From Escherichia coli (GTDB lineage Bacteria; Pseudomonadota; Gammaproteobacteria; Enterobacterales; Enterobacteriaceae), in NCBI RefSeq assembly GCF_050320075.1, contig NZ_CP190018.1: a stretch of 64,000 nt of DNA. The stretch is one strand, 5' to 3'. Under the pieces are notes generated by a model. The model saw only the letters and a program-made list of their open reading frames with translations. It was not told the origin of the DNA and searched no databases. Position numbers and translations under genes: made by a program. This document shows positions 1 to 64,000 of this stretch, one piece after another; positions within the stretch are counted from its first letter, which is position 1, and the number at the start of each line of letters is the position of its first letter.

Positions 1-624
1 GATTTCCAGCGGGTTGTGCAACAGTTTTTCCGCCAGAGCTTTAATATCGTCAGAGAAGGTCGCGGAGAACAACAGGTTCTGGCGCTTCGCAGGTAGTTTT
101 GTTAACACGCGACGGATATCGTGGATAAAGCCCATGTCGAGCATGCGGTCAGCTTCATCGAGGACGAGGATTTCAACCTGATCCAGCTTCACCGCATTCT
201 GATGTTCCAGGTCCAGCAGACGTCCCGGCGTTGCAACCAGCACATCAACGCCGCCGCGCAACTTCATCATCTGCGGGTTAATGCTGACACCGCCAAACAC
301 CACCAGCGAACGAATGTTCAGGTATTTGCTGTAATCACGGACGTTTTCGCCAATCTGCGCCGCCAGTTCACGGGTCGGGGTAAGAATGAGCGCACGTACC
401 GGACGACGCCCTTTGGCGTGCGGCTGGCGAGTGATCAGGTGTTGCAACAGCGGCAGCGTAAAGCCCGCTGTTTTGCCGGTGCCAGTCTGGGCGCTAGCCA
501 TCAGGTCGCGGCCTTCCAGCACCGCAGGGATCGCCTGCTGCTGAATAGGGGTGGGTTCACGGTAACCCTGCTCGGCAACGGCGCGCAGGATATCAGGGCT
601 TAAACCCAAAGAATCGAAAGACAT
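1..624 (-). CDS. rhlE: ATP-dependent RNA helicase RhlE, N-terminal part (gene runs off the window start)
   Basis: Minus-strand frame starting at ATG 624-622 reads [28 protein letters not shown]... with DEAD-box helicase motifs; the listed + strand ORF 121..603 is its antisense shadow. Confidence 0.9.
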
Positions 625-852
625 AACTACTCCGAACCGCCCCGACCGTTACCGGTGTAGTTTTCAGGGAGATACTGAAAAGGAAAATGACAAAAACCAC
701 AATGTCATGAGGGAGCGGAGTGTAGCAGTTTTTGTGACGCAGCGCATAAATTATCCCTGTGACTGGCGTTGCTAAAATTCTTAGCCATACTGGACAACTC
801 CCATATGGAGTCATAATCTTAATCAATCATTTGATTAAGAATGGACTGTGCG

Positions 853-4243
<3,391 letters not shown>

Positions 4244-4251
<8 letters not shown>

Positions 4252-5377
4252 TCCGATCCTGTCCTGGCGTCGCGTGCGGGCGCTGTGCGTCAAAGAGACA
4301 CGGCAGATCGTTCGCGATCCGAGTAGCTGGCTGATTGCGGTAGTGATCCCTCTGCTGCTGCTGTTTATTTTTGGCTACGGCATTAACCTCGACTCCAGCA
4401 AGCTGCGGGTCGGGATATTGCTGGAACAGCGTAGCGAAGCGGCGCTGGATTTCACCCACACCATGACAGGTTCGCCCTACATCGACGCCACCATCAGCGA
4501 TAACCGTCAGGAACTGATCGCCAAAATGCAGGCGGGGAAAATTCGCGGTCTGGTGGTTATTCCGGTGGATTTCGCCGAACAGATGGAGCGCGCCAACGCC
4601 ACCGCACCGATTCAGGTGATCACCGACGGCAGTGAGCCGAATACCGCTAACTTTGTGCAGGGGTATGTCGAAGGGATCTGGCAGATCTGGCAAATGCAGC
4701 GAGCGGAGGACAACGGGCAGACTTTTGAACCGCTTATTGATGTACAAACCCGCTACTGGTTTAACCCGGCGGCGATTAGCCAGCACTTCATTATCCCCGG
4801 TGCGGTGACCATCATCATGACGGTCATCGGCGCGATTCTCACCTCGCTGGTGGTGGCGCGAGAATGGGAACGCGGCACCATGGAGGCTCTGCTCTCTACG
4901 GAGATTACCCGCACGGAACTGCTGCTGTGTAAGCTCATACCCTACTATTTCCTCGGGATGCTGGCGATGTTGCTGTGTATGCTGGTGTCGGTGTTTATTC
5001 TCGGCGTGCCGTATCGCGGGTCGCTGCTGATTCTGTTTTTTATCTCCAGCCTGTTTTTACTCAGTACCCTGGGGATGGGGCTGCTTATTTCCACGATTAC
5101 CCGCAACCAGTTCAATGCCGCTCAGGTCGCCCTGAACGCGGCTTTTCTGCCGTCGATTATGCTTTCCGGCTTTATTTTTCAGATCGACAGTATGCCCGCG
5201 GTGATCCGCGCGGTGACGTACATTATTCCCGCACGTTATTTCGTCAGCACCCTGCAAAGCCTGTTTCTCGCCGGGAATATTCCGGTGGTGCTGGTGGTGA
5301 ACGTACTGTTTTTGATCGCTTCGGCGGTGATGTTTATCGGCCTGACGTGGCTGAAAACCAAACGTCGGCTGGATTAG
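4244..5377 (+). CDS. ybhS: ABC-2 type transporter permease YbhS
   Basis: 377 aa polytopic membrane protein, overlaps ybhF stop; conserved operon order. Confidence 0.9.
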
Positions 5378-5387
5378 GGAGAAGAGC

Positions 5388-6494
5388 ATGTTTCATCGCT
5401 TATGGACGTTAATCCGCAAAGAGTTGCAGTCGCTGCTGCGCGAACCGCAAACCCGTGCGATTCTTATTTTACCCGTGCTGATTCAGGTGATCCTGTTCCC
5501 GTTCGCCGCCACGCTGGAAGTGACTAACGCCACCATCGCCATCTACGATGAAGATAACGGCGAGCATTCGGTGGAGCTGACCCAACGTTTTGCCCGCGCC
5601 AGCGCCTTTACTCATGTGCTGCTGCTGAAAAGCCCACAGGAGATCCGCCCAACCATCGACACACAAAAGGCGTTACTACTGGTGCGTTTCCCGGCTGACT
5701 TCTCGCGCAAACTGGATACCTTCCAGACCGCGCCGTTGCAGTTGATCCTCGACGGGCGTAACTCCAACAGTGCGCAAATTGCCGCCAACTACCTGCAACA
5801 GATCGTCAAAAATTATCAGCAGGAGCTGCTGGAAGGAAAACCGAAACCTAACAACAGCGAGCTGGTGGTACGCAACTGGTATAACCCGAATCTCGACTAC
5901 AAATGGTTTGTGGTGCCGTCGCTGATCGCCATGATCACCACTATCGGCGTAATGATCGTCACTTCACTTTCTGTTGCCCGCGAACGTGAACAAGGTACGC
6001 TCGATCAGCTACTGGTTTCGCCGCTCACCACCTGGCAGATCTTCATCGGCAAGGCCGTACCGGCATTAATTGTCGCCACCTTCCAGGCCACCATTGTGCT
6101 GGCGATTGGTATCTGGGCGTATCAAATCCCCTTCGCCGGATCGCTGGCGCTGTTCTACTTTACGATGGTGATTTACGGTTTATCGCTGGTGGGATTCGGT
6201 CTGTTGATTTCATCACTCTGCTCGACACAACAGCAGGCGTTTATCGGCGTGTTTGTTTTTATGATGCCCGCCATTCTCCTTTCCGGTTACGTTTCTCCGG
6301 TGGAAAACATGCCAGTATGGCTGCAAAACCTGACGTGGATTAACCCTATTCGCCACTTTACGGACATTACCAAGCAGATTTATTTGAAGGATGCGAGTCT
6401 GGATATTGTGTGGAATAGTTTGTGGCCGCTACTGGTGATAACGGCCACGACAGGGTCAGCGGCGTACGCGATGTTTAGACGTAAGGTGATGTAA
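5388..6494 (+). CDS. ybhR: ABC-2 type transporter permease YbhR
   Basis: 368 aa polytopic membrane protein paralogous to YbhS. Confidence 0.9.
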
Positions 6495-6866
6495 CTTCTT
6501 ATCTTTCGCCAGCAAAGACACCACCGCCGGGCCGGCAAGGATTGCCAGCCCTGCAATCGCCAGCAAAAAGTTGTTTTCCAGTACACGGGACAATAGCCAC
6601 AGCACAATCAGCGCTGCGCCAAAATACCAGGTCGTGGTCAGCTCTTCCAGCACGTCTGCCACCTCACGCCAGCGTTGCTCGGGGTGGCGCTGAAACACCA
6701 GCATCATCACTACCGTGACACAATACAGTGCGCATAATCCCACGCCGACGTGAACCAGAGTCTTACTCATCCAGCCCACCACCAGCAGCGCCACTACCAG
6801 TAAATGCAACATAATCTGCCAGCAACTTAGACCCGTTGCGACACGAACACGTTGTTGCCACTTCAT
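6456..6866 (-). CDS. ybhQ: inner membrane protein YbhQ
   Basis: 136 aa, four hydrophobic segments; convergent with ybhR, 3' ends overlap. Confidence 0.85.
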
Positions 6867-6998
6867 GGCTTCTCTCCTGAAGAATTTATCTCTACTTACT
6901 CAGAGTACCGAACTTTACGGAAAATTCCGTAAGACCGCACCTTTTTGTGACGCCGACTACACTATTTCAATGAGATAAGAGGCAAAGACAGGAAAATT

Positions 6999-7760
6999 AT
7001 GCCCGATCAAACACAACAATTTTCGTTCAAGGTGCTCACCATCAATATTCACAAAGGCTTTACCGCGTTTAACCGACGCTTCATTTTGCCGGAACTTCGC
7101 GACGCCGTGCGTACCGTCAGCGCCGATATTGTTTGCCTGCAGGAAGTGATGGGCGCGCACGAAGTTCATCCGCTGCATGTGGAAAACTGGCCCGATACCT
7201 CGCACTACGAGTTTCTCGCCGACACTATGTGGAGCGATTTTGCCTACGGTCGCAATGCCGTATACCCGGAAGGGCATCACGGTAACGCCGTACTGTCGCG
7301 CTATCCCATTGAACATTATGAAAACCGCGATGTTTCGGTCGATGGTGCGGAAAAGCGCGGCGTGCTCTACTGCCGCATTGTGCCGCCGATGACCGGAAAA
7401 GCGATTCATGTAATGTGCGTACATTTGGGCCTGCGTGAGGCGCACCGTCAGGCGCAGCTTGCGATGCTCGCCGAATGGGTGAATGAGCTACCGGACGGCG
7501 AACCGGTATTGGTGGCGGGTGATTTCAATGACTGGCGGCAAAAAGCTAATCATCCGTTAAAAGTGCAGGCCGGACTGGATGAGATTTTTACCCGCGCCCA
7601 CGGACGCCCGGCGCGCACGTTTCCGGTGCAATTTCCTCTACTACGACTGGACAGGATCTACGTCAAAAATGCCAGCGCCAGCGCGCCAACCGCGTTGCCG
7701 CTGCGGACATGGCGACACCTTTCTGATCATGCCCCTTTAAGTGCGGAGATTCATTTATGA
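6999..7760 (+). CDS. ybhP: endonuclease/exonuclease/phosphatase-family protein YbhP
   Basis: 253 aa; EEP-fold motifs ([24 protein letters not shown]). Confidence 0.9.
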
Positions 7761-8998
7761 AATGTAGCTGGCGCGAAGGCAATAAGATCCAGTTGCTGGA
7801 AAACGGCGAGCAATATTATCCCGCGGTGTTTAAGGCGATTGGCGAGGCACAAGAACGCATCATTCTTGAAACGTTTATCTGGTTTGAGGATGACGTCGGC
7901 AAACAACTGCATGCGGCACTACTGGCAGCAGCGCAACGCGGGGTAAAAGCGGAAGTCTTACTTGATGGCTACGGTTCGCCGGATCTCAGCGATGAGTTTG
8001 TCAATGAACTGACGGCCGCTGGCGTGGTGTTCCGCTACTACGATCCCCGCCCTCGCCTTTTTGGTATGCGCACCAATGTGTTTCGCCGGATGCATCGCAA
8101 AATTGTGGTGATCGACGCGCATATCGCCTTTATTGGCGGGCTGAATTACTCCGCCGAGCATATGTCCAGCTACGGTCCAGAGGCTAAACAGGATTACGCG
8201 GTGCGCCTTGAAGGGCCGATTGTCGAAGATATTCTGCAATTTGAACTGGAAAACCTGCCAGGACAGAGCGCGGCACGACGCTGGTGGCGACGTCATCACA
8301 AAGCGGAAGAGAACCGCCAGCCGGGAGAAGCGCAGGTATTGCTGGTCTGGCGCGATAACGAAGAACATCGCGATGATATTGAACGTCACTATCTGAAAAT
8401 GCTCACTCAGGCACGGCGGGAAGTGATTATCGCCAACGCCTACTTCTTCCCCGGCTATCGATTTTTACACGCCTTGCGTAAAGCGGCACGGCGCGGGGTG
8501 CGGATCAAACTGATCATTCAGGGCGAACCGGATATGCCGATTGTCAGAGTCGGCGCGCGCTTGCTGTATAACTATCTGGTTAAAGGCGGCGTTCAGGTTT
8601 TTGAGTATCGCCGCCGCCCGCTCCACGGCAAAGTGGCGTTGATGGACGATCACTGGGCGACGGTAGGGTCCAGTAATCTCGATCCGCTCAGTTTGTCACT
8701 GAATCTCGAAGCAAATGTCATCATCCACGATCGTCATTTTAACCAGACGCTGCGCGATAATCTGAACGGCATTATCGCCGCAGACTGCCAGCAGGTGGAT
8801 GAAACCATGCTGCCGAAACGCACCTGGTGGAATCTGACCAAAAGCGTGCTGGCCTTCCACTTTTTACGCCACTTCCCGGCGCTGGTCGGCTGGCTTCCGG
8901 CACACACACCACGTCTGGCGCAGGTTGACCCGCCCGCTCAGCCGACAATGGAAACGCAGGATCGGGTAGAAACTGAAAACACGGGGGTAAAACCCTGA
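7757..8998 (+). CDS. clsB: cardiolipin synthase B (phospholipase D family)
   Basis: 413 aa with two HKD motifs ([18 protein letters not shown] and [18 protein letters not shown]); start overlaps ybhP stop. Confidence 0.92.
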
Positions 8999-9954
8999 TG
9001 AGTAAATCACACCCACGCTGGCGCTTAGCAAAGAAGATCCTCACCTGGCTGTTTTTTATCGCGGTGATAGTGTTGCTGGTGGTCTACGCCAAAAAGGTGG
9101 ACTGGGAAGAGGTCTGGAAGGTCATCCGCGACTACAATCGCGTTGCGTTGCTCAGTGCGGTCGGGCTGGTGGTCGTCAGTTATCTGATTTACGGCTGCTA
9201 TGATCTGCTCGCCCGCTTTTACTGCGGTCACAAACTGGCGAAGCGCCAGGTGATGCTGGTGTCGTTTATCTGCTACGCCTTCAACCTGACGCTCAGTACC
9301 TGGGTCGGCGGCATTGGTATGCGCTATCGTTTGTACTCCCGGCTAGGGTTACCGGGCAGCACTATTACGCGGATTTTCTCGCTCAGTATTACCACCAACT
9401 GGCTGGGCTATATTTTACTGGCAGGGATTATCTTTACCGCAGGCGTGGTGGAGTTGCCGGATCACTGGTATGTCGATCAAACCACGCTGCGTATTCTCGG
9501 CATTGGCTTATTGATGATTATCGCGGTTTATTTGTGGTTTTGCGCTTTCGCGAAGCACCGCCATATGACCATCAAAGGACAAAAGCTGGTGCTGCCTTCA
9601 TGGAAATTTGCCCTCGCCCAGATGCTGATTTCCAGCGTTAACTGGATGGTAATGGGGGCGATTATCTGGCTGTTACTTGGTCAAAGCGTGAACTATTTCT
9701 TTGTACTGGGCGTGTTACTGGTTAGTAGTATTGCTGGCGTCATCGTGCATATTCCGGCGGGGATTGGTGTGCTGGAAGCGGTATTTATCGCGCTACTGGC
9801 TGGGGAGCATACCTCGAAAGGGAGCATTATCGCCGCCCTGCTCGCTTATCGCGTCCTGTATTACTTTATCCCGCTGCTGCTGGCGCTGATCTGTTACCTG
9901 CTACTGGAAAGCCAGGCGAAGAAGCTACGAGCGAAAAATGAAGCGGCGATGTGA
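8998..9954 (+). CDS. ybhN: inner membrane protein YbhN (lysylphosphatidylglycerol-synthase-like TM domain family)
   Basis: 318 aa polytopic membrane protein, ATGA overlap with clsB stop. Confidence 0.88.
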   Translation: MSKSHPRWRLAKKILTWLFFIAVIVLLVVYAKKVDWEEVWKVIRDYNRVALLSAVGLVVVSYLIYGCYDLLARFYCGHKLAKRQVMLVSFICYAFNLTLSTWVGGIGMRYRLYSRLGLPGSTITRIFSLSITTNWLGYILLAGIIFTAGVVELPDHWYVDQTTLRILGIGLLMIIAVYLWFCAFAKHRHMTIKGQKLVLPSWKFALAQMLISSVNWMVMGAIIWLLLGQSVNYFFVLGVLLVSSIAGVIVHIPAGIGVLEAVFIALLAGEHTSKGSIIAALLAYRVLYYFIPLLLALICYLLLESQAKKLRAKNEAAM

Positions 9955-9989
9955 AGTTTAGTTAAGTTCTTTAGTATGTGCATTTACGA

Positions 9990-10406
9990 CTAATGAAAAA
10001 AACGCGTATGCCTTTGCCAGACAAGCGTTATAGCTATCGCGGCAAGTATCCCAAAGAAGCCGATAAAATAGTAATAGAGTGTTAATGCACCTGTAAAAGC
10101 GCAACGAACCGGACTCCACAACTCTTCGCTATGGCATTTTCCTGCCAGTTCAAGGAGCTTATTTCGTCCATGCGAGATAATGCCTGACCATAACACTATC
10201 ATTAAGCAACTTATTACCCAAACGGGTCGTTCACTCATTAATGCGGCATCCATGATGATCACCAGGGCCAGCTCTGCGGTTGCCACCATACCCAAAGCGG
10301 TAATGAGCCATATACCGTTTAATATCCTGGCCTCGTGCTGAAAATCTAATTTATTGCTGTTTTGCGAGTATGATTCCATTCTTTTAGTTGTCCTTAGAAA
10401 AAACAT
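9990..10406 (-). CDS. hypothetical small polytopic membrane protein in the ybhM position
   Basis: 138-aa ORF, AT-rich codon usage, 3-4 hydrophobic segments; sits between ybhN and ybhL where K-12 has ybhM; identity to YbhM not confirmed. Confidence 0.5.
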   Translation of the reverse strand: MFFLRTTKRMESYSQNSNKLDFQHEARILNGIWLITALGMVATAELALVIIMDAALMSERPVWVISCLMIVLWSGIISHGRNKLLELAGKCHSEELWSPVRCAFTGALTLYYYFIGFFGILAAIAITLVWQRHTRFFH

Positions 10407-10583
10407 TAATATTCACCATCAATAAATTTAAAACCACGCATACAAAATATTTTTGTATTTATGGATACGGAAAACACTTCCGCTCGGCCATAAGGCATAT
10501 TTTATACCTGGTACTTGTTAAGTGTCGTTTTTAGTAAGAAAAAAATCCCGACACATGGCCGGGATATTGATGGTGAAAAAGAA

Positions 10584-11288
10584 TTAACGGCGGTTGCCGA
10601 AGATCCGCAACAACATCAGGAACAAGTTGATGAAGTCCAGATACAAGGTTAACGCGCCAAGAATGGAATATTTGCGCAGGTTCGACGTGTCGCGGGTATC
10701 AATCTGCTCACCCATATTTTTCAATTTCTGAGTGTCATACGCCGTCAATCCGACAAAGACAATCACGCCGATGTAGGTAACTGCCCACATCAATGCTTCG
10801 CTTTTCAGCCAGAAGTTGACCAGCGATGCCAGCACAATGCCGATTAACGCCATAAACAGCATATTGCCAAAGCCGCTTAGATCGCGCTTCGTGGTGTAAC
10901 CGTACAGGCTCATTGCGCCAAACATCCCGGCAGTAACGACGAAAGTACTGGCGATAGAAGCAGCGGTATAGACAATGAAAATACTGGAAAGCGTAAGACC
11001 CGTCAGCGCCGAATAAAGCATAAAGAGCATCGTCGTTACACCTGCGCTCAGCTTTTGAATCATCGCTGATAACACAATAACCAATGCTAATTGCGCGATG
11101 ATCAGACCGATTAAAAAGACACGGTTAGTGAACAACAGCTCCATCACGGCCGCGGAATTAGCCGCATACCAGGCAACAAATGCGGTCAGCAACAAGCCAA
11201 CGGTCATCCAGCCATAGACTTGCGCCATATAAGTTTGCAAGCCAGCCCGGGGTTGTACAATTGAATCAGAACGTGGGAATCTGTCCAT
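10584..11288 (-). CDS. ybhL: Bax-inhibitor-1 family inner membrane protein YbhL
   Basis: ORF 10584..11369; 234-aa product from internal Met MDRFPRSDSIVQPRAGLQTYMAQVYGWM, seven hydrophobic segments. Confidence 0.88.
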   Translation of the reverse strand: MDRFPRSDSIVQPRAGLQTYMAQVYGWMTVGLLLTAFVAWYAANSAAVMELLFTNRVFLIGLIIAQLALVIVLSAMIQKLSAGVTTMLFMLYSALTGLTLSSIFIVYTAASIASTFVVTAGMFGAMSLYGYTTKRDLSGFGNMLFMALIGIVLASLVNFWLKSEALMWAVTYIGVIVFVGLTAYDTQKLKNMGEQIDTRDTSNLRKYSILGALTLYLDFINLFLMLLRIFGNRR

Positions 11289-11424
11289 GACGATCTCCTG
11301 AAGATATAAGGAATATCTTAAGGATACTGCAAAATGATGAGGCTGTGCATCGACGCAGCGTAAACGCATGTACTGAGCGGTGAAATTGCCGGACGCAGCG
11401 GTGCCTTATCCGGCTAACAAAAAA

Positions 11425-11877
11425 CTACCAGCGTTTTGCCGCCTGCTGATCGCTCTCCCGAGCTTCGACCCAGCGGTCGCCTTCCGGCGTGGCTTCGCGC
11501 TTCCAGAACGGTGCGCGGGTTTTGAGATAATCCATAATAAACTGCCCGGCTTCAAACGCACTGCTGCGATGCGCACTGGTGACACCGACAAAAACGATTT
11601 CATCGCCCGGCCATAATTCCCCGATGCGGTGAATCACCGTGACGCGCCCCAGCGGCCAGCGGTTACGCGCTTCATCGACAATTTCTGCCAGTGCTTTTTC
11701 AGTCATCCCCGGATAGTGTTCGAGGGTTAATGCTTTGACGCTGTCGCCAAGGTTATGGTTGCGCACCTTACCGGTAAAGGTGACTACCGCACCGTCTTCA
11801 TCACGCTCCGCCAGCCACGGATACTCTTCTCCTACGCTGAATGGCTGCGGGCCGACAACAATTTTGGTTTCTGCCAT
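11425..11877 (-). CDS. moaE: molybdopterin synthase catalytic subunit MoaE
   Basis: 150 aa, MAETKIVVGPQPFSVGEEYPWLAERDEDGAVVTFTGKVRNHN; last gene of moaABCDE. Confidence 0.95.
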   Translation of the reverse strand: MAETKIVVGPQPFSVGEEYPWLAERDEDGAVVTFTGKVRNHNLGDSVKALTLEHYPGMTEKALAEIVDEARNRWPLGRVTVIHRIGELWPGDEIVFVGVTSAHRSSAFEAGQFIMDYLKTRAPFWKREATPEGDRWVEARESDQQAAKRW

Positions 11878-11878
11878 C

Positions 11879-12124
11879 TTAACCTCCGGTTACCGGCGGG
11901 AAGAAAGCCACTTCGTCGCCGTCAGTCAGCGGATGGTCAAGACTCACCAGCGTCTGGTTGACGGCAGCCAGCAATTTGCCATCTTCCAGCGCCAGCGCCC
12001 AGCGATCGCTCTGCGCAGCCAGATGTTGGCGTAACGCTTCAACGGTTGGGAAATCCGCAGCCACTTCGGTTGCATCTGTTCCCACCAACTCGCGCACCTG
12101 GGCGAAAAAAAGAACTTTAATCAT
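11879..12124 (-). CDS. moaD: molybdopterin synthase sulfur-carrier subunit MoaD
   Basis: 81-aa product from [21 protein letters not shown] ending in the GG motif (…FFPPVTGG). Confidence 0.93.
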
Positions 12125-12602
12125 CCGCTTCCACCTTAAAGTCACCCGACTTGCCGCCGCTCTTCGCCAGCAAACGTACCGGACCAATTACCATATCTTT
12201 TTGCACCGCTTTGCACATGTCATAAATGGTCAGCGCCGCCACGGAGGCCGCGGTTAACGCTTCCATTTCGACACCGGTTTTCCCGGTCAGGCGGCATAAG
12301 GTTTCTATACGTACCCGATTGTGCTCCGGCTCGGCCTGTAAATTGACTTCAACTTTGCTGAGCATCAGCGGGTGACACAGCGGGATCAGATCCCAGGTGC
12401 GTTTTGCCGCCTGAATACCGGCGATACGCGCAGTGGCAAATACGTCGCCTTTGTGGTGGCGACCATCAATAATCATCGCCAGCGTCTCGCTGCGCATGGT
12501 GACAAAGGCTTCCGCCCGCGCTTCACGCACGGTTTCCGCTTTGGCGGAGACATCCACCATGTGTGCTTCGCCAGCGGCGTTGATATGGGTCAGTTGCGAC
12601 AT
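12117..12602 (-). CDS. moaC: cyclic pyranopterin monophosphate synthase MoaC
   Basis: 161-aa product from [21 protein letters not shown]. Confidence 0.93.
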
Positions 12603-12604
12603 AC

Positions 12605-13117
12605 TTATTTCTTCAAATGTGGATGGAAATTGCATGGACGTGTACGGGCATCGAGCTGCGGCGCGATGATATTTTCCCACGCGGTGCGGCACGCTTTGGT
12701 CGAACCCGGCATGGCGAAAATCAGCGTTTTGTTAGCGACGCCCGCTACCGCACGAGATTGCAACGTTGAGGTGCCAATCTCTTCAAACGACAACATCCGG
12801 AACACTTCACCAAAACCTTCAACTTCACGGTCGAACAACGGCAGCAGCGCTTCGGGAGCCTGATCACCTTCCGTCAGGCCAGTACCACCCGTAATCAATA
12901 CCACTTGTACATCGTCGCTGGCGATCCACGCAGATACCTGAGCGCGAATAGCGTAGCGGTTTTCTTTCACAATGGCTTTATCGACAACGTGATGGCCCGC
13001 TTCCTGCGCCGAATCGCGCAGATAGTGACCGGAGGTATCGTCTTCTTCACCACGACGATTAGAAACCGTAAGAATAGCAATACGGGTCGGGATAAATTCA
13101 GTGCTTACCTGACTCAT
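12605..13117 (-). CDS. moaB: molybdenum cofactor biosynthesis protein MoaB
   Basis: 170 aa, [35 protein letters not shown] (MogA/MoaB fold). Confidence 0.93.
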
Positions 13118-13138
13118 CTGATCTCTCCTTTTGACGTT

Positions 13139-14128
13139 TTAGCCGCCAATGTACGATAAGTTTTGCGTAATACCGGTGTTGTTTTGATGCAGGAAATGGG
13201 TCTGTTTCTTCTCCCGCAGCGCCGCTGAAATACGCGCTTCCAGCGCCTGTTGCTGGGTATCGTCTTCCAGCAGATCGCGCAGGTTAACGCCGCCTTCACC
13301 AAACAGGCAGAGATGGAGTTTACCAATGGAGGAAACGCGCAGGCGGTTGCAAGTGGCGCAGAAGTCTTTTTCATACGGCATGATAAGGCCAATCTCTCCG
13401 GCGTAATCCGGATGACAAAAGACTTGCGCGGGACCGTCGCTGCGTTGACGTAATTGGTGGATCCAGCCGCGACGCAGTAGCTCGTCACGCAGAACCTGAC
13501 CAGAGATGTGATGCTTACGGAAGAGCTCGCTGCCCTCACCCGTTTCCATCAATTCGATGAAACGCAGCTGGATAGGGCGATGCTGGATCCAGTTCAGAAA
13601 GGTGTCGAGCTGATGATGATTAACATCACGCATCAGCACGGTATTGACTTTGACCTTTTCAAAACCGGCCTCAAATGCGGCATCGATCCCTGCCATGACC
13701 TGGTTGAATTTATCCTGCCCGGTAATGGCATGAAACTGGTGAGCGTCAAGGCTATCAACGCTGACGTTGATGCCAGTAAGTCCAGCATCGCGCCAGTTCG
13801 CCACATCGCGTTCCAGACGGTAACCATTGGTGGTGACCGCAATCTGGCGGATAGCGTCGTTTTCCCGCACAGCGGCGATGATATCGGTAAAGTCGCGGCG
13901 TAAAGACGGCTCACCACCTGTCAGACGGACTTTTTCGGTGCCAAGACTGGCGAAGGCGCGCGTAACCCGGCGAATTTCATCGACGGTAAGAAAGCCTTTA
14001 TTGGTGACGCCGCTCGGTTTGTAGCCATCCGGCAGGCAGTAGGTGCAACGAAAGTTACACACATCGGTAATCGACAGGCGCAAGTAGTAAAACTTACGCG
14101 CAAATGCATCAGTCAGTTGTGAAGCCAT
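13139..14128 (-). CDS. moaA: GTP 3',8-cyclase MoaA (radical SAM)
   Basis: 329-aa product from [33 protein letters not shown] with the CxxxCxxC radical-SAM motif. Confidence 0.95.
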
Positions 14129-14290
14129 GTACACCTTTCCAGATACGGGAGGCGAAGTCATTTCTTCCTTCGCCCTGGTGGCAATCTTTACGAGCATTGT
14201 CACGGCCAAAGCACCGTATCAGTTGACCCAGGTGCAGAGGCTAGAGTGTTTAGTGGTTAAGCCGATACTAGCGTGTAAATGAGATTTTTA
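14129..14290 (-). promoter_or_regulatory. moaA 5' leader; expected position of the molybdenum-cofactor (Moco) riboswitch and moa promoter
   Basis: Placement from established knowledge of the E. coli moaA leader; secondary structure not verified by me. Confidence 0.4.
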
Positions 14291-14464
14291 CCATCCACAC
14301 TTTCGCTATGTAATCATGTATATAGCGTCATGATCGTGCTATTTCGCTACAGAATAAGGGAAAATGGCGGTTTTACTTTGATATACATCATCAGGAAGGC
14401 ATAGCGTACATCGTCCTTTAGAGGTAGAAGAAAATAGTTTGTATCCTCAATATTGGCAGGTTAA

Positions 14465-15433
<969 letters not shown>

Positions 15434-15476
15434 TGTGGCCGAGATTGCTGACCAGGCTTCTGGTGCAATGCGACCT

Positions 15477-15518
15477 GTCCCCCTCACCCTAACCCTCTCT
15501 CCGGAGGGGCGAGGGGAC
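15477..15518. terminator. GC-rich imperfect palindrome between convergent ybhK and uvrB; candidate bidirectional terminator or REP-like element
   Basis: gtccccctcaccctaaccctctctccggaggggcgaggggac can pair ccctc/gaggg and gtcccc/ggggac; a T6 run follows 10 nt downstream on the + strand. Confidence 0.3.
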
Positions 15519-15585
15519 CGTTCGAGCACTTTTTTGACTTGATCGTTAATCTGAGTCGGAAGTACATTCCGGCTTTTTCATCTTG

Positions 15586-17607
15586 TCACGACGCGGCAAT
15601 AAACAGCTCACGCAGCTGATGCAACTGGTCACGAATTTGCGCCGCTTCTTCGAACTCCAGATTCTGCGCGTGTTGCATCATCAACCCTTCCAGTTCATGG
15701 ATCTTCTGCTGCAACGCTTTAGGCGACATATCCATCGGCACATTATCCGGCTCAACAATCGGGCGCGATTTTCCTCTGCCCTTCGCTTTGGTTTTGGCAA
15801 TGTTCTGCCCCAGCGCCAGGATATCGACCACTTTCTTGTTCAAGCCTTGCGGCGTAATGCCGTGTTCCTCGTTGTACTTCTGCTGTTTCTCGCGGCGACG
15901 TTCGGTTTCGCCAATCGCTTTCGCCATTGATGGGGTGATCTTATCGCCGTAGAGAATCGCTTTACCGTTAACGTTACGTGCCGCACGACCAATGGTCTGG
16001 ATCAATGAACGTTCGGAACGCAGGAAGCCTTCTTTGTCAGCGTCGAGGATCGCCACCAGCGACACTTCCGGCATATCCAGACCTTCGCGCAGTAAGTTGA
16101 TCCCTACCAATACGTCGAACTCACCCAGACGCAAGTCGCGGATAATCTCCATACGTTCGACGGTGTCGATATCTGAGTGAAGATAACGCACGCGCTCACC
16201 GTGTTCTTCGAGATATTCAGTGAGATCTTCCGCCATCCGCTTGGTCAGAGTTGTAACCAGTACGCGTTCGTTAATTGCCGCTCGCTGACGAATCTCCGAA
16301 AGAAGATCATCCACCTGTGTTGCTACCGGCCGCACTTCGATAATCGGGTCGAGTAAGCCTGTTGGACGCACCACCTGATCCACCACATCACCACCGGATT
16401 TTTCCAGCTCGTAATTACCCGGCGTCGCCGAAACATAGATGGTTTGCGGCGCTAATGCTTCGAACTCTTCAAATTTCAGCGGACGGTTATCCAGCGCTGA
16501 TGGCAGGCGGAAGCCGTACTCCACCAGAGTCTCTTTACGCGCCCGGTCACCGCGATACATGCCACCAATTTGTGGAATGGTGACGTGAGATTCGTCGACG
16601 ACCAGCAGCCCATCGGCAGGCAGGTAATCAAACAGCGTCGGCGGTGGCTCACCCGGTCCACGACCGGAGAGGAAGCGCGAGTAGTTTTCAATCCCCGAAC
16701 AGTAGCCCAGCTCGTTCATCATCTCCAGATCAAACTGGGTACGCTGGGTCAGCCGCTGCTCTTCCAGCAGTTTGTTGTTTTCCAACAGCACTTTGCGTCT
16801 GGCGGCCAGTTCTTCTTTGATCTCCTCCATCGCCTGTACGATGCGCTCACGTGGCGTGACGTAGTGCGTTTTCGGGTAGATGGTAAAACGTGGAATAGTG
16901 GAAACAATCTGCCCGGTTAGCGGGTCAAATAACGACAATCGTTCCACTTCCTCGTCAAACAGTTCCACGCGAAGTGCAATGTCATCCGATTCTGCCGGGA
17001 AGATATCTATCACCTCACCACGAACGCGGAAAGTACCGCGCTGGAATGCCTGATCATTACGAGCGTATTGCAGCTCCGCCAGTCGGCGCAGGATCGCGCG
17101 CTGATCGATAATCATGCCGACCGTGAGATGGAGCATCATCTTGAGATATAAATCAGGATCGCCCAGACCATAAATCGCGGAAACAGACGCCACCACAACC
17201 ACATCACGCCGCTCCAGCATCGCTTTGGTAGCGGACAAACGCATCTGCTCAATATGTTCGTTTACCGAGGCATCTTTCTCAATGAAGGTGTCGGAACTCG
17301 GTACATAGGCTTCCGGCTGATAGTAGTCGTAGTAGGAGACGAAATATTCCACCGCGTTTTCCGGGAAGAACTCTTTCATTTCGCCGTACAGTTGGGCCGC
17401 CAGCGTTTTGTTGGGCGCCAGTACCATGGTTGGGCGCTGAAGGTCAGCAATGACATTGGCGATGGTGAAGGTTTTCCCGGAGCCAGTTACACCGAGTAAC
17501 GTCTGGTGCGCCAGGCCATCTTCCAGCCCCTCTTCGAGACGTCGAATCGCCTCTGGCTGATCGCCAGAAGGTTTAAAAGCGGAATTCAGTTTGAACGGTT
17601 TACTCAT
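15586..17607 (-). CDS. uvrB: excinuclease ABC subunit B
   Basis: 673 aa, [47 protein letters not shown], helicase motifs. Confidence 0.97.
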
Positions 17608-17682
17608 GAGTCGCTACCTGAAGGAGTTGGGCGGGCAGGTATGTAATTTTACTCGTCGTACTTAATTATGCCAACAAATTAT

Positions 17683-17702
17683 ACTGGATAAAAAAACAGT
17701 TT
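17683..17702. promoter_or_regulatory. LexA (SOS) box of the uvrB promoter
   Basis: tactggataaaaaaacagtt contains CTG-N10-CAG, matching the known uvrB SOS operator, about 80 bp upstream of uvrB. Confidence 0.7.
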
Positions 17703-18003
17703 CTCACCATAATATTTCTGTTACAGCGTAAACTCCGCTGTCAATCATGAGCAAAATTTACTCTGTGGCGAGATAAAACTCCGGCCTTACCGGGTTATCC
17801 CCAAAGCAACGGCTTTTTTAACATTTGTCAAGATGAGTGATGACAGTTTTATGGCAAGAGATGCCTCTTCAGTGACTGCCATTGCAATTATCTAACCAGT
17901 TAAAAAATAAAAGATATTTCTTTGAGCCGTCTTTAACGCCAATTCGCGTGCAAGCCGCGTATTCTCTCGCTTGCCTCGTGTTTTCTAACTCTAATACACA
18001 TGG

Positions 18004-18028
18004 TTATCCACAGGAATAGTGGATAACT
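18004..18028. promoter_or_regulatory. inverted pair of DnaA-box-like 9-mers in the uvrB upstream region
   Basis: ttatccaca (18004-18012) and tggataact (reverse complement agttatcca, 18020-18028). Confidence 0.4.
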
Positions 18029-18185
18029 GTCTGCAGCCCCTATCCCCCGCCGCCTGGGCAATTCCCACATTCACCGCATGATGCGGAGGTAAAATTTTTT
18101 TCGTGATTTTTTTAGAATTTAATTGGTTAAATTGCAGTCAATCGAAGACGCGATCTCGCTCGCAATTTAACCAAGTACAGGATGA

Positions 18186-18863
18186 CTACATTAAGGCAAG
18201 ATTGATGTACTTTCCGGTTGCCGCATTTTCTGGATTTTCTGCAAGCCAGGGAATTTCGCCCAGCAGCGGCGCGGGAATCATGCGGGTGAGCGTGGTCATA
18301 TATTCAGCGTGACGTTTTCCCGGAGGCGTGACATCGTTCGCCACCCAACCCGCCAGAGTCAGTCCGGCGTGTTGTATTGCCTGTGCCGTCAACATCGCGT
18401 GATTAATACAGCCGAGTTTCACACCAACTACCAGTATCACCGGCAGTTGTTCCTGTGTTACCCAATCCGCAAAAGTGAAAGTGTCAGAAAGCGGCGTAAA
18501 CCAGCCGCCAGCACCTTCCACTAACACCCAGTCAGCCTGTTGTTCAAGCGCGCGTAATCCGGCGCTCATTACCAATGATTCTATCGGCCTGCCCTCTTGT
18601 GCGCTGATGATGTGCGGCGAAGTGGGTTCTGCGAAGGTGTAAGGATTTACCGTTGCGTAATCCAGCTGCAGGCTGCTGTTGCGCTGTAACGCCAGCGCGT
18701 CGCTATTACGTAAGCCTTCCGGGGTCTTTTCGCTGCCAGAGGCGACCGGTTTATAACCTGCCGTCCGGTAGCCTACTGCCTTTGCGGCTTGTAAAAGTGC
18801 ACAACTGGCGACGGTTTTCCCCACTTCGGTATCCGTTCCGGTGACAAAATAACGTTTACTCAC
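18186..18863 (-). CDS. bioD: dethiobiotin synthetase
   Basis: 225-aa product from GTG at 18863 ([25 protein letters not shown]), P-loop GTDTEVGKT. Confidence 0.93.
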
Positions 18864-19611
18864 GAGCAATCACTCCCAAAAAAAGATGATACGTCAGAGG
18901 ATATCGCCCCTGTTTTTGTGGCCAGGCCAGTTGCAATCGCTGCAACTGCGAACGCGTTAATATCCGCGGGTCGCGCCCTTCATGAAGATGCGTGGCACCG
19001 ATGCCTTTCAGCGAACGCATGGCACTGAGCGCATCATCAAACCACAGCGTGATGGGCTGAATATGATGTTGATAATGCACGCCGTTCAGTGACTGTTCGA
19101 TTTCATCTGGCGGTAAAAAGCGATTAGCATGCGGACGCTCGTCCACCGCCTGCCACGCCTGATGCAGTTCGGGTAACGATCCCTGCACCAGCGTGGTAAA
19201 CGCGACCACGCCTCCGGGGCGCACCACCCGATACAGCTCGCGGAGTGCCGTGGATAAATTACCGCACCACTGCACCGCGAGATTGCTCCATGCAAGATCG
19301 AAGGTTGCAGTCGCTAACGGCAGGGATTCGATATCTCCCGCCAGATAATGGTCTGCGGCATCCTTCTGGCGTGCCTGAACAAGCATTGGCGGCGAGAGAT
19401 CTAACGCCGTCACCTGCGCGTGACGTTCCCGCCAATGACGGCTCATCCAGCCAGGTCCACAACCCGCATCCAGTACGTGGGTGTATTTACGCTGTGGGAG
19501 CATTGCCAGTAAGACGTCAGCACTCTGGCGCTGTAGATCCGCATGTTGCTCATAGTGCGCGGCTGCCCGACCAAATGCCGCTGCAATGGCTTGTTTATTA
19601 ACCGTTGTCAT
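18856..19611 (-). CDS. bioC: malonyl-ACP O-methyltransferase
   Basis: 251-aa product from [27 protein letters not shown]-binding LDAGCGPG. Confidence 0.93.
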
Positions 19612-20752
19612 GCAGCACCTCCAGCAGACTATCGATATCCTGCATTTCATGCGCTGCGGTTAGCGTTAAGCGCAGTCGCGCAGTACCAGCGGGTACGGTT
19701 GGCGGGCGAATCGCCGTGACCCAGCAACCTTGCTGGCGCAGTTTTTCTGCCAGTTGTAACGCACGGCTGTTATCACCGACGATCAATGGCTGGATGGCGC
19801 TCCATGAATCAGCAAGCGTAAACGGCAAATCCTGCACTCCGGCACGAAAACGCGTAATGAGTGCCGCCAGTTTTTCGCGCCGTGCATCACCCTCATCACT
19901 GCGAATGACCGCCAGCGACGCACGTAATGCCTGCGCCTGAGCGGGCGGCATACTGGTGCTGTAGATAAGATGGCGGGCGAATTGCAGCAGATAATCCGCC
20001 ACCGTATTGGAGCAAAGCACCGCTGCCCCGCTGACGCCAAATCCTTTGCCAAAAGTCACCACCAGCAATTCTGGTTTTACCTTTTGCAGCCAGCAGCTGC
20101 CACGCCCCTGCTCCCCGATAACGCCCGTGCCGTGGGCGTCATCGACCATCAACCAGCCATCGTGCTGTTGCGTTACCTGCTGGATTTCCTCCAGTGGCGC
20201 ACTATCGCCGTCCATGCTGAACACGCCTTCTGTCACTACCAGTTGCTGCCCCGGACAGGGGGAAGCAAGCAGTCGCGCCAGATGAGTGACATCGTTATGA
20301 GCAAAACGGCGAAGCGGCGACGGGCTTAAACTTGCAGCCTCCAGCAATGAGGCATGGCTAAGCCGGTCGGCAACAATACGGTCCTCTTTCGCCATCATCG
20401 CGGTAATAACTGCCTGGTTAGCGGCAAAACCAGAGATAAACAGCAGTGCCCGCGAATAGCCCAGCCACTCGGCCAGTTCTTCTTCCAGCGCCTGATGCGC
20501 CACGCTATAACCGCTGACGTGACCGGAGCCGCCGCTACCGACGCCAAATTGCTCCGCACTCAGCTTCCAGGCACGGATAATTTGCGGATGATGGCTTAAA
20601 CCTAAATAATCGTTACTGGAAAAGTTCAGATACTGGCGATCGTCCGCCACCAGCCAGCGTCCGGCTCCTTGCGCCACTGGATAACGGCGACGCAGGGCAT
20701 CGGCAGCACGCCGCGCATCGAGCGCCGCGTTGATTTTCTCCTGCCAGCTCAT
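19598..20752 (-). CDS. bioF: 8-amino-7-oxononanoate synthase
   Basis: 384 aa, [29 protein letters not shown]-dependent aminotransferase fold. Confidence 0.95.
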
Positions 20753-21789
20753 AGTGCTGCCGCGTTGTAATATTCGTCAGTGTCCGGGGTCATCAGCGCC
20801 TGCTCCAGACGCTGCTGTTGTTCGTTATCGCCCGCCAGCACGGCAGTTTGCTGCGGATTTAGCCCCAGTTTGCGGAACAGTTGCAGGTCTTTATCTTCTT
20901 CCGGATTCGGCGTGGTCAGCAGTTTGCAACCGTAGAAAATCGAGTTTGCGCCAGCCATAAAGCACATCGCCTGAGTCTGTTCGTTCATCTGCTCGCGTCC
21001 GGCAGAAAGGCGTACGTAAGAGGTCGGCATCATGATCCGCGCAACTGCAATGGTGCGAATAAAATCAAAGGCATCGACATCATCGTTATCAGCAAGCGGC
21101 GTGCCTTTCACCTTCACCAGCATGTTGATTGGTACGCTTTCCGGCGGCGTTGGCAGGTTTGCCAGTTGCAGCAATAATCCGGCGCGATCTTTTACTGTTT
21201 CGCCTAAGCCCACAATGCCGCCCGAGCAGACTTTGATCCCGGCGTCGCGCACTTTTTCCAGCGTATCGAGGCGTTCCTGATAGGTACGCGTGGTGATGAT
21301 ATTGCCGTAAAACTCCGGCGAGGTGTCGAGGTTGTGGTTGTAGTAATCCAGCCCGGCGTTCGCAAGGCGCTGCGCCTGAGATTCACTCAACGTACCCAGC
21401 GTCATACACGCCTCCAGCCCCATCGCTTTTACTCCCTGCACCATTTGTTCCAGGTAGGGCATATCGCGTTCGTGGGGATTCTTCCACGCCGCGCCCATGC
21501 AGAAGCGCGTCGATCCTGCCGCTTTCGCTTTGCGCGCCGACTCCAGCACCTGTTCAACTTCCATCAACCGCTCGGCTTCCAGCCCGGTTTTGTAGCGCGA
21601 GCTTTGCGGGCAGTATTTGCAATCTTCCGGACAAGCTCCGGTCTTAATCGACAGCAAAGTGCTGACCTGCACCTGACGTGGATCGAAATGCTGACGATGC
21701 ACCTGCTGCGCTTCAAACAGCAGATCCAGCAACGGTTTTTCAAATAATTCTGTGACTTGCGACAATGTCCAGCGTGGGCGGTGAGCCAT
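20749..21789 (-). CDS. bioB: biotin synthase (radical SAM)
   Basis: 346 aa, [46 protein letters not shown] cluster motif. Confidence 0.96.
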
Positions 21790-21829
21790 AGGGCTTCTCC
21801 AAAACGTGTTTTTTGTTGTTAATTCGGTG

Positions 21830-21870
21830 TAGACTCGTAAACCTAAATCTTTTCAATTTGGTTTACAAGT
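21830..21870. promoter_or_regulatory. bio operator (BirA-binding palindrome) with divergent bioA/bioBFCD promoters
   Basis: cgtaaacctaaatcttttcaatttggtttacaag is the near-perfect bioO palindrome, between bioB start (21789) and bioA start (21876). Confidence 0.8.
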
Positions 21871-21875
21871 CGATT

Positions 21876-23165
21876 ATGACAACGGACGATCTTGCCTTTG
21901 ACCAACGCCATATCTGGCACCCATACACATCCATGACCTCCCCGCTACCGGTTTATCCAGTGGCGAGCGCCGAGGGTTGCGAGCTAATTTTGTCTGACGG
22001 CAGACGCCTTGTTGACGGTATGTCGTCCTGGTGGGCGGCGATCCACGGTTACAATCACCCGCAGCTTAATGCGGCGATGAAATCGCAAATTGATGCTATG
22101 TCGCATGTGATGTTTGGCGGTATCACCCATGCGCCCGCCATTGAGCTGTGCCGCAAATTGGTGGCAATGACGCCGCAACCGCTGGAGTGCGTTTTTCTCG
22201 CGGACTCCGGCTCCGTAGCGGTAGAAGTGGCGATGAAAATGGCGTTGCAGTACTGGCAGGCCAAAGGCGAAGCGCGCCAGCGTTTTCTGACCTTCCGCAA
22301 TGGTTATCATGGCGATACCTTTGGCGCGATGTCGGTGTGCGATCCGGACAACTCAATGCACAGCCTGTGGAAAGGCTATCTGCCAGAAAACTTGTTTGCT
22401 CCCGCCCCGCAAAGCCGCCTGGATGGTGAATGGGATGAACGCGATATGGTGGGCTTTGCCCGCCTGATGGCGGCGCATCGTCATGAAATCGCCGCAGTGA
22501 TCATTGAACCGATTGTCCAGGGCGCAGGCGGGATGCGCATCTACCATCCGGAATGGTTAAAACGAATCCGCAAAATGTGCGATCGCGAAGGTATCTTGCT
22601 GATTGCCGACGAGATCGCCACCGGATTTGGTCGTACCGGCAAACTGTTTGCCTGTGAACATGCAGAAATCGCGCCGGATATTTTGTGTCTCGGTAAAGCC
22701 TTAACCGGCGGCACAATGACCCTTTCCGCCACGCTCACCACGCGCGAGGTTGCGGAAACCATCAGTAACGGCGAAGCCGGCTGCTTTATGCATGGGCCAA
22801 CTTTTATGGGCAATCCGCTGGCCTGCGCAGCAGCAAACGCCAGCCTGGCGATTCTCGAATCTGGCGACTGGCAGCATCAGGTGGCGGCTATTGAAGGGCA
22901 GCTACGCGAGCAACTTGCCCCCGCCTGTGACGCCGAAATGGTTGCCGATGTGCGCGTACTGGGGGCAATCGGCGTGGTCGAAACCACTCGTCCGGTGAAT
23001 ATGGCAGCGCTGCAAAAATTCTTTGTCGAACAGGGTGTCTGGATCCGGCCTTTTGGCAAACTGATTTACCTGATGCCGCCCTATATTATTCTCCCGCAAC
23101 AGTTGCAGCGTCTGACCGCAGCGGTTAATCGTGCGGTGCAGGATGAAACATTTTTTTGCCAATAA
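21876..23165 (+). CDS. bioA: adenosylmethionine-8-amino-7-oxononanoate aminotransferase
   Basis: ORF 21813..23165; 429-aa product from [23 protein letters not shown]. Confidence 0.95.
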
Positions 23166-23223
23166 CGGGAAGTTAGCGTGAGGGTTTCTGGCTACACTTT
23201 CTGCAAACAAGAAAGGAGGGCTC

Positions 23224-23700
23224 ATGAAACTCATCAGTAATGATTTACGCGATGGCGATAAGCTGCCGCATCGTCATGTCTTTAACGGCATGGGTTACGA
23301 TGGCGATAATATTTCACCGCATCTGGCGTGGGATGATGTTCCTGTGGGAACGAAAAGTTTTGTTGTCACCTGCTACGACCCGGATGCGCCAACTGGCTCC
23401 GGCTGGTGGCACTGGGTAGTTGTTAATTTACCCGCGGATACCCGCGTATTACCGCAAGGGTTTGGCTCTGGTCTGGTAGCAATGCCAGACGGCGTTTTGC
23501 AGACGCGTACCGACTTTGGTAAAACCGGATACGATGGCGCAGCGCCGCCGAAAGGCGAAACCCATCGCTACATTTTTACCGTTCACGCGCTGGATGTAGA
23601 ACGTATTGATGTCGATGAAGGTGCCAGCGGCGCGATGGTCGGGTTTAACGTTCATTTTCACTCTCTGGCGAGAGCCTCGATTACTGCGATGTTTAGTTAA
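23224..23700 (+). CDS. ybhB: PEBP/YbhB-family protein (kinase-inhibitor homolog)
   Basis: 158 aa, MKLISNDLRDGDKLPHRHVFNGMGYDGDNISPHLAWDDVP; last host gene before att-lambda. Confidence 0.93.
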   Translation: MKLISNDLRDGDKLPHRHVFNGMGYDGDNISPHLAWDDVPVGTKSFVVTCYDPDAPTGSGWWHWVVVNLPADTRVLPQGFGSGLVAMPDGVLQTRTDFGKTGYDGAAPPKGETHRYIFTVHALDVERIDVDEGASGAMVGFNVHFHSLARASITAMFS

Positions 23701-23790
23701 TCACTCTGCCAGATGGCGCAATGCCATCTGGTATCACTTAAAGGTATTAAAAACAACTTTTTGTCTTTTTACCTTCCCGTTTCGCTCAAG

Positions 23791-23805
23791 TTAGTATAAA
23801 AAAGC
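23791..23805. other. lambda att core (O) at the attR junction (host B' arm / core / phage P arm)
   Basis: ttagtataaaaaagc is the reverse complement of the 15-bp core GCTTTTTTATACTAA; left flank cgctcaag matches attB. Confidence 0.9.
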
Positions 23806-23960
23806 TGAACGAGAAACGTAAAATGATATAAATATCAATATATTAAATTAGATTTTGCATAAAAAACAGACTACATAATACTGTAAAACACAACATATGC
23901 AGTCACTATGAATCAACTACTTAGATGGTATTAGTGACCTGTAACAGAGCATTAGCGCAA
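23806..23960. promoter_or_regulatory. lambda attP P arm (Int arm-type, IHF, Xis/Fis site region) as part of attR
   Basis: Reverse complement reads ...CTGTTACAGGTCACTAATACCATCTAAGTAGTTGATTCATAGTGACTGCATATGTTGTGTTTTACAGTATTATGTAGTCTGTTTTTTATGCAAAATCTAATTTAATATATTGATATTTATATCATTTTACGTTTCTCGTTCAGC, matching the lambda P arm from memory. Confidence 0.85.
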
Positions 23961-24510
23961 GGTGATTTTTGTCTTCTTGCGCTAATTTTTTGTCATCAAA
24001 CCTGTCGCACTCCAGAGAAGCACAAAGCCTCGCAATCCAGTGCAAAGCTTTGTGTGCCACCCACTACGGCCCGCATAACCAGTAAGAAGATAGCAGTGAT
24101 GTCAAACGACGCAGCAGTCTTCTTTTCTTTCACACTTTCCCCCACCCAGCATACATACCTTTCTGCCACAGCTGAAATGAATGTCTATTATGAGCAAGGA
24201 GAGGAAATTCGTAATTGTCATCATCAATGGCGATTTGCTGGTACTATCTGTGTTAAGTAATAGGAAAACAAGTAACTGGAGAAAGATTTGATTTACACAC
24301 TATTATAGCAGTTAATAGTTTAAGCTATTGACACTTTAACTATTTTGCATAAAGTTAAACATAACAACCCCATAAATTGATAATGCAAGAGAGTACTGAA
24401 CTAAGTATTTTAGCTCTACCATATTGCCCAGGCAGTATAATATATGATACATTAAAAAATTAGATTTAATTTACTTAAACATCCTAATCACACTAAGAAT
24501 GAAGAAATAA

Positions 24511-25389
24511 ATGCTGTTTAAATATTGTCCTATTAATGAGTATTCAATTAAATCTCTAGTGGAAAACAAACTATATCTTAATCATCTCAACATGATGAAT
24601 GACAGTGCTGAAGGTTTTTGTAAGATAATAAGTGGTTTCCCAGATTATAATGAAAAAACTGAGAGATATGATTTGATAATAAAAACATGGTGTGGAGAGT
24701 CTGGCTGGCTACCTTCTGAATATGAATATAACGAATATATTGATTCAATGAGAGAACTGGAACCAAATGTCCCGCAATTGCTGGACTCTGCAAGGATATC
24801 ATGCTTTACGAATACGGCGTTAAACCCTACAATGTGGGCTCATTATGCTAACAACAGAACAGGTATATGTATAGAATTCGATCAAGACAAAATAAGAGAA
24901 CTAGAGGATATCTATATCTTTGACGTCAAATATAAAGATCGCCCTCCGACTATTGATACTGCAGTACTAACATTAATAGCTGATCAGGTGAACTATAATC
25001 ATGATGCAATTTATGATGATTATCAAGAAAAGTTCAAACATCTTTATGAACAAGCATTTGACGAGGGAAGAAATTTGCTTTTGGAAATTTACAATGGAAT
25101 ATTGGCAACTAAATCTCAAGAATGGTCTTATGAACAAGAAAAACGGCTAATATATATTTTATCCTTCTCACAAGAAGACAAATTGGCAAAAAAATATAAA
25201 ACTGGCATAAACATATCACTCCCTGAAGGATGCATTAAAAGTGTTATCCTAGGTGAGAAGACAAGTGAGCATGATAAAAAACTTATAGTTTCAGCTATAA
25301 AAAAACATTCTAAACACATTAAGTTGAAGAGAGCTACAATAACACAAGGCGAATATTTATTATCTATTCGTGATGAAGTTTTTAGCTGA
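24511..25389 (+). CDS. hypothetical protein, DUF2971-like (cargo of the b-region slot)
   Basis: 292-aa ORF in roughly 30% GC DNA; N-terminus MLFKYCPINEYSIKSLVENKLYL...NDSAEGF and central NPTMWAHYANNRTGICIEFD resemble DUF2971 signatures as I remember them. Confidence 0.6.
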   Translation: MLFKYCPINEYSIKSLVENKLYLNHLNMMNDSAEGFCKIISGFPDYNEKTERYDLIIKTWCGESGWLPSEYEYNEYIDSMRELEPNVPQLLDSARISCFTNTALNPTMWAHYANNRTGICIEFDQDKIRELEDIYIFDVKYKDRPPTIDTAVLTLIADQVNYNHDAIYDDYQEKFKHLYEQAFDEGRNLLLEIYNGILATKSQEWSYEQEKRLIYILSFSQEDKLAKKYKTGINISLPEGCIKSVILGEKTSEHDKKLIVSAIKKHSKHIKLKRATITQGEYLLSIRDEVFS

Positions 25390-25678
25390 TGGTATTATAA
25401 TCGAACAGATATTTTCTCCTAAGCGTTGCATTTATCCCACGGTAACATATTCATACTCAAATATCCTGCGACATGGAAGATTTGAGTATGGTTGTTCTTC
25501 ATGAGCGAAAAGCAGATGTTCGCGCTAAGGTATAATCAATTGGTTGTTAAATAGTTTAAACACAAGCAATGACTAATAAAACAATGCCACAAACCTTATT
25601 ATTTCTAAACTAGCATTTAGCTTTCAGACAATTTATTGATTGTTAATACATATTTTTAATATTTAATTATCATTTATT

Positions 25679-25689
25679 CCCCCCCCCCC
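25679..25689. repeat. homopolymeric C11 tract (possible slipped-strand or phase-variable site)
   Basis: tt-ccccccccccc-tcatg, in the intergenic region about 245 bp upstream of ORF 25935. Confidence 0.8.
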
Positions 25690-25934
25690 TCATGCTTATC
25701 AAATACTTCACAACAACGGAATTTTAATCCACATTTGTTATCTGTCTCTATCAGATTCATCCATACCCCCCTCCATTATTATTTAATTTCCAGATAAAAA
25801 TCTTCATCCTGTTATACATATAAAAAAGTGCAATATTTAAATAATGATAACAAATTATTGATTTTGCTCACATAAATTTTATTGACAAGATGATAAGCTG
25901 ATATCTACACATTGTATTTTCTCAAGAGGAATTT

Positions 25935-26348
25935 ATGGCTGACATTGTCACTGGTTTGACCGCACTCAAAACCGCCTTTGATTTAGCAAAAGATATAAAA
26001 AATGCCACTGGCGCATACAATGATGCAGAAATGAGGCTTAAGTTTAGTGAGCTTTATAGCGCGCTATCTGAAGCCAAAATAGAACTGGCTGATACACAGC
26101 TAGAAATGTATGAACTAAAGCTGAAGATCGAAGAGTTGCAAGCTAAGCTTGATGCATCGGACGAGCTTGAATATAGGGAAAACGTATACTGGAGGGCCTC
26201 ACCTATCAATGGCAAACCAAACGGTCCTTTTTGCCCAAGATGTTATGAAAGTTCAGAGAAGAAGCTATCTTCAATGAGTCAAGTAACGGGGCATGCAACT
26301 ATTGCTGGAAAATACAAATGTAATACTTGTAACGCCTACGTTAGATAA
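25935..26348 (+). CDS. hypothetical coiled-coil protein with C-terminal four-cysteine zinc-ribbon-like motif
   Basis: 137 aa; N-terminal heptad-rich helix (LSEAKIELADTQLEMYELKLKIEELQAKLDA), C-terminal CPRC...(23 aa)...CNTC; AT-rich; preceded by aagaggaa RBS-like sequence. Confidence 0.55.
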   Translation: MADIVTGLTALKTAFDLAKDIKNATGAYNDAEMRLKFSELYSALSEAKIELADTQLEMYELKLKIEELQAKLDASDELEYRENVYWRASPINGKPNGPFCPRCYESSEKKLSSMSQVTGHATIAGKYKCNTCNAYVR

Positions 26349-26684
26349 AAAGCCGTTATGGGGCTGGGACGGAGGCTCAAATCCTCTCGTGCAAAAATTC
26401 AGCTAAAACTTTTGTTCAGGAGACTCTGAAAGATACCAAGAAGTCTGCTGACGAGTGGTTTATTTACTAATTAGCACGTAAAATCTATTATGGCTGGAAA
26501 TCATTCAATACTCGTACTATCGAAAGTTCGCCAGCCGACAGCAAAACGCTATTGCATGGCAGGGATTGCAGGCCTCTCGATATTCGGTGCTAAGGATGTA
26601 TCAACACGGTTCAGCAGAACCCGATGCGTCTTCAAAACCGCAGCAACGATATCTCTTCCTCCGTTCCATTTACAGCCACCTTTT

Positions 26685-26993
26685 TCACCCTCGATTAACC
26701 AACAACCAGACCAGAAGACACGCTACCACCGGCACAGCAAAATCCATCAGGCTTGCCATATCCCACGCGCGTGGGTCAAAACCGCCCCACCACGGCATAT
26801 TCATTCGCTTGCCATGCCCGAACATTTCGATCCAGCGATATTCTGCCTGGGTGTGTTCACGCGCAATGAAGAACGTACAACCGGCTATCGCCCCGTAAGC
26901 CCAGTTCCCGGTAAAAAGACCAATCAGTAGCTGCGCAGCCACAGCACAAAGCGCATGAAGGAAAGGTGTTATATCCATTTTCATCCCACCCAA
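26685..26993 (-). CDS. hypothetical small membrane protein
   Basis: 102-aa ORF with two hydrophobic segments, immediately downstream of the tail-fibre genes on the late strand. Confidence 0.45.
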   Translation of the reverse strand: MGGMKMDITPFLHALCAVAAQLLIGLFTGNWAYGAIAGCTFFIAREHTQAEYRWIEMFGHGKRMNMPWWGGFDPRAWDMASLMDFAVPVVACLLVWLLVNRG

Positions 26994-27020
26994 TAAAACG
27001 GGGCGCTCGGCCCCTTAATA

Positions 27021-28061
27021 TTATTTAGACGCAAGCGCCGCATCAATTGCAGATAATCTTTGTCTTAATTCTGCGTTTTCTTCTTCCAGTGCTGTTATTC
27101 TGTCGTCTGACTCTCTGGCTACCTGAACAAGCAAGCCAGTAACACCAGAATAATCTACTGTGTAATAACGTTCACCTTCTTCACCTTCCGATCCGCTCGC
27201 ACCGTCCTGATATTTCATTACGGAACCTACAACTTCTGGGATTGCTTCCAGAGCTTCCTGTGCAATGACACCAGCATAGGGCATACCGTTTTCTTTAAGC
27301 GTGTATGTATAGCCGTTCATTTTACGGATGCGGTCGGTTGCATTATCGATCACCTGAATGTTGTCTTTCAGATCCCGGTCGGAATGCTGGTTAAATGCGG
27401 TGGCATGACATGCACCATTAACGCTTAACATATAGGTGTTATCGGTATTTTTCTGCGCATAGAACATATAAGCGCCACCATCAACACCGACTTCATAAAC
27501 AACAGGACGGCTGGAGTTGCCCCACAATTGAGCAGTAACACCAGCATAAGCGGTTCCCTGTGTGTTTAATGTCATGGTTGACCCATGATTGGCATATTTG
27601 ATCTGTAATGTGTCGGTGTAATCAAATTTAATAAGCGCGTTACTTCCACGCTTGCTGTATGACATAAGGCAGTTACCCATTTTGAGGTATCCGCTGTCAC
27701 CGGGAAAAATCATCGTACCGCCATAAAGGTTGGTAAAGTCCCAGCAAATGTTTGTCCCGTTATCGTTCAGGTTAAGGCGCGCCATTGCGTTACCTGGACT
27801 GTCTATCCATTTTTTGAGGTATAGTTCGCAATATGCATCCTCAACACCTGCCGTCCTGTGAGTTGAGCGGAGTTTTCTCCCAAATATAGCTCCGCTAGTT
27901 GGCAATACCTGCTGATACCATGAAGCAGACCAGTCACCAACGGTTTCATCTTTGCTGTCTACATATGATTTTGTTGCGTAGCTTCCTTGATCGTTTTTTA
28001 ATTTGCTAACGTCGGATTTTAGCGTTTTGATGTCATCAGGAATTACTGTCGATGTAGCCAT
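27021..28061 (-). CDS. tail fibre/spike-like protein with C-terminal intramolecular-chaperone (peptidase S74-like) domain
   Basis: 346 aa; C-terminal 120 aa (SDRDLKDNIQVID...GYTYTLKENGMPYAGVIAQEALEAIPEVVG...YYTVDYSGVTGLLVQVARE...LEEENAELRQRL) resemble the self-cleaving chaperone domain of endosialidase-type fibres. Confidence 0.6.
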   Translation of the reverse strand: MATSTVIPDDIKTLKSDVSKLKNDQGSYATKSYVDSKDETVGDWSASWYQQVLPTSGAIFGRKLRSTHRTAGVEDAYCELYLKKWIDSPGNAMARLNLNDNGTNICWDFTNLYGGTMIFPGDSGYLKMGNCLMSYSKRGSNALIKFDYTDTLQIKYANHGSTMTLNTQGTAYAGVTAQLWGNSSRPVVYEVGVDGGAYMFYAQKNTDNTYMLSVNGACHATAFNQHSDRDLKDNIQVIDNATDRIRKMNGYTYTLKENGMPYAGVIAQEALEAIPEVVGSVMKYQDGASGSEGEEGERYYTVDYSGVTGLLVQVARESDDRITALEEENAELRQRLSAIDAALASK

Positions 28062-28070
28062 TTTTCTTCC

Positions 28071-28352
28071 TCACATCCAGCCACGAAGTTGATGCTCAAC
28101 AGCAACCACGTATTCATCGAATATTGACGGTGTTTTCACATCATTAATGATGCGCACGTTTACAAAATATCCGTCTTCCTTAACACATACCGGTTCGCCA
28201 TCTTCATTCAGTTCTCCGGTTTCTTTGTACACGTTACCTATCACGTCAATAAGAATATCATCCTGCATCGACTCATCATCATAATAGCCAGTGCTATCCA
28301 TAAAGGCCGAAAAATCGGCCCTGTCGGCAAATTTAAGTGTTAAATCTTTCAT
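28071..28352 (-). CDS. hypothetical acidic protein between the two fibre genes
   Basis: 93-aa ORF, start overlaps stop of upstream fibre gene; no recognisable Tfa motif. Confidence 0.5.
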   Translation of the reverse strand: MKDLTLKFADRADFSAFMDSTGYYDDESMQDDILIDVIGNVYKETGELNEDGEPVCVKEDGYFVNVRIINDVKTPSIFDEYVVAVEHQLRGWM

Positions 28353-30754
28353 TTAATACTCTCCCCCATTTGCGCATCAGTTAATTCTTTATGCCAGAGA
28401 CGAAGATTTCTCAAATGGCCGAATAGATGACGTGTCCCTGATGTGGCTTGACCTCCTATTCTAATAAAGGTCCGCGTTTTTACGCCCGTCCATTCCGTTT
28501 CAATGGTTTTAGTAGCCTCACCGTTAGAAACTACTCGTTTAGTACCGTCAGAATAAATATTAAAACCACCAATGAATTTTCGAACATCCGTTCGACCAGT
28601 AAACAAACTAGAAACGTAACTACTTGTCGACGCTTTATAAGTTTGCATATAAAGCTGACCGTAATATCTCTCGGTTGTGTTAAAAGCGTATGTGATTGAC
28701 TCAATAGGCGGCACACCAGAAAAATCAAAAATACGCGGTGCTACATTAGGGGGAATATCGCCCCAATTCCTGTTAACCTCGACCAAACAAGTAAGCGGTC
28801 TGTTATAAATGTTGTTTTCGGTCGGGATCGTAACCATATCACTCGCACGAGTCGCCGCCGTCGCTCCTGATATAATAAAAGATGATACACAAGGCCCATC
28901 TTCTACTTGTGGGGTGGCCAGATAAATATAGTCACCAGATACGGTTGCCCCGCTCTGCTTAGGAGAATACTGTATCTGAGAGCCTATTTTTAACTCCCCA
29001 TCAATTGCCTGAATTGTTGCCTCTGCAAAAATCCATCCGGTAGCTTCGTCCTTTCTGACTCTCGCTGTAATCCTTGAGGCAGCACCGCCTGTCATATTAA
29101 TTTCAAGCGTTTGTGTATCAATATACGCATCACCAAGAAAAGTTGTTGCGCTACCGTCATATTTATCAAACCGGATACGCAACCTTACCTGCAGTTCTGT
29201 TTTAAAACGACATGAGGTTGTCACGTATTTATTATCGCCTGAGACATCAACTGACTTTGTTGCAGCAATTGATGCCATATTAATGGCTGAGGTTTGCCCA
29301 ATCAGAGAATCGTTACAGACAAACTTTCCATAGGTAAAACCAAAACTATCCGTCCCGGTTTCGGGAACATCCATATTTGACGATCGCCCCCAACTGGCAG
29401 GGCTTTCCGAATTGAGCATGTAGTTCGCTCTTTGCCCCTCAATAAGCAGGCCATCACGTTCAAATCGTGGCTCGTCAATGGCAGCCTCTGTCAGCACACC
29501 AGATTTATTAATATAGGTTGCTTTCGATGCGCGTTTAAACTTTACAACCTTATCGCCAGGCATCGTTATTTCATCATCACCAATAACAATCTTTTTATAT
29601 GACGGCGAAAACCCCGTAATCATATCCAGTGAATCGTTAAACGGTATCCACACATCAGGCAACGGCTGCAAAACTTGTTTATACGGCTCCGCTGCCTGGC
29701 TTGCATACTCTCTGGCTGCGTCTTCACTTGCTTTAGCTGCTGTCTGGCTTGCTGCCGATGCTTGCGCCGAGTTCGCCGCTGTAGTCTCGCTCGCCTTTGC
29801 GTTGTCTTCACTGGTTTTTGCAGCTCTTTGACTGTTGGCTGATGCCGTGGCAGAAGCAGCCGCCGCGCTTGCAGAACCAGCTGCGGCACTCTCGCTTTGG
29901 GCCGCTGCATCCTGACTGTTTTTCGCCGCAGTTTCGCTGGCTTTGGCATTCGTTTCGCTGGTCTTCGCTGCAGTCTCGCTTGTCTTTGCGTTGGTTTCAC
30001 TGGTTTTTGCAGCTCTTTGACTGTTGGCTGATGCCGTGGCAGAAGTAGCCGCCGCACTTGCAGAACTGGCTGCCGCTCTCTCGCTTTGGGCTGCTGCATC
30101 CTGACTGTTTTTTGCTGCGGTAGCGGAGTTTGCTGCGGCACTCTGACTCGATTCTGCAGCCACCTCGCTATTTTTCGCATTAGTTTCGCTGGTCTTTGAA
30201 GCTGTCTCACTCGCTTTTGAGTTGTTTTCTGATTTTTTGGCTGCAGTCGCGGAGTTTGCCGATGCAGTCTGTGAGGCCGCTGCCGCCTGTGCGCTGTTAG
30301 CTGCATTCGTTTCTGAGGTTTTCGCCGCGTTCTTCGATGATGCCGCTGCAGTTTCGGATGTCTTTGCCGCCGCTGCGCTCTGAGAGGCGGCTTCAGCGTT
30401 GCGTGCCGCTTCTTCCACCATTTCCTGAAAACGGCGCAATGCCTCCGGCATGACATCATCTTCCGTCATGGCACCGAGAAAATCATTCAGCGTCCCCGGA
30501 CTGGAACCTTCATAGACGGTAATGGTCCCGGCATGTGAAGGCGGAAAACCTTCAACCAGCAGGATGACGCTGTACTGGCCATACTCAACGTCCATACTGT
30601 AACGCCCGGCTTCATCAGGATTTTCAGAGGCCACCGTGTTCACCAGTACCGTGGTGCTGTTACGCTTTGCCTTCAGTTGAATAGTGCAGTTCTGTATTGG
30701 TTTTCCCGCACCATCTTTCAGCACACCTGAGATTTTTACTGCTGCCATATCCAC
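28349..30754 (-). CDS. stf: side tail fibre protein (Stf-like): lambda-type N-terminus, Ala/Ser/Thr-rich repeat shaft, divergent C-terminal domain
   Basis: 801 aa; N-terminus MAAVKISGVLKDGAGKPIQNCTIQLKAKRNSTTVLVNTV...GRYSMDVEYGQYSVIL matches lambda Stf; central AAKTSETNAK/AAAQSE repeats; C-terminal 450 aa unlike lambda. Confidence 0.85.
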   Translation of the reverse strand: MDMAAVKISGVLKDGAGKPIQNCTIQLKAKRNSTTVLVNTVASENPDEAGRYSMDVEYGQYSVILLVEGFPPSHAGTITVYEGSSPGTLNDFLGAMTEDDVMPEALRRFQEMVEEAARNAEAASQSAAAAKTSETAAASSKNAAKTSETNAANSAQAAAASQTASANSATAAKKSENNSKASETASKTSETNAKNSEVAAESSQSAAANSATAAKNSQDAAAQSERAAASSASAAATSATASANSQRAAKTSETNAKTSETAAKTSETNAKASETAAKNSQDAAAQSESAAAGSASAAAASATASANSQRAAKTSEDNAKASETTAANSAQASAASQTAAKASEDAAREYASQAAEPYKQVLQPLPDVWIPFNDSLDMITGFSPSYKKIVIGDDEITMPGDKVVKFKRASKATYINKSGVLTEAAIDEPRFERDGLLIEGQRANYMLNSESPASWGRSSNMDVPETGTDSFGFTYGKFVCNDSLIGQTSAINMASIAATKSVDVSGDNKYVTTSCRFKTELQVRLRIRFDKYDGSATTFLGDAYIDTQTLEINMTGGAASRITARVRKDEATGWIFAEATIQAIDGELKIGSQIQYSPKQSGATVSGDYIYLATPQVEDGPCVSSFIISGATAATRASDMVTIPTENNIYNRPLTCLVEVNRNWGDIPPNVAPRIFDFSGVPPIESITYAFNTTERYYGQLYMQTYKASTSSYVSSLFTGRTDVRKFIGGFNIYSDGTKRVVSNGEATKTIETEWTGVKTRTFIRIGGQATSGTRHLFGHLRNLRLWHKELTDAQMGESIK
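29770..30140. repeat. tandem direct repeat of 189 bp (about 90% identical copies) inside stf
   Basis: tcactggtttttgcagctctttgactgttggctgatgccgtggcagaag at 29808 recurs at 29997; flanking sequence also repeats. Confidence 0.85.
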
Positions 30755-30812
30755 TCCACAAAAAAGCCCGCCTGAACCGGCGGGCTGTCATAACACTGTG
30801 TTACCTGGCTAA

Positions 30813-31412
30813 TCAGAATTTATAACCGACACCCACGATGAAACCGTCAGTGTGCCAGTCACCACTGCCGGAGCCTTCATAAGCAAGGTCAATGGCCACG
30901 GATTCGGTCGGGTTAAACTGCACGCCAGCCCCCCACGCCAGAGACGTGTCGCTGTGGCGACCGTCATCACTTCCGTTCAGCACATCGTACGTTTTCCCCT
31001 TATTGTCAGTTACGCGGAGATAATCCCCGGAGAAGGTCGACACACGGCTGTAAGCCACGCCCGCCATCGCATACGCGCTGAACCATTCATTCACGCGTAC
31101 AGACGGCCCCGCCATCATGCTGAACCAGCGGTTACGCACTGAATCTTCATGCCAGCGGGTATCGCTGTAACGGGTAATCTGGCGATTCTTGTCTCCTGCA
31201 TAACTGAATGACGTCACCAGCCCCAGCGTGTCCGTAAATTCATAACGGTATTTCACGTTAATGCCCTTCAGGTCATCACTGCCTGGCATATCAGTATGGG
31301 CCTGAAGATACCCGGCGCTTAGTGTGGACTGATGCTCTGCTGCGCTCGCTGGCGTACCAACGGCAACCAGCCAGACTACTGCGGACAGAATAACAGCACA
31401 TAATTTACGCAT
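30813..31412 (-). CDS. lom: outer-membrane protein Lom (Ail/PagC/OmpX family)
   Basis: 199 aa with signal peptide and C-terminal ...[11 protein letters not shown] identical to the lambda Lom terminus; directly downstream of J. Confidence 0.9.
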
Positions 31413-31479
31413 AATTACCTCTCGCTTTTCTGCAATAAAAAAGGCGTCATTTCTGACGCCCGTATTGGGGTTATAAAAT

Positions 31480-34400
31480 TCAGCTGATACTGATGCCTGC
31501 GGTGGCTTTCTTCATCACCACAACCAGCAAATCGCTGATACTTGCTGTGGGATACCAGTCATTTACCAGCCATGCTGACACCGAAAACTCCAGCGTCATG
31601 TGACCGTGACCGGCAGGCATATCAACAACGCCACTGTAAATCAGCGTATTATCCAGCGCGGTACGGTTATAAATTTCAGCACCGTTTTTCCGCACTATCA
31701 GACGGCATGAGGAGTAAATATCAGTATGCTCTCTCTCATGTTTAGCGCCGCTGAATGCCACCGCCGGAATAACAATCTGCCGGTCAAACGGCTGATCGTC
31801 ATAAACCCTGACGGTAATGGTCCCTGATGGCCACCGTTCCGGTGCACGGGAGTCACGGGGGAAAGCTTTGCCCACTGTTTTAACGAGATCGCCTTCAATC
31901 TGGTTCGCGGACAGTTTTCCCAGAACCCGGCAATTCTCGTTAATCGTGACGTTGTTGAGCGTCCCGGAGTTCGCATTCACGTTACCGCTGATATCGGCAT
32001 TTTTTGCCGTCAGCCGCCCGTCCGGTGTCAGGGAAAATGCCGGAGGATTACCGCCGCTGGTAATGGTGGGAGCCGTCAGATATTTCAGGAACACTTCATT
32101 CATAAATATCTGATCGCCCTGACCAACAAACATCGGCTTTGTGTTGCCATTCGCAGGATTAATCATCGCAATCCTGTCTGCCGCCAGCAGCACCTGACTC
32201 TGCATGCCGTCAGGGGTGTTTTCAATACCGGCACCAATACCCGCGATATAAAGGCGTCCGTCCTGCATCTGCTGCAGCTTCACAGCCCACATGCTGCTCA
32301 GGTTATTATTTGTATCAACCTGAACCTTCTGTATCTGCTGGATCGCTGCACTCTGGTCTTCCAGTTTCTTATTGACGGTCTGCGTGATTTCATTGCTGAC
32401 ATCCGTAATGGACGTCCTGATTTCAGCCAGGTCAGGCGCAAGCTGACCGTTATCAATCTGCGTCCACAGCTCCTGAGCCAGATGGGTTTTCCCTATCTCT
32501 CCTTTGAAAAAATCCAGATAGCCGGATGCATCATCACTCGGCTGGCCAACAGCCTCCACAAATGCCGATTTGCCAACGGTGTTCACACTGCGGATGTAAA
32601 AATAATAATCACGGCCCGGTTTGATATTGATACTGGCGGCTATCCAGTACAGCGCCGTGCCAAGATAGCGGGCTGTGGTTTCAACCTGCCTGATATCGGT
32701 AATCCGCGTTTCCGAGAACCAGAACTCAAACTGTACCGTCGGATCATAAACCGCAAGATGCGGCGTGGCAGTTATCTGAAAATAGCCCGGCGTCAGCTCA
32801 ATCCGCGACGGCGCTGCCGGTGCGGCAATCCGGAACGATACCGACGCCGGATCGCCCTGCTGCCCCCAGGCATTTGCCGCCCGGACTGTCAGCCTGTAGT
32901 TTCCCAACGCCAGTTGCGTGAAGCGGTATGTGGTTTCCGTCGTCCGGGCCGTGCTGACCAGCCGCTCACTGCCGTCATCCGCTGCCACGGTCAGGCGAAG
33001 CATAAAGCTCACGCCCTTCACCACCTTCGGCGTGTCCCAGCGCGCCAGTACCTGATATTCCCCGCTGTCTGCGGTGACTTCGGCAGTCAGGTGCTGCACC
33101 GCTGGCGGCGTGACACCATTCACCGTGCCACTCTGGTCGCCGTCAAAGTGCGCCCCGTTATCCACGATGGCCTCTTTTTCCGGCACATGCTGCACAGCGG
33201 TGATGGCATACGTGCCGTCGTCGTTCTCACGGATACTCACACAGCGGAACAGGCGCTGACGCAGCATCGGCAGCTTCAGCCCCCACACGCTGTATTCGGC
33301 AACGCCGTCAGGAACACGGCTCACTTTTACCTTCACGCCGTCGGTGACGGACTGGACCTCCACGCTCACCGGATTACCCTGCCCGTCAACCAGGCTTATC
33401 AGCGTGGTACCGGAGGATGGCAGCGTGATTTCACGGTCGAGCGTCAGCGTCCGGGTCTGGCTGTTCACCGCCAGCACGCGACCACCGATGCTGATACCGG
33501 CATAGTCATCATCACAGATTTCAATGACATCGCCCGGTACATGGCGAAGCCCTTCGGCACCCACGCTGAAGTCCACGGTCTGCGTTTCCAGCAGTTCCGT
33601 TTTAATCAGCCACAGCCCGGCGCGGTGCGCCTGCCCCCGGCTGGTACAGCCAAAGGCATCCATCTTCGTGACGTTACGACCGTAACGGAGAATGGCCTGC
33701 GTATCTTCAACAAGCTCTGTCGCCGTCTCCCAGCCGTTATTCGGGTCAATCCAGTTCACCTCAACGGCATTATGGCGGTCCTTCAGGGCGCTGAAGCTGT
33801 AGCGGAACGGCGCGCCATCATCCGGCATCACCACATTACTGTGGTTATAGGTCCACACCTTATCCGACGGTCGGTCCTGCACGAACGTCAGCGTCTGCCC
33901 GTTCCATACCGGCATACAGCGCATCGCCGAACAGAAATCACTGAGCACATCCCACGCCTTACGCTGTGTGGTCAGCCAGGCATTACAGGTGATGCGCGGC
34001 TCCGTACCACCAAAGCCATCCGGCACTGACTGATCGCAATACTGGCCGATGACATACAGCGCCCATTTGTCCACATCCGCCGCACCAAGACGTTTCCCCA
34101 TGCCGTAGCGCGGGTGGGTCAGCATATCCCACAGACACCAGGCCATGTTGTTGCTGTATGCCGGTTTAAACGTCCCGTCCCAGATACCGCTGTATTGCCG
34201 CGTCTGCGGGTTATAGTTCGATGGCACCTGCAGAATGCGCCCGCGAAGATGATAATTACGGCTCACCTGCTGGCTGCCGAACTGTTCCGAGTCCACCTGC
34301 ACGCCGACCAGTGCCGTGTTCGGGTAGCACTGTTTCACATCGATGATTTCAGTGTATGACGACCAGAGCGTTTTGTTCTGCAGCTGGTCTGTGGTGCTGT

Positions 34401-34959
34401 CCGGCGTCATCCTGCGCATCCGGATATTAAACGGGCGCGGCGGCAGGTTACCCACCACCACCGATGCCAGATACTGTGAGGTGGTTTTGCCTTTAATGGT
34501 GATGTCTTTTTCCGTCACCCAGCCACCGTTACGCTGTATCTGAACCAGCAGGCGGACTTCCGACGGATTCCGGTCCCCCTTTGAGGTGGTTTCCACCAGT
34601 GCCTGCACACCGAAGGTAAAGCGCAGACGGTCGATGTTTGCAGACGTGATGGTCCGGGTAATCGGCGTGTCGTACTTCACTTCCGTACCCAGCACCGTCT
34701 CGGAGCCGGAGGATTCAAATCCCTCCGGCGGTGTCTGCTCCTGCTCACCTGCCCGGAAAACCACCGTGACACCGGAGATATTGGTATTCCCCTCACTGTC
34801 CAGCACTGGCGTACTGTTCAGCAGCACACTTTTTAATCCGTCCACCGGACCTTCAATCGGCCCTTCACTGATGGCGTCTATCACGCTCAGCATCTGCGTG
34901 GACTTCAGGTTGTCCTTCGCTTCGCGCGGGGTATGCCCCTTACTGCTGCCTTTACCCAT
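31480..34959 (-). CDS. J: tail tip host-specificity protein J with divergent C-terminal receptor-binding region
   Basis: 1159 aa; [22 protein letters not shown]... near-identical to lambda gpJ for about the first 800 residues; last 330 residues diverge. Confidence 0.93.
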
Positions 34960-35019
34960 TCCTCACGCTCCAGAAACGACAAAACCGCCCTGAGGCGGTT
35001 TCACATAAAACGTTTTTCA

Positions 35020-35691
35020 TCAACGACCAATCACCACAACCTGACCACCGTCCCCCTCGTCTGCCGTGCTGATCTCCTGAGAAACCACGCGTGACCCCAC
35101 GCGCATTTCCCCGTACAGAACAGGCAGAACATTGCCCTGGGCAACCATGTTATCCAGTGAGGAGAAATAGGTGTTCTGCTTACCGTTATCCGTTGTCTGT
35201 GTACGGGGAGTTCTGGCTTTCGGTGCCAGCATCTGCGCCACACCACCGAGCACCATACTGGCACCGAGAGAAAACAGGATGCCGGTCATACCACCGGCCC
35301 CAATGGCTGCCCCCCATGCTGCAAGGGTGGCTCCGGCGGTAAAGAATGATCCGGCAATGGCGGCAGCCCCCAGGACAATCTGGAATACGCCACCTGACTT
35401 GGCCCCGGCGACTCTGGGAACAATATGAATCACAGCGCCATCAGGCAGAGTCTCATGTAACTGCGCCGTTAACCCGGACGTGCTGACGTCCCGCCCGGCA
35501 ATCCGTACCTGATACCAGCCGTCGCTCAGTTTCTGACGAAACGCCGGGAGCTGTGTGGCCAGTGCCCGGATGGCTTCAGCCCCCGTTTTCACACGAAGGT
35601 CGATGCGGCGACCAAATCGTTGTAAATTCCCGTAAAGGCAGATGCGCGCCATGCCCGGTGACGCCAGAGGGAGTGTGTGCGTCGCTGCCAT
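35020..35691 (-). CDS. I: tail assembly protein I
   Basis: 223 aa, same length and position as lambda gpI. Confidence 0.9.
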   Translation of the reverse strand: MAATHTLPLASPGMARICLYGNLQRFGRRIDLRVKTGAEAIRALATQLPAFRQKLSDGWYQVRIAGRDVSTSGLTAQLHETLPDGAVIHIVPRVAGAKSGGVFQIVLGAAAIAGSFFTAGATLAAWGAAIGAGGMTGILFSLGASMVLGGVAQMLAPKARTPRTQTTDNGKQNTYFSSLDNMVAQGNVLPVLYGEMRVGSRVVSQEISTADEGDGGQVVVIGR

Positions 35692-36332
35692 TTGTCGGTG
35701 TACCTCTCTCGTTTGCTCAGTTGTTCAGGAATATGGTGCAGCAGCTCGCCGTCGCCGCAGTAAATTGCGGCGTGATTCGGCACCGATGAACCAAAACAGC
35801 ACAGCAGCACATCGCCCGGCTGTGCCGCTGACAACGGCACCTGATACAGCCCCGTCGCCTCCAGATTATCCAGATAGAGATTCTGGCCGTTACGCCACCA
35901 GTCATCCTCACGATGAAAGTCCGGCATCTCAATCCCCGCCAGATGATAAGCATCCCGGAACAGGGTGTAACAGTCCGTCACACCGTGCTCAAAGCGCCGC
36001 CCGGTAAGATGCGGCACACAGCGGAACTTATGAATCGTCCCCCGGCAGACCAGCCACCACGGCAAATCACTCTGCACCTGCAGCCGCCGGTCGGCCTCAC
36101 TCAGCCAGGGCAGACCACCGGGGTGGCTGTGGACCAGCGCCACAATCTCACCCTGCATTTCTGCCTGCAGCCAGTCTTCCGGCGACATACGGAAATACGC
36201 CTCCGGCTCACCGGAGATATTCACGCAGGGGAAATATCTTTCCCCCTCCGGCGTGCTTACCACGAAGCCGCACGACTCCGCTGGCGCACATCGCCGGGCG
36301 TGCGCCAGAATCGCTGATTCTGTCTGTGTCAT
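35589..36332 (-). CDS. K: tail assembly protein K (NlpC/P60-like)
   Basis: ORF 35589..36374; product from MTQTESAILAHARRCAPAESCGFVV matches lambda gpK. Confidence 0.9.
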   Translation of the reverse strand: MTQTESAILAHARRCAPAESCGFVVSTPEGERYFPCVNISGEPEAYFRMSPEDWLQAEMQGEIVALVHSHPGGLPWLSEADRRLQVQSDLPWWLVCRGTIHKFRCVPHLTGRRFEHGVTDCYTLFRDAYHLAGIEMPDFHREDDWWRNGQNLYLDNLEATGLYQVPLSAAQPGDVLLCCFGSSVPNHAAIYCGDGELLHHIPEQLSKRERYTDKWQRRTHSLWRHRAWRASAFTGIYNDLVAASTFV

Positions 36333-36336
36333 GGGA

Positions 36337-37035
36337 TTACTGCGAAAGTTTGTTAATGGAAAGGAAGCCGCCAAAGTTGCCGACGTTATTGCGAAACTTA
36401 CAGCCGCTCAGGCATTTGCTGCATTTATCCTTCGTGATATCGGACGTCGGCTGGTCATATTCATCCGCGACCGCCGGACCGTGATAACCGCACTCATCAC
36501 CGCGATAGGTCCAGGTGCAGGTATTAGCAAGCATGATGCGCCCCGGAAAAACAGCGCCGTCCGTTTCCGTCGGCGTGGACAGTACAAAGGAGGCACTGAC
36601 CGCGCTCAGTTCGCTGCACTGCTCAATACGCCAGCGGCTGATCACCTCCTGCTCCGGATCGGCGTCACTGTTTCCGTTGACGAAGTTCACCGCATCCAGA
36701 AAACGGGCGTAAACCTTACGCCTGACCACCGTTCCGCCGACCAGACTCTGCAGGTCTTCCGCCATCCCGGTGACCATACCGTACAGGTTAGAAACCGTCA
36801 GCGTGGGGCGCGTACTGGTGCCTTTGCCATTCAGTTCAAAACCGCTCCCCTGAATGGGATACGGCTGATACTGTCGCCCCTGCCAGGTGACCGGCTCACC
36901 TTTTTCGTTCTGCTCATTACAGAAAAAATAACGTTCTCCACCGACCTCTGTCAGGTCGATTTCCCAGAGCACCAAGCTGGCCGACTGCTCCGCACGGGTG
37001 CATTCATTCAGTGTTTCCTGCCGGATATCCTGCAT
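36337..37035 (-). CDS. L: minor tail protein L
   Basis: 232 aa, lambda gpL-like, conserved order. Confidence 0.92.
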   Translation of the reverse strand: MQDIRQETLNECTRAEQSASLVLWEIDLTEVGGERYFFCNEQNEKGEPVTWQGRQYQPYPIQGSGFELNGKGTSTRPTLTVSNLYGMVTGMAEDLQSLVGGTVVRRKVYARFLDAVNFVNGNSDADPEQEVISRWRIEQCSELSAVSASFVLSTPTETDGAVFPGRIMLANTCTWTYRGDECGYHGPAVADEYDQPTSDITKDKCSKCLSGCKFRNNVGNFGGFLSINKLSQ

Positions 37036-37364
37036 CAGTTCACCACCTGTTCAAACTCTGCGCTGAACTCAACACGCAGCATACTGACCCGCGACGACCA
37101 TTTTGCGCAGGTCACCTTTATCTGCCGCCACTCATAAGGCGGCGTCCACAGAAAGGATTTCCAGCCCCCGTGCTCTTCCAGAAACGACTCCAGTACCATG
37201 GCCTCCTCACGGGGGACAGAAAGCGTCACGCTGTACGTTTTCAGGTTGGCATTCAGCCCGGCAGGCGCTCGCTGGGAATAGCCATCACCAAAGCGCACCT
37301 TTCTTACAGAAGGGGCCGAAGCCACATCCATACCGGGTTTCACTTTCCAGCGGAAGGTTTTCAT
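37035..37364 (-). CDS. M: minor tail protein M
   Basis: 109 aa, lambda gpM-like. Confidence 0.92.
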   Translation of the reverse strand: MKTFRWKVKPGMDVASAPSVRKVRFGDGYSQRAPAGLNANLKTYSVTLSVPREEAMVLESFLEEHGGWKSFLWTPPYEWRQIKVTCAKWSSRVSMLRVEFSAEFEQVVN

Positions 37365-51678: not shown

Positions 51679-52143
51679 TTATCTGAGGCATTGCTCTCGA
51701 ATGTATAGCTGTGCCCCTTCAAGTTGTTTTTGCATTATTATCAGTCGCGCTCTGAGGGTGAAATAATCCCGTTCAGCGGTGTCTGCCAATCGGGGGGAGG
51801 CTGCATTATCCACGCCGGAGGCGGTGGTGGCTTCACGCACTGACTGACAGACTGCTTTGATGTGCAACCGACGACGACCAGCGGCAACATCATCACGCAG
51901 AGCATCATTTTCAGCTTTCGCATCAGCTAACTCCTTCGTGTATTTTGCATCGAGCGCAGCAACATCACGCTGACGCATCTGCATGTCAGTAATTGCCGCG
52001 TTCGCCAGCTTCAGTTCTCTGGCATTTTTGTCGCGCTGGGCTTTGTAGGTAATGGCGTTATCACGGTAATGATTAACAGCCCATGACAGGCAGACGATGA
52101 TGCAGATAACCAGAGCGGAGATAATCGCGGTTACTCTGTTCAT
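51679..52143 (-). CDS. Rz: spanin inner-membrane subunit Rz (i-spanin)
   Basis: [60 protein letters not shown] matches lambda Rz; ATGA overlap with R stop. Confidence 0.93.
51741..51923 (-). CDS. Rz1: spanin outer-membrane lipoprotein Rz1 (o-spanin), embedded in Rz in another frame
   Basis: 60 aa, [60 protein letters not shown]: lipobox LVVVGC and proline-rich stretch as in lambda Rz1. Confidence 0.9.
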
Positions 52144-52637
52144 TGCTGACCCCACAAACAGATTTCACGCTCAATCTCACGACGAGTCATGAGACCTTTC
52201 CATTGCTTACCGCCAGCATATGTCCAGCGACGTAACTGATCACATGCGCCTTTGATATCGCCCTGGTTTATTTTGCGAAGAAGCGTCGATGTTCTGAAAT
52301 TGCCAGCACCCACGTTGTAAACGAATGAGTAAAGAGCGCCGCGCGTTGTTTCCGGTATATCGACTTTGATGTACGGGTTAATTTGTCTGGCGACAGTGGC
52401 AAGGTCTTTATTCAAGAGTGCTTTGCATTCTGCTTTGGTATACGTTTTACCGAGCATGATGTCTTTTCCTGTATGCCCGTGACATACAGTCCATACACCA
52501 ACAATATCTTTGTATGGTATGTAGCTGACACCCTCCAGACCATCGTTACCACCTGGACCAGTGATTAACACTGATGCTATAGCAATTGCTCCGCCACCAA
52601 TAGCAGCAGCAACGGCTTTTCGTAATGATGGAGGCAT
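52140..52637 (-). CDS. R: SAR endolysin (lysozyme R, phage-21/DLP12 RrrD type)
   Basis: 165 aa; N-terminal signal-anchor-release segment [28 protein letters not shown]4-lysozyme-like catalytic region. Confidence 0.93.
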
Positions 52638-52852
52638 TATTCACCTCTCGCAGCCTTGCGCTTATCTTCTTTAATCTTGAAATAAAGGTTTGTCAGGTAC
52701 GTCAGCAGGCCAAATACCAAGCTACCCAGCACACCTATTGCTGCCCACTGTGAGGGCGTGACTTTATCGAGCAGCTGTAAAAACCAGTAGCCAGCACTGC
52801 CTGCGGAGGTGCCGTAGGCAATGCCCGTTGTTAACTTATCCATGGATTTCAT
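52637..52852 (-). CDS. S: pinholin S (phage-21/DLP12 EssD type) with dual-start motif
   Basis: 71 aa, [71 protein letters not shown]; Met1 and Met4 give antiholin/holin starts. Confidence 0.92.
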
Positions 52853-53045
52853 AGCCTCACCTCCGCAAATAACGGATGGTGTACACGGTTCGGAACGAAG
52901 AGGAAAGGTATAGAAGTTACATTAGCGTAAGGCTTGAACATCTATTCAAAAAGAAAAACGCCAGCGATTATTCTGGCGTAGCTGAAAGCATCATACAATT
53001 ATCAAATACGAAAATTACAAAATCATTAAAACGCATCACGTTACA

Positions 53046-53627
53046 TCATGTCTTTTCTAAAAAAAATCTTGATGAATATTGATGGGGAGGAACACCAAAA
53101 TATCTTCTGAAAACACTTACAAAATATGACGTGTTTTCATAACCGCATATCTCAGCAACTTTTCCAACAGAATATAAATTGTAGCTTAATAACCTTTCCG
53201 CCATCACCATTCGCTCTTCAAGAATTAACTTACTAAATGATAAGCCTTCGTGCTTTAATTTTCTTTTTAACAGACTTTCACTCAGATACAGTCTTGAAGA
53301 TATATCACAAAGTCTCCATGCTGCAGATATATCCGTGTGAATAATAGCCTTAACTTTACTTCCTAAACTATTAAGACATCCAAATAAAAAACTTTGCACT
53401 ATTTTCTCTGAAGATAAGATAGCAAGACATGCAAGTGATATTTGATTTCTAACAAAATCCACAGTTCTGCCATCACAATTCAAGCATGCAATCAAGTTCT
53501 TTAACAATGAAAAATCTTCACATTCCACCATCAAGTATGCCGGATAAAACCTTCTTACAGAAAAAGGTGAGAGTGTGTTGCTTTTAAAGAAATCATTAAC
53601 TGTTTTCTCTTCAACATCTACGATCAT
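53046..53627 (-). CDS. short AraC/XylS-family transcriptional regulator (cargo between Q and S)
   Basis: 193 aa; C-terminal AraC-type HTH (VGKVAEICGYENTSYFVSVFRRYFGVPPHQY); very AT-rich gene and 500-bp AT-rich upstream region. Confidence 0.75.
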   Translation of the reverse strand: MIVDVEEKTVNDFFKSNTLSPFSVRRFYPAYLMVECEDFSLLKNLIACLNCDGRTVDFVRNQISLACLAILSSEKIVQSFLFGCLNSLGSKVKAIIHTDISAAWRLCDISSRLYLSESLLKRKLKHEGLSFSKLILEERMVMAERLLSYNLYSVGKVAEICGYENTSYFVSVFRRYFGVPPHQYSSRFFLEKT

Positions 53628-54121
53628 TGCATGATCTATATTTGATGAAAAAAATCTTTTAAATTTTAATCAATGAGAACAGCACTTCCTTTTTTAAATA
53701 AAATATCTTCTTTACCAATTCGGACATCAAACGAGTTCAACACCAAAATGATAGAACATATGTATGGCATATTATCCACCTGATATCATTGGGGTTACAC
53801 CAAGTAAGTATAGGTGGAAAATCAATATTCGCCAGTTCAACAATAAGGAAAATCTCATTGCATCACAAGTATAAAATTATGTATTTAACTCACAAAGACA
53901 AATTATTAAACCAATCTGTTATATTATATATAGCTGCGTGGAATCATAATATTATATATTTTGACTGGCATGTTTACCAACTTTAAGTTGCATCTCAATG
54001 GTTTCTTCAGCGTAAACAGAGTTTTTATACAAACTGACACTCTGGGTATCATAGTGTAGTTTTTACGATTGTAAATATCCTGCATGCAGGAACTCATCCT
54101 TTTGGATGATATCGCATACAA

Positions 54122-55081
54122 TTAATTTACCATCAGTCTTAGAGCCAGTTCGTCCGGATAGGGATCGAAGTAATTCTGTGTAAGCAAGTAATCATTAGGA
54201 TACTCACCCAGATAATGCTTCAGCAGAGTCAACGGCGCAAGAAGAGGTAATGTGCCAGAACGATAGTTAAGTATAACCTCGCTCAACTCTTTACGCTGGC
54301 GTGTACTTAAGTAGTTACTAAAATACCCCTGTATATGCATCATCACATTCGTGTGATTTTTACGTGATGCAGGTTTTCTGAGAATCGCCATCAGCTTATC
54401 ACGATACACCTCAAAGTATGATTCAAGGTCCGCCCACTCGTGTATTGCAGCCACAAATGGTCCCATATCTTTATAGCCTGCCTGACTATGCGCCAACAAC
54501 TGAAGCTTATAACGACTATGAAAAGCTAATAACTCTCTTCTTGATAATTTCTCCTTGTAAAGGTGATTGAGCTCATGCAAAGCAAAAACTCTTTCAACAA
54601 AATTCTCACGAAGCACTGGATCATGTAATCGCCCATCCTCTTCAACCGGTAGCCAGGAAAACTTTTCCATCAAAGTGCTCGTAAATAGTCCCACTCCATC
54701 TTTACGACCTCGATTACCATTTTCATCATAGACACGCACGCGCTCCATGCCACAGCTGGGAGATTTAGCACAAACCACAAACCCCGATACATCCTTTAAT
54801 TTGTCCATATAAGAACGACTAAACTCTGTCATTCTCTCTGTCACATCCTCATTCTGGTCGTGGCTGAAACACATCCGTATATTTCCTTGCGTCGAGCGCA
54901 CAAGACGTAGAGCAGGACGCGGAACTGGCAGCCCTATAGCCATTTCCGGACATACTGGTCTGAATGTTACCCATTCCACTAATTTGTCCATTAAAAAGTC
55001 AGCTCTTTTGTGACCACCATCAAAACGAACAGCAGAACCGGCCAGACAACCGCTGATTCCAATCACAGGTTTTTTTATCAT
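54122..55081 (-). CDS. DUF523 (TudS-like) / DUF1722 (YbgA-like) fusion protein
   Basis: 319 aa; N-terminus IGISGCLAGSAVRFDGGHK plus conserved Cys (CPEM, CAKSPSCGMERVRVY) resembles DUF523; C-terminal half resembles DUF1722; assignment from memory of family signatures. Confidence 0.6.
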   Translation of the reverse strand: MIKKPVIGISGCLAGSAVRFDGGHKRADFLMDKLVEWVTFRPVCPEMAIGLPVPRPALRLVRSTQGNIRMCFSHDQNEDVTERMTEFSRSYMDKLKDVSGFVVCAKSPSCGMERVRVYDENGNRGRKDGVGLFTSTLMEKFSWLPVEEDGRLHDPVLRENFVERVFALHELNHLYKEKLSRRELLAFHSRYKLQLLAHSQAGYKDMGPFVAAIHEWADLESYFEVYRDKLMAILRKPASRKNHTNVMMHIQGYFSNYLSTRQRKELSEVILNYRSGTLPLLAPLTLLKHYLGEYPNDYLLTQNYFDPYPDELALRLMVN

Positions 55082-55273
55082 ATCCTCCCCCTTGACTAAT
55101 TCATTAACACATAAACTGTGTAGTGCACGGAATAAATTGCCTTTCTGGCGTCATCACTGACAATTTTTCTGTTATGGACTATTCCTAATATAGTATGAAA
55201 GTTCTTTAAGTGATCGGTCGTAATCATCTATCTTTCATACTTACTCTCAACTATCAAAAGTACAGGATTTATT

Positions 55274-55798
55274 ATGAAGTTATGGCCTGTGTTGACTGGC
55301 ATTGCACTCTCTTTCACTCTTATAGCATGTAAGGCCCCGACACCACCTAAAGGTGTGCAGCCGATTACAAATTTTGACGCCAACCGCTACCTCGGAAAGT
55401 GGTATGAAATAGCTCGCCTCGAGAACCGGTTCGAACGTGGTCTGGAACAGGTCAGCGCTACTTATGGAAAACGGAACGACGGAGGGATTCGTGTACTTAA
55501 CCGTGGATACGATCCAACGAAAAATAAATGGAGCGAGAGCGAAGGTAAAGCATACTTTACTGGAGATACTAAAACTGCAGCGTTGAAGGTTTCGTTTTTT
55601 GGCCCCTTCTATGGTGGCTATAATGTAATCAAACTGGATGATGAGTATAAGTATGCTCTTGTCAGTGGTCCGAACAGAGAATACCTATGGATTCTGGCAA
55701 GGACCCCAACTATTCCAGATAAAGTAAAAGCAGACTATGTGCGAACCGCTCAAAAGTTGGGATTCAATGTCAATGAATTATTATGGGTTAAACAATAA
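55274..55798 (+). CDS. outer-membrane lipocalin, Blc-like lipoprotein
   Basis: 174 aa; lipobox LIAC, then NFDANRYLGKWYEIARLENRFERGLEQVSATY...KAYFTGDTKTAALKVSFFGPFYGGYNVI very similar to E. coli Blc; on the strand opposite to late genes. Confidence 0.85.
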   Translation: MKLWPVLTGIALSFTLIACKAPTPPKGVQPITNFDANRYLGKWYEIARLENRFERGLEQVSATYGKRNDGGIRVLNRGYDPTKNKWSESEGKAYFTGDTKTAALKVSFFGPFYGGYNVIKLDDEYKYALVSGPNREYLWILARTPTIPDKVKADYVRTAQKLGFNVNELLWVKQ

Positions 55799-55835
55799 AA
55801 TCCCTACCCGAAATAATACTTATTAGAATAAATAT

Positions 55836-55860
55836 CCTCCGGCATAGCCGGAGGTTTTTC
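55836..55860 (+). terminator. rho-independent terminator after the blc-like gene
   Basis: cctccggcatagccggagg followed by tttttc. Confidence 0.7.
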
Positions 55861-55869
55861 AAATGCGCC

Positions 55870-56570
55870 TATAAGGCTCTCTTACCAGCCGCGCCCTAAC
55901 AGGCGCACACGATCTGACATTTGCATCCAACTTCGTTACTTACGGCCCGTAAACGGGCTGCCCGGATAGGGAATCGATAACTGCTCTCCCATTTTATCCT
56001 CTTCAAGCTGGTGCTTTATGTAGTCCTGTATCTTCGCCGTGTTCTTACCCACCGTATCGACATAGTACCCTCGGCACCAGAACTCCCTGTTTCTGTATTT
56101 GAATTTCAAATCCCCAAACTGCTCGTAAAGCATCAGACTGCTTTTCCCTTTCAGATATCCCATAAAGCCGGATACGCTCATTTTGGGTGGGATTTCCACA
56201 AGCATATGGATATGATCTGCGCAGCACTCTGCTTCCAGAATCCGTACGCTTTTCCACTCACACAGCTTTCTCAAAATACTGCCTATCGCCCTACGCTTCT
56301 CTCCGTAAAACGCCAGTCTTCGGTATTTCGGCGCAAAAACTATGTGATATTTACAGTTCCAGCGGGTGTGCACTAAGCTCTTTTCGTCCCCCATTGGGAC
56401 CCCCTTTTGATTTCTTGTTTGACACTTGCAGTTGCCAGACCGCAAGGTGTTTTAACAAATCAAAAGGGGTTTTAATAACTGGCTCAAAGCTGAAAGCTTT
56501 CCGGAACCCCCAGCCTAGCTGGGGGTTTTCTGTGCACAAAAAAACCAGCCTTTGGGGAGGCTGGCTAAAT
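55870..56570 (-). mobile_element. IS200/IS605-family (IS200-like) insertion sequence; boundaries approximate
   Basis: HuH Y1 transposase gene flanked by subterminal hairpins (gcccgtaaacgggc at 55937-55950; cccccagcctagctggggg at 56508-56527; ccagcctttggggaggctgg at 56546-56565). Confidence 0.75.
55936..56394 (-). CDS. tnpA: IS200-family transposase TnpA (Y1 HuH)
   Basis: 152-aa product from MGDEKSLVHTRWNCKYHIVFAPKYRR with HxH motif (DHIHMLVEIPP) and catalytic Tyr region (RGYYVDTVG). Confidence 0.9.
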   Translation of the reverse strand: MGDEKSLVHTRWNCKYHIVFAPKYRRLAFYGEKRRAIGSILRKLCEWKSVRILEAECCADHIHMLVEIPPKMSVSGFMGYLKGKSSLMLYEQFGDLKFKYRNREFWCRGYYVDTVGKNTAKIQDYIKHQLEEDKMGEQLSIPYPGSPFTGRK

Positions 56571-56664
56571 CAGGAAACAAGCTGTTATATGATAATAACT
56601 ACGTTGCGATTCCAACATTTAAAATGTTAGACTAATGAGAATCAGACAGCAACTTTTCCTTTAA

Positions 56665-57057
56665 TTATTTCGAACAATCAGCATCCATCTCCAATCGGAG
56701 ATCCAACACCATCAGCATACCCTCCACTACGCCCTCAGCTTTCTGGAGCATCCTGCCAACCCAACAATCAGATCGCCCATGCTTACGTGCAAGCGCCATA
56801 AAAGTCATGCCGCCGACATAATAGTCCACCAATAAATCATGCAAATCGCTGTTGTTCTTTTTCAGACGGGCCATGCACCCGCAAATGATCATCGCGTCAT
56901 CGTCACAACATTGTGGGCGAGATTTTACTTTTGAAGGAATTAATCCCTTAAAACCGGCGGCAATGGACGACCAGGTCACATCTTCATGATTATTAGCCGC
57001 CCACGCTCCCCAACGCTCAAGAACCATCTGAATATCACGCATCAACTTACTCCACAA
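56665..57057 (-). CDS. Q: late gene antiterminator Q (QuuD-like)
   Basis: About 125-130 aa, [62 protein letters not shown] matches DLP12 QuuD; true start probably the internal Met at 57042. Confidence 0.88.
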
Positions 57058-57127
57058 AACTCAGACCAGAACGCCAATTACAAGCAAAAATCAACAAAAC
57101 AGTATTAGTTGATTGTTATCTCTGACT

Positions 57128-57268
57128 TCATACTCCTGCTCCTGTCAGGGTTTTGGCGTAATTCTTCAGTATTCGGTAATCGGTCAAAACAGAACCAGGG
57201 AAACGATATAAGCGCAGGCGCATCCAGCGGTGGCGAAGAAGTTCTGCCATATAAAACTCAAACATCAT
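57128..57268 (-). CDS. ylcG: small protein YlcG (below the ORF-track size cut-off)
   Basis: Manual translation: [46 protein letters not shown] (46 aa); ATGA overlap with rusA stop. Confidence 0.8.
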
Positions 57269-57627
57269 TCATCTCCCTGTTCAGTGATGGTCAGTTCCAG
57301 CTTTCCACCTTTGACAACCGGCATCTTCACAACGCGGTAATCAACGACCTGAGCATCATCCAACCAGAAACCTGCTTTGGTGAGTGCGTCAAAAGCGGCC
57401 TTTTGTAGATTATCCAGGTCACGGCGACGGCGATCCGGCATGTGACACTCAATGCGGATTTTCACAGGCATAGCCAGGCCGATATCCAGCATTGCGTTTT
57501 TAATGATTCGGGCGACGTTTTCGCGGTATGCCTGCCCCTCTGCGCTGATGTGCGTGCGCCCGCGATTATGGCGGTAATAGCGATTATTGCTCGGCGGCCA
57601 GGGTAATGTGATATTGTAGGTATTCAC
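57265..57627 (-). CDS. rusA: Holliday-junction resolvase RusA
   Basis: 120 aa, [73 protein letters not shown]. Confidence 0.95.
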
Positions 57628-57914
57628 GCCTTAATTACCCCCTCTTTCAGCCAGATAACCTGCGTTCTCGCCATACCTTCCAGCGCGCATTCTTTTGCAT
57701 ATCCAGCGTCAACAAAATGCGTGCGACGGTCGATCTCGTCGTGACAGGCAGAACATGCAATGGTGGCAATCAGGTCTGGCGGTTTGATACCGGTACCGCA
57801 CAATCCAGCCAGCCGGATATGTGCCAGTACAGACGTTTCAGGATTGCCATTACATACGCCAGGGATTCTTACCTGGCATTCCCGACCACGCGCTGCTTTT
57901 CTCAAATCAGCCAT
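57624..57914 (-). CDS. ybcO: YbcO-like protein (DUF1364, putative nuclease)
   Basis: ORF 57624..57953; 96-aa product from [40 protein letters not shown], preceded by aggagg. Confidence 0.88.
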
Positions 57915-58077
57915 GATTCCTCCTTGCTGCCAGTCGCAACCATTTTTTATCAACCAGGCTGGCGGTATATCCGAGCAGTGTTGGTATTTCGGATGGTTTC
58001 AGCTCAGGCCTACGCTTACGACGATTTGGTACTTTGTAGATGTGTCCGTTCATGACACGAATAAGCGGTGTAGCCAT
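57907..58077 (-). CDS. ninE: NinE-like small basic protein (below the ORF-track size cut-off)
   Basis: Manual translation: [56 protein letters not shown] (56 aa); TAATG overlap with ninB stop and ATGGCTGA overlap with ybcO start. Confidence 0.8.
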   Translation of the reverse strand: MATPLIRVMNGHIYKVPNRRKRRPELKPSEIPTLLGYTASLVDKKWLRLAARRNHG

Positions 58078-58532
58078 TACGCCTCCTGCTTATCACGCAG
58101 CAGCTGGAACTCGCAGCTCTGCGGAATAGTCAGGTGGCAGCCAATATTCATCGCCCAGGCTTCAACCTTACACAGGAAGACATACATCTCTCCGGTATCA
58201 AGGTCGGAGGTATGGCGTAACGACTGGATAGTGGTGATATCACCGGTTACGACATCAACCAGGTCTTTGGTTTCATAACCGAGATATGTGTGTTTGAGAG
58301 CATCTTTTACCCAAGCTGGAGTGGCGAACGTTTTACCCCTGCTGATGAGGTATTCACTGATTTCGCTGTACCACATGTGGCTGAGTGCATTCTGGGAAAG
58401 ACTGCGTCTCTCGCGCCACGGTTTAAGCACCATGCGAAAGCATTTGCCGTCCTCCAGATAAGGCTGGATCTGCCGACCGATAGCGGTGAAGTTACCGCGA
58501 TGTAATTTGATGCCATCTTGTGGGAGGTTCAC
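58077..58532 (-). CDS. ninB: NinB-family recombination protein (YbcN-like)
   Basis: 151 aa, [62 protein letters not shown]. Confidence 0.88.
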
Positions 58533-58726
58533 GCTTCACCTCCGCAGAGGTCAAACGTTGGATGCAAAGAATCGCAGGTGCATTTCTGCATCTGTGAAGA
58601 GAGAAGAGAGTTTAGATTGTATGTGCGCATAAACGTCCCCGTTTAGCGCAGAAGTCACCGGAGTTGTTCAGGCTCCAATGGCATGATTATGGCTGGTTGA
58701 TTATTGGAAATCAAATGTGCTGAAAA

Positions 58727-59236
58727 TTAGTCTGCCAAGTCTTCCTCAGTCGCAACTGGGTAATTCCAAATATCAAAAAAAGCTATAGCCTCCTGCCATT
58801 TGCTCCATAAGTTATCAAGTACTTGTGTAGGTTCCGTACTTTTAAAAACAGAATCAGCCGCATCACCGTTATGAACTTCCTCGTACAGTTCCATTATTAG
58901 CAGATTAACAAAGTACTGTTTCAACATTAATGCCTGATTACCTTCTTTCTGCTGGCTATCCTGCTTGATGATCTCCATCGCCCGTACTAGGCACCTGATG
59001 ATATCCGCTGCATCATTAACGCTCCATTCAGATCCGCGCTTATCTTTAGCTGATGAATTGGCTCTCTCAGCGCAAGCCTTTAAAGACTCATAAAGGTAAA
59101 CTCTATTTTGTAGCTGCAGCGCTTTTTTTGACGTGTACCAACTTGCAAGCGCCGACCCCGCTGCGGCTAATGTGCCAAACGCAGAAATACCTGCTGCTAT
59201 TGCACTTAAGTCGGCACTGTCAAAGTTCCACATCAT
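58727..59236 (-). CDS. hypothetical membrane-anchored protein (cargo between ninB and ybcK)
   Basis: 169 aa; N-terminal hydrophobic segment LSAIAAGISAFGTLAAAGSALASWY then soluble helical domain; AT-rich; no family recognised. Confidence 0.55.
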   Translation of the reverse strand: MMWNFDSADLSAIAAGISAFGTLAAAGSALASWYTSKKALQLQNRVYLYESLKACAERANSSAKDKRGSEWSVNDAADIIRCLVRAMEIIKQDSQQKEGNQALMLKQYFVNLLIMELYEEVHNGDAADSVFKSTEPTQVLDNLWSKWQEAIAFFDIWNYPVATEEDLAD

Positions 59237-59905
59237 CGTTACACCTTATATAAATACCCCTCAGTAATATCCAATAAGGTATGTGCACAATCAATATAAT
59301 TTTATCCGTATCGGCACATAGCGATTTGAAGGCTACTGGTAATAGTATATTTTAGATTATATCGTCCAGTTTACAGCACCCGTATTTTATGAAATGGACT
59401 CGCATATTACCCAAAAAATGCCAGCACTTCCGTCATCGTAGAATGCTGGCAGTATTTCTAACTAGTGACTTTATTGGAACAGATTCTGACGGAAATATGG
59501 TAACACTCGACTCCACTTATCATCCAGCCACGGCTGGAATTTTACATGTGCCGTTTATCTGGCGAGGATTGCTCGCGCTCTGTTGAGTATCTGGGGATAT
59601 TCATGCTCGATAGAAGTAAAGCGGCCGGCTTCGCGGTGCTCCGCAACCTGAAGTAGTGGAGTAACGTTCTGGCAGGCAGTTAACATCACATCACCTGCTC
59701 GCCATAACCAAGCACGTGCACAAAGTTTGTTATCAGTGAATTGTTTTGTGATTGGGTATTGTTGAACTGCTAGAACGAGAACGCCAGCATCCATTGGCAG
59801 TCCCTATAGTAAAACCATAGCTCAGGACGCTTCGTTCAGGATAGATAATTTTATTGTACTTACCTAACTTTCTTACTATAGCACGGTTGAAAAAGTGATT
59901 ATTAC

Positions 59906-61432
59906 TCAAAAATAAACCTCACCATCAACCATATATTTGAGAGTACTTATCGCCTGCTGGGCGGATATTATTTTCATTAAAGGATAGTGTTTAAAAACAA
60001 TGCCATTCATAAAATAGATATCACAGGTTTTATTATCTGTATTGATTATGATTTTTTCGAATGTTTTATAGGCAAGTGTACGACATAGCTCTCGCCCATT
60101 TTTACTGGTTAAGTCAATAGCATGAAAATCACCAAGTGAACTCACCGCTTTACTCTTCAAAGTTTTTAATGATACAGAAGCCCTTCGTAATTCCTTATCT
60201 AATACTCTGATTTTTTCTGCTATAGCGGTAACTTCAGGCGCAACAGATAATGCAGCAATTAAATTATTAATTTTCATCTGGAGCTCAATAATTTTCAACT
60301 CTAAAGTTTCATTAGCATCTTTCTTGTTTTCAACTGGTTGGATTTTACTACAATTAAAAAGCAACTCATTAATGATATTATAATCAACCAAATCTCTCTT
60401 TATTGATGGCCTGTCACATCGATGCAGTCTTCTCATCGGACAAACATAATAGCCATGCAAACTTCCAGATACCGCATGAACAATCATGGTATTACCACAA
60501 GCCTCGCACTTCATAACTGTTCGAAGTAGATTTATCAACATAGGATTTTTGCTACTATTGCTAATACCAAAAGGTGCCAACCGAATTTCCTGCACAGCGT
60601 AAAACAAATCATCTGATATGACTCTGGGATAATAGCCAGCGATTTCACTTATTCCTTTACCTCTTGCACGATATGAAGGTACGCATATACCTATCAGAGC
60701 TTTATTCGCTAATAATTTTTCAATTACAGAAGGTCCCCATGCACTTTCTTTTCCTGAGAAATTCTTTACAGCATGATCATTTAAATACTTGGCTATTGCA
60801 TTCAATGAGCGCCTTTCCATCCTGAGTTTAAAAATTAGCTCAATAGTTTTCACCCTGTCGGGGTCTGGAACAAAAGCCGTTCTTTTGTCATCCAATGAGA
60901 GCCATCTCGGACAAGACGCCGTCATAATCGTGCCTGACTCCAGTGCATCCTGCCGTTTTTTCTTCCATGATAATTTAACCCGACTTGACTTTATCTCGCT
61001 TTCTTCATTTGCCCTTTGTGCTATAAGTATGGCTTTTATTAATGAATATGGCTCATTCAATGAGTCAATATTATAGACTGTATTATCGCAAAGAGTTATA
61101 ACATCAATACCGTGATTCAAAATCAATTTCAGACGCTCAATCGCTTCACCGACTTTTTCTCTTGAAAGTCTGTCCAGACTTTCAACTAACAATGTAGTCC
61201 CTGGCAATATATAACCATGTTCTATAGCATCTAAAAATTCCGAAAAAGCTCCTGATTGTGCATGCTTTCCATTGAATGCGCTTAACCCCAAATCTTCATA
61301 CGTTACGGTATCAAGGTAATAATCACTATTTACCTTTAGCCATTCAGTAATAAGCCTTCTCTGGCGGTTTAATGAATCACCAGACATCTGACCTGGTGAT
61401 GAAAATCGCATATATGCTATGGCTTTTTTCAT
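59906..61432 (-). CDS. ybcK: large serine recombinase (YbcK-like)
   Basis: 508 aa; N-terminal resolvase/invertase catalytic domain (MKKAIAYMRFSSPGQ...SLNRQ), central recombinase domain and Cys-rich zinc-ribbon region (CEACGN...CPMRRLHRC). Confidence 0.88.
   Translation of the reverse strand: MKKAIAYMRFSSPGQMSGDSLNRQRRLITEWLKVNSDYYLDTVTYEDLGLSAFNGKHAQSGAFSEFLDAIEHGYILPGTTLLVESLDRLSREKVGEAIERLKLILNHGIDVITLCDNTVYNIDSLNEPYSLIKAILIAQRANEESEIKSSRVKLSWKKKRQDALESGTIMTASCPRWLSLDDKRTAFVPDPDRVKTIELIFKLRMERRSLNAIAKYLNDHAVKNFSGKESAWGPSVIEKLLANKALIGICVPSYRARGKGISEIAGYYPRVISDDLFYAVQEIRLAPFGISNSSKNPMLINLLRTVMKCEACGNTMIVHAVSGSLHGYYVCPMRRLHRCDRPSIKRDLVDYNIINELLFNCSKIQPVENKKDANETLELKIIELQMKINNLIAALSVAPEVTAIAEKIRVLDKELRRASVSLKTLKSKAVSSLGDFHAIDLTSKNGRELCRTLAYKTFEKIIINTDNKTCDIYFMNGIVFKHYPLMKIISAQQAISTLKYMVDGEVYF

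Positions 61433-64000: not shown

What the first reader, a model, noticed from the sequence alone, without database searches (positions are those of the whole stretch)
55870..56570. IS200-like element inserted just downstream of Q, in the leader of the late operon
An IS200/IS605-family element with an intact Y1 transposase gene lies roughly 100 bp past the Q stop codon, where pR', qut and tR' are expected in lambdoid phages. On the late-transcript strand it presents stable hairpins followed by T runs (for example ccagcctccccaaaggctgg then ttttttt, + strand 56539-56565). I cannot tell from sequence whether these are the phage tR' terminator or IS200 structures. The insertion may change late-gene expression and prophage inducibility, or it may have delivered the adjacent cargo.
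Basis: partly seen in the sequence, partly recalled or inferred. Interest (0 to 1): 0.45.

Follow-up and report, generated by a model that had tools for sequence, protein, structure and literature searches.

The report
IS200 parked behind phage late terminator
A 711-bp IS200 insertion sequence sits exactly at the end of the terminator that follows the Q antiterminator gene of a lambda-like E. coli prophage; it is an ordinary, already annotated mobile element that landed where IS200 habitually lands, and it neither broke the phage control region nor brought in the neighbouring genes.

Summary
A complete IS200 lies at window 55827-56537 on the minus strand. It has an intact 152-aa Y1/HUH transposase and is 711/711 identical to a copy at an unrelated E. 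coli locus. It begins 127 nt past the Q stop codon.

The hairpin it quoted (56543-56566, then T7 at 56538-56544) is native phage DNA and is the tR'-like terminator. IS200 abuts the last T of that run, with no target duplication. The other two hairpins (56505-56527 and 55836-55854) belong to IS200.

The lipocalin/YbgA/AraC cargo is present at empty sites, so the IS did not deliver it. The element still lies inside the pR'-to-S transcription unit.

The position follows from IS200's target habit. Of 153 distinct IS200-type insertion sites, 123 abut a terminator-like hairpin plus T-run, against 0.7% of random positions. Three different IS200 variants occupy this same nucleotide in three genomes, so it is a recurrent target.

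The effect on late genes was not tested. I predict it is small, because Q-loaded polymerase ignores terminator hairpins. This is an ordinary, already annotated feature.

The parts
56665..57042 (-). Q antiterminator gene of the Q21/Q933W family (125 aa as annotated; an upstream TTG at 57057 would give 130 aa)
   Evidence: Pfam Phage_antitermQ (PF06530), E 2.5e-51. Matches Q21 structures 6P18/6JNX at E 1.9e-8. RefSeq annotation.
56567..56664 (-). Leader where pR' and the sigma-dependent pause / Q-binding elements are expected; not mapped
   Evidence: There are only consensus-level promoter matches, e.g. TGGAGA-18-AATAAT at 56693-56664. By eye, TTGCTG-17-TAACAT is another candidate. The region is identical in the IS-free phage IdasGreatGrand apart from 1 nt. 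The function is inferred from the standard Q cassette layout (bioRxiv 10.1101/651190).
56538..56566 (-). Native phage intrinsic terminator (tR'-like): 9-bp stem at 56566-56543, then T7 at 56544-56538
   Evidence: Terminator scan. Folds at -14.2 kcal/mol, z -2.5. Present unchanged at empty sites. The tR' role is inferred from its position 100-127 nt after the Q stop codon.
55827..56537 (-). IS200 element, 711 bp; no terminal inverted repeats and no target-site duplication
   Evidence: Empty site TTTTTTT|CTAATAAG in IdasGreatGrand against TTTTTTT|GTGCAC...ATATTTATT|CTAATAAG here. It is 711/711 identical to the copy downstream of nuoN in strain B1.H1.39.
56505..56527 (-). IS200 left-end hairpin (IS nt ~11-33), described in the literature as a bidirectional terminator against impinging transcription
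   Evidence: Folds at -19.0 kcal/mol on the minus strand and -22.1 on the plus strand. First stem of the Rfam STnc490 match. Role taken from PMC4513863 and PMC5435999 (nt 12-34; stops about 85% of upstream transcripts).
56400..56469 (-). [quoted passage not shown]
   Evidence: Lies within the Rfam STnc490 match. Coordinates were transferred from IS200 nt 69-138 in PMC4513863. Inferred by homology.
55936..56394 (-). tnpA, intact 152-aa Y1/HUH transposase
   Evidence: HUH at residues 61-63 and Y125 present.
56386..56475 (+). [quoted passage not shown]
   Evidence: Placed only by transferring the description in PMC4513863. Not tested here.
55836..55854 (-). IS200 right-end subterminal hairpin CCTCCGGCTATGCCGGAGG, followed by ATATTTATT, the last bases of the IS
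   Evidence: Folds at -15.9 kcal/mol. On the + strand it is followed by TTTTT and scores as a terminator facing the lipocalin gene. It is conserved at the right end of other copies.
55274..55798 (+). Context, not part of the IS: Blc-type lipocalin gene, convergent with late transcription. It is the first gene of the lipocalin/YbgA/AraC cargo that precedes the lysis genes.
   Evidence: Pfam Lipocalin_2. NCBIfam Blc subfamily, E 5e-95. Present at IS-free sites.

Best explanation
Context (shown). The window carries a roughly 49.8-kb lambda-like prophage at the lambda attachment site, between ybhC and ybhB. It is oriented on the minus strand.

What is there (shown). The Q gene is followed by a short leader and a native intrinsic terminator, a hairpin plus seven T. 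A complete 711-bp IS200 has inserted immediately 3' of the last T. It lies in the same orientation as late transcription, made no target duplication and left Q, the leader and the terminator untouched.

How it got there (partly shown). IS200-type elements insert 3' of a T-rich pentanucleotide, consensus TTnTT. In practice that site is almost always the T-run of a GC-rich terminator hairpin. The phage terminator is simply a very good target, and three different IS200 variants have each hit it.

Consequence (inferred). In the lysogen, pR' transcripts stop at the native terminator as before. Any read-through then meets the IS200 left-end hairpin. After induction, Q-loaded RNA polymerase blocks RNA hairpin formation, so it should traverse the extra 711 nt and its hairpins and reach the lysis and morphogenesis genes. 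On this reasoning the insertion is a near-neutral passenger in a 'safe harbour', not a regulator of the late operon and not the vehicle of the cargo genes.
For: Identity of the IS.

Exact boundaries, no duplication and an intact terminator: the empty site in phage IdasGreatGrand, and the T8 allele in Lambda_ev058.

Frequency of the empty site: it is uninterrupted in 1,089 of 5,426 complete E. coli genomes and in 42 of 80 IMG/VR loci with this Q. Only 3 genomes carry the IS here.

Cargo present without the IS.

Target habit: 123 of 153 distinct IS200-type left flanks abut a perfect-stem hairpin plus T tail, against 34 of 5,000 random positions. The flanks came from viral contigs and from Yersinia, Vibrio, Mailhella, Bacillota and other genomes. 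T frequency is 96/85/59/98/91% at positions -5 to -1. Mean flank folding energy is -17.7 against -6.7 kcal/mol for controls. E. coli chromosomal copies sit after the nuoN terminator and after a hairpin plus T8 in the aas-galR intergenic region.

Recurrence: the copies at this site in Ec-U3, 22AH104 and CB7286 differ at 9 and 23 positions. Each is 100% identical to copies at other loci in other genomes. CB7286 carries the T8 flank allele.

Tolerance in antiterminated operons: two deposited phage genomes carry a full IS200 directly after the lambda tR2 terminator, co-oriented with the pR operon.

Q mechanism: Q21-family Q forms a nozzle that prevents terminator hairpins and acts over tens of kilobases (10.1101/651190).

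Prophage condition: it is otherwise annotated as complete.
Against: No expression or induction data exist for this strain, so neutrality is a prediction.

IS200 was first found as a polar insertion, and its left-end hairpin stops about 85% of ordinary transcripts (PMC4513863 and PMC5435999).

pR', the pause element and the Q-binding site are not mapped for this Q subtype. Calling the hairpin 'tR'' therefore rests on position and shape. In more distant Q alleles with other leaders, my scans gave no clear terminator.

No virion-derived genome carries IS200 at this particular site: 0 of 50,697 phage records and 0 of the IMG/VR loci.

The two relatives with the IS show decay elsewhere in the prophage. 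22AH104 has a frameshifted rusA. CB7286 has an IS2 and a truncated ybcO-type (DUF1364) gene.

At about 49.8 kb, the prophage is near the upper packaging size for lambda (that limit is from my own knowledge).

Gene conversion between IS copies could mimic independent insertions.
Confidence: 0.8

Rival explanations
1. Polar insertion. IS200 blocks or strongly reduces late transcription between pR' and the lysis genes. The prophage would then be crippled and on its way to becoming cryptic.
For: The IS lies inside the pR'-S unit. The IS200 left-end hairpin terminates about 85% of impinging transcripts, and IS200 was discovered as a polar hisD mutation (PMC4513863 and PMC5435999). The occupied site is rare, in 3 genomes against 1,089 empty. 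No phage record has it. The prophages in 22AH104 and CB7286 carry other lesions.
Against: Q-loaded polymerase prevents terminator hairpin formation whatever the sequence (10.1101/651190). The IS200 hairpins have ordinary 8-10-bp stems. Phage genomes with IS200 right after tR2, inside the N-antiterminated operon, have been deposited as phages. All structural and lysis genes of this prophage are annotated intact.
Confidence: 0.12
2. Induction-coupled IS. Sitting behind a Q-controlled terminator, IS200 has its protective left-end terminator overridden during prophage induction. tnpA would then be transcribed as part of the late mRNA while replicating phage DNA supplies single strands. That would favour transposition and phage-borne spread.
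For: tnpA is co-oriented with late transcription and lies directly behind the terminator. Insertion recurs at phage antitermination-controlled terminators: tR' by three variants and tR2 in two phages. Identical copies occur across unrelated genomes. The family transposes through single-stranded DNA (PMC2806898).
Against: Co-orientation follows automatically from the target rule, so it needs no selective explanation. Translation of tnpA remains blocked by the SD-sequestering stem and by art200/Hfq, independently of transcription (PMC4513863). IS200 is very rare in sequenced phages, in 2 of 50,697 records.
Confidence: 0.08
3. The IS200 delivered, or is mobilising, the adjacent lipocalin/YbgA/AraC cargo.
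For: Only adjacency.
Against: The same cargo with the same junction is present with no IS in phages IdasGreatGrand and Lambda_ev058 and in 1,089 E. coli genomes. The IS ends are precisely defined at 711 bp and exclude the cargo. There is only one IS200 copy in the window, so no composite structure is possible.
Confidence: 0.01

Closest known systems
IS200 of Salmonella / IS200C-type copies of E. coli (IS200/IS605 family, IS200 group)
   Same: About 707-711 bp, with a single 152-aa Y1 transposase carrying HUH and Y125. The left end has a terminator hairpin at nt ~12-34, an SD-sequestering stem and the STnc490/art200 region. The right end has its own hairpin. There are no inverted repeats and no target duplication. 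Identical copies occur at other E. coli loci.
   Different: Nothing structural. This copy differs at 23 positions from the variant RefSeq names IS200C. Only the insertion site is particular.
IS1541 of Yersinia pestis
   Same: The left-end hairpin is the same, and nearly all Y. pestis copies in my scan abut terminator-like hairpins plus T-runs. From memory, Odaert et al. 1998 (J Bacteriol 180:178) reported terminator-like stem-loops at 8 of 14 IS1541 sites and proposed them as hot spots. That paper is not held in the library. IS1541 also lies between pheL and pheA (PMC3082878).
   Different: Different host and sequence variant: the left end starts GTGCCCAGAA rather than GTGCACAGAA. It is not described in a phage late leader.
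IS608 / ISDra2 (mechanistic paradigms of the family)
   Same: Homologous TnpA. They insert 3' of a short specific sequence, make no duplication and have subterminal hairpins at both ends (PMC2806898 and PMC4227781).
   Different: They carry tnpB, and their targets are TTAC and TTGAT without an adjacent hairpin requirement. Here the T-rich target is almost always the tail of a hairpin.
Lambdoid Q - pR' - pause element - tR' - late genes cassette (Q21/Q933W family)
   Same: A Q gene of Pfam PF06530 is followed within 100-127 nt by an intrinsic terminator, then cargo and lysis genes.
   Different: The promoter, pause element and Q-binding element are not identified for this Q subtype, which is about 35% identical to Q21 over the aligned part. 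The late unit now carries a 711-bp IS right after the terminator.
Group IIC (bacterial class C) introns
   Same: From my own knowledge only: these mobile elements home to the 3' side of intrinsic terminator hairpins. It is a comparable 'safe harbour' strategy.
   Different: They are retroelements with a ribozyme and reverse transcriptase. They have no sequence or mechanistic relation to a Y1 transposase. Not tested here.

Membership tests
IS200/IS605 family, IS200 group | Encodes a Y1 (HUH, single catalytic tyrosine) transposase | tested here: met
   Pfam Y1_Tnp at 126.5 bits against a cutoff of 23. NCBIfam equivalog transpos_IS200 at 143.2 bits against a cutoff of 55. PDB relatives 2EC2, 2A6M, 2VHG and 2XM3. 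H61-I-H63 and Y125 are present.
IS200/IS605 family, IS200 group | No terminal inverted repeats; different subterminal hairpins at the left and right ends | tested here: met
   The left-end hairpin is at 56505-56527 and the right-end hairpin at 55836-55854. Their sequences differ.
IS200/IS605 family, IS200 group | No target-site duplication; inserts 3' of a short T-rich target that stays outside the element at the left end | tested here: met
   Empty site against occupied site. Target logo TTnTT from 155 distinct flanks.
IS200/IS605 family, IS200 group | About 700 bp with tnpA as the only gene (no tnpB) | tested here: met
   711 bp, with one ORF carrying family hits.
IS200/IS605 family, IS200 group | Left-end RNA elements (terminator hairpin, 5'UTR stem-loop, STnc490/art200 region) | tested here: met
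   Rfam RF01405 matched over its full length at 146.4 bits against a gathering score of 56. The anatomy agrees with PMC4513863.
IS200/IS605 family, IS200 group | Transposition through single-stranded intermediates; current activity of this copy | not testable with these tools
   The only evidence is indirect. Identical 711-bp copies occur at unrelated loci, and three variants occupy this same site.
Lambdoid Q-dependent late regulatory cassette | Q antiterminator gene | tested here: met
   PF06530 at 173 bits. Q21 structures matched at E 1.9e-8.
Lambdoid Q-dependent late regulatory cassette | pR' promoter with a sigma-dependent pause element and a Q-binding element just downstream of Q | tested here: inconclusive
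   Only weak consensus matches were found. The leader is conserved among close relatives but was not informative across distant alleles.
Lambdoid Q-dependent late regulatory cassette | Intrinsic terminator between pR' and the late genes | tested here: met
   A hairpin plus T7 lies 100-127 nt after the Q stop codon and is native to the phage. Termination activity itself is not testable here.
Lambdoid Q-dependent late regulatory cassette | Lysis and morphogenesis genes downstream on the same strand | tested here: met
   essD, rrrD and rzpD lie at window 52852-51679, followed by terminase through to tail fibres.

The most novel reading that the evidence does not exclude
IS200's near-obligate homing to the 3' edge of intrinsic terminators repeatedly parks it behind the antitermination-controlled terminators of lambdoid phages. 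Here that is tR', apparently hit independently by three IS200 variants. In two sequenced phages it is tR2.

Only in such positions is its self-protective left-end terminator overridden, because Q- or N-modified polymerase reads through. tnpA would then be transcribed during prophage induction, just when replicating phage DNA supplies single-stranded targets.

The result would be an induction-coupled route for transposition and for phage-borne spread of IS200. A related open point is whether TnpA recognises terminator hairpins because they mimic the element's own right end (hairpin plus TTATT).
Probability: 0.1. Interest if true: 0.5.

Novelty: already known. Interest (0 to 1): 0.2.

Why it matters
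For this window it matters little. The feature is an annotated IS200 copy in a common E. coli prophage. The phage's Q/terminator module is intact, and the cargo genes are native to the phage lineage.

The check also shows why the IS sits where it does. IS200-type elements across several phyla land at the last T of terminator-like hairpins in about 80% of sites. That sharpens an older observation on IS1541. It makes phage regulatory terminators predictable, recurrent IS200 targets.

If the insertion did affect late transcription, this strain and its 1,089 empty-site relatives would be a ready natural comparison.

Tried and rejected
1. Cargo delivery by the IS. Rejected on the evidence of empty sites.

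2. A longer IS variant. Other E. coli IS200 copies appeared to match up to 27 nt beyond the left end, which might have meant a longer mobile unit that includes the hairpin. Fetching two such loci showed unrelated terminators with only chance T-run similarity.

3. Shared ancestry against independent insertion, judged from divergence of IS and flanks. This was inconclusive alone. It was settled in favour of recurrence by showing that each variant has identical copies elsewhere and that CB7286 has a different flank allele. Gene conversion is still not excluded.

4. Assembly breaks as hidden insertions. IMG/VR contigs ending about 155 nt after the Q stop codon looked like breaks at an IS. They are empty sites.

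5. Mapping pR' and confirming a terminator at a conserved distance in more distant Q alleles. The simple scans were uninformative.

6. Literature on terminator targeting by IS200. Nothing explicit was found in the held library. Odaert 1998 and Beuzon 1997 are not held.

7. A quuD/DLP12 literature search for the late promoter gave nothing usable.

Full report
**Context.** The window matches the chromosome of E. coli Ec-U3 (NZ_CM192149.1): the 901-bp stretch around the IS is 100% identical and the flanking gene coordinates coincide. From about window 23,800 to beyond 64,000 it carries a lambda-like prophage of roughly 49.8 kb. The prophage is integrated between ybhC and ybhB/bioA and lies on the minus strand. 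The gene order is int/xis, exo-bet-gam, repressor, O/P-like genes, ren, nin region, Q, cargo, lysis genes, terminase, head, tail and tail fibres. All are annotated intact except an AraC-like gene (frameshift) and a P22AR fragment. Q (56665-57042, minus strand) belongs to Pfam PF06530, the Q21/Q933W family. It matches the solved Q21 structures at E 1.9e-8.

- The ORF at 55936-56394 (minus strand) is an intact 152-aa Y1 transposase. It matches Pfam Y1_Tnp at E 7.9e-37, the NCBIfam equivalog transpos_IS200 at E 4.8e-42, and PDB relatives including IS608 and ISDra2 TnpA. The HUH motif at residues 61-63 and Y125 are present.
- Rfam's STnc490 model, which covers the IS200 left end and 5'UTR, matches 56404-56527 over its full length at 146 bits.
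- Full-length copies of this element occur in 2,063 of 5,426 complete E. coli genomes.
- The window holds a single copy.

**Exact ends, and which hairpin belongs to whom.** Phage IdasGreatGrand (PP925829) has the same Q, leader, lipocalin, YbgA-like and AraC-like genes but no IS.
- On the late-transcript strand its junction reads ...CCAGCCTCCCCAAAGGCTGG TTTTTTT CTAATAAG...
- The window reads ...GGCTGG TTTTTTT | GTGCACAGAAAACCCCC ... GGAGGATATTTATT | CTAATAAG....
- The inserted segment is therefore 55827-56537, 711 bp. It carries a 2-nt ambiguity and made no target duplication.
- The quoted hairpin and its T7 (56566-56538) are native phage DNA and remain intact.
- The two other strong hairpins are IS200's own. 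The left-end hairpin lies at 56505-56527 (-19 kcal/mol). The right-end hairpin lies at 55836-55854 (-15.9 kcal/mol).
- Their positions agree with the published anatomy: terminator hairpin at nt 12-34, transcription start near nt 40, SD-sequestering stem at nt 69-138, and art200 antisense RNA (PMC4513863).

**Is the native hairpin tR'?** It lies 100-127 nt after the Q stop codon, where the standard Q cassette places its terminator (10.1101/651190). It has a 9-bp stem and a 7-T tail. It is invariant in 1,089 E. coli genomes and in 42 IMG/VR loci with this leader. I could not map pR', the pause element or the Q-binding element. Only weak consensus matches exist, and more distant Q alleles have unrelated leaders that my scans did not resolve. 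The tR' label is a well-supported positional inference, not a demonstrated function.

**Cargo.** The lipocalin (Blc subfamily), YbgA-like and AraC-like genes lie between the terminator and the holin in IS-free phages and genomes, with an identical junction. The IS did not bring them.

**Why the IS is exactly here.** I scanned IMG/VR and one-genome-per-species collections for the IS200 left-end hairpin.
- Among 153 distinct upstream flanks, 123 (80%) have a perfect-stem GC-rich hairpin plus T-rich tail ending exactly at the IS. Random positions in the same loci gave 34 of 5,000 (0.7%).
- In a rerun of this survey that also took in two chromosomal E. coli copies (155 flanks), the last five flank bases are T at 96, 85, 59, 98 and 91%.
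- In the same rerun, mean folding energy of the 40-nt flank is -17.7 against -6.7 kcal/mol for controls.
- The pattern holds in Yersinia pestis, Vibrio, Brenneria, Mailhella, Oxalobacter and Bacillota assemblies.
- E. coli chromosomal copies follow the nuoN terminator and a hairpin plus T8 in the aas-galR intergenic region.
- The element's own right end (hairpin plus ATATTTATT) resembles the target, and tandem copies sit directly after another copy's right end.
- The T-rich target, the absence of a duplication and specificity at the left end only are family traits (PMC4227781 and PMC2806898).
- From memory, Odaert et al. 1998 already noted terminator-like stem-loops at 8 of 14 IS1541 sites. 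I could not read that paper here. I therefore treat the pattern as a sharpening of known behaviour, not a discovery.

**Recurrence at this site.** Only three genomes have the IS here: Ec-U3, 22AH104 and CB7286 (the last deposited twice). The empty site occurs in 1,089 genomes.
- The three copies differ at 9 and 23 positions.
- Each is 711/711 identical to copies at unrelated loci in other genomes.
- CB7286 carries the T8 allele of the flank, with one T left downstream of the IS.
- Independent insertions at the same nucleotide are the simplest reading. Gene conversion between IS copies is not excluded.

**Likely consequence.** tnpA is inside the pR'-to-S unit and co-oriented with it. That orientation follows automatically from the target rule.
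- Ordinary transcripts from pR' should stop at the native terminator as before. The IS200 left-end hairpin, reported to stop about 85% of impinging transcripts (PMC5435999), would add a second barrier.
- Q-loaded polymerase sterically prevents terminator hairpins and acts over tens of kilobases. The 8-10-bp IS200 stems should not stop it.
- Two deposited phage genomes, Lambda_ev058 and PhiR63_2, carry a full IS200 directly after lambda tR2 inside the N-antiterminated operon. This shows such insertions are compatible with a phage genome.
- I therefore predict a near-neutral passenger.
- The prediction is untested. No phage record has the IS at the tR' site. The occupied site is rare. The two relatives show other prophage lesions. 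At about 49.8 kb the genome is close to lambda's upper packaging size (that limit is my own knowledge).
- One side effect can be read directly from the sequence. On the plus strand the right-end hairpin is followed by TTTTT, 38 nt after the lipocalin stop codon. It gives that convergent gene a terminator-like site it lacks at empty sites.

**Verdict.** IS200 in the late leader is correct. The ambiguity about the hairpins is resolved: one is the phage terminator and two are IS200 structures. Cargo delivery is refuted. An effect on late expression is unproven and probably small. The feature is already annotated and of a well-known kind, so interest is low. The terminator-homing statistics and the three-fold reuse of this site are the only points worth carrying forward.

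Noticed in passing
Loci L003-L182 (left flanks of IS200-type elements); window 56538-56566: IS200-type elements from several phyla sit at the last T of a terminator-like hairpin plus T-run in 123 of 153 distinct sites, against 0.7% of random positions. The target logo is TTnTT. The IS right end (hairpin plus ATATTTATT) resembles the target, and tandem copies follow another copy's right end (L057, L127, L129).
   Followed up: yes
window 55827-56537; L059 1526-2236; L060 1528-2238: Three different IS200 sequence variants occupy the identical nucleotide behind this terminator in three genomes. Each is 100% identical to copies at other loci elsewhere. CB7286 has a T8 rather than a T7 flank allele. 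This suggests recurrent independent insertion, although gene conversion is not excluded.
   Followed up: yes
L003 about 5800-6500 (Lambda_ev058); L004 about 5650-6360 (PhiR63_2); L018 about 6700: The only two true phage genomes with IS200 among 50,697 records carry it directly after the lambda tR2 terminator, co-oriented with the pR operon. One IMG/VR contig (L018) has it on the opposite strand of the same hairpin.
   Followed up: partly
L016 and L017, 1264-1694: A roughly 430-bp IS200 derivative has normal left and right ends but no tnpA, so it resembles a miniature non-autonomous element. It lies about 50 nt after a distant Q-family gene (28% identity), again right after a hairpin plus T7. 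In L037/L038/L045/L047 a full IS200 lies about 1 kb downstream of an 82%-identical Q, after a 186-aa ORF.
   Followed up: partly
window 53046-55798: A cargo module lies between the terminator and the holin gene: a Blc-type lipocalin (+ strand), a DUF523/DUF1722 YbgA-like gene and an AraC-family gene. The uninterrupted lipocalin-terminator-Q junction occurs in 1,089 of 5,426 complete E. coli genomes, and the three-gene module is also seen in phages IdasGreatGrand and Lambda_ev058. The AraC-like gene is frameshifted in this window (53046-53770) but is a 732-bp intact ORF in IdasGreatGrand.
   Followed up: partly
window 56404-56527 (-): The Rfam STnc490 model matches the tnpA-sense strand and includes the left-end terminator hairpin. 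The literature describes STnc490/art200 as the RNA antisense to the tnpA 5'UTR. The strand of the Rfam family may need checking.
   Followed up: no
window about 59906-62020 (-); L058 9704-11305: The nin region carries an emrE-type SMR transporter gene and a ybcK-type serine recombinase gene, as RefSeq annotates for Ec-U3. Just outside the window, a SIR2-family gene lies next to the repressor and may be a defence gene.
   Followed up: no
L227, about 310-337 nt after the Q stop codon: In one IMG/VR prophage the same terminator hairpin lies 310 nt after the Q stop codon instead of 100 nt. This implies an extra segment of about 210 bp inside the late leader.
   Followed up: no
window 55836-55859 (+): On the plus strand the IS200 right-end hairpin is followed by TTTTT, 38 nt after the lipocalin stop codon. 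The insertion thus gives that convergent gene a terminator-like site that empty sites lack.
   Followed up: no

Follow-up and report, generated by a model that had tools for sequence, protein, structure and literature searches.

Gene chain ahead of Q and its known counterparts

The window, a 64,000-nt stretch of Escherichia coli DNA, holds a complete-looking lambdoid prophage on its minus strand. The replication genes of this prophage are at 62387..63981, and genes for lysis, terminase, and tail follow downstream. We read positions 55800..59400 directly and listed the ORFs. The genes of the chain that ends at Q are given below, 5′ to 3′ on the minus strand, together with the junctions and ribosome-binding sites of its two smallest well-conserved members.

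58529..58630, minus strand: ylcH (orf33), 33 aa
58077..58532, minus strand: ybcN, 151 aa, GTG start, 278 bits against NCBIfam PRK09741
58082..58087, minus strand: Shine-Dalgarno sequence AGGAGG of ninE, 4 nt 5′ of the ninE ATG, within ybcN
58075..58079, minus strand: ybcN/ninE junction TAATG, a 1-nt overlap in which one A is common to the ninE ATG and the ybcN TAA
57907..58077, minus strand: ninE, 56 aa, from sequence reading and family profiles
57907..57914, minus strand: ninE/ybcO junction ATGGCTGA, an 8-nt overlap with the ybcO ATG inside the end of ninE
57624..57914, minus strand: ybcO, 96 aa, putative HNH-type nuclease (DUF1364), Pfam YbcO E = 1.7e-42
57265..57627, minus strand: rusA, Holliday junction resolvase, 120 aa, GTG start, Pfam RusA E = 2.1e-22
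57273..57278, minus strand: Shine-Dalgarno-like sequence AGGGAG of ylcG, 4 nt 5′ of the ylcG ATG, within rusA
57265..57268, minus strand: rusA/ylcG junction ATGA, a 4-nt overlap with the ylcG ATG over the rusA TGA
57128..57268, minus strand: ylcG, 46 aa, the final nin gene ahead of Q
56665..57042, minus strand: Q antiterminator gene (QuuD/PF06530 type), 125 aa from the ATG, Pfam Phage_antitermQ E = 2.5e-51

The rusA product also scored 275.9 bits against NCBIfam, and that of ybcO matched phrog_131, an HNH endonuclease family. The ylcH/ybcN and ybcO/rusA junctions both read GTGA, with the GTG start of the downstream gene lying over the stop of the upstream one, and AAGGAGG stands 4 nt 5′ of the ybcO ATG. 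Five of the six consecutive junctions between ylcH and Q are overlaps; at the last link, an 85-nt gap between ylcG and Q breaks the chain in this prophage. An earlier, sequence-only reading had translated ylcG and ninE by hand, and its coordinates and sizes (46 and 56 aa) are correct base for base, as are the gene order and the ATGA and TAATG overlaps that it described. Both of the sub-60-aa genes that it placed in the chain were found, but a third frame of this size, ylcH, had been left out. The gene that it called ninB is properly ybcN: the product stayed below the Pfam NinB cutoff (20.6 bits; cutoff, 23.8) but matched the NinB/Orf family phrog_72 (E = 3.8e-52). YbcN is biochemically Orf-like (PMC4118853) and is a very distant member of the Orf/NinB family of recombination mediators.

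Many E. coli chromosomes match the 2-kb segment 56600..58600 at 100% identity, and on them RefSeq lists ybcN, ninE, ybcO, rusA, ylcG, and Q; an E. coli record of the same DNA names the products of ylcG and ninE WP_000971071.1 and WP_000224911.1, respectively. Of 5426 complete E. coli genomes, 3545 carry its 1-kb core, and YlcG and NinE, encoded in about two thirds of such genomes, would be cheap targets for small-protein studies. In K-12, the cryptic prophage DLP12 has the chain ylcH-ybcN-ninE-ybcO-rusA-ylcG-quuD (b4588, b0547-b0551, b4509), which has the same gene order and lengths as that of the window, matches it at each of the five overlapping junctions, keeps the 85-nt space between ylcG and Q, and is 96.1% identical in nucleotide sequence over 1.5 kb. 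YlcG of DLP12 differs at 2 of 46 residues (Y6N and M16G) and NinE at 3 of 56 (K15R, R23K, and N54S). The flanks are unlike: the window has an IS200 after Q and a serine-recombinase/SMR segment before ylcH, whereas K-12 has nmpC (split by IS5) after quuD and ybcM before ylcH.

Phage 82 (X92588) has the same six genes at 95.8% identity to the window, recorded as orf33, orf151, orf56, orf96, rus, and orf45, each with an annotated ribosome-binding site and followed by Q. Here, orf45 is the counterpart of ylcG, and the record describes orf56 as kin of lambda nin60 (ninE). The phage 82 Q is a different gene, of the PF06323 type and 229 aa long, with an ATG that overlaps the orf45 stop. Because the homology of phage 82 to the window stops about 10 nt short of the end of ylcG, this alignment places a mosaic boundary between the nin and Q modules at the 3′ end of ylcG. 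In lambda, ninR (ninB to ninI) is a run of small genes in the same position, between the replication genes and Q, and by its annotation all nine nin-region junctions, from P via ren and ninB-ninI to Q, overlap. Kroger and Hobom reportedly described the lambda nin region in 1982 as a "chain of interlinked genes." Lambda has no YlcG and carries NinG/Rap in place of RusA; its NinE, of 60 aa, has a different N-terminal half but has its C-terminal motif in common with the NinE of the window.

Both small genes were thus already known, having been sequenced and annotated in the 1990s in the nin module of DLP12 and phage 82. The claim that annotation from ORFs alone would overlook them is true of a naive 60-aa threshold, but not of RefSeq/PGAP, the K-12 annotation, or the 1996 phage 82 record, all of which list the two. 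The value of the observation lies in annotation hygiene: real phage genes are concealed by an ORF threshold of 60 aa.

Coding status of the small frames

An ORF of 46 or 56 aa is, on its own, within chance expectation; a 6-kb segment yielded 78 ORFs of 25 aa or more, and among them were spurious antisense ones of 99, 112, and 172 aa. We judged ylcG and ninE to be beyond chance because of their conservation and not because of their mere existence. For this comparison, 12 divergent loci were taken together with the phage 82 and lambda records, and 10 homologues per gene were compared; five further E. coli loci were fetched beyond the 10 detailed loci. Searches of phage genomes with tblastn gave matches in 73 records for YlcG and in 53 for NinE, and the homologues of both come from phages of Escherichia, Klebsiella, Salmonella, Enterobacter, and Cronobacter at 46-67% amino acid identity, with values down to 46-66% in the last four of these genera.

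YlcG scored 78.6 bits against the NCBIfam model NF033498 (YlcG_phage_expr; cutoff, 30; E = 2e-22), with residues 3-41 aligned to positions 1-39 of 41, and NinE scored 138.4 bits against NF007245 (PRK09689; cutoff, 88; E = 5e-41) over residues 1-56 of 56. Both also matched PHROG families that have no assigned function, phrog_2705 for YlcG (E = 5.8e-22) and phrog_288 for NinE (E = 1.3e-34). A Pfam search gave no match for YlcG, for which Pfam has no model, and NinE reached 21.5 bits against PF05322, a lambda/P22-centered model with a cutoff of 25, over residues 18-53. Aligned with lambda NinE, the protein of the window showed 46% identity over the C-terminal 35 aa (E = 3e-6), which indicates a real kinship confined to the C-terminal half; by these comparisons, NinE of the window belongs to the DLP12/phage 82 subfamily type. 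The names assigned in the sequence-only reading are therefore borne out both by the NCBIfam cutoffs and by the 2 of 46 and 3 of 56 differences from K-12. That reading had also named disruption of the frames, or their absence from related prophages, as grounds for refutation; we looked for this, and both frames proved intact in every one of the 10 homologues.

Of the six frames of each gene, the annotated one alone was free of stops in 10 of 10 homologues. In the alternative frames, stops interrupted between 5 and 10 of the homologues, except that the −3 frame of ylcG had them in 3. Relative to the window, replacement differences amounted to 0.20-0.42 per site and silent sites were saturated at 0.60-0.87; the Jukes-Cantor (JC)-corrected dN/dS for divergent homologues was 0.16-0.36 for ylcG (0.28 against phage 82) and 0.15-0.23 for ninE (0.10 against phage 82). 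In a close set, made up of seven alleles from E. coli and phage 82 that are about 95% identical, pN/pS was 0.35 for ylcG and 0.19 for ninE, with values of 0.125, 0.127, and 0.165 for the flanking ybcN, ybcO, and rusA. The ylcG signal within E. coli is modest, with 17 variable columns distributed 2/7/8 by codon position. At the protein level, 12 YlcG residues are invariant, among them R12, R14, W15, L18, R19, G25, Y31-L34, and N36, and the protein has the motif RW.[RK]LR..R..G.....YRIL.N; NinE has a conserved block, S-D-I-P-T...Y-T-A...D..W.R..AR, as a C-terminal helix motif. We take the frames as real because of the family matches, the open frames, and the difference between saturated silent and constrained replacement sites, and the comparisons indicate that ylcG and ninE are genuine protein-coding genes under purifying selection.

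We weighed this against two readings in which the annotated frames are not genes. If ylcG and ninE were chance ORFs in a noncoding or regulatory region, the abundance of short ORFs, the lack of any Pfam match for YlcG, and the subthreshold Pfam score of NinE would be as expected. We give this reading practically no credence, given NCBIfam and PHROG E values from 2e-22 to 5e-41 and the retention of peptide motifs and open frames at 46-67% identity across five host genera with silent sites saturated; moreover, there is no space for noncoding spacers, because the neighbors overlap both ends. The other reading assigns the same DNA to real genes on the plus strand, where three longer ORFs are open in the window.

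57109..57408, plus strand: antisense ORF, 99 aa, opposite ylcG/rusA
57717..58055, plus strand: antisense ORF, 112 aa, opposite ybcO/ninE
57760..58278, plus strand: antisense ORF, 172 aa, opposite ninE/ybcN

Each of these is broken by stops in one to three of six relatives at ~95% identity, by which we reject them as genes. The antisense frames also have stops in 3-10 of 10 divergent homologues, and the ORFs are absent both from the RefSeq annotation of identical DNA and from that of K-12, so that this reading too is barely credible. A 60-aa ORF track would nevertheless display them in place of the true small genes.

The third small frame, ylcH, has an entry in the annotations of K-12 (b4588), phage 82, and strain 144. 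Its pN/pS in the close set was 0.77, with variable columns spread 8/9/9 over the codon positions, its ATG is lost in strain 2010C-3347, and a family-profile search including PHROG gave no match. A conserved core at 58573..58590 is a nucleotide block with the inverted repeat ATGCAGAAA-N11-TTTCTGCAT, which is perfect in HK225 and phi80, and the block folds to a hairpin (z, −1.9 to −3.7). The coding status of ylcH thus looks doubtful, and the core may be an RNA or DNA element, perhaps a tR2-like signal ahead of ybcN. A tidy overlap is therefore not proof of a gene, since ylcH overlaps its neighbor in the same way without a coding signature.

Junction conservation and probable translational coupling

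The two junctions have the geometry of coupled gene pairs, being same-strand ATGA and TAATG overlaps that are kept in relatives. In all 10 loci, ninE lies directly 3′ of ybcN/ninB, a synteny also recorded in PMC4118853, and overlaps the upstream gene, by 1 nt (TAATG or TGATG) in 6 of the 10 and by 4, 8, or 20 nt in the others. Its Shine-Dalgarno sequence is AGGAGG or GGAGGG in most homologues, and the equivalent site is annotated as the ribosome-binding site in phage 82. On the 5′ side of ylcG, the ATGA junction to the upstream resolvase gene (RusA or NinG) is kept in 10 of 10 loci; GGAGG lies 4-6 nt upstream of the start in 8 of these, phage 82 has GGGGA, and SPN3UB, among the 10 loci compared, showed no obvious Shine-Dalgarno sequence, with the overlap retained. 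Both small genes overlap the downstream neighbor in most loci.

We propose that the nin module is one delayed-early transcription unit, rightward in phage terms and leftward in the window, that leads from the replication genes to Q. A ribosome reaching the end of one gene would either start again at the overlapping start codon or expose the Shine-Dalgarno site of that start. The products of the ylcH-to-ylcG chain would then be synthesized in linked quantities from a single N-antiterminated message, which unbroken translation would shield from Rho-dependent polarity up to Q. Conservation of the junctions (ATGA in 10/10 and the ninE overlap in 10/10) speaks for coupling being under selection, and translational coupling of ninE and ylcG likely contributes. 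In lambda, CRISPRi roadblocks have a polar effect on Q wherever in the nin region they are placed, an effect rescued by Q in trans, and the nin genes are dispensable for plaque formation (PMC10695390); because the roadblocks are polar on Q, the nin region works as one transcription conduit to Q. It is highly probable that the region is the nin ("N-independence") module of a DLP12/phage 82-type lambdoid prophage and that ylcG and ninE are real, and the proposed mechanism is the most likely one.

A possible though unlikely alternative is that both genes are real but initiate independently from their own Shine-Dalgarno sites, the overlaps reflecting compaction of the genome and not a coupling device. 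In bacterial operons generally, no junction types are commoner than ATGA and TAATG overlaps. Good Shine-Dalgarno sites stand 4 nt upstream of both starts, and with strong autonomous sites (AGGAGG) the overlap is unnecessary for initiation; the length of the ninE overlap also varies among 1, 4, 8, and 20 nt. Compaction alone accounts less readily for an ATGA that is kept 5′ of ylcG in every locus despite two unrelated upstream families, RusA and NinG, for overlaps at 5 of 6 consecutive junctions here and 9 of 9 in lambda, or for SPN3UB ylcG, which has no recognizable Shine-Dalgarno sequence and keeps its overlap. The ylcG frame might also serve as a relay, in which translation rather than the peptide matters, bringing ribosomes to the Q start. 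Such a role would suit the overlap of the ylcG stop with the Q start in 8 of 10 loci and the presence of Q genes from three unrelated families (PF06530, PF06323, and PF03589) downstream. We nevertheless consider it very improbable: the peptide itself is conserved, with its 12 invariant residues and dN/dS of 0.16-0.36, and the 85-nt gap separates ylcG from Q in the window, K-12, and loci L018 and L019, all with a QuuD-type, PF06530-family Q, a related Q of 144 aa being found in L016. The broken ylcG-Q link of this prophage also counts against coupling along the whole chain.

Protein properties, expression, and neighboring features

Members of the YlcG family were defined as proteins of about 45-48 aa, encoded in a lambdoid phage or prophage directly between a junction resolvase gene and Q. 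The protein of the window has 46 aa and is encoded between rusA and Q, and the placement is equivalent in 10 of 10 loci. YlcG is basic (pI 10.3) and not hydrophobic (GRAVY, −0.06); the predicted model, built on a small alignment, has helices at residues 2-20 and 26-41 (pLDDT, 69.9; pTM, 0.32) and suggests, at low confidence, a basic two-helix hairpin. NinE is very basic (pI 11.6) and not hydrophobic (GRAVY, −0.64), and its model, likewise from a small alignment, is a mostly unstructured chain followed by a long basic helix (pLDDT, 68.5; pTM, 0.28), so that the protein looks like a disordered basic N-terminal part joined to a predicted amphipathic helix. Profile searches of the PDB sequence set gave no relative of either protein at E values up to 1, and PADLOC gave no defense-system match for YlcG, NinE, or the neighboring unknown ORFs. 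As a speculation from their composition and the low-confidence models, both peptides might bind nucleic acid or a partner protein of the recombination or late-switch machinery.

Two homologous frames that lack annotation in public phage records came up during the comparison. HK225 has a 45-aa YlcG homologue at about 2298..2435, between rusA and Q (locus L004), and Cronobacter phage ENT47670 has an 87-aa ORF at about 1048..1311 in which a CxxC...CxxC N-terminal part is joined to the NinE C-terminal motif (locus L014).

The gene immediately 5′ of Q is ylcG in the 10 loci and in the five further E. coli loci, and the Q genes that follow it fall into the following families.

PF06530: the window
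PF06323: phage 82, CobraSix, and RothC
PF03589: HK225, mEp237, Gifsy-2, SPN3UB, and Klebsiella phages

The ordinary reading of this placement is that ylcG is a module-boundary gene. We see only a slim chance that YlcG is a dedicated accessory of the late-gene switch, one that would tune how much Q is made, or when, through coupling or through binding to Q mRNA, to the qut region, or to RNA polymerase.

As for expression, the DLP12 operon is poorly expressed unless an insertion supplies a promoter (PMC4118853), and a scan of the operon for promoter and terminator consensus sequences gave no excess over shuffled sequence. In K-12, rusA-ylcG is reported to be a unit activated by HusR in stationary phase, with a HusR box upstream of it (PMC12844172), and the same paper, citing Hemm et al. 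(2008), describes stationary-phase induction of ylcG. The window has an exact copy of the HusR (YnfL) box CAGGTAAGAATCCCTG at 57860..57875 on the minus strand, within ybcO just past the ninE stop. Within rusA, at 57508..57523, is another box that has one mismatch. The reported stationary-phase expression of YlcG from the cryptic DLP12 could hint at a host-side role. In an ASKA overexpression screen, ylcG clones fell in the glycogen-deficient class (PMC2853380), and a full-text search for ylcG returned incidental mentions only.

Several further features of the prophage were noted. A copy of IS200 occupies 55833..56537, with tnpA at about 55936..56394 on the minus strand and Rfam STnc490 at 56404..56527. 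It sits a few bases past a terminator-like hairpin (56543..56566, minus strand), which is itself about 100 nt 3′ of the Q stop, at the place where a late-promoter terminator would be expected. Strain 144, otherwise identical, lacks the insertion, which may affect Q-dependent late transcription.

Between P and ylcH (58672..62398) lie a 169-aa ORF of phrog_1779 (58727..59236), a 508-aa large serine recombinase (59906..61432), and an SMR-family transporter (61688..62074); PADLOC gave no match for these three genes. At this site, strain 144 carries an inverse-autotransporter gene of 3.9 kb, and the P-ylcH interval is a variable cargo slot. From the lysis genes to Q, 53046..55798 holds a lipocalin gene (Blc-like, plus strand), a YbgA/2-thiouracil-desulfurase-like gene, and an AraC-type regulator, which also appear to be cargo; in strain 144, the annotation marks the AraC-type gene as frameshifted. 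The chromosomal portion of the window has a molybdenum cofactor riboswitch at 14116..14260 on the minus strand (Rfam RF01055, 103 bits).

What the first reader, a model, noticed from the sequence alone, without database searches (positions are those of the whole stretch)
58560..59300. Unassigned membrane-anchored 169-aa protein in the variable slot between ninB and the ybcK recombinase
In DLP12 this slot carries unrelated accessory genes (ybcL, ybcM). Here it holds a single AT-rich gene encoding a protein with one N-terminal transmembrane helix and a helical cytoplasmic domain, with no family I recognise. Small membrane-anchored proteins in early-region slots of lambdoid prophages are often superinfection-exclusion or abortive-infection factors.
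Basis: inference. Interest (0 to 1): 0.5.

Follow-up and report, generated by a model that had tools for sequence, protein, structure and literature searches.

The report
Orphan membrane-anchored lambdoid prophage accessory protein
This is a real, conserved prophage gene for a small, probably membrane-anchored protein that matches no characterised family; nothing computable here shows whether it blocks other phages, so it stays an ordinary phage gene of unknown function with a few testable leads.

Summary
The ORF is real: window 58727..59236, minus strand, 169 aa, with a good ribosome-binding site. It is under strong purifying selection (dN/dS about 0.09) and occurs in 180 of 5426 complete E. 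coli genomes and in two plaque-forming phages. It is RefSeq WP_000990013.1, "hypothetical protein", and a full-length member of PHROG 1779 (unknown function). It matches nothing in Pfam, NCBIfam, PADLOC or the PDB. The AlphaFold model finds only its own relatives.

The family is small and was found only in Enterobacterales. Its genes always sit in the delayed-early accessory regions of lambdoid prophages, on the same strand as the early operon and usually just upstream of ninB.

The protein has a short acidic N-tail, then an Ala/Gly/Ser-rich hydrophobic helix whose small residues are almost invariant. A basic stretch follows, then an acidic helical bundle; about half the family ends in an acidic tail, DEDLAD.

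Compared with K-12 DLP12, a 1151-bp cassette (a Rha pseudogene remnant plus this gene) replaces ybcL-ybcM.

Best guess, at low confidence: a membrane-tethered, protein-binding accessory factor acting in phage-phage or phage-host conflict. Exclusion is plausible but untested. The slot holds proven defence genes in relatives, yet several features point instead to delayed-early lytic expression.

The parts
58727..59236 (-). CDS of the 169-aa protein (WP_000990013.1, UniProt B7LBA2, PHROG 1779)
   Evidence: ORF list and translation; RefSeq annotation; PHROG 1779 at E = 1e-102 over residues 1-169; dN/dS about 0.09
59138..59209 (-). Codons 10-33: Ala/Gly/Ser-rich hydrophobic helix, the putative N-out/C-in membrane anchor. 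Small residues at positions 18, 19, 21, 22, 24-26, 28, 29 and 32 are nearly invariant across the family.
   Evidence: Hydropathy and residue conservation; modelled as a helix at low pLDDT
58730..58750 (-). Codons 163-169: acidic C-terminal tail TEEDLAD. The motif [DE][DEAV]DL.[DS] at or within three residues of the C-terminus occurs in 31 of 59 full-length family members.
   Evidence: Alignments; motif count
59242..59247 (-). Shine-Dalgarno sequence AAGGTG, 5 nt before the ATG
   Evidence: Sequence
59256..59294 (-). Conserved promoter-like motif: -35 TTGATT (59294-59289), 17-bp spacer, -10 GATATT (59271-59266). The -10 element lies inside an inverted repeat, ACCTT..GGGGT here and ACCCTG..CAGGGT in relatives. 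An RNA hairpin is an alternative reading.
   Evidence: 8 of 12 consensus matches, below the scan tool's threshold. The motif is conserved in 6 lineages whose synonymous sites are saturated. The hairpin folds at -6.3 kcal/mol.
59413..59450 (-). Intrinsic terminator after the Rha remnant: 10-bp stem, run of six T, -16.6 kcal/mol. It insulates the gene from upstream transcription unless antiterminated.
   Evidence: Sequence and fold
59471..59794 (-). Rha/P22AR C-terminal domain pseudogene remnant, with an internal stop and its N-terminus lost at the ybcK junction. In intact phages a full Rha gene precedes this gene.
   Evidence: RefSeq annotation; translation; PhiR26_1 and PhiR5_1 gene order; 35 E. 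coli-type viral loci
58716..59866 (.). The 1151-bp cassette that replaces ybcL-ybcM of K-12 DLP12
   Evidence: blastn break-points against NC_000913.3

Best explanation
The gene encodes a small bitopic inner-membrane protein. It has a roughly 9-residue acidic N-tail on the outside and one transmembrane helix rich in small residues. About 135 residues of acidic helical bundle, ending in an acidic tail, lie in the cytoplasm.

It travels as a single-gene accessory cassette in the delayed-early accessory regions of lambdoid prophages of Enterobacterales: the nin region of the pR operon and the ea region of the pL operon.

Shown:
- It is a real gene under selection.
- It has cassette behaviour.
- Its position and strand are conserved.
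- It has no detectable catalytic or nucleic-acid-binding family.

Inferred:
- The near-invariant small residues of the helix suggest that it packs against other transmembrane helices, either its own copies or a host membrane protein.
- The acidic cytoplasmic domain and tail suggest that it binds a protein partner at the membrane.

The most likely role is in conflict at the cell envelope. It could exclude or abort superinfecting phages, as T4 Imm, P22 SieA and HK97 gp15 do without any homology to it. Equally, it could neutralise a host membrane-associated factor during lytic growth.
For: - Real and constrained.
- Carried by phages that plaque on MG1655 and E. coli C, and by 180 of 5426 complete E. 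coli genomes.
- Cassette with sharp break-points.
- Always on the early-operon strand between the replication genes and ninB/Q, or in the pL accessory region, in about 12 different contexts.
- Topology: acidic N-tail, hydrophobic helix (family median Kyte-Doolittle 1.87), basic juxtamembrane stretch.
- Small residues of the helix are more conserved than a passive anchor would need.
- Cytoplasmic part is helical in the model (mean pLDDT 77, most of the bundle above 85) and acidic (median net charge -6).
- No enzyme or DNA-binding family detected.
- The slot holds validated defence genes in relatives, PD-Lambda-1 and AbiD.
- A conserved promoter-like motif lies upstream, and strong terminators follow the gene in relatives.
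Against: - There is no functional evidence of any kind.
- No match to PADLOC or to exclusion-annotated PHROGs.
- The gene is co-directional with the early operon. It overlaps or abuts upstream early genes in L011, L067 and L007, and sits directly behind a terminator in L016 and in the window. This fits a delayed-early lytic helper as well as a lysogen-expressed exclusion gene.
- The promoter-like motif scores only 8 of 12.
- The helix of this copy is at the Kyte-Doolittle threshold (1.59), so membrane insertion is not certain.
- The acidic tail is missing from about half the family.
Confidence: 0.35

Rival explanations
1. It is a delayed-early lytic-cycle helper rather than an exclusion gene. 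Tethered to the membrane, it binds or sequesters a host cytoplasmic or membrane-peripheral protein, such as a protease, a division or replication factor, or a host defence component. It would be expressed only from N-antiterminated pR or pL transcripts.
For: The gene is always on the early-operon strand. It overlaps the upstream gene by 4 nt in L011 and L067, with gaps of 44-60 nt in L016 and L007. Terminators lie immediately upstream in the window, L013 and L016, as expected in a nin region read only by antiterminated polymerase. Neighbours are small DNA-metabolism modulators: a theta homologue, DinI, Dam, Ead/Ea22.
Against: A conserved promoter-like motif sits upstream in six lineages. The gene is AT-richer than its flanks and behaves as a cassette, like a moron. 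No partner gene is conserved.
Confidence: 0.3
2. It is a conditional membrane-permeabilising effector. The weakly hydrophobic, small-residue-rich N-terminal helix would insert or oligomerise only on a trigger, as in SAR domains, pinholins or HeLo/SesA-type executioner domains. The result would be abortive infection or a change in lysis timing.
For: About 58-74% of the residues in the helix are Ala/Gly/Ser/Thr throughout the family, with near-invariant small positions. UniProt labels a Hafnia homologue 'Fungal N-terminal domain-containing protein'. An inverted repeat around the putative -10 element would allow regulated expression.
Confidence: 0.1
3. It is a replication or repair accessory linked to the phage-encoded theta (HolE/Hot) subunit. 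In this reading it would tether replisome components to the membrane, by analogy with phi29 p16.7.
For: A theta homologue is directly adjacent in three contexts and two gene orders. The gene lies between the replication genes and the recombination genes.
Against: Only 3 of 80 theta-carrying phage loci have this gene. Theta is common in this region, with at least 494 hits, so the adjacency can be explained by a shared insertion position. The cytoplasmic domain is acidic (pI 4.6), unlike a DNA binder. The window prophage has no theta gene next to it.
Confidence: 0.08
4. It is a soluble helical protein. The N-terminal Ala-rich helix would be an oligomerisation or packing helix, not a transmembrane segment.
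For: The Kyte-Doolittle score of this copy is at the threshold (1.59), and the uncorrected sum of Hessa-scale free energies is +2.7 kcal/mol. Bulky residues fall every 3-4 positions, as in a coiled coil.
Against: The family median is 1.87. Acidic N-flanks and basic C-flanks are conserved, and no charged residue interrupts about 22 residues.
Confidence: 0.1

Closest known systems
PHROG 1779 (phage protein family, unknown function)
   Same: Full-length match at E = 1e-102. Every relative tested, down to 28% identity, falls in the same PHROG.
   Different: Nothing differs; this is the family. It carries no function, name or structure.
Single-gene membrane superinfection-exclusion proteins (T4 Imm, P22 SieA, HK97 gp15); these are named from my own knowledge
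   Same: A small inner-membrane protein carried by a phage as a non-essential accessory gene in a variable slot. T4 Imm shows that early lytic expression is compatible with exclusion.
   Different: No sequence similarity to any exclusion-annotated PHROG or PADLOC model. The bulk of this protein is cytoplasmic and acidic. No phenotype is known.
Pfam DUF4760 (PF15956), an uncharacterised bacterial and viral family of about 150-170 aa
   Same: Similar size and layout: an N-terminal hydrophobic helix followed by a helical bundle. Some family members in AFDB are labelled DUF4760, and unrelated DUF4760 proteins are the nearest non-family Foldseek neighbours (probability 0.96-0.98).
   Different: None of the 21 members in the scanned alignment matches PF15956 at E <= 0.1. 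This protein and one homologue have no Pfam hit at E <= 10, and a second homologue's only sub-10 hits are SecM and UCH. No precomputed Pfam domain is attached to any of the 67 hit entries from the two profile searches. TM-scores to the outside DUF4760 proteins are only about 0.4.
Morons of lambdoid phages, in the sense of Juhala/Hendrix (from my own knowledge)
   Same: Inserted between conserved genes, with composition different from the flanks. A promoter-like motif lies upstream, and relatives have a terminator downstream.
   Different: The window copy lacks the downstream terminator. The promoter is unproven. Classic morons sit in late operons and are expressed from the prophage, which is unknown here.
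phi29 p16.7, a membrane-anchored organiser of phage DNA replication (from my own knowledge)
   Same: An early phage protein with an N-terminal transmembrane helix and a cytoplasmic helical domain, encoded near replication genes.
   Different: No homology. The cytoplasmic domain here is acidic rather than DNA-binding.

Membership tests
PHROG 1779 | Significant full-length match to the family profile | tested here: met
   E = 1.2e-102, residues 1-169 against profile positions 1-169. Ten relatives all hit the same PHROG.
Pfam DUF4760 (PF15956) | Match to the Pfam HMM | tested here: not met
   This protein and P0021 have no Pfam hit at E <= 10. P0022's only sub-10 hits are SecM and UCH. None of the 21 alignment members reaches E <= 0.1 for PF15956.
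Pfam DUF4760 (PF15956) | Shared fold with bona fide DUF4760 proteins | tested here: inconclusive
   Foldseek probability is 0.96-0.98, but E-values are 0.28-1.1 and TM-scores 0.38-0.42 to DUF4760 proteins outside the family.
Known anti-phage defence proteins (PADLOC-DB 2.0) | Match to any model | tested here: not met
   No families at E <= 1 for this protein. Relatives give only inconsistent hits at E > 0.002.
Superinfection-exclusion proteins (functional class) | Sequence similarity to a characterised exclusion family | tested here: not met
   PHROG scan at E <= 1 returns only two families of unknown function.
Superinfection-exclusion proteins (functional class) | Expression blocks infection by the same or other phages | not testable with these tools
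   Needs plating assays.
Moron (autonomous accessory transcription unit) | Present or absent between conserved flanking genes, with deviant composition | tested here: met
   Break-points at 58715 and 59867 against K-12; 43.9% GC against 51%.
Moron (autonomous accessory transcription unit) | Own promoter | tested here: inconclusive
   TTGATT-17-GATATT scores 8 of 12 and is not called by the scan tool. The motif is nevertheless conserved in 6 diverged lineages.
Moron (autonomous accessory transcription unit) | Own terminator downstream | tested here: not met
   There is none in the window between the stop codon and the ylcH leader. L057, L059, L060, L061, L007 and L011 do have one.
SAR, holin or HeLo-like membrane-inserting effectors | Fold or sequence similarity, or a lysis-cassette context | tested here: not met
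Bitopic inner-membrane protein (N-out/C-in) | Hydrophobic segment of about 20 residues with positive-inside flanks | tested here: met
   Residues 10-33. Kyte-Doolittle score is 1.59 here and 1.87 as the family median. The N-tail has net charge -2 and the C-flank +3. This is a prediction only.

The most novel reading that the evidence does not exclude
The family is the first representative of an undescribed class of membrane-tethered phage conflict factors. Its conserved small-residue transmembrane helix would dock onto, or assemble in, the inner membrane. Its acidic cytoplasmic bundle would capture a phage or host protein. The outcome would be a new exclusion, abortive-infection or anti-defence mechanism, carried by 3% of E. 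coli genomes including the O104:H4 outbreak lineage.
Probability: 0.2. Interest if true: 0.6.

Novelty: new member of a known kind. Interest (0 to 1): 0.3.

Why it matters
If the protein has an exclusion, abortive-infection or anti-defence activity, it would add a small single-gene system with no homology to known ones. Such a system would be easy to dissect. It is carried by functional temperate phages that plaque on K-12 and E. coli C, and it is present in pathogenic lineages (55989, O104:H4).

As things stand it is one of very many conserved phage proteins of unknown function. Its value lies in the concrete leads found here:
- a defined cassette;
- a predicted topology;
- unusually conserved small residues in the transmembrane helix;
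- an acidic tail;
- a candidate promoter and operator.

Tried and rejected
- Family and defence libraries: Pfam-A (on this protein, on the alignment members and on two homologues individually), NCBIfam and PADLOC gave no usable hit.
- PDB by profile: only chance matches, E >= 0.1.
- Profile iteration: two further word-index protein searches with profiles, plus a full HMMER scan of 1.84 billion representatives. The family stayed small and confined to Enterobacterales, with no Pfam domain on any member.
- UniProt labels 'DUF4760' and 'Fungal N-terminal domain' on homologues could not be reproduced and are kept only as leads.
- Theta (HolE/Hot) linkage looked promising, with three contexts and two gene orders. 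It weakened once theta proved common in this region: only 3 of 80 theta loci carry this gene.
- Literature: no paper mentions the accession, the PHROG or the PhiR phages. The accession is absent from the DefensePredictor supplements. DUF4760 appears in one unrelated paper.
- Rfam found nothing in or around the gene.
- One related-loci run failed because the alignment was too diverse.

Full report
**What is there**

The finding's coordinates contain one substantial ORF: window 58727..59236 on the minus strand, 169 aa, starting at ATG, with AAGGTG 5 nt upstream. The best-matching RefSeq genome annotates the identical sequence as WP_000990013.1, hypothetical protein. There it lies between a P22AR C-terminal-domain pseudogene and a 33-aa ylcH-like ORF that overlaps the start of ybcN/ninB.

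The surrounding gene order on the minus strand is P, ren, emrE, ylcJ, ybcK, the Rha remnant, this gene, ylcH, ninB, ninE, ybcO, rusA, ylcG, Q. This is a lambdoid prophage of DLP12 type.

**Is it a real gene?**

Yes. It matches PHROG 1779 end to end at E = 1e-102. Compared with orthologues of 70-83% protein identity, dN/dS is 0.09, and synonymous sites are saturated in more distant pairs.

It is present and intact in 180 of 5426 complete E. coli genomes, including 55989 and the O104:H4 outbreak strains. Its exact sequence is recorded on at least 1000 contigs. Two sequenced temperate phages carry it, one propagated on MG1655 and one on E. coli C.

**The slot**

Against K-12 DLP12, nucleotide homology covers emrE-ybcK down to window 59867 and resumes at 58715, 12 nt after the stop codon. 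A 1151-bp cassette therefore replaces the 1813 bp that carry ybcL and ybcM.

The cassette holds more than one gene. It also contains the C-terminal remnant of a Rha-type antirepressor (59471-59794, with an internal stop), followed by a strong intrinsic terminator at 59413-59450 (-16.6 kcal/mol, run of six T). In the two phages and in about 20 IMG/VR loci an intact Rha gene precedes this gene. The loci that carry ybcK have the truncated form instead.

**The family**

The family is small.
- A full HMMER scan of 1.84 billion representative proteins found 22 representatives.
- Profile searches of the 5.8-billion-cluster collection returned 42 and 25 entries.
- All named sources are Enterobacterales: Escherichia, Citrobacter, Klebsiella, Enterobacter, Raoultella, Hafnia, Pantoea, Erwinia, Dryocola and Scandinavium.
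- Every source calls it a hypothetical protein, and no member carries a precomputed Pfam domain.

**Genomic context of relatives**

About twelve distinct contexts were examined. In all of them the gene lies on the early-operon strand of a lambdoid prophage. Most often it sits between the replication genes and ninB/Q (L004, L005/6, L009, L013-15, L016/17, L018/19, L057-61, L064-66). Twice it lies in the pL accessory region between the recombination genes and xis-int (L007/8, L067/68). Once it is in a small integrase island (L011).

No neighbour is conserved apart from the frequent ninB. Validated defence genes share the slot:
- PD-Lambda-1 in PhiR26_1, E = 2e-198;
- AbiD directly upstream in L018, E = 8e-55.

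Both lie on the opposite strand from this gene.

**The protein**

- Residues 1-9 are acidic.
- Residues 10-33 form an uninterrupted hydrophobic stretch made mostly of Ala, Gly, Ser and Thr.
- Residues 35-45 are basic. This pattern predicts N-terminus out and C-terminus in.

The best 19-residue Kyte-Doolittle mean is 1.59 in this copy and 1.87 as the median over 61 full-length sequences, the window copy included.

Positions 18, 19, 21, 22, 24-26, 28, 29 and 32 are small in 90-100% of sequences; A29 and S32 are invariant. Bulky residues recur every 3-4 positions. That is more constraint than a passive anchor needs, and it suggests specific helix-helix packing.

The rest of the protein is modelled as a helical bundle (mean pLDDT 77, above 85 for most of residues 45-120). 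It is acidic, with pI 4.6 here and a family median net charge of -6. Thirty-one of 59 full-length members end in an acidic [DE][DEAV]DL.[DS] tail.

**Searches for a known relative**

- Pfam, NCBIfam and PADLOC: nothing.
- PDB by profile: chance-level matches only.
- Foldseek against AFDB50: only family members are significant.
- BFVD: nothing.

Some AFDB family members are labelled DUF4760, and one Hafnia homologue is labelled a fungal N-terminal (SesA-like) domain protein. Neither label could be reproduced with Pfam-A, even at E = 10. I treat both as leads, not memberships.

**Expression signals**

Six lineages share a motif 30-60 nt upstream of the start codon: TTGCTw (TTGATT here), a 17-bp spacer, then GATATT, with an inverted repeat ACCCTG..CAGGGT around the -10 element. 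Synonymous sites between these lineages are saturated, so the motif is under selection. It scores only 8 of 12 against the sigma-70 consensus and could instead be an RNA hairpin.

Other lineages (L013, L016) have a canonical terminator hairpin directly before the gene. Several relatives have a strong terminator just after it, but the window copy does not.

Together with the 4-nt overlaps and short gaps to upstream early genes in L011, L067 and L007, the data fit either of two patterns:
- an autonomous, moron-like transcription unit;
- a gene read only by N-antiterminated polymerase, like the rest of a nin region.

I cannot decide between them.

**The theta lead**

A homologue of the Pol III theta subunit (PF06440) is directly adjacent in three contexts and in two gene orders. 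However, theta is common in this part of lambdoid phages, with at least 494 hits in IMG/VR. Only 3 of the 80 best theta loci carry this gene. Shared insertion position explains the adjacency well enough.

**Interpretation**

The supported picture is a membrane-tethered, non-enzymatic, protein-binding accessory factor that moves as a single-gene cassette.

Exclusion or abortive infection is a reasonable guess from the location and from precedent, but it has no direct support. A delayed-early helper or anti-defence role is about equally likely. A conditional pore-former, a replication tether and a soluble protein are less likely alternatives.

**Verdict**

The gene is already catalogued as a hypothetical protein and as PHROG 1779, so the novelty lies only in what it might turn out to do. 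Interest is modest (0.3).

Noticed in passing
window 58624-58714, minus strand (also K-12 DLP12 L012 about 7284-7370, and phi80 L069 2501-2640): A conserved noncoding leader lies between this gene and ylcH-ninB, with three parts. First, a promoter-like TTGATT-17-CATAAT (58714-58686) whose -35 element sits in an inverted repeat TTGATT..AATCAA. Second, hairpin 1 (58680-58656): its stem sequence differs completely between lineages but always pairs, and its 9-nt loop CCUGAACA(A/C) is constant apart from the last base. All cells are paired, 5 of 6 pairs show double changes, and 0 of 500 shuffles reach this. Third, hairpin 2 (58650-58624) contains the ylcH start codon in its 3' arm. There is no Rfam match. 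In phi80 the record annotates an inverted repeat, 'IR4', within the matching stretch.
   Followed up: partly
L057, L059, L060, L061 (about 35-60 nt after the homologue's stop codon): Close relatives have a strong intrinsic terminator (AGGCCTC-TCCG-GAGGCCT followed by a T run, -16 kcal/mol) between the gene and the ylcH leader. The window copy has lost it or never had it, so its stop codon lies 12 nt from the leader.
   Followed up: partly
L011 7756-8004; L067 6762-7004; L016/L017 7567-7824; L119, L126, L148: Phage-encoded homologues of the DNA polymerase III theta subunit (HolE/Hot) lie directly next to homologues of this gene, in two different gene orders. Theta is frequent in lambdoid phages (at least 494 IMG/VR hits), and only 3 of 80 theta loci carry this gene.
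   Followed up: yes
window 59906-62074, minus strand: The block emrE-ylcJ-ybcK has low GC content (31-41%). It sits between ren and the truncated Rha gene. It looks like a secondary insertion that removed the Rha N-terminus. The ybcK recombinase has no PADLOC match.
   Followed up: partly
L002 2842-4344 (phage PhiR26_1) and L018 5517-6485: The same ren-ninB slot carries a PD-Lambda-1 defence gene (E = 2e-198) in PhiR26_1 and an AbiD gene (E = 8e-55) in an enterobacterial prophage. Both are on the opposite strand. This marks the slot as a cargo and defence hotspot.
   Followed up: yes
L018/L019 8552-10393: A cloacin/pyocin-S-type bacteriocin gene with its immunity gene sits inside the nin region of a lambdoid prophage, three genes downstream of the homologue.
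   Followed up: no
window 56404-56527, minus strand; 55936-56445: An STnc490 Hfq-binding sRNA (Rfam RF01405, 146 bits) lies at the 5' end of an IS200-type tnpA ORF, between the Q antiterminator gene and a lipocalin gene. In the closest genome this IS200 is itself interrupted by an ISCro1 element, which the window lacks.
   Followed up: no
window 14116-14260, minus strand: A molybdenum cofactor riboswitch (RF01055, 103 bits), far from the finding.
   Followed up: no
L057 3962-4000, and proteins P0003 and P0004: The 182-aa versions of the protein in databases start at an upstream in-frame ATG that lies inside the conserved promoter-like motif (ATGGATATTA). The conserved start is the M-x-W position, so the 13-residue extension is probably an annotation artefact.
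   Followed up: partly
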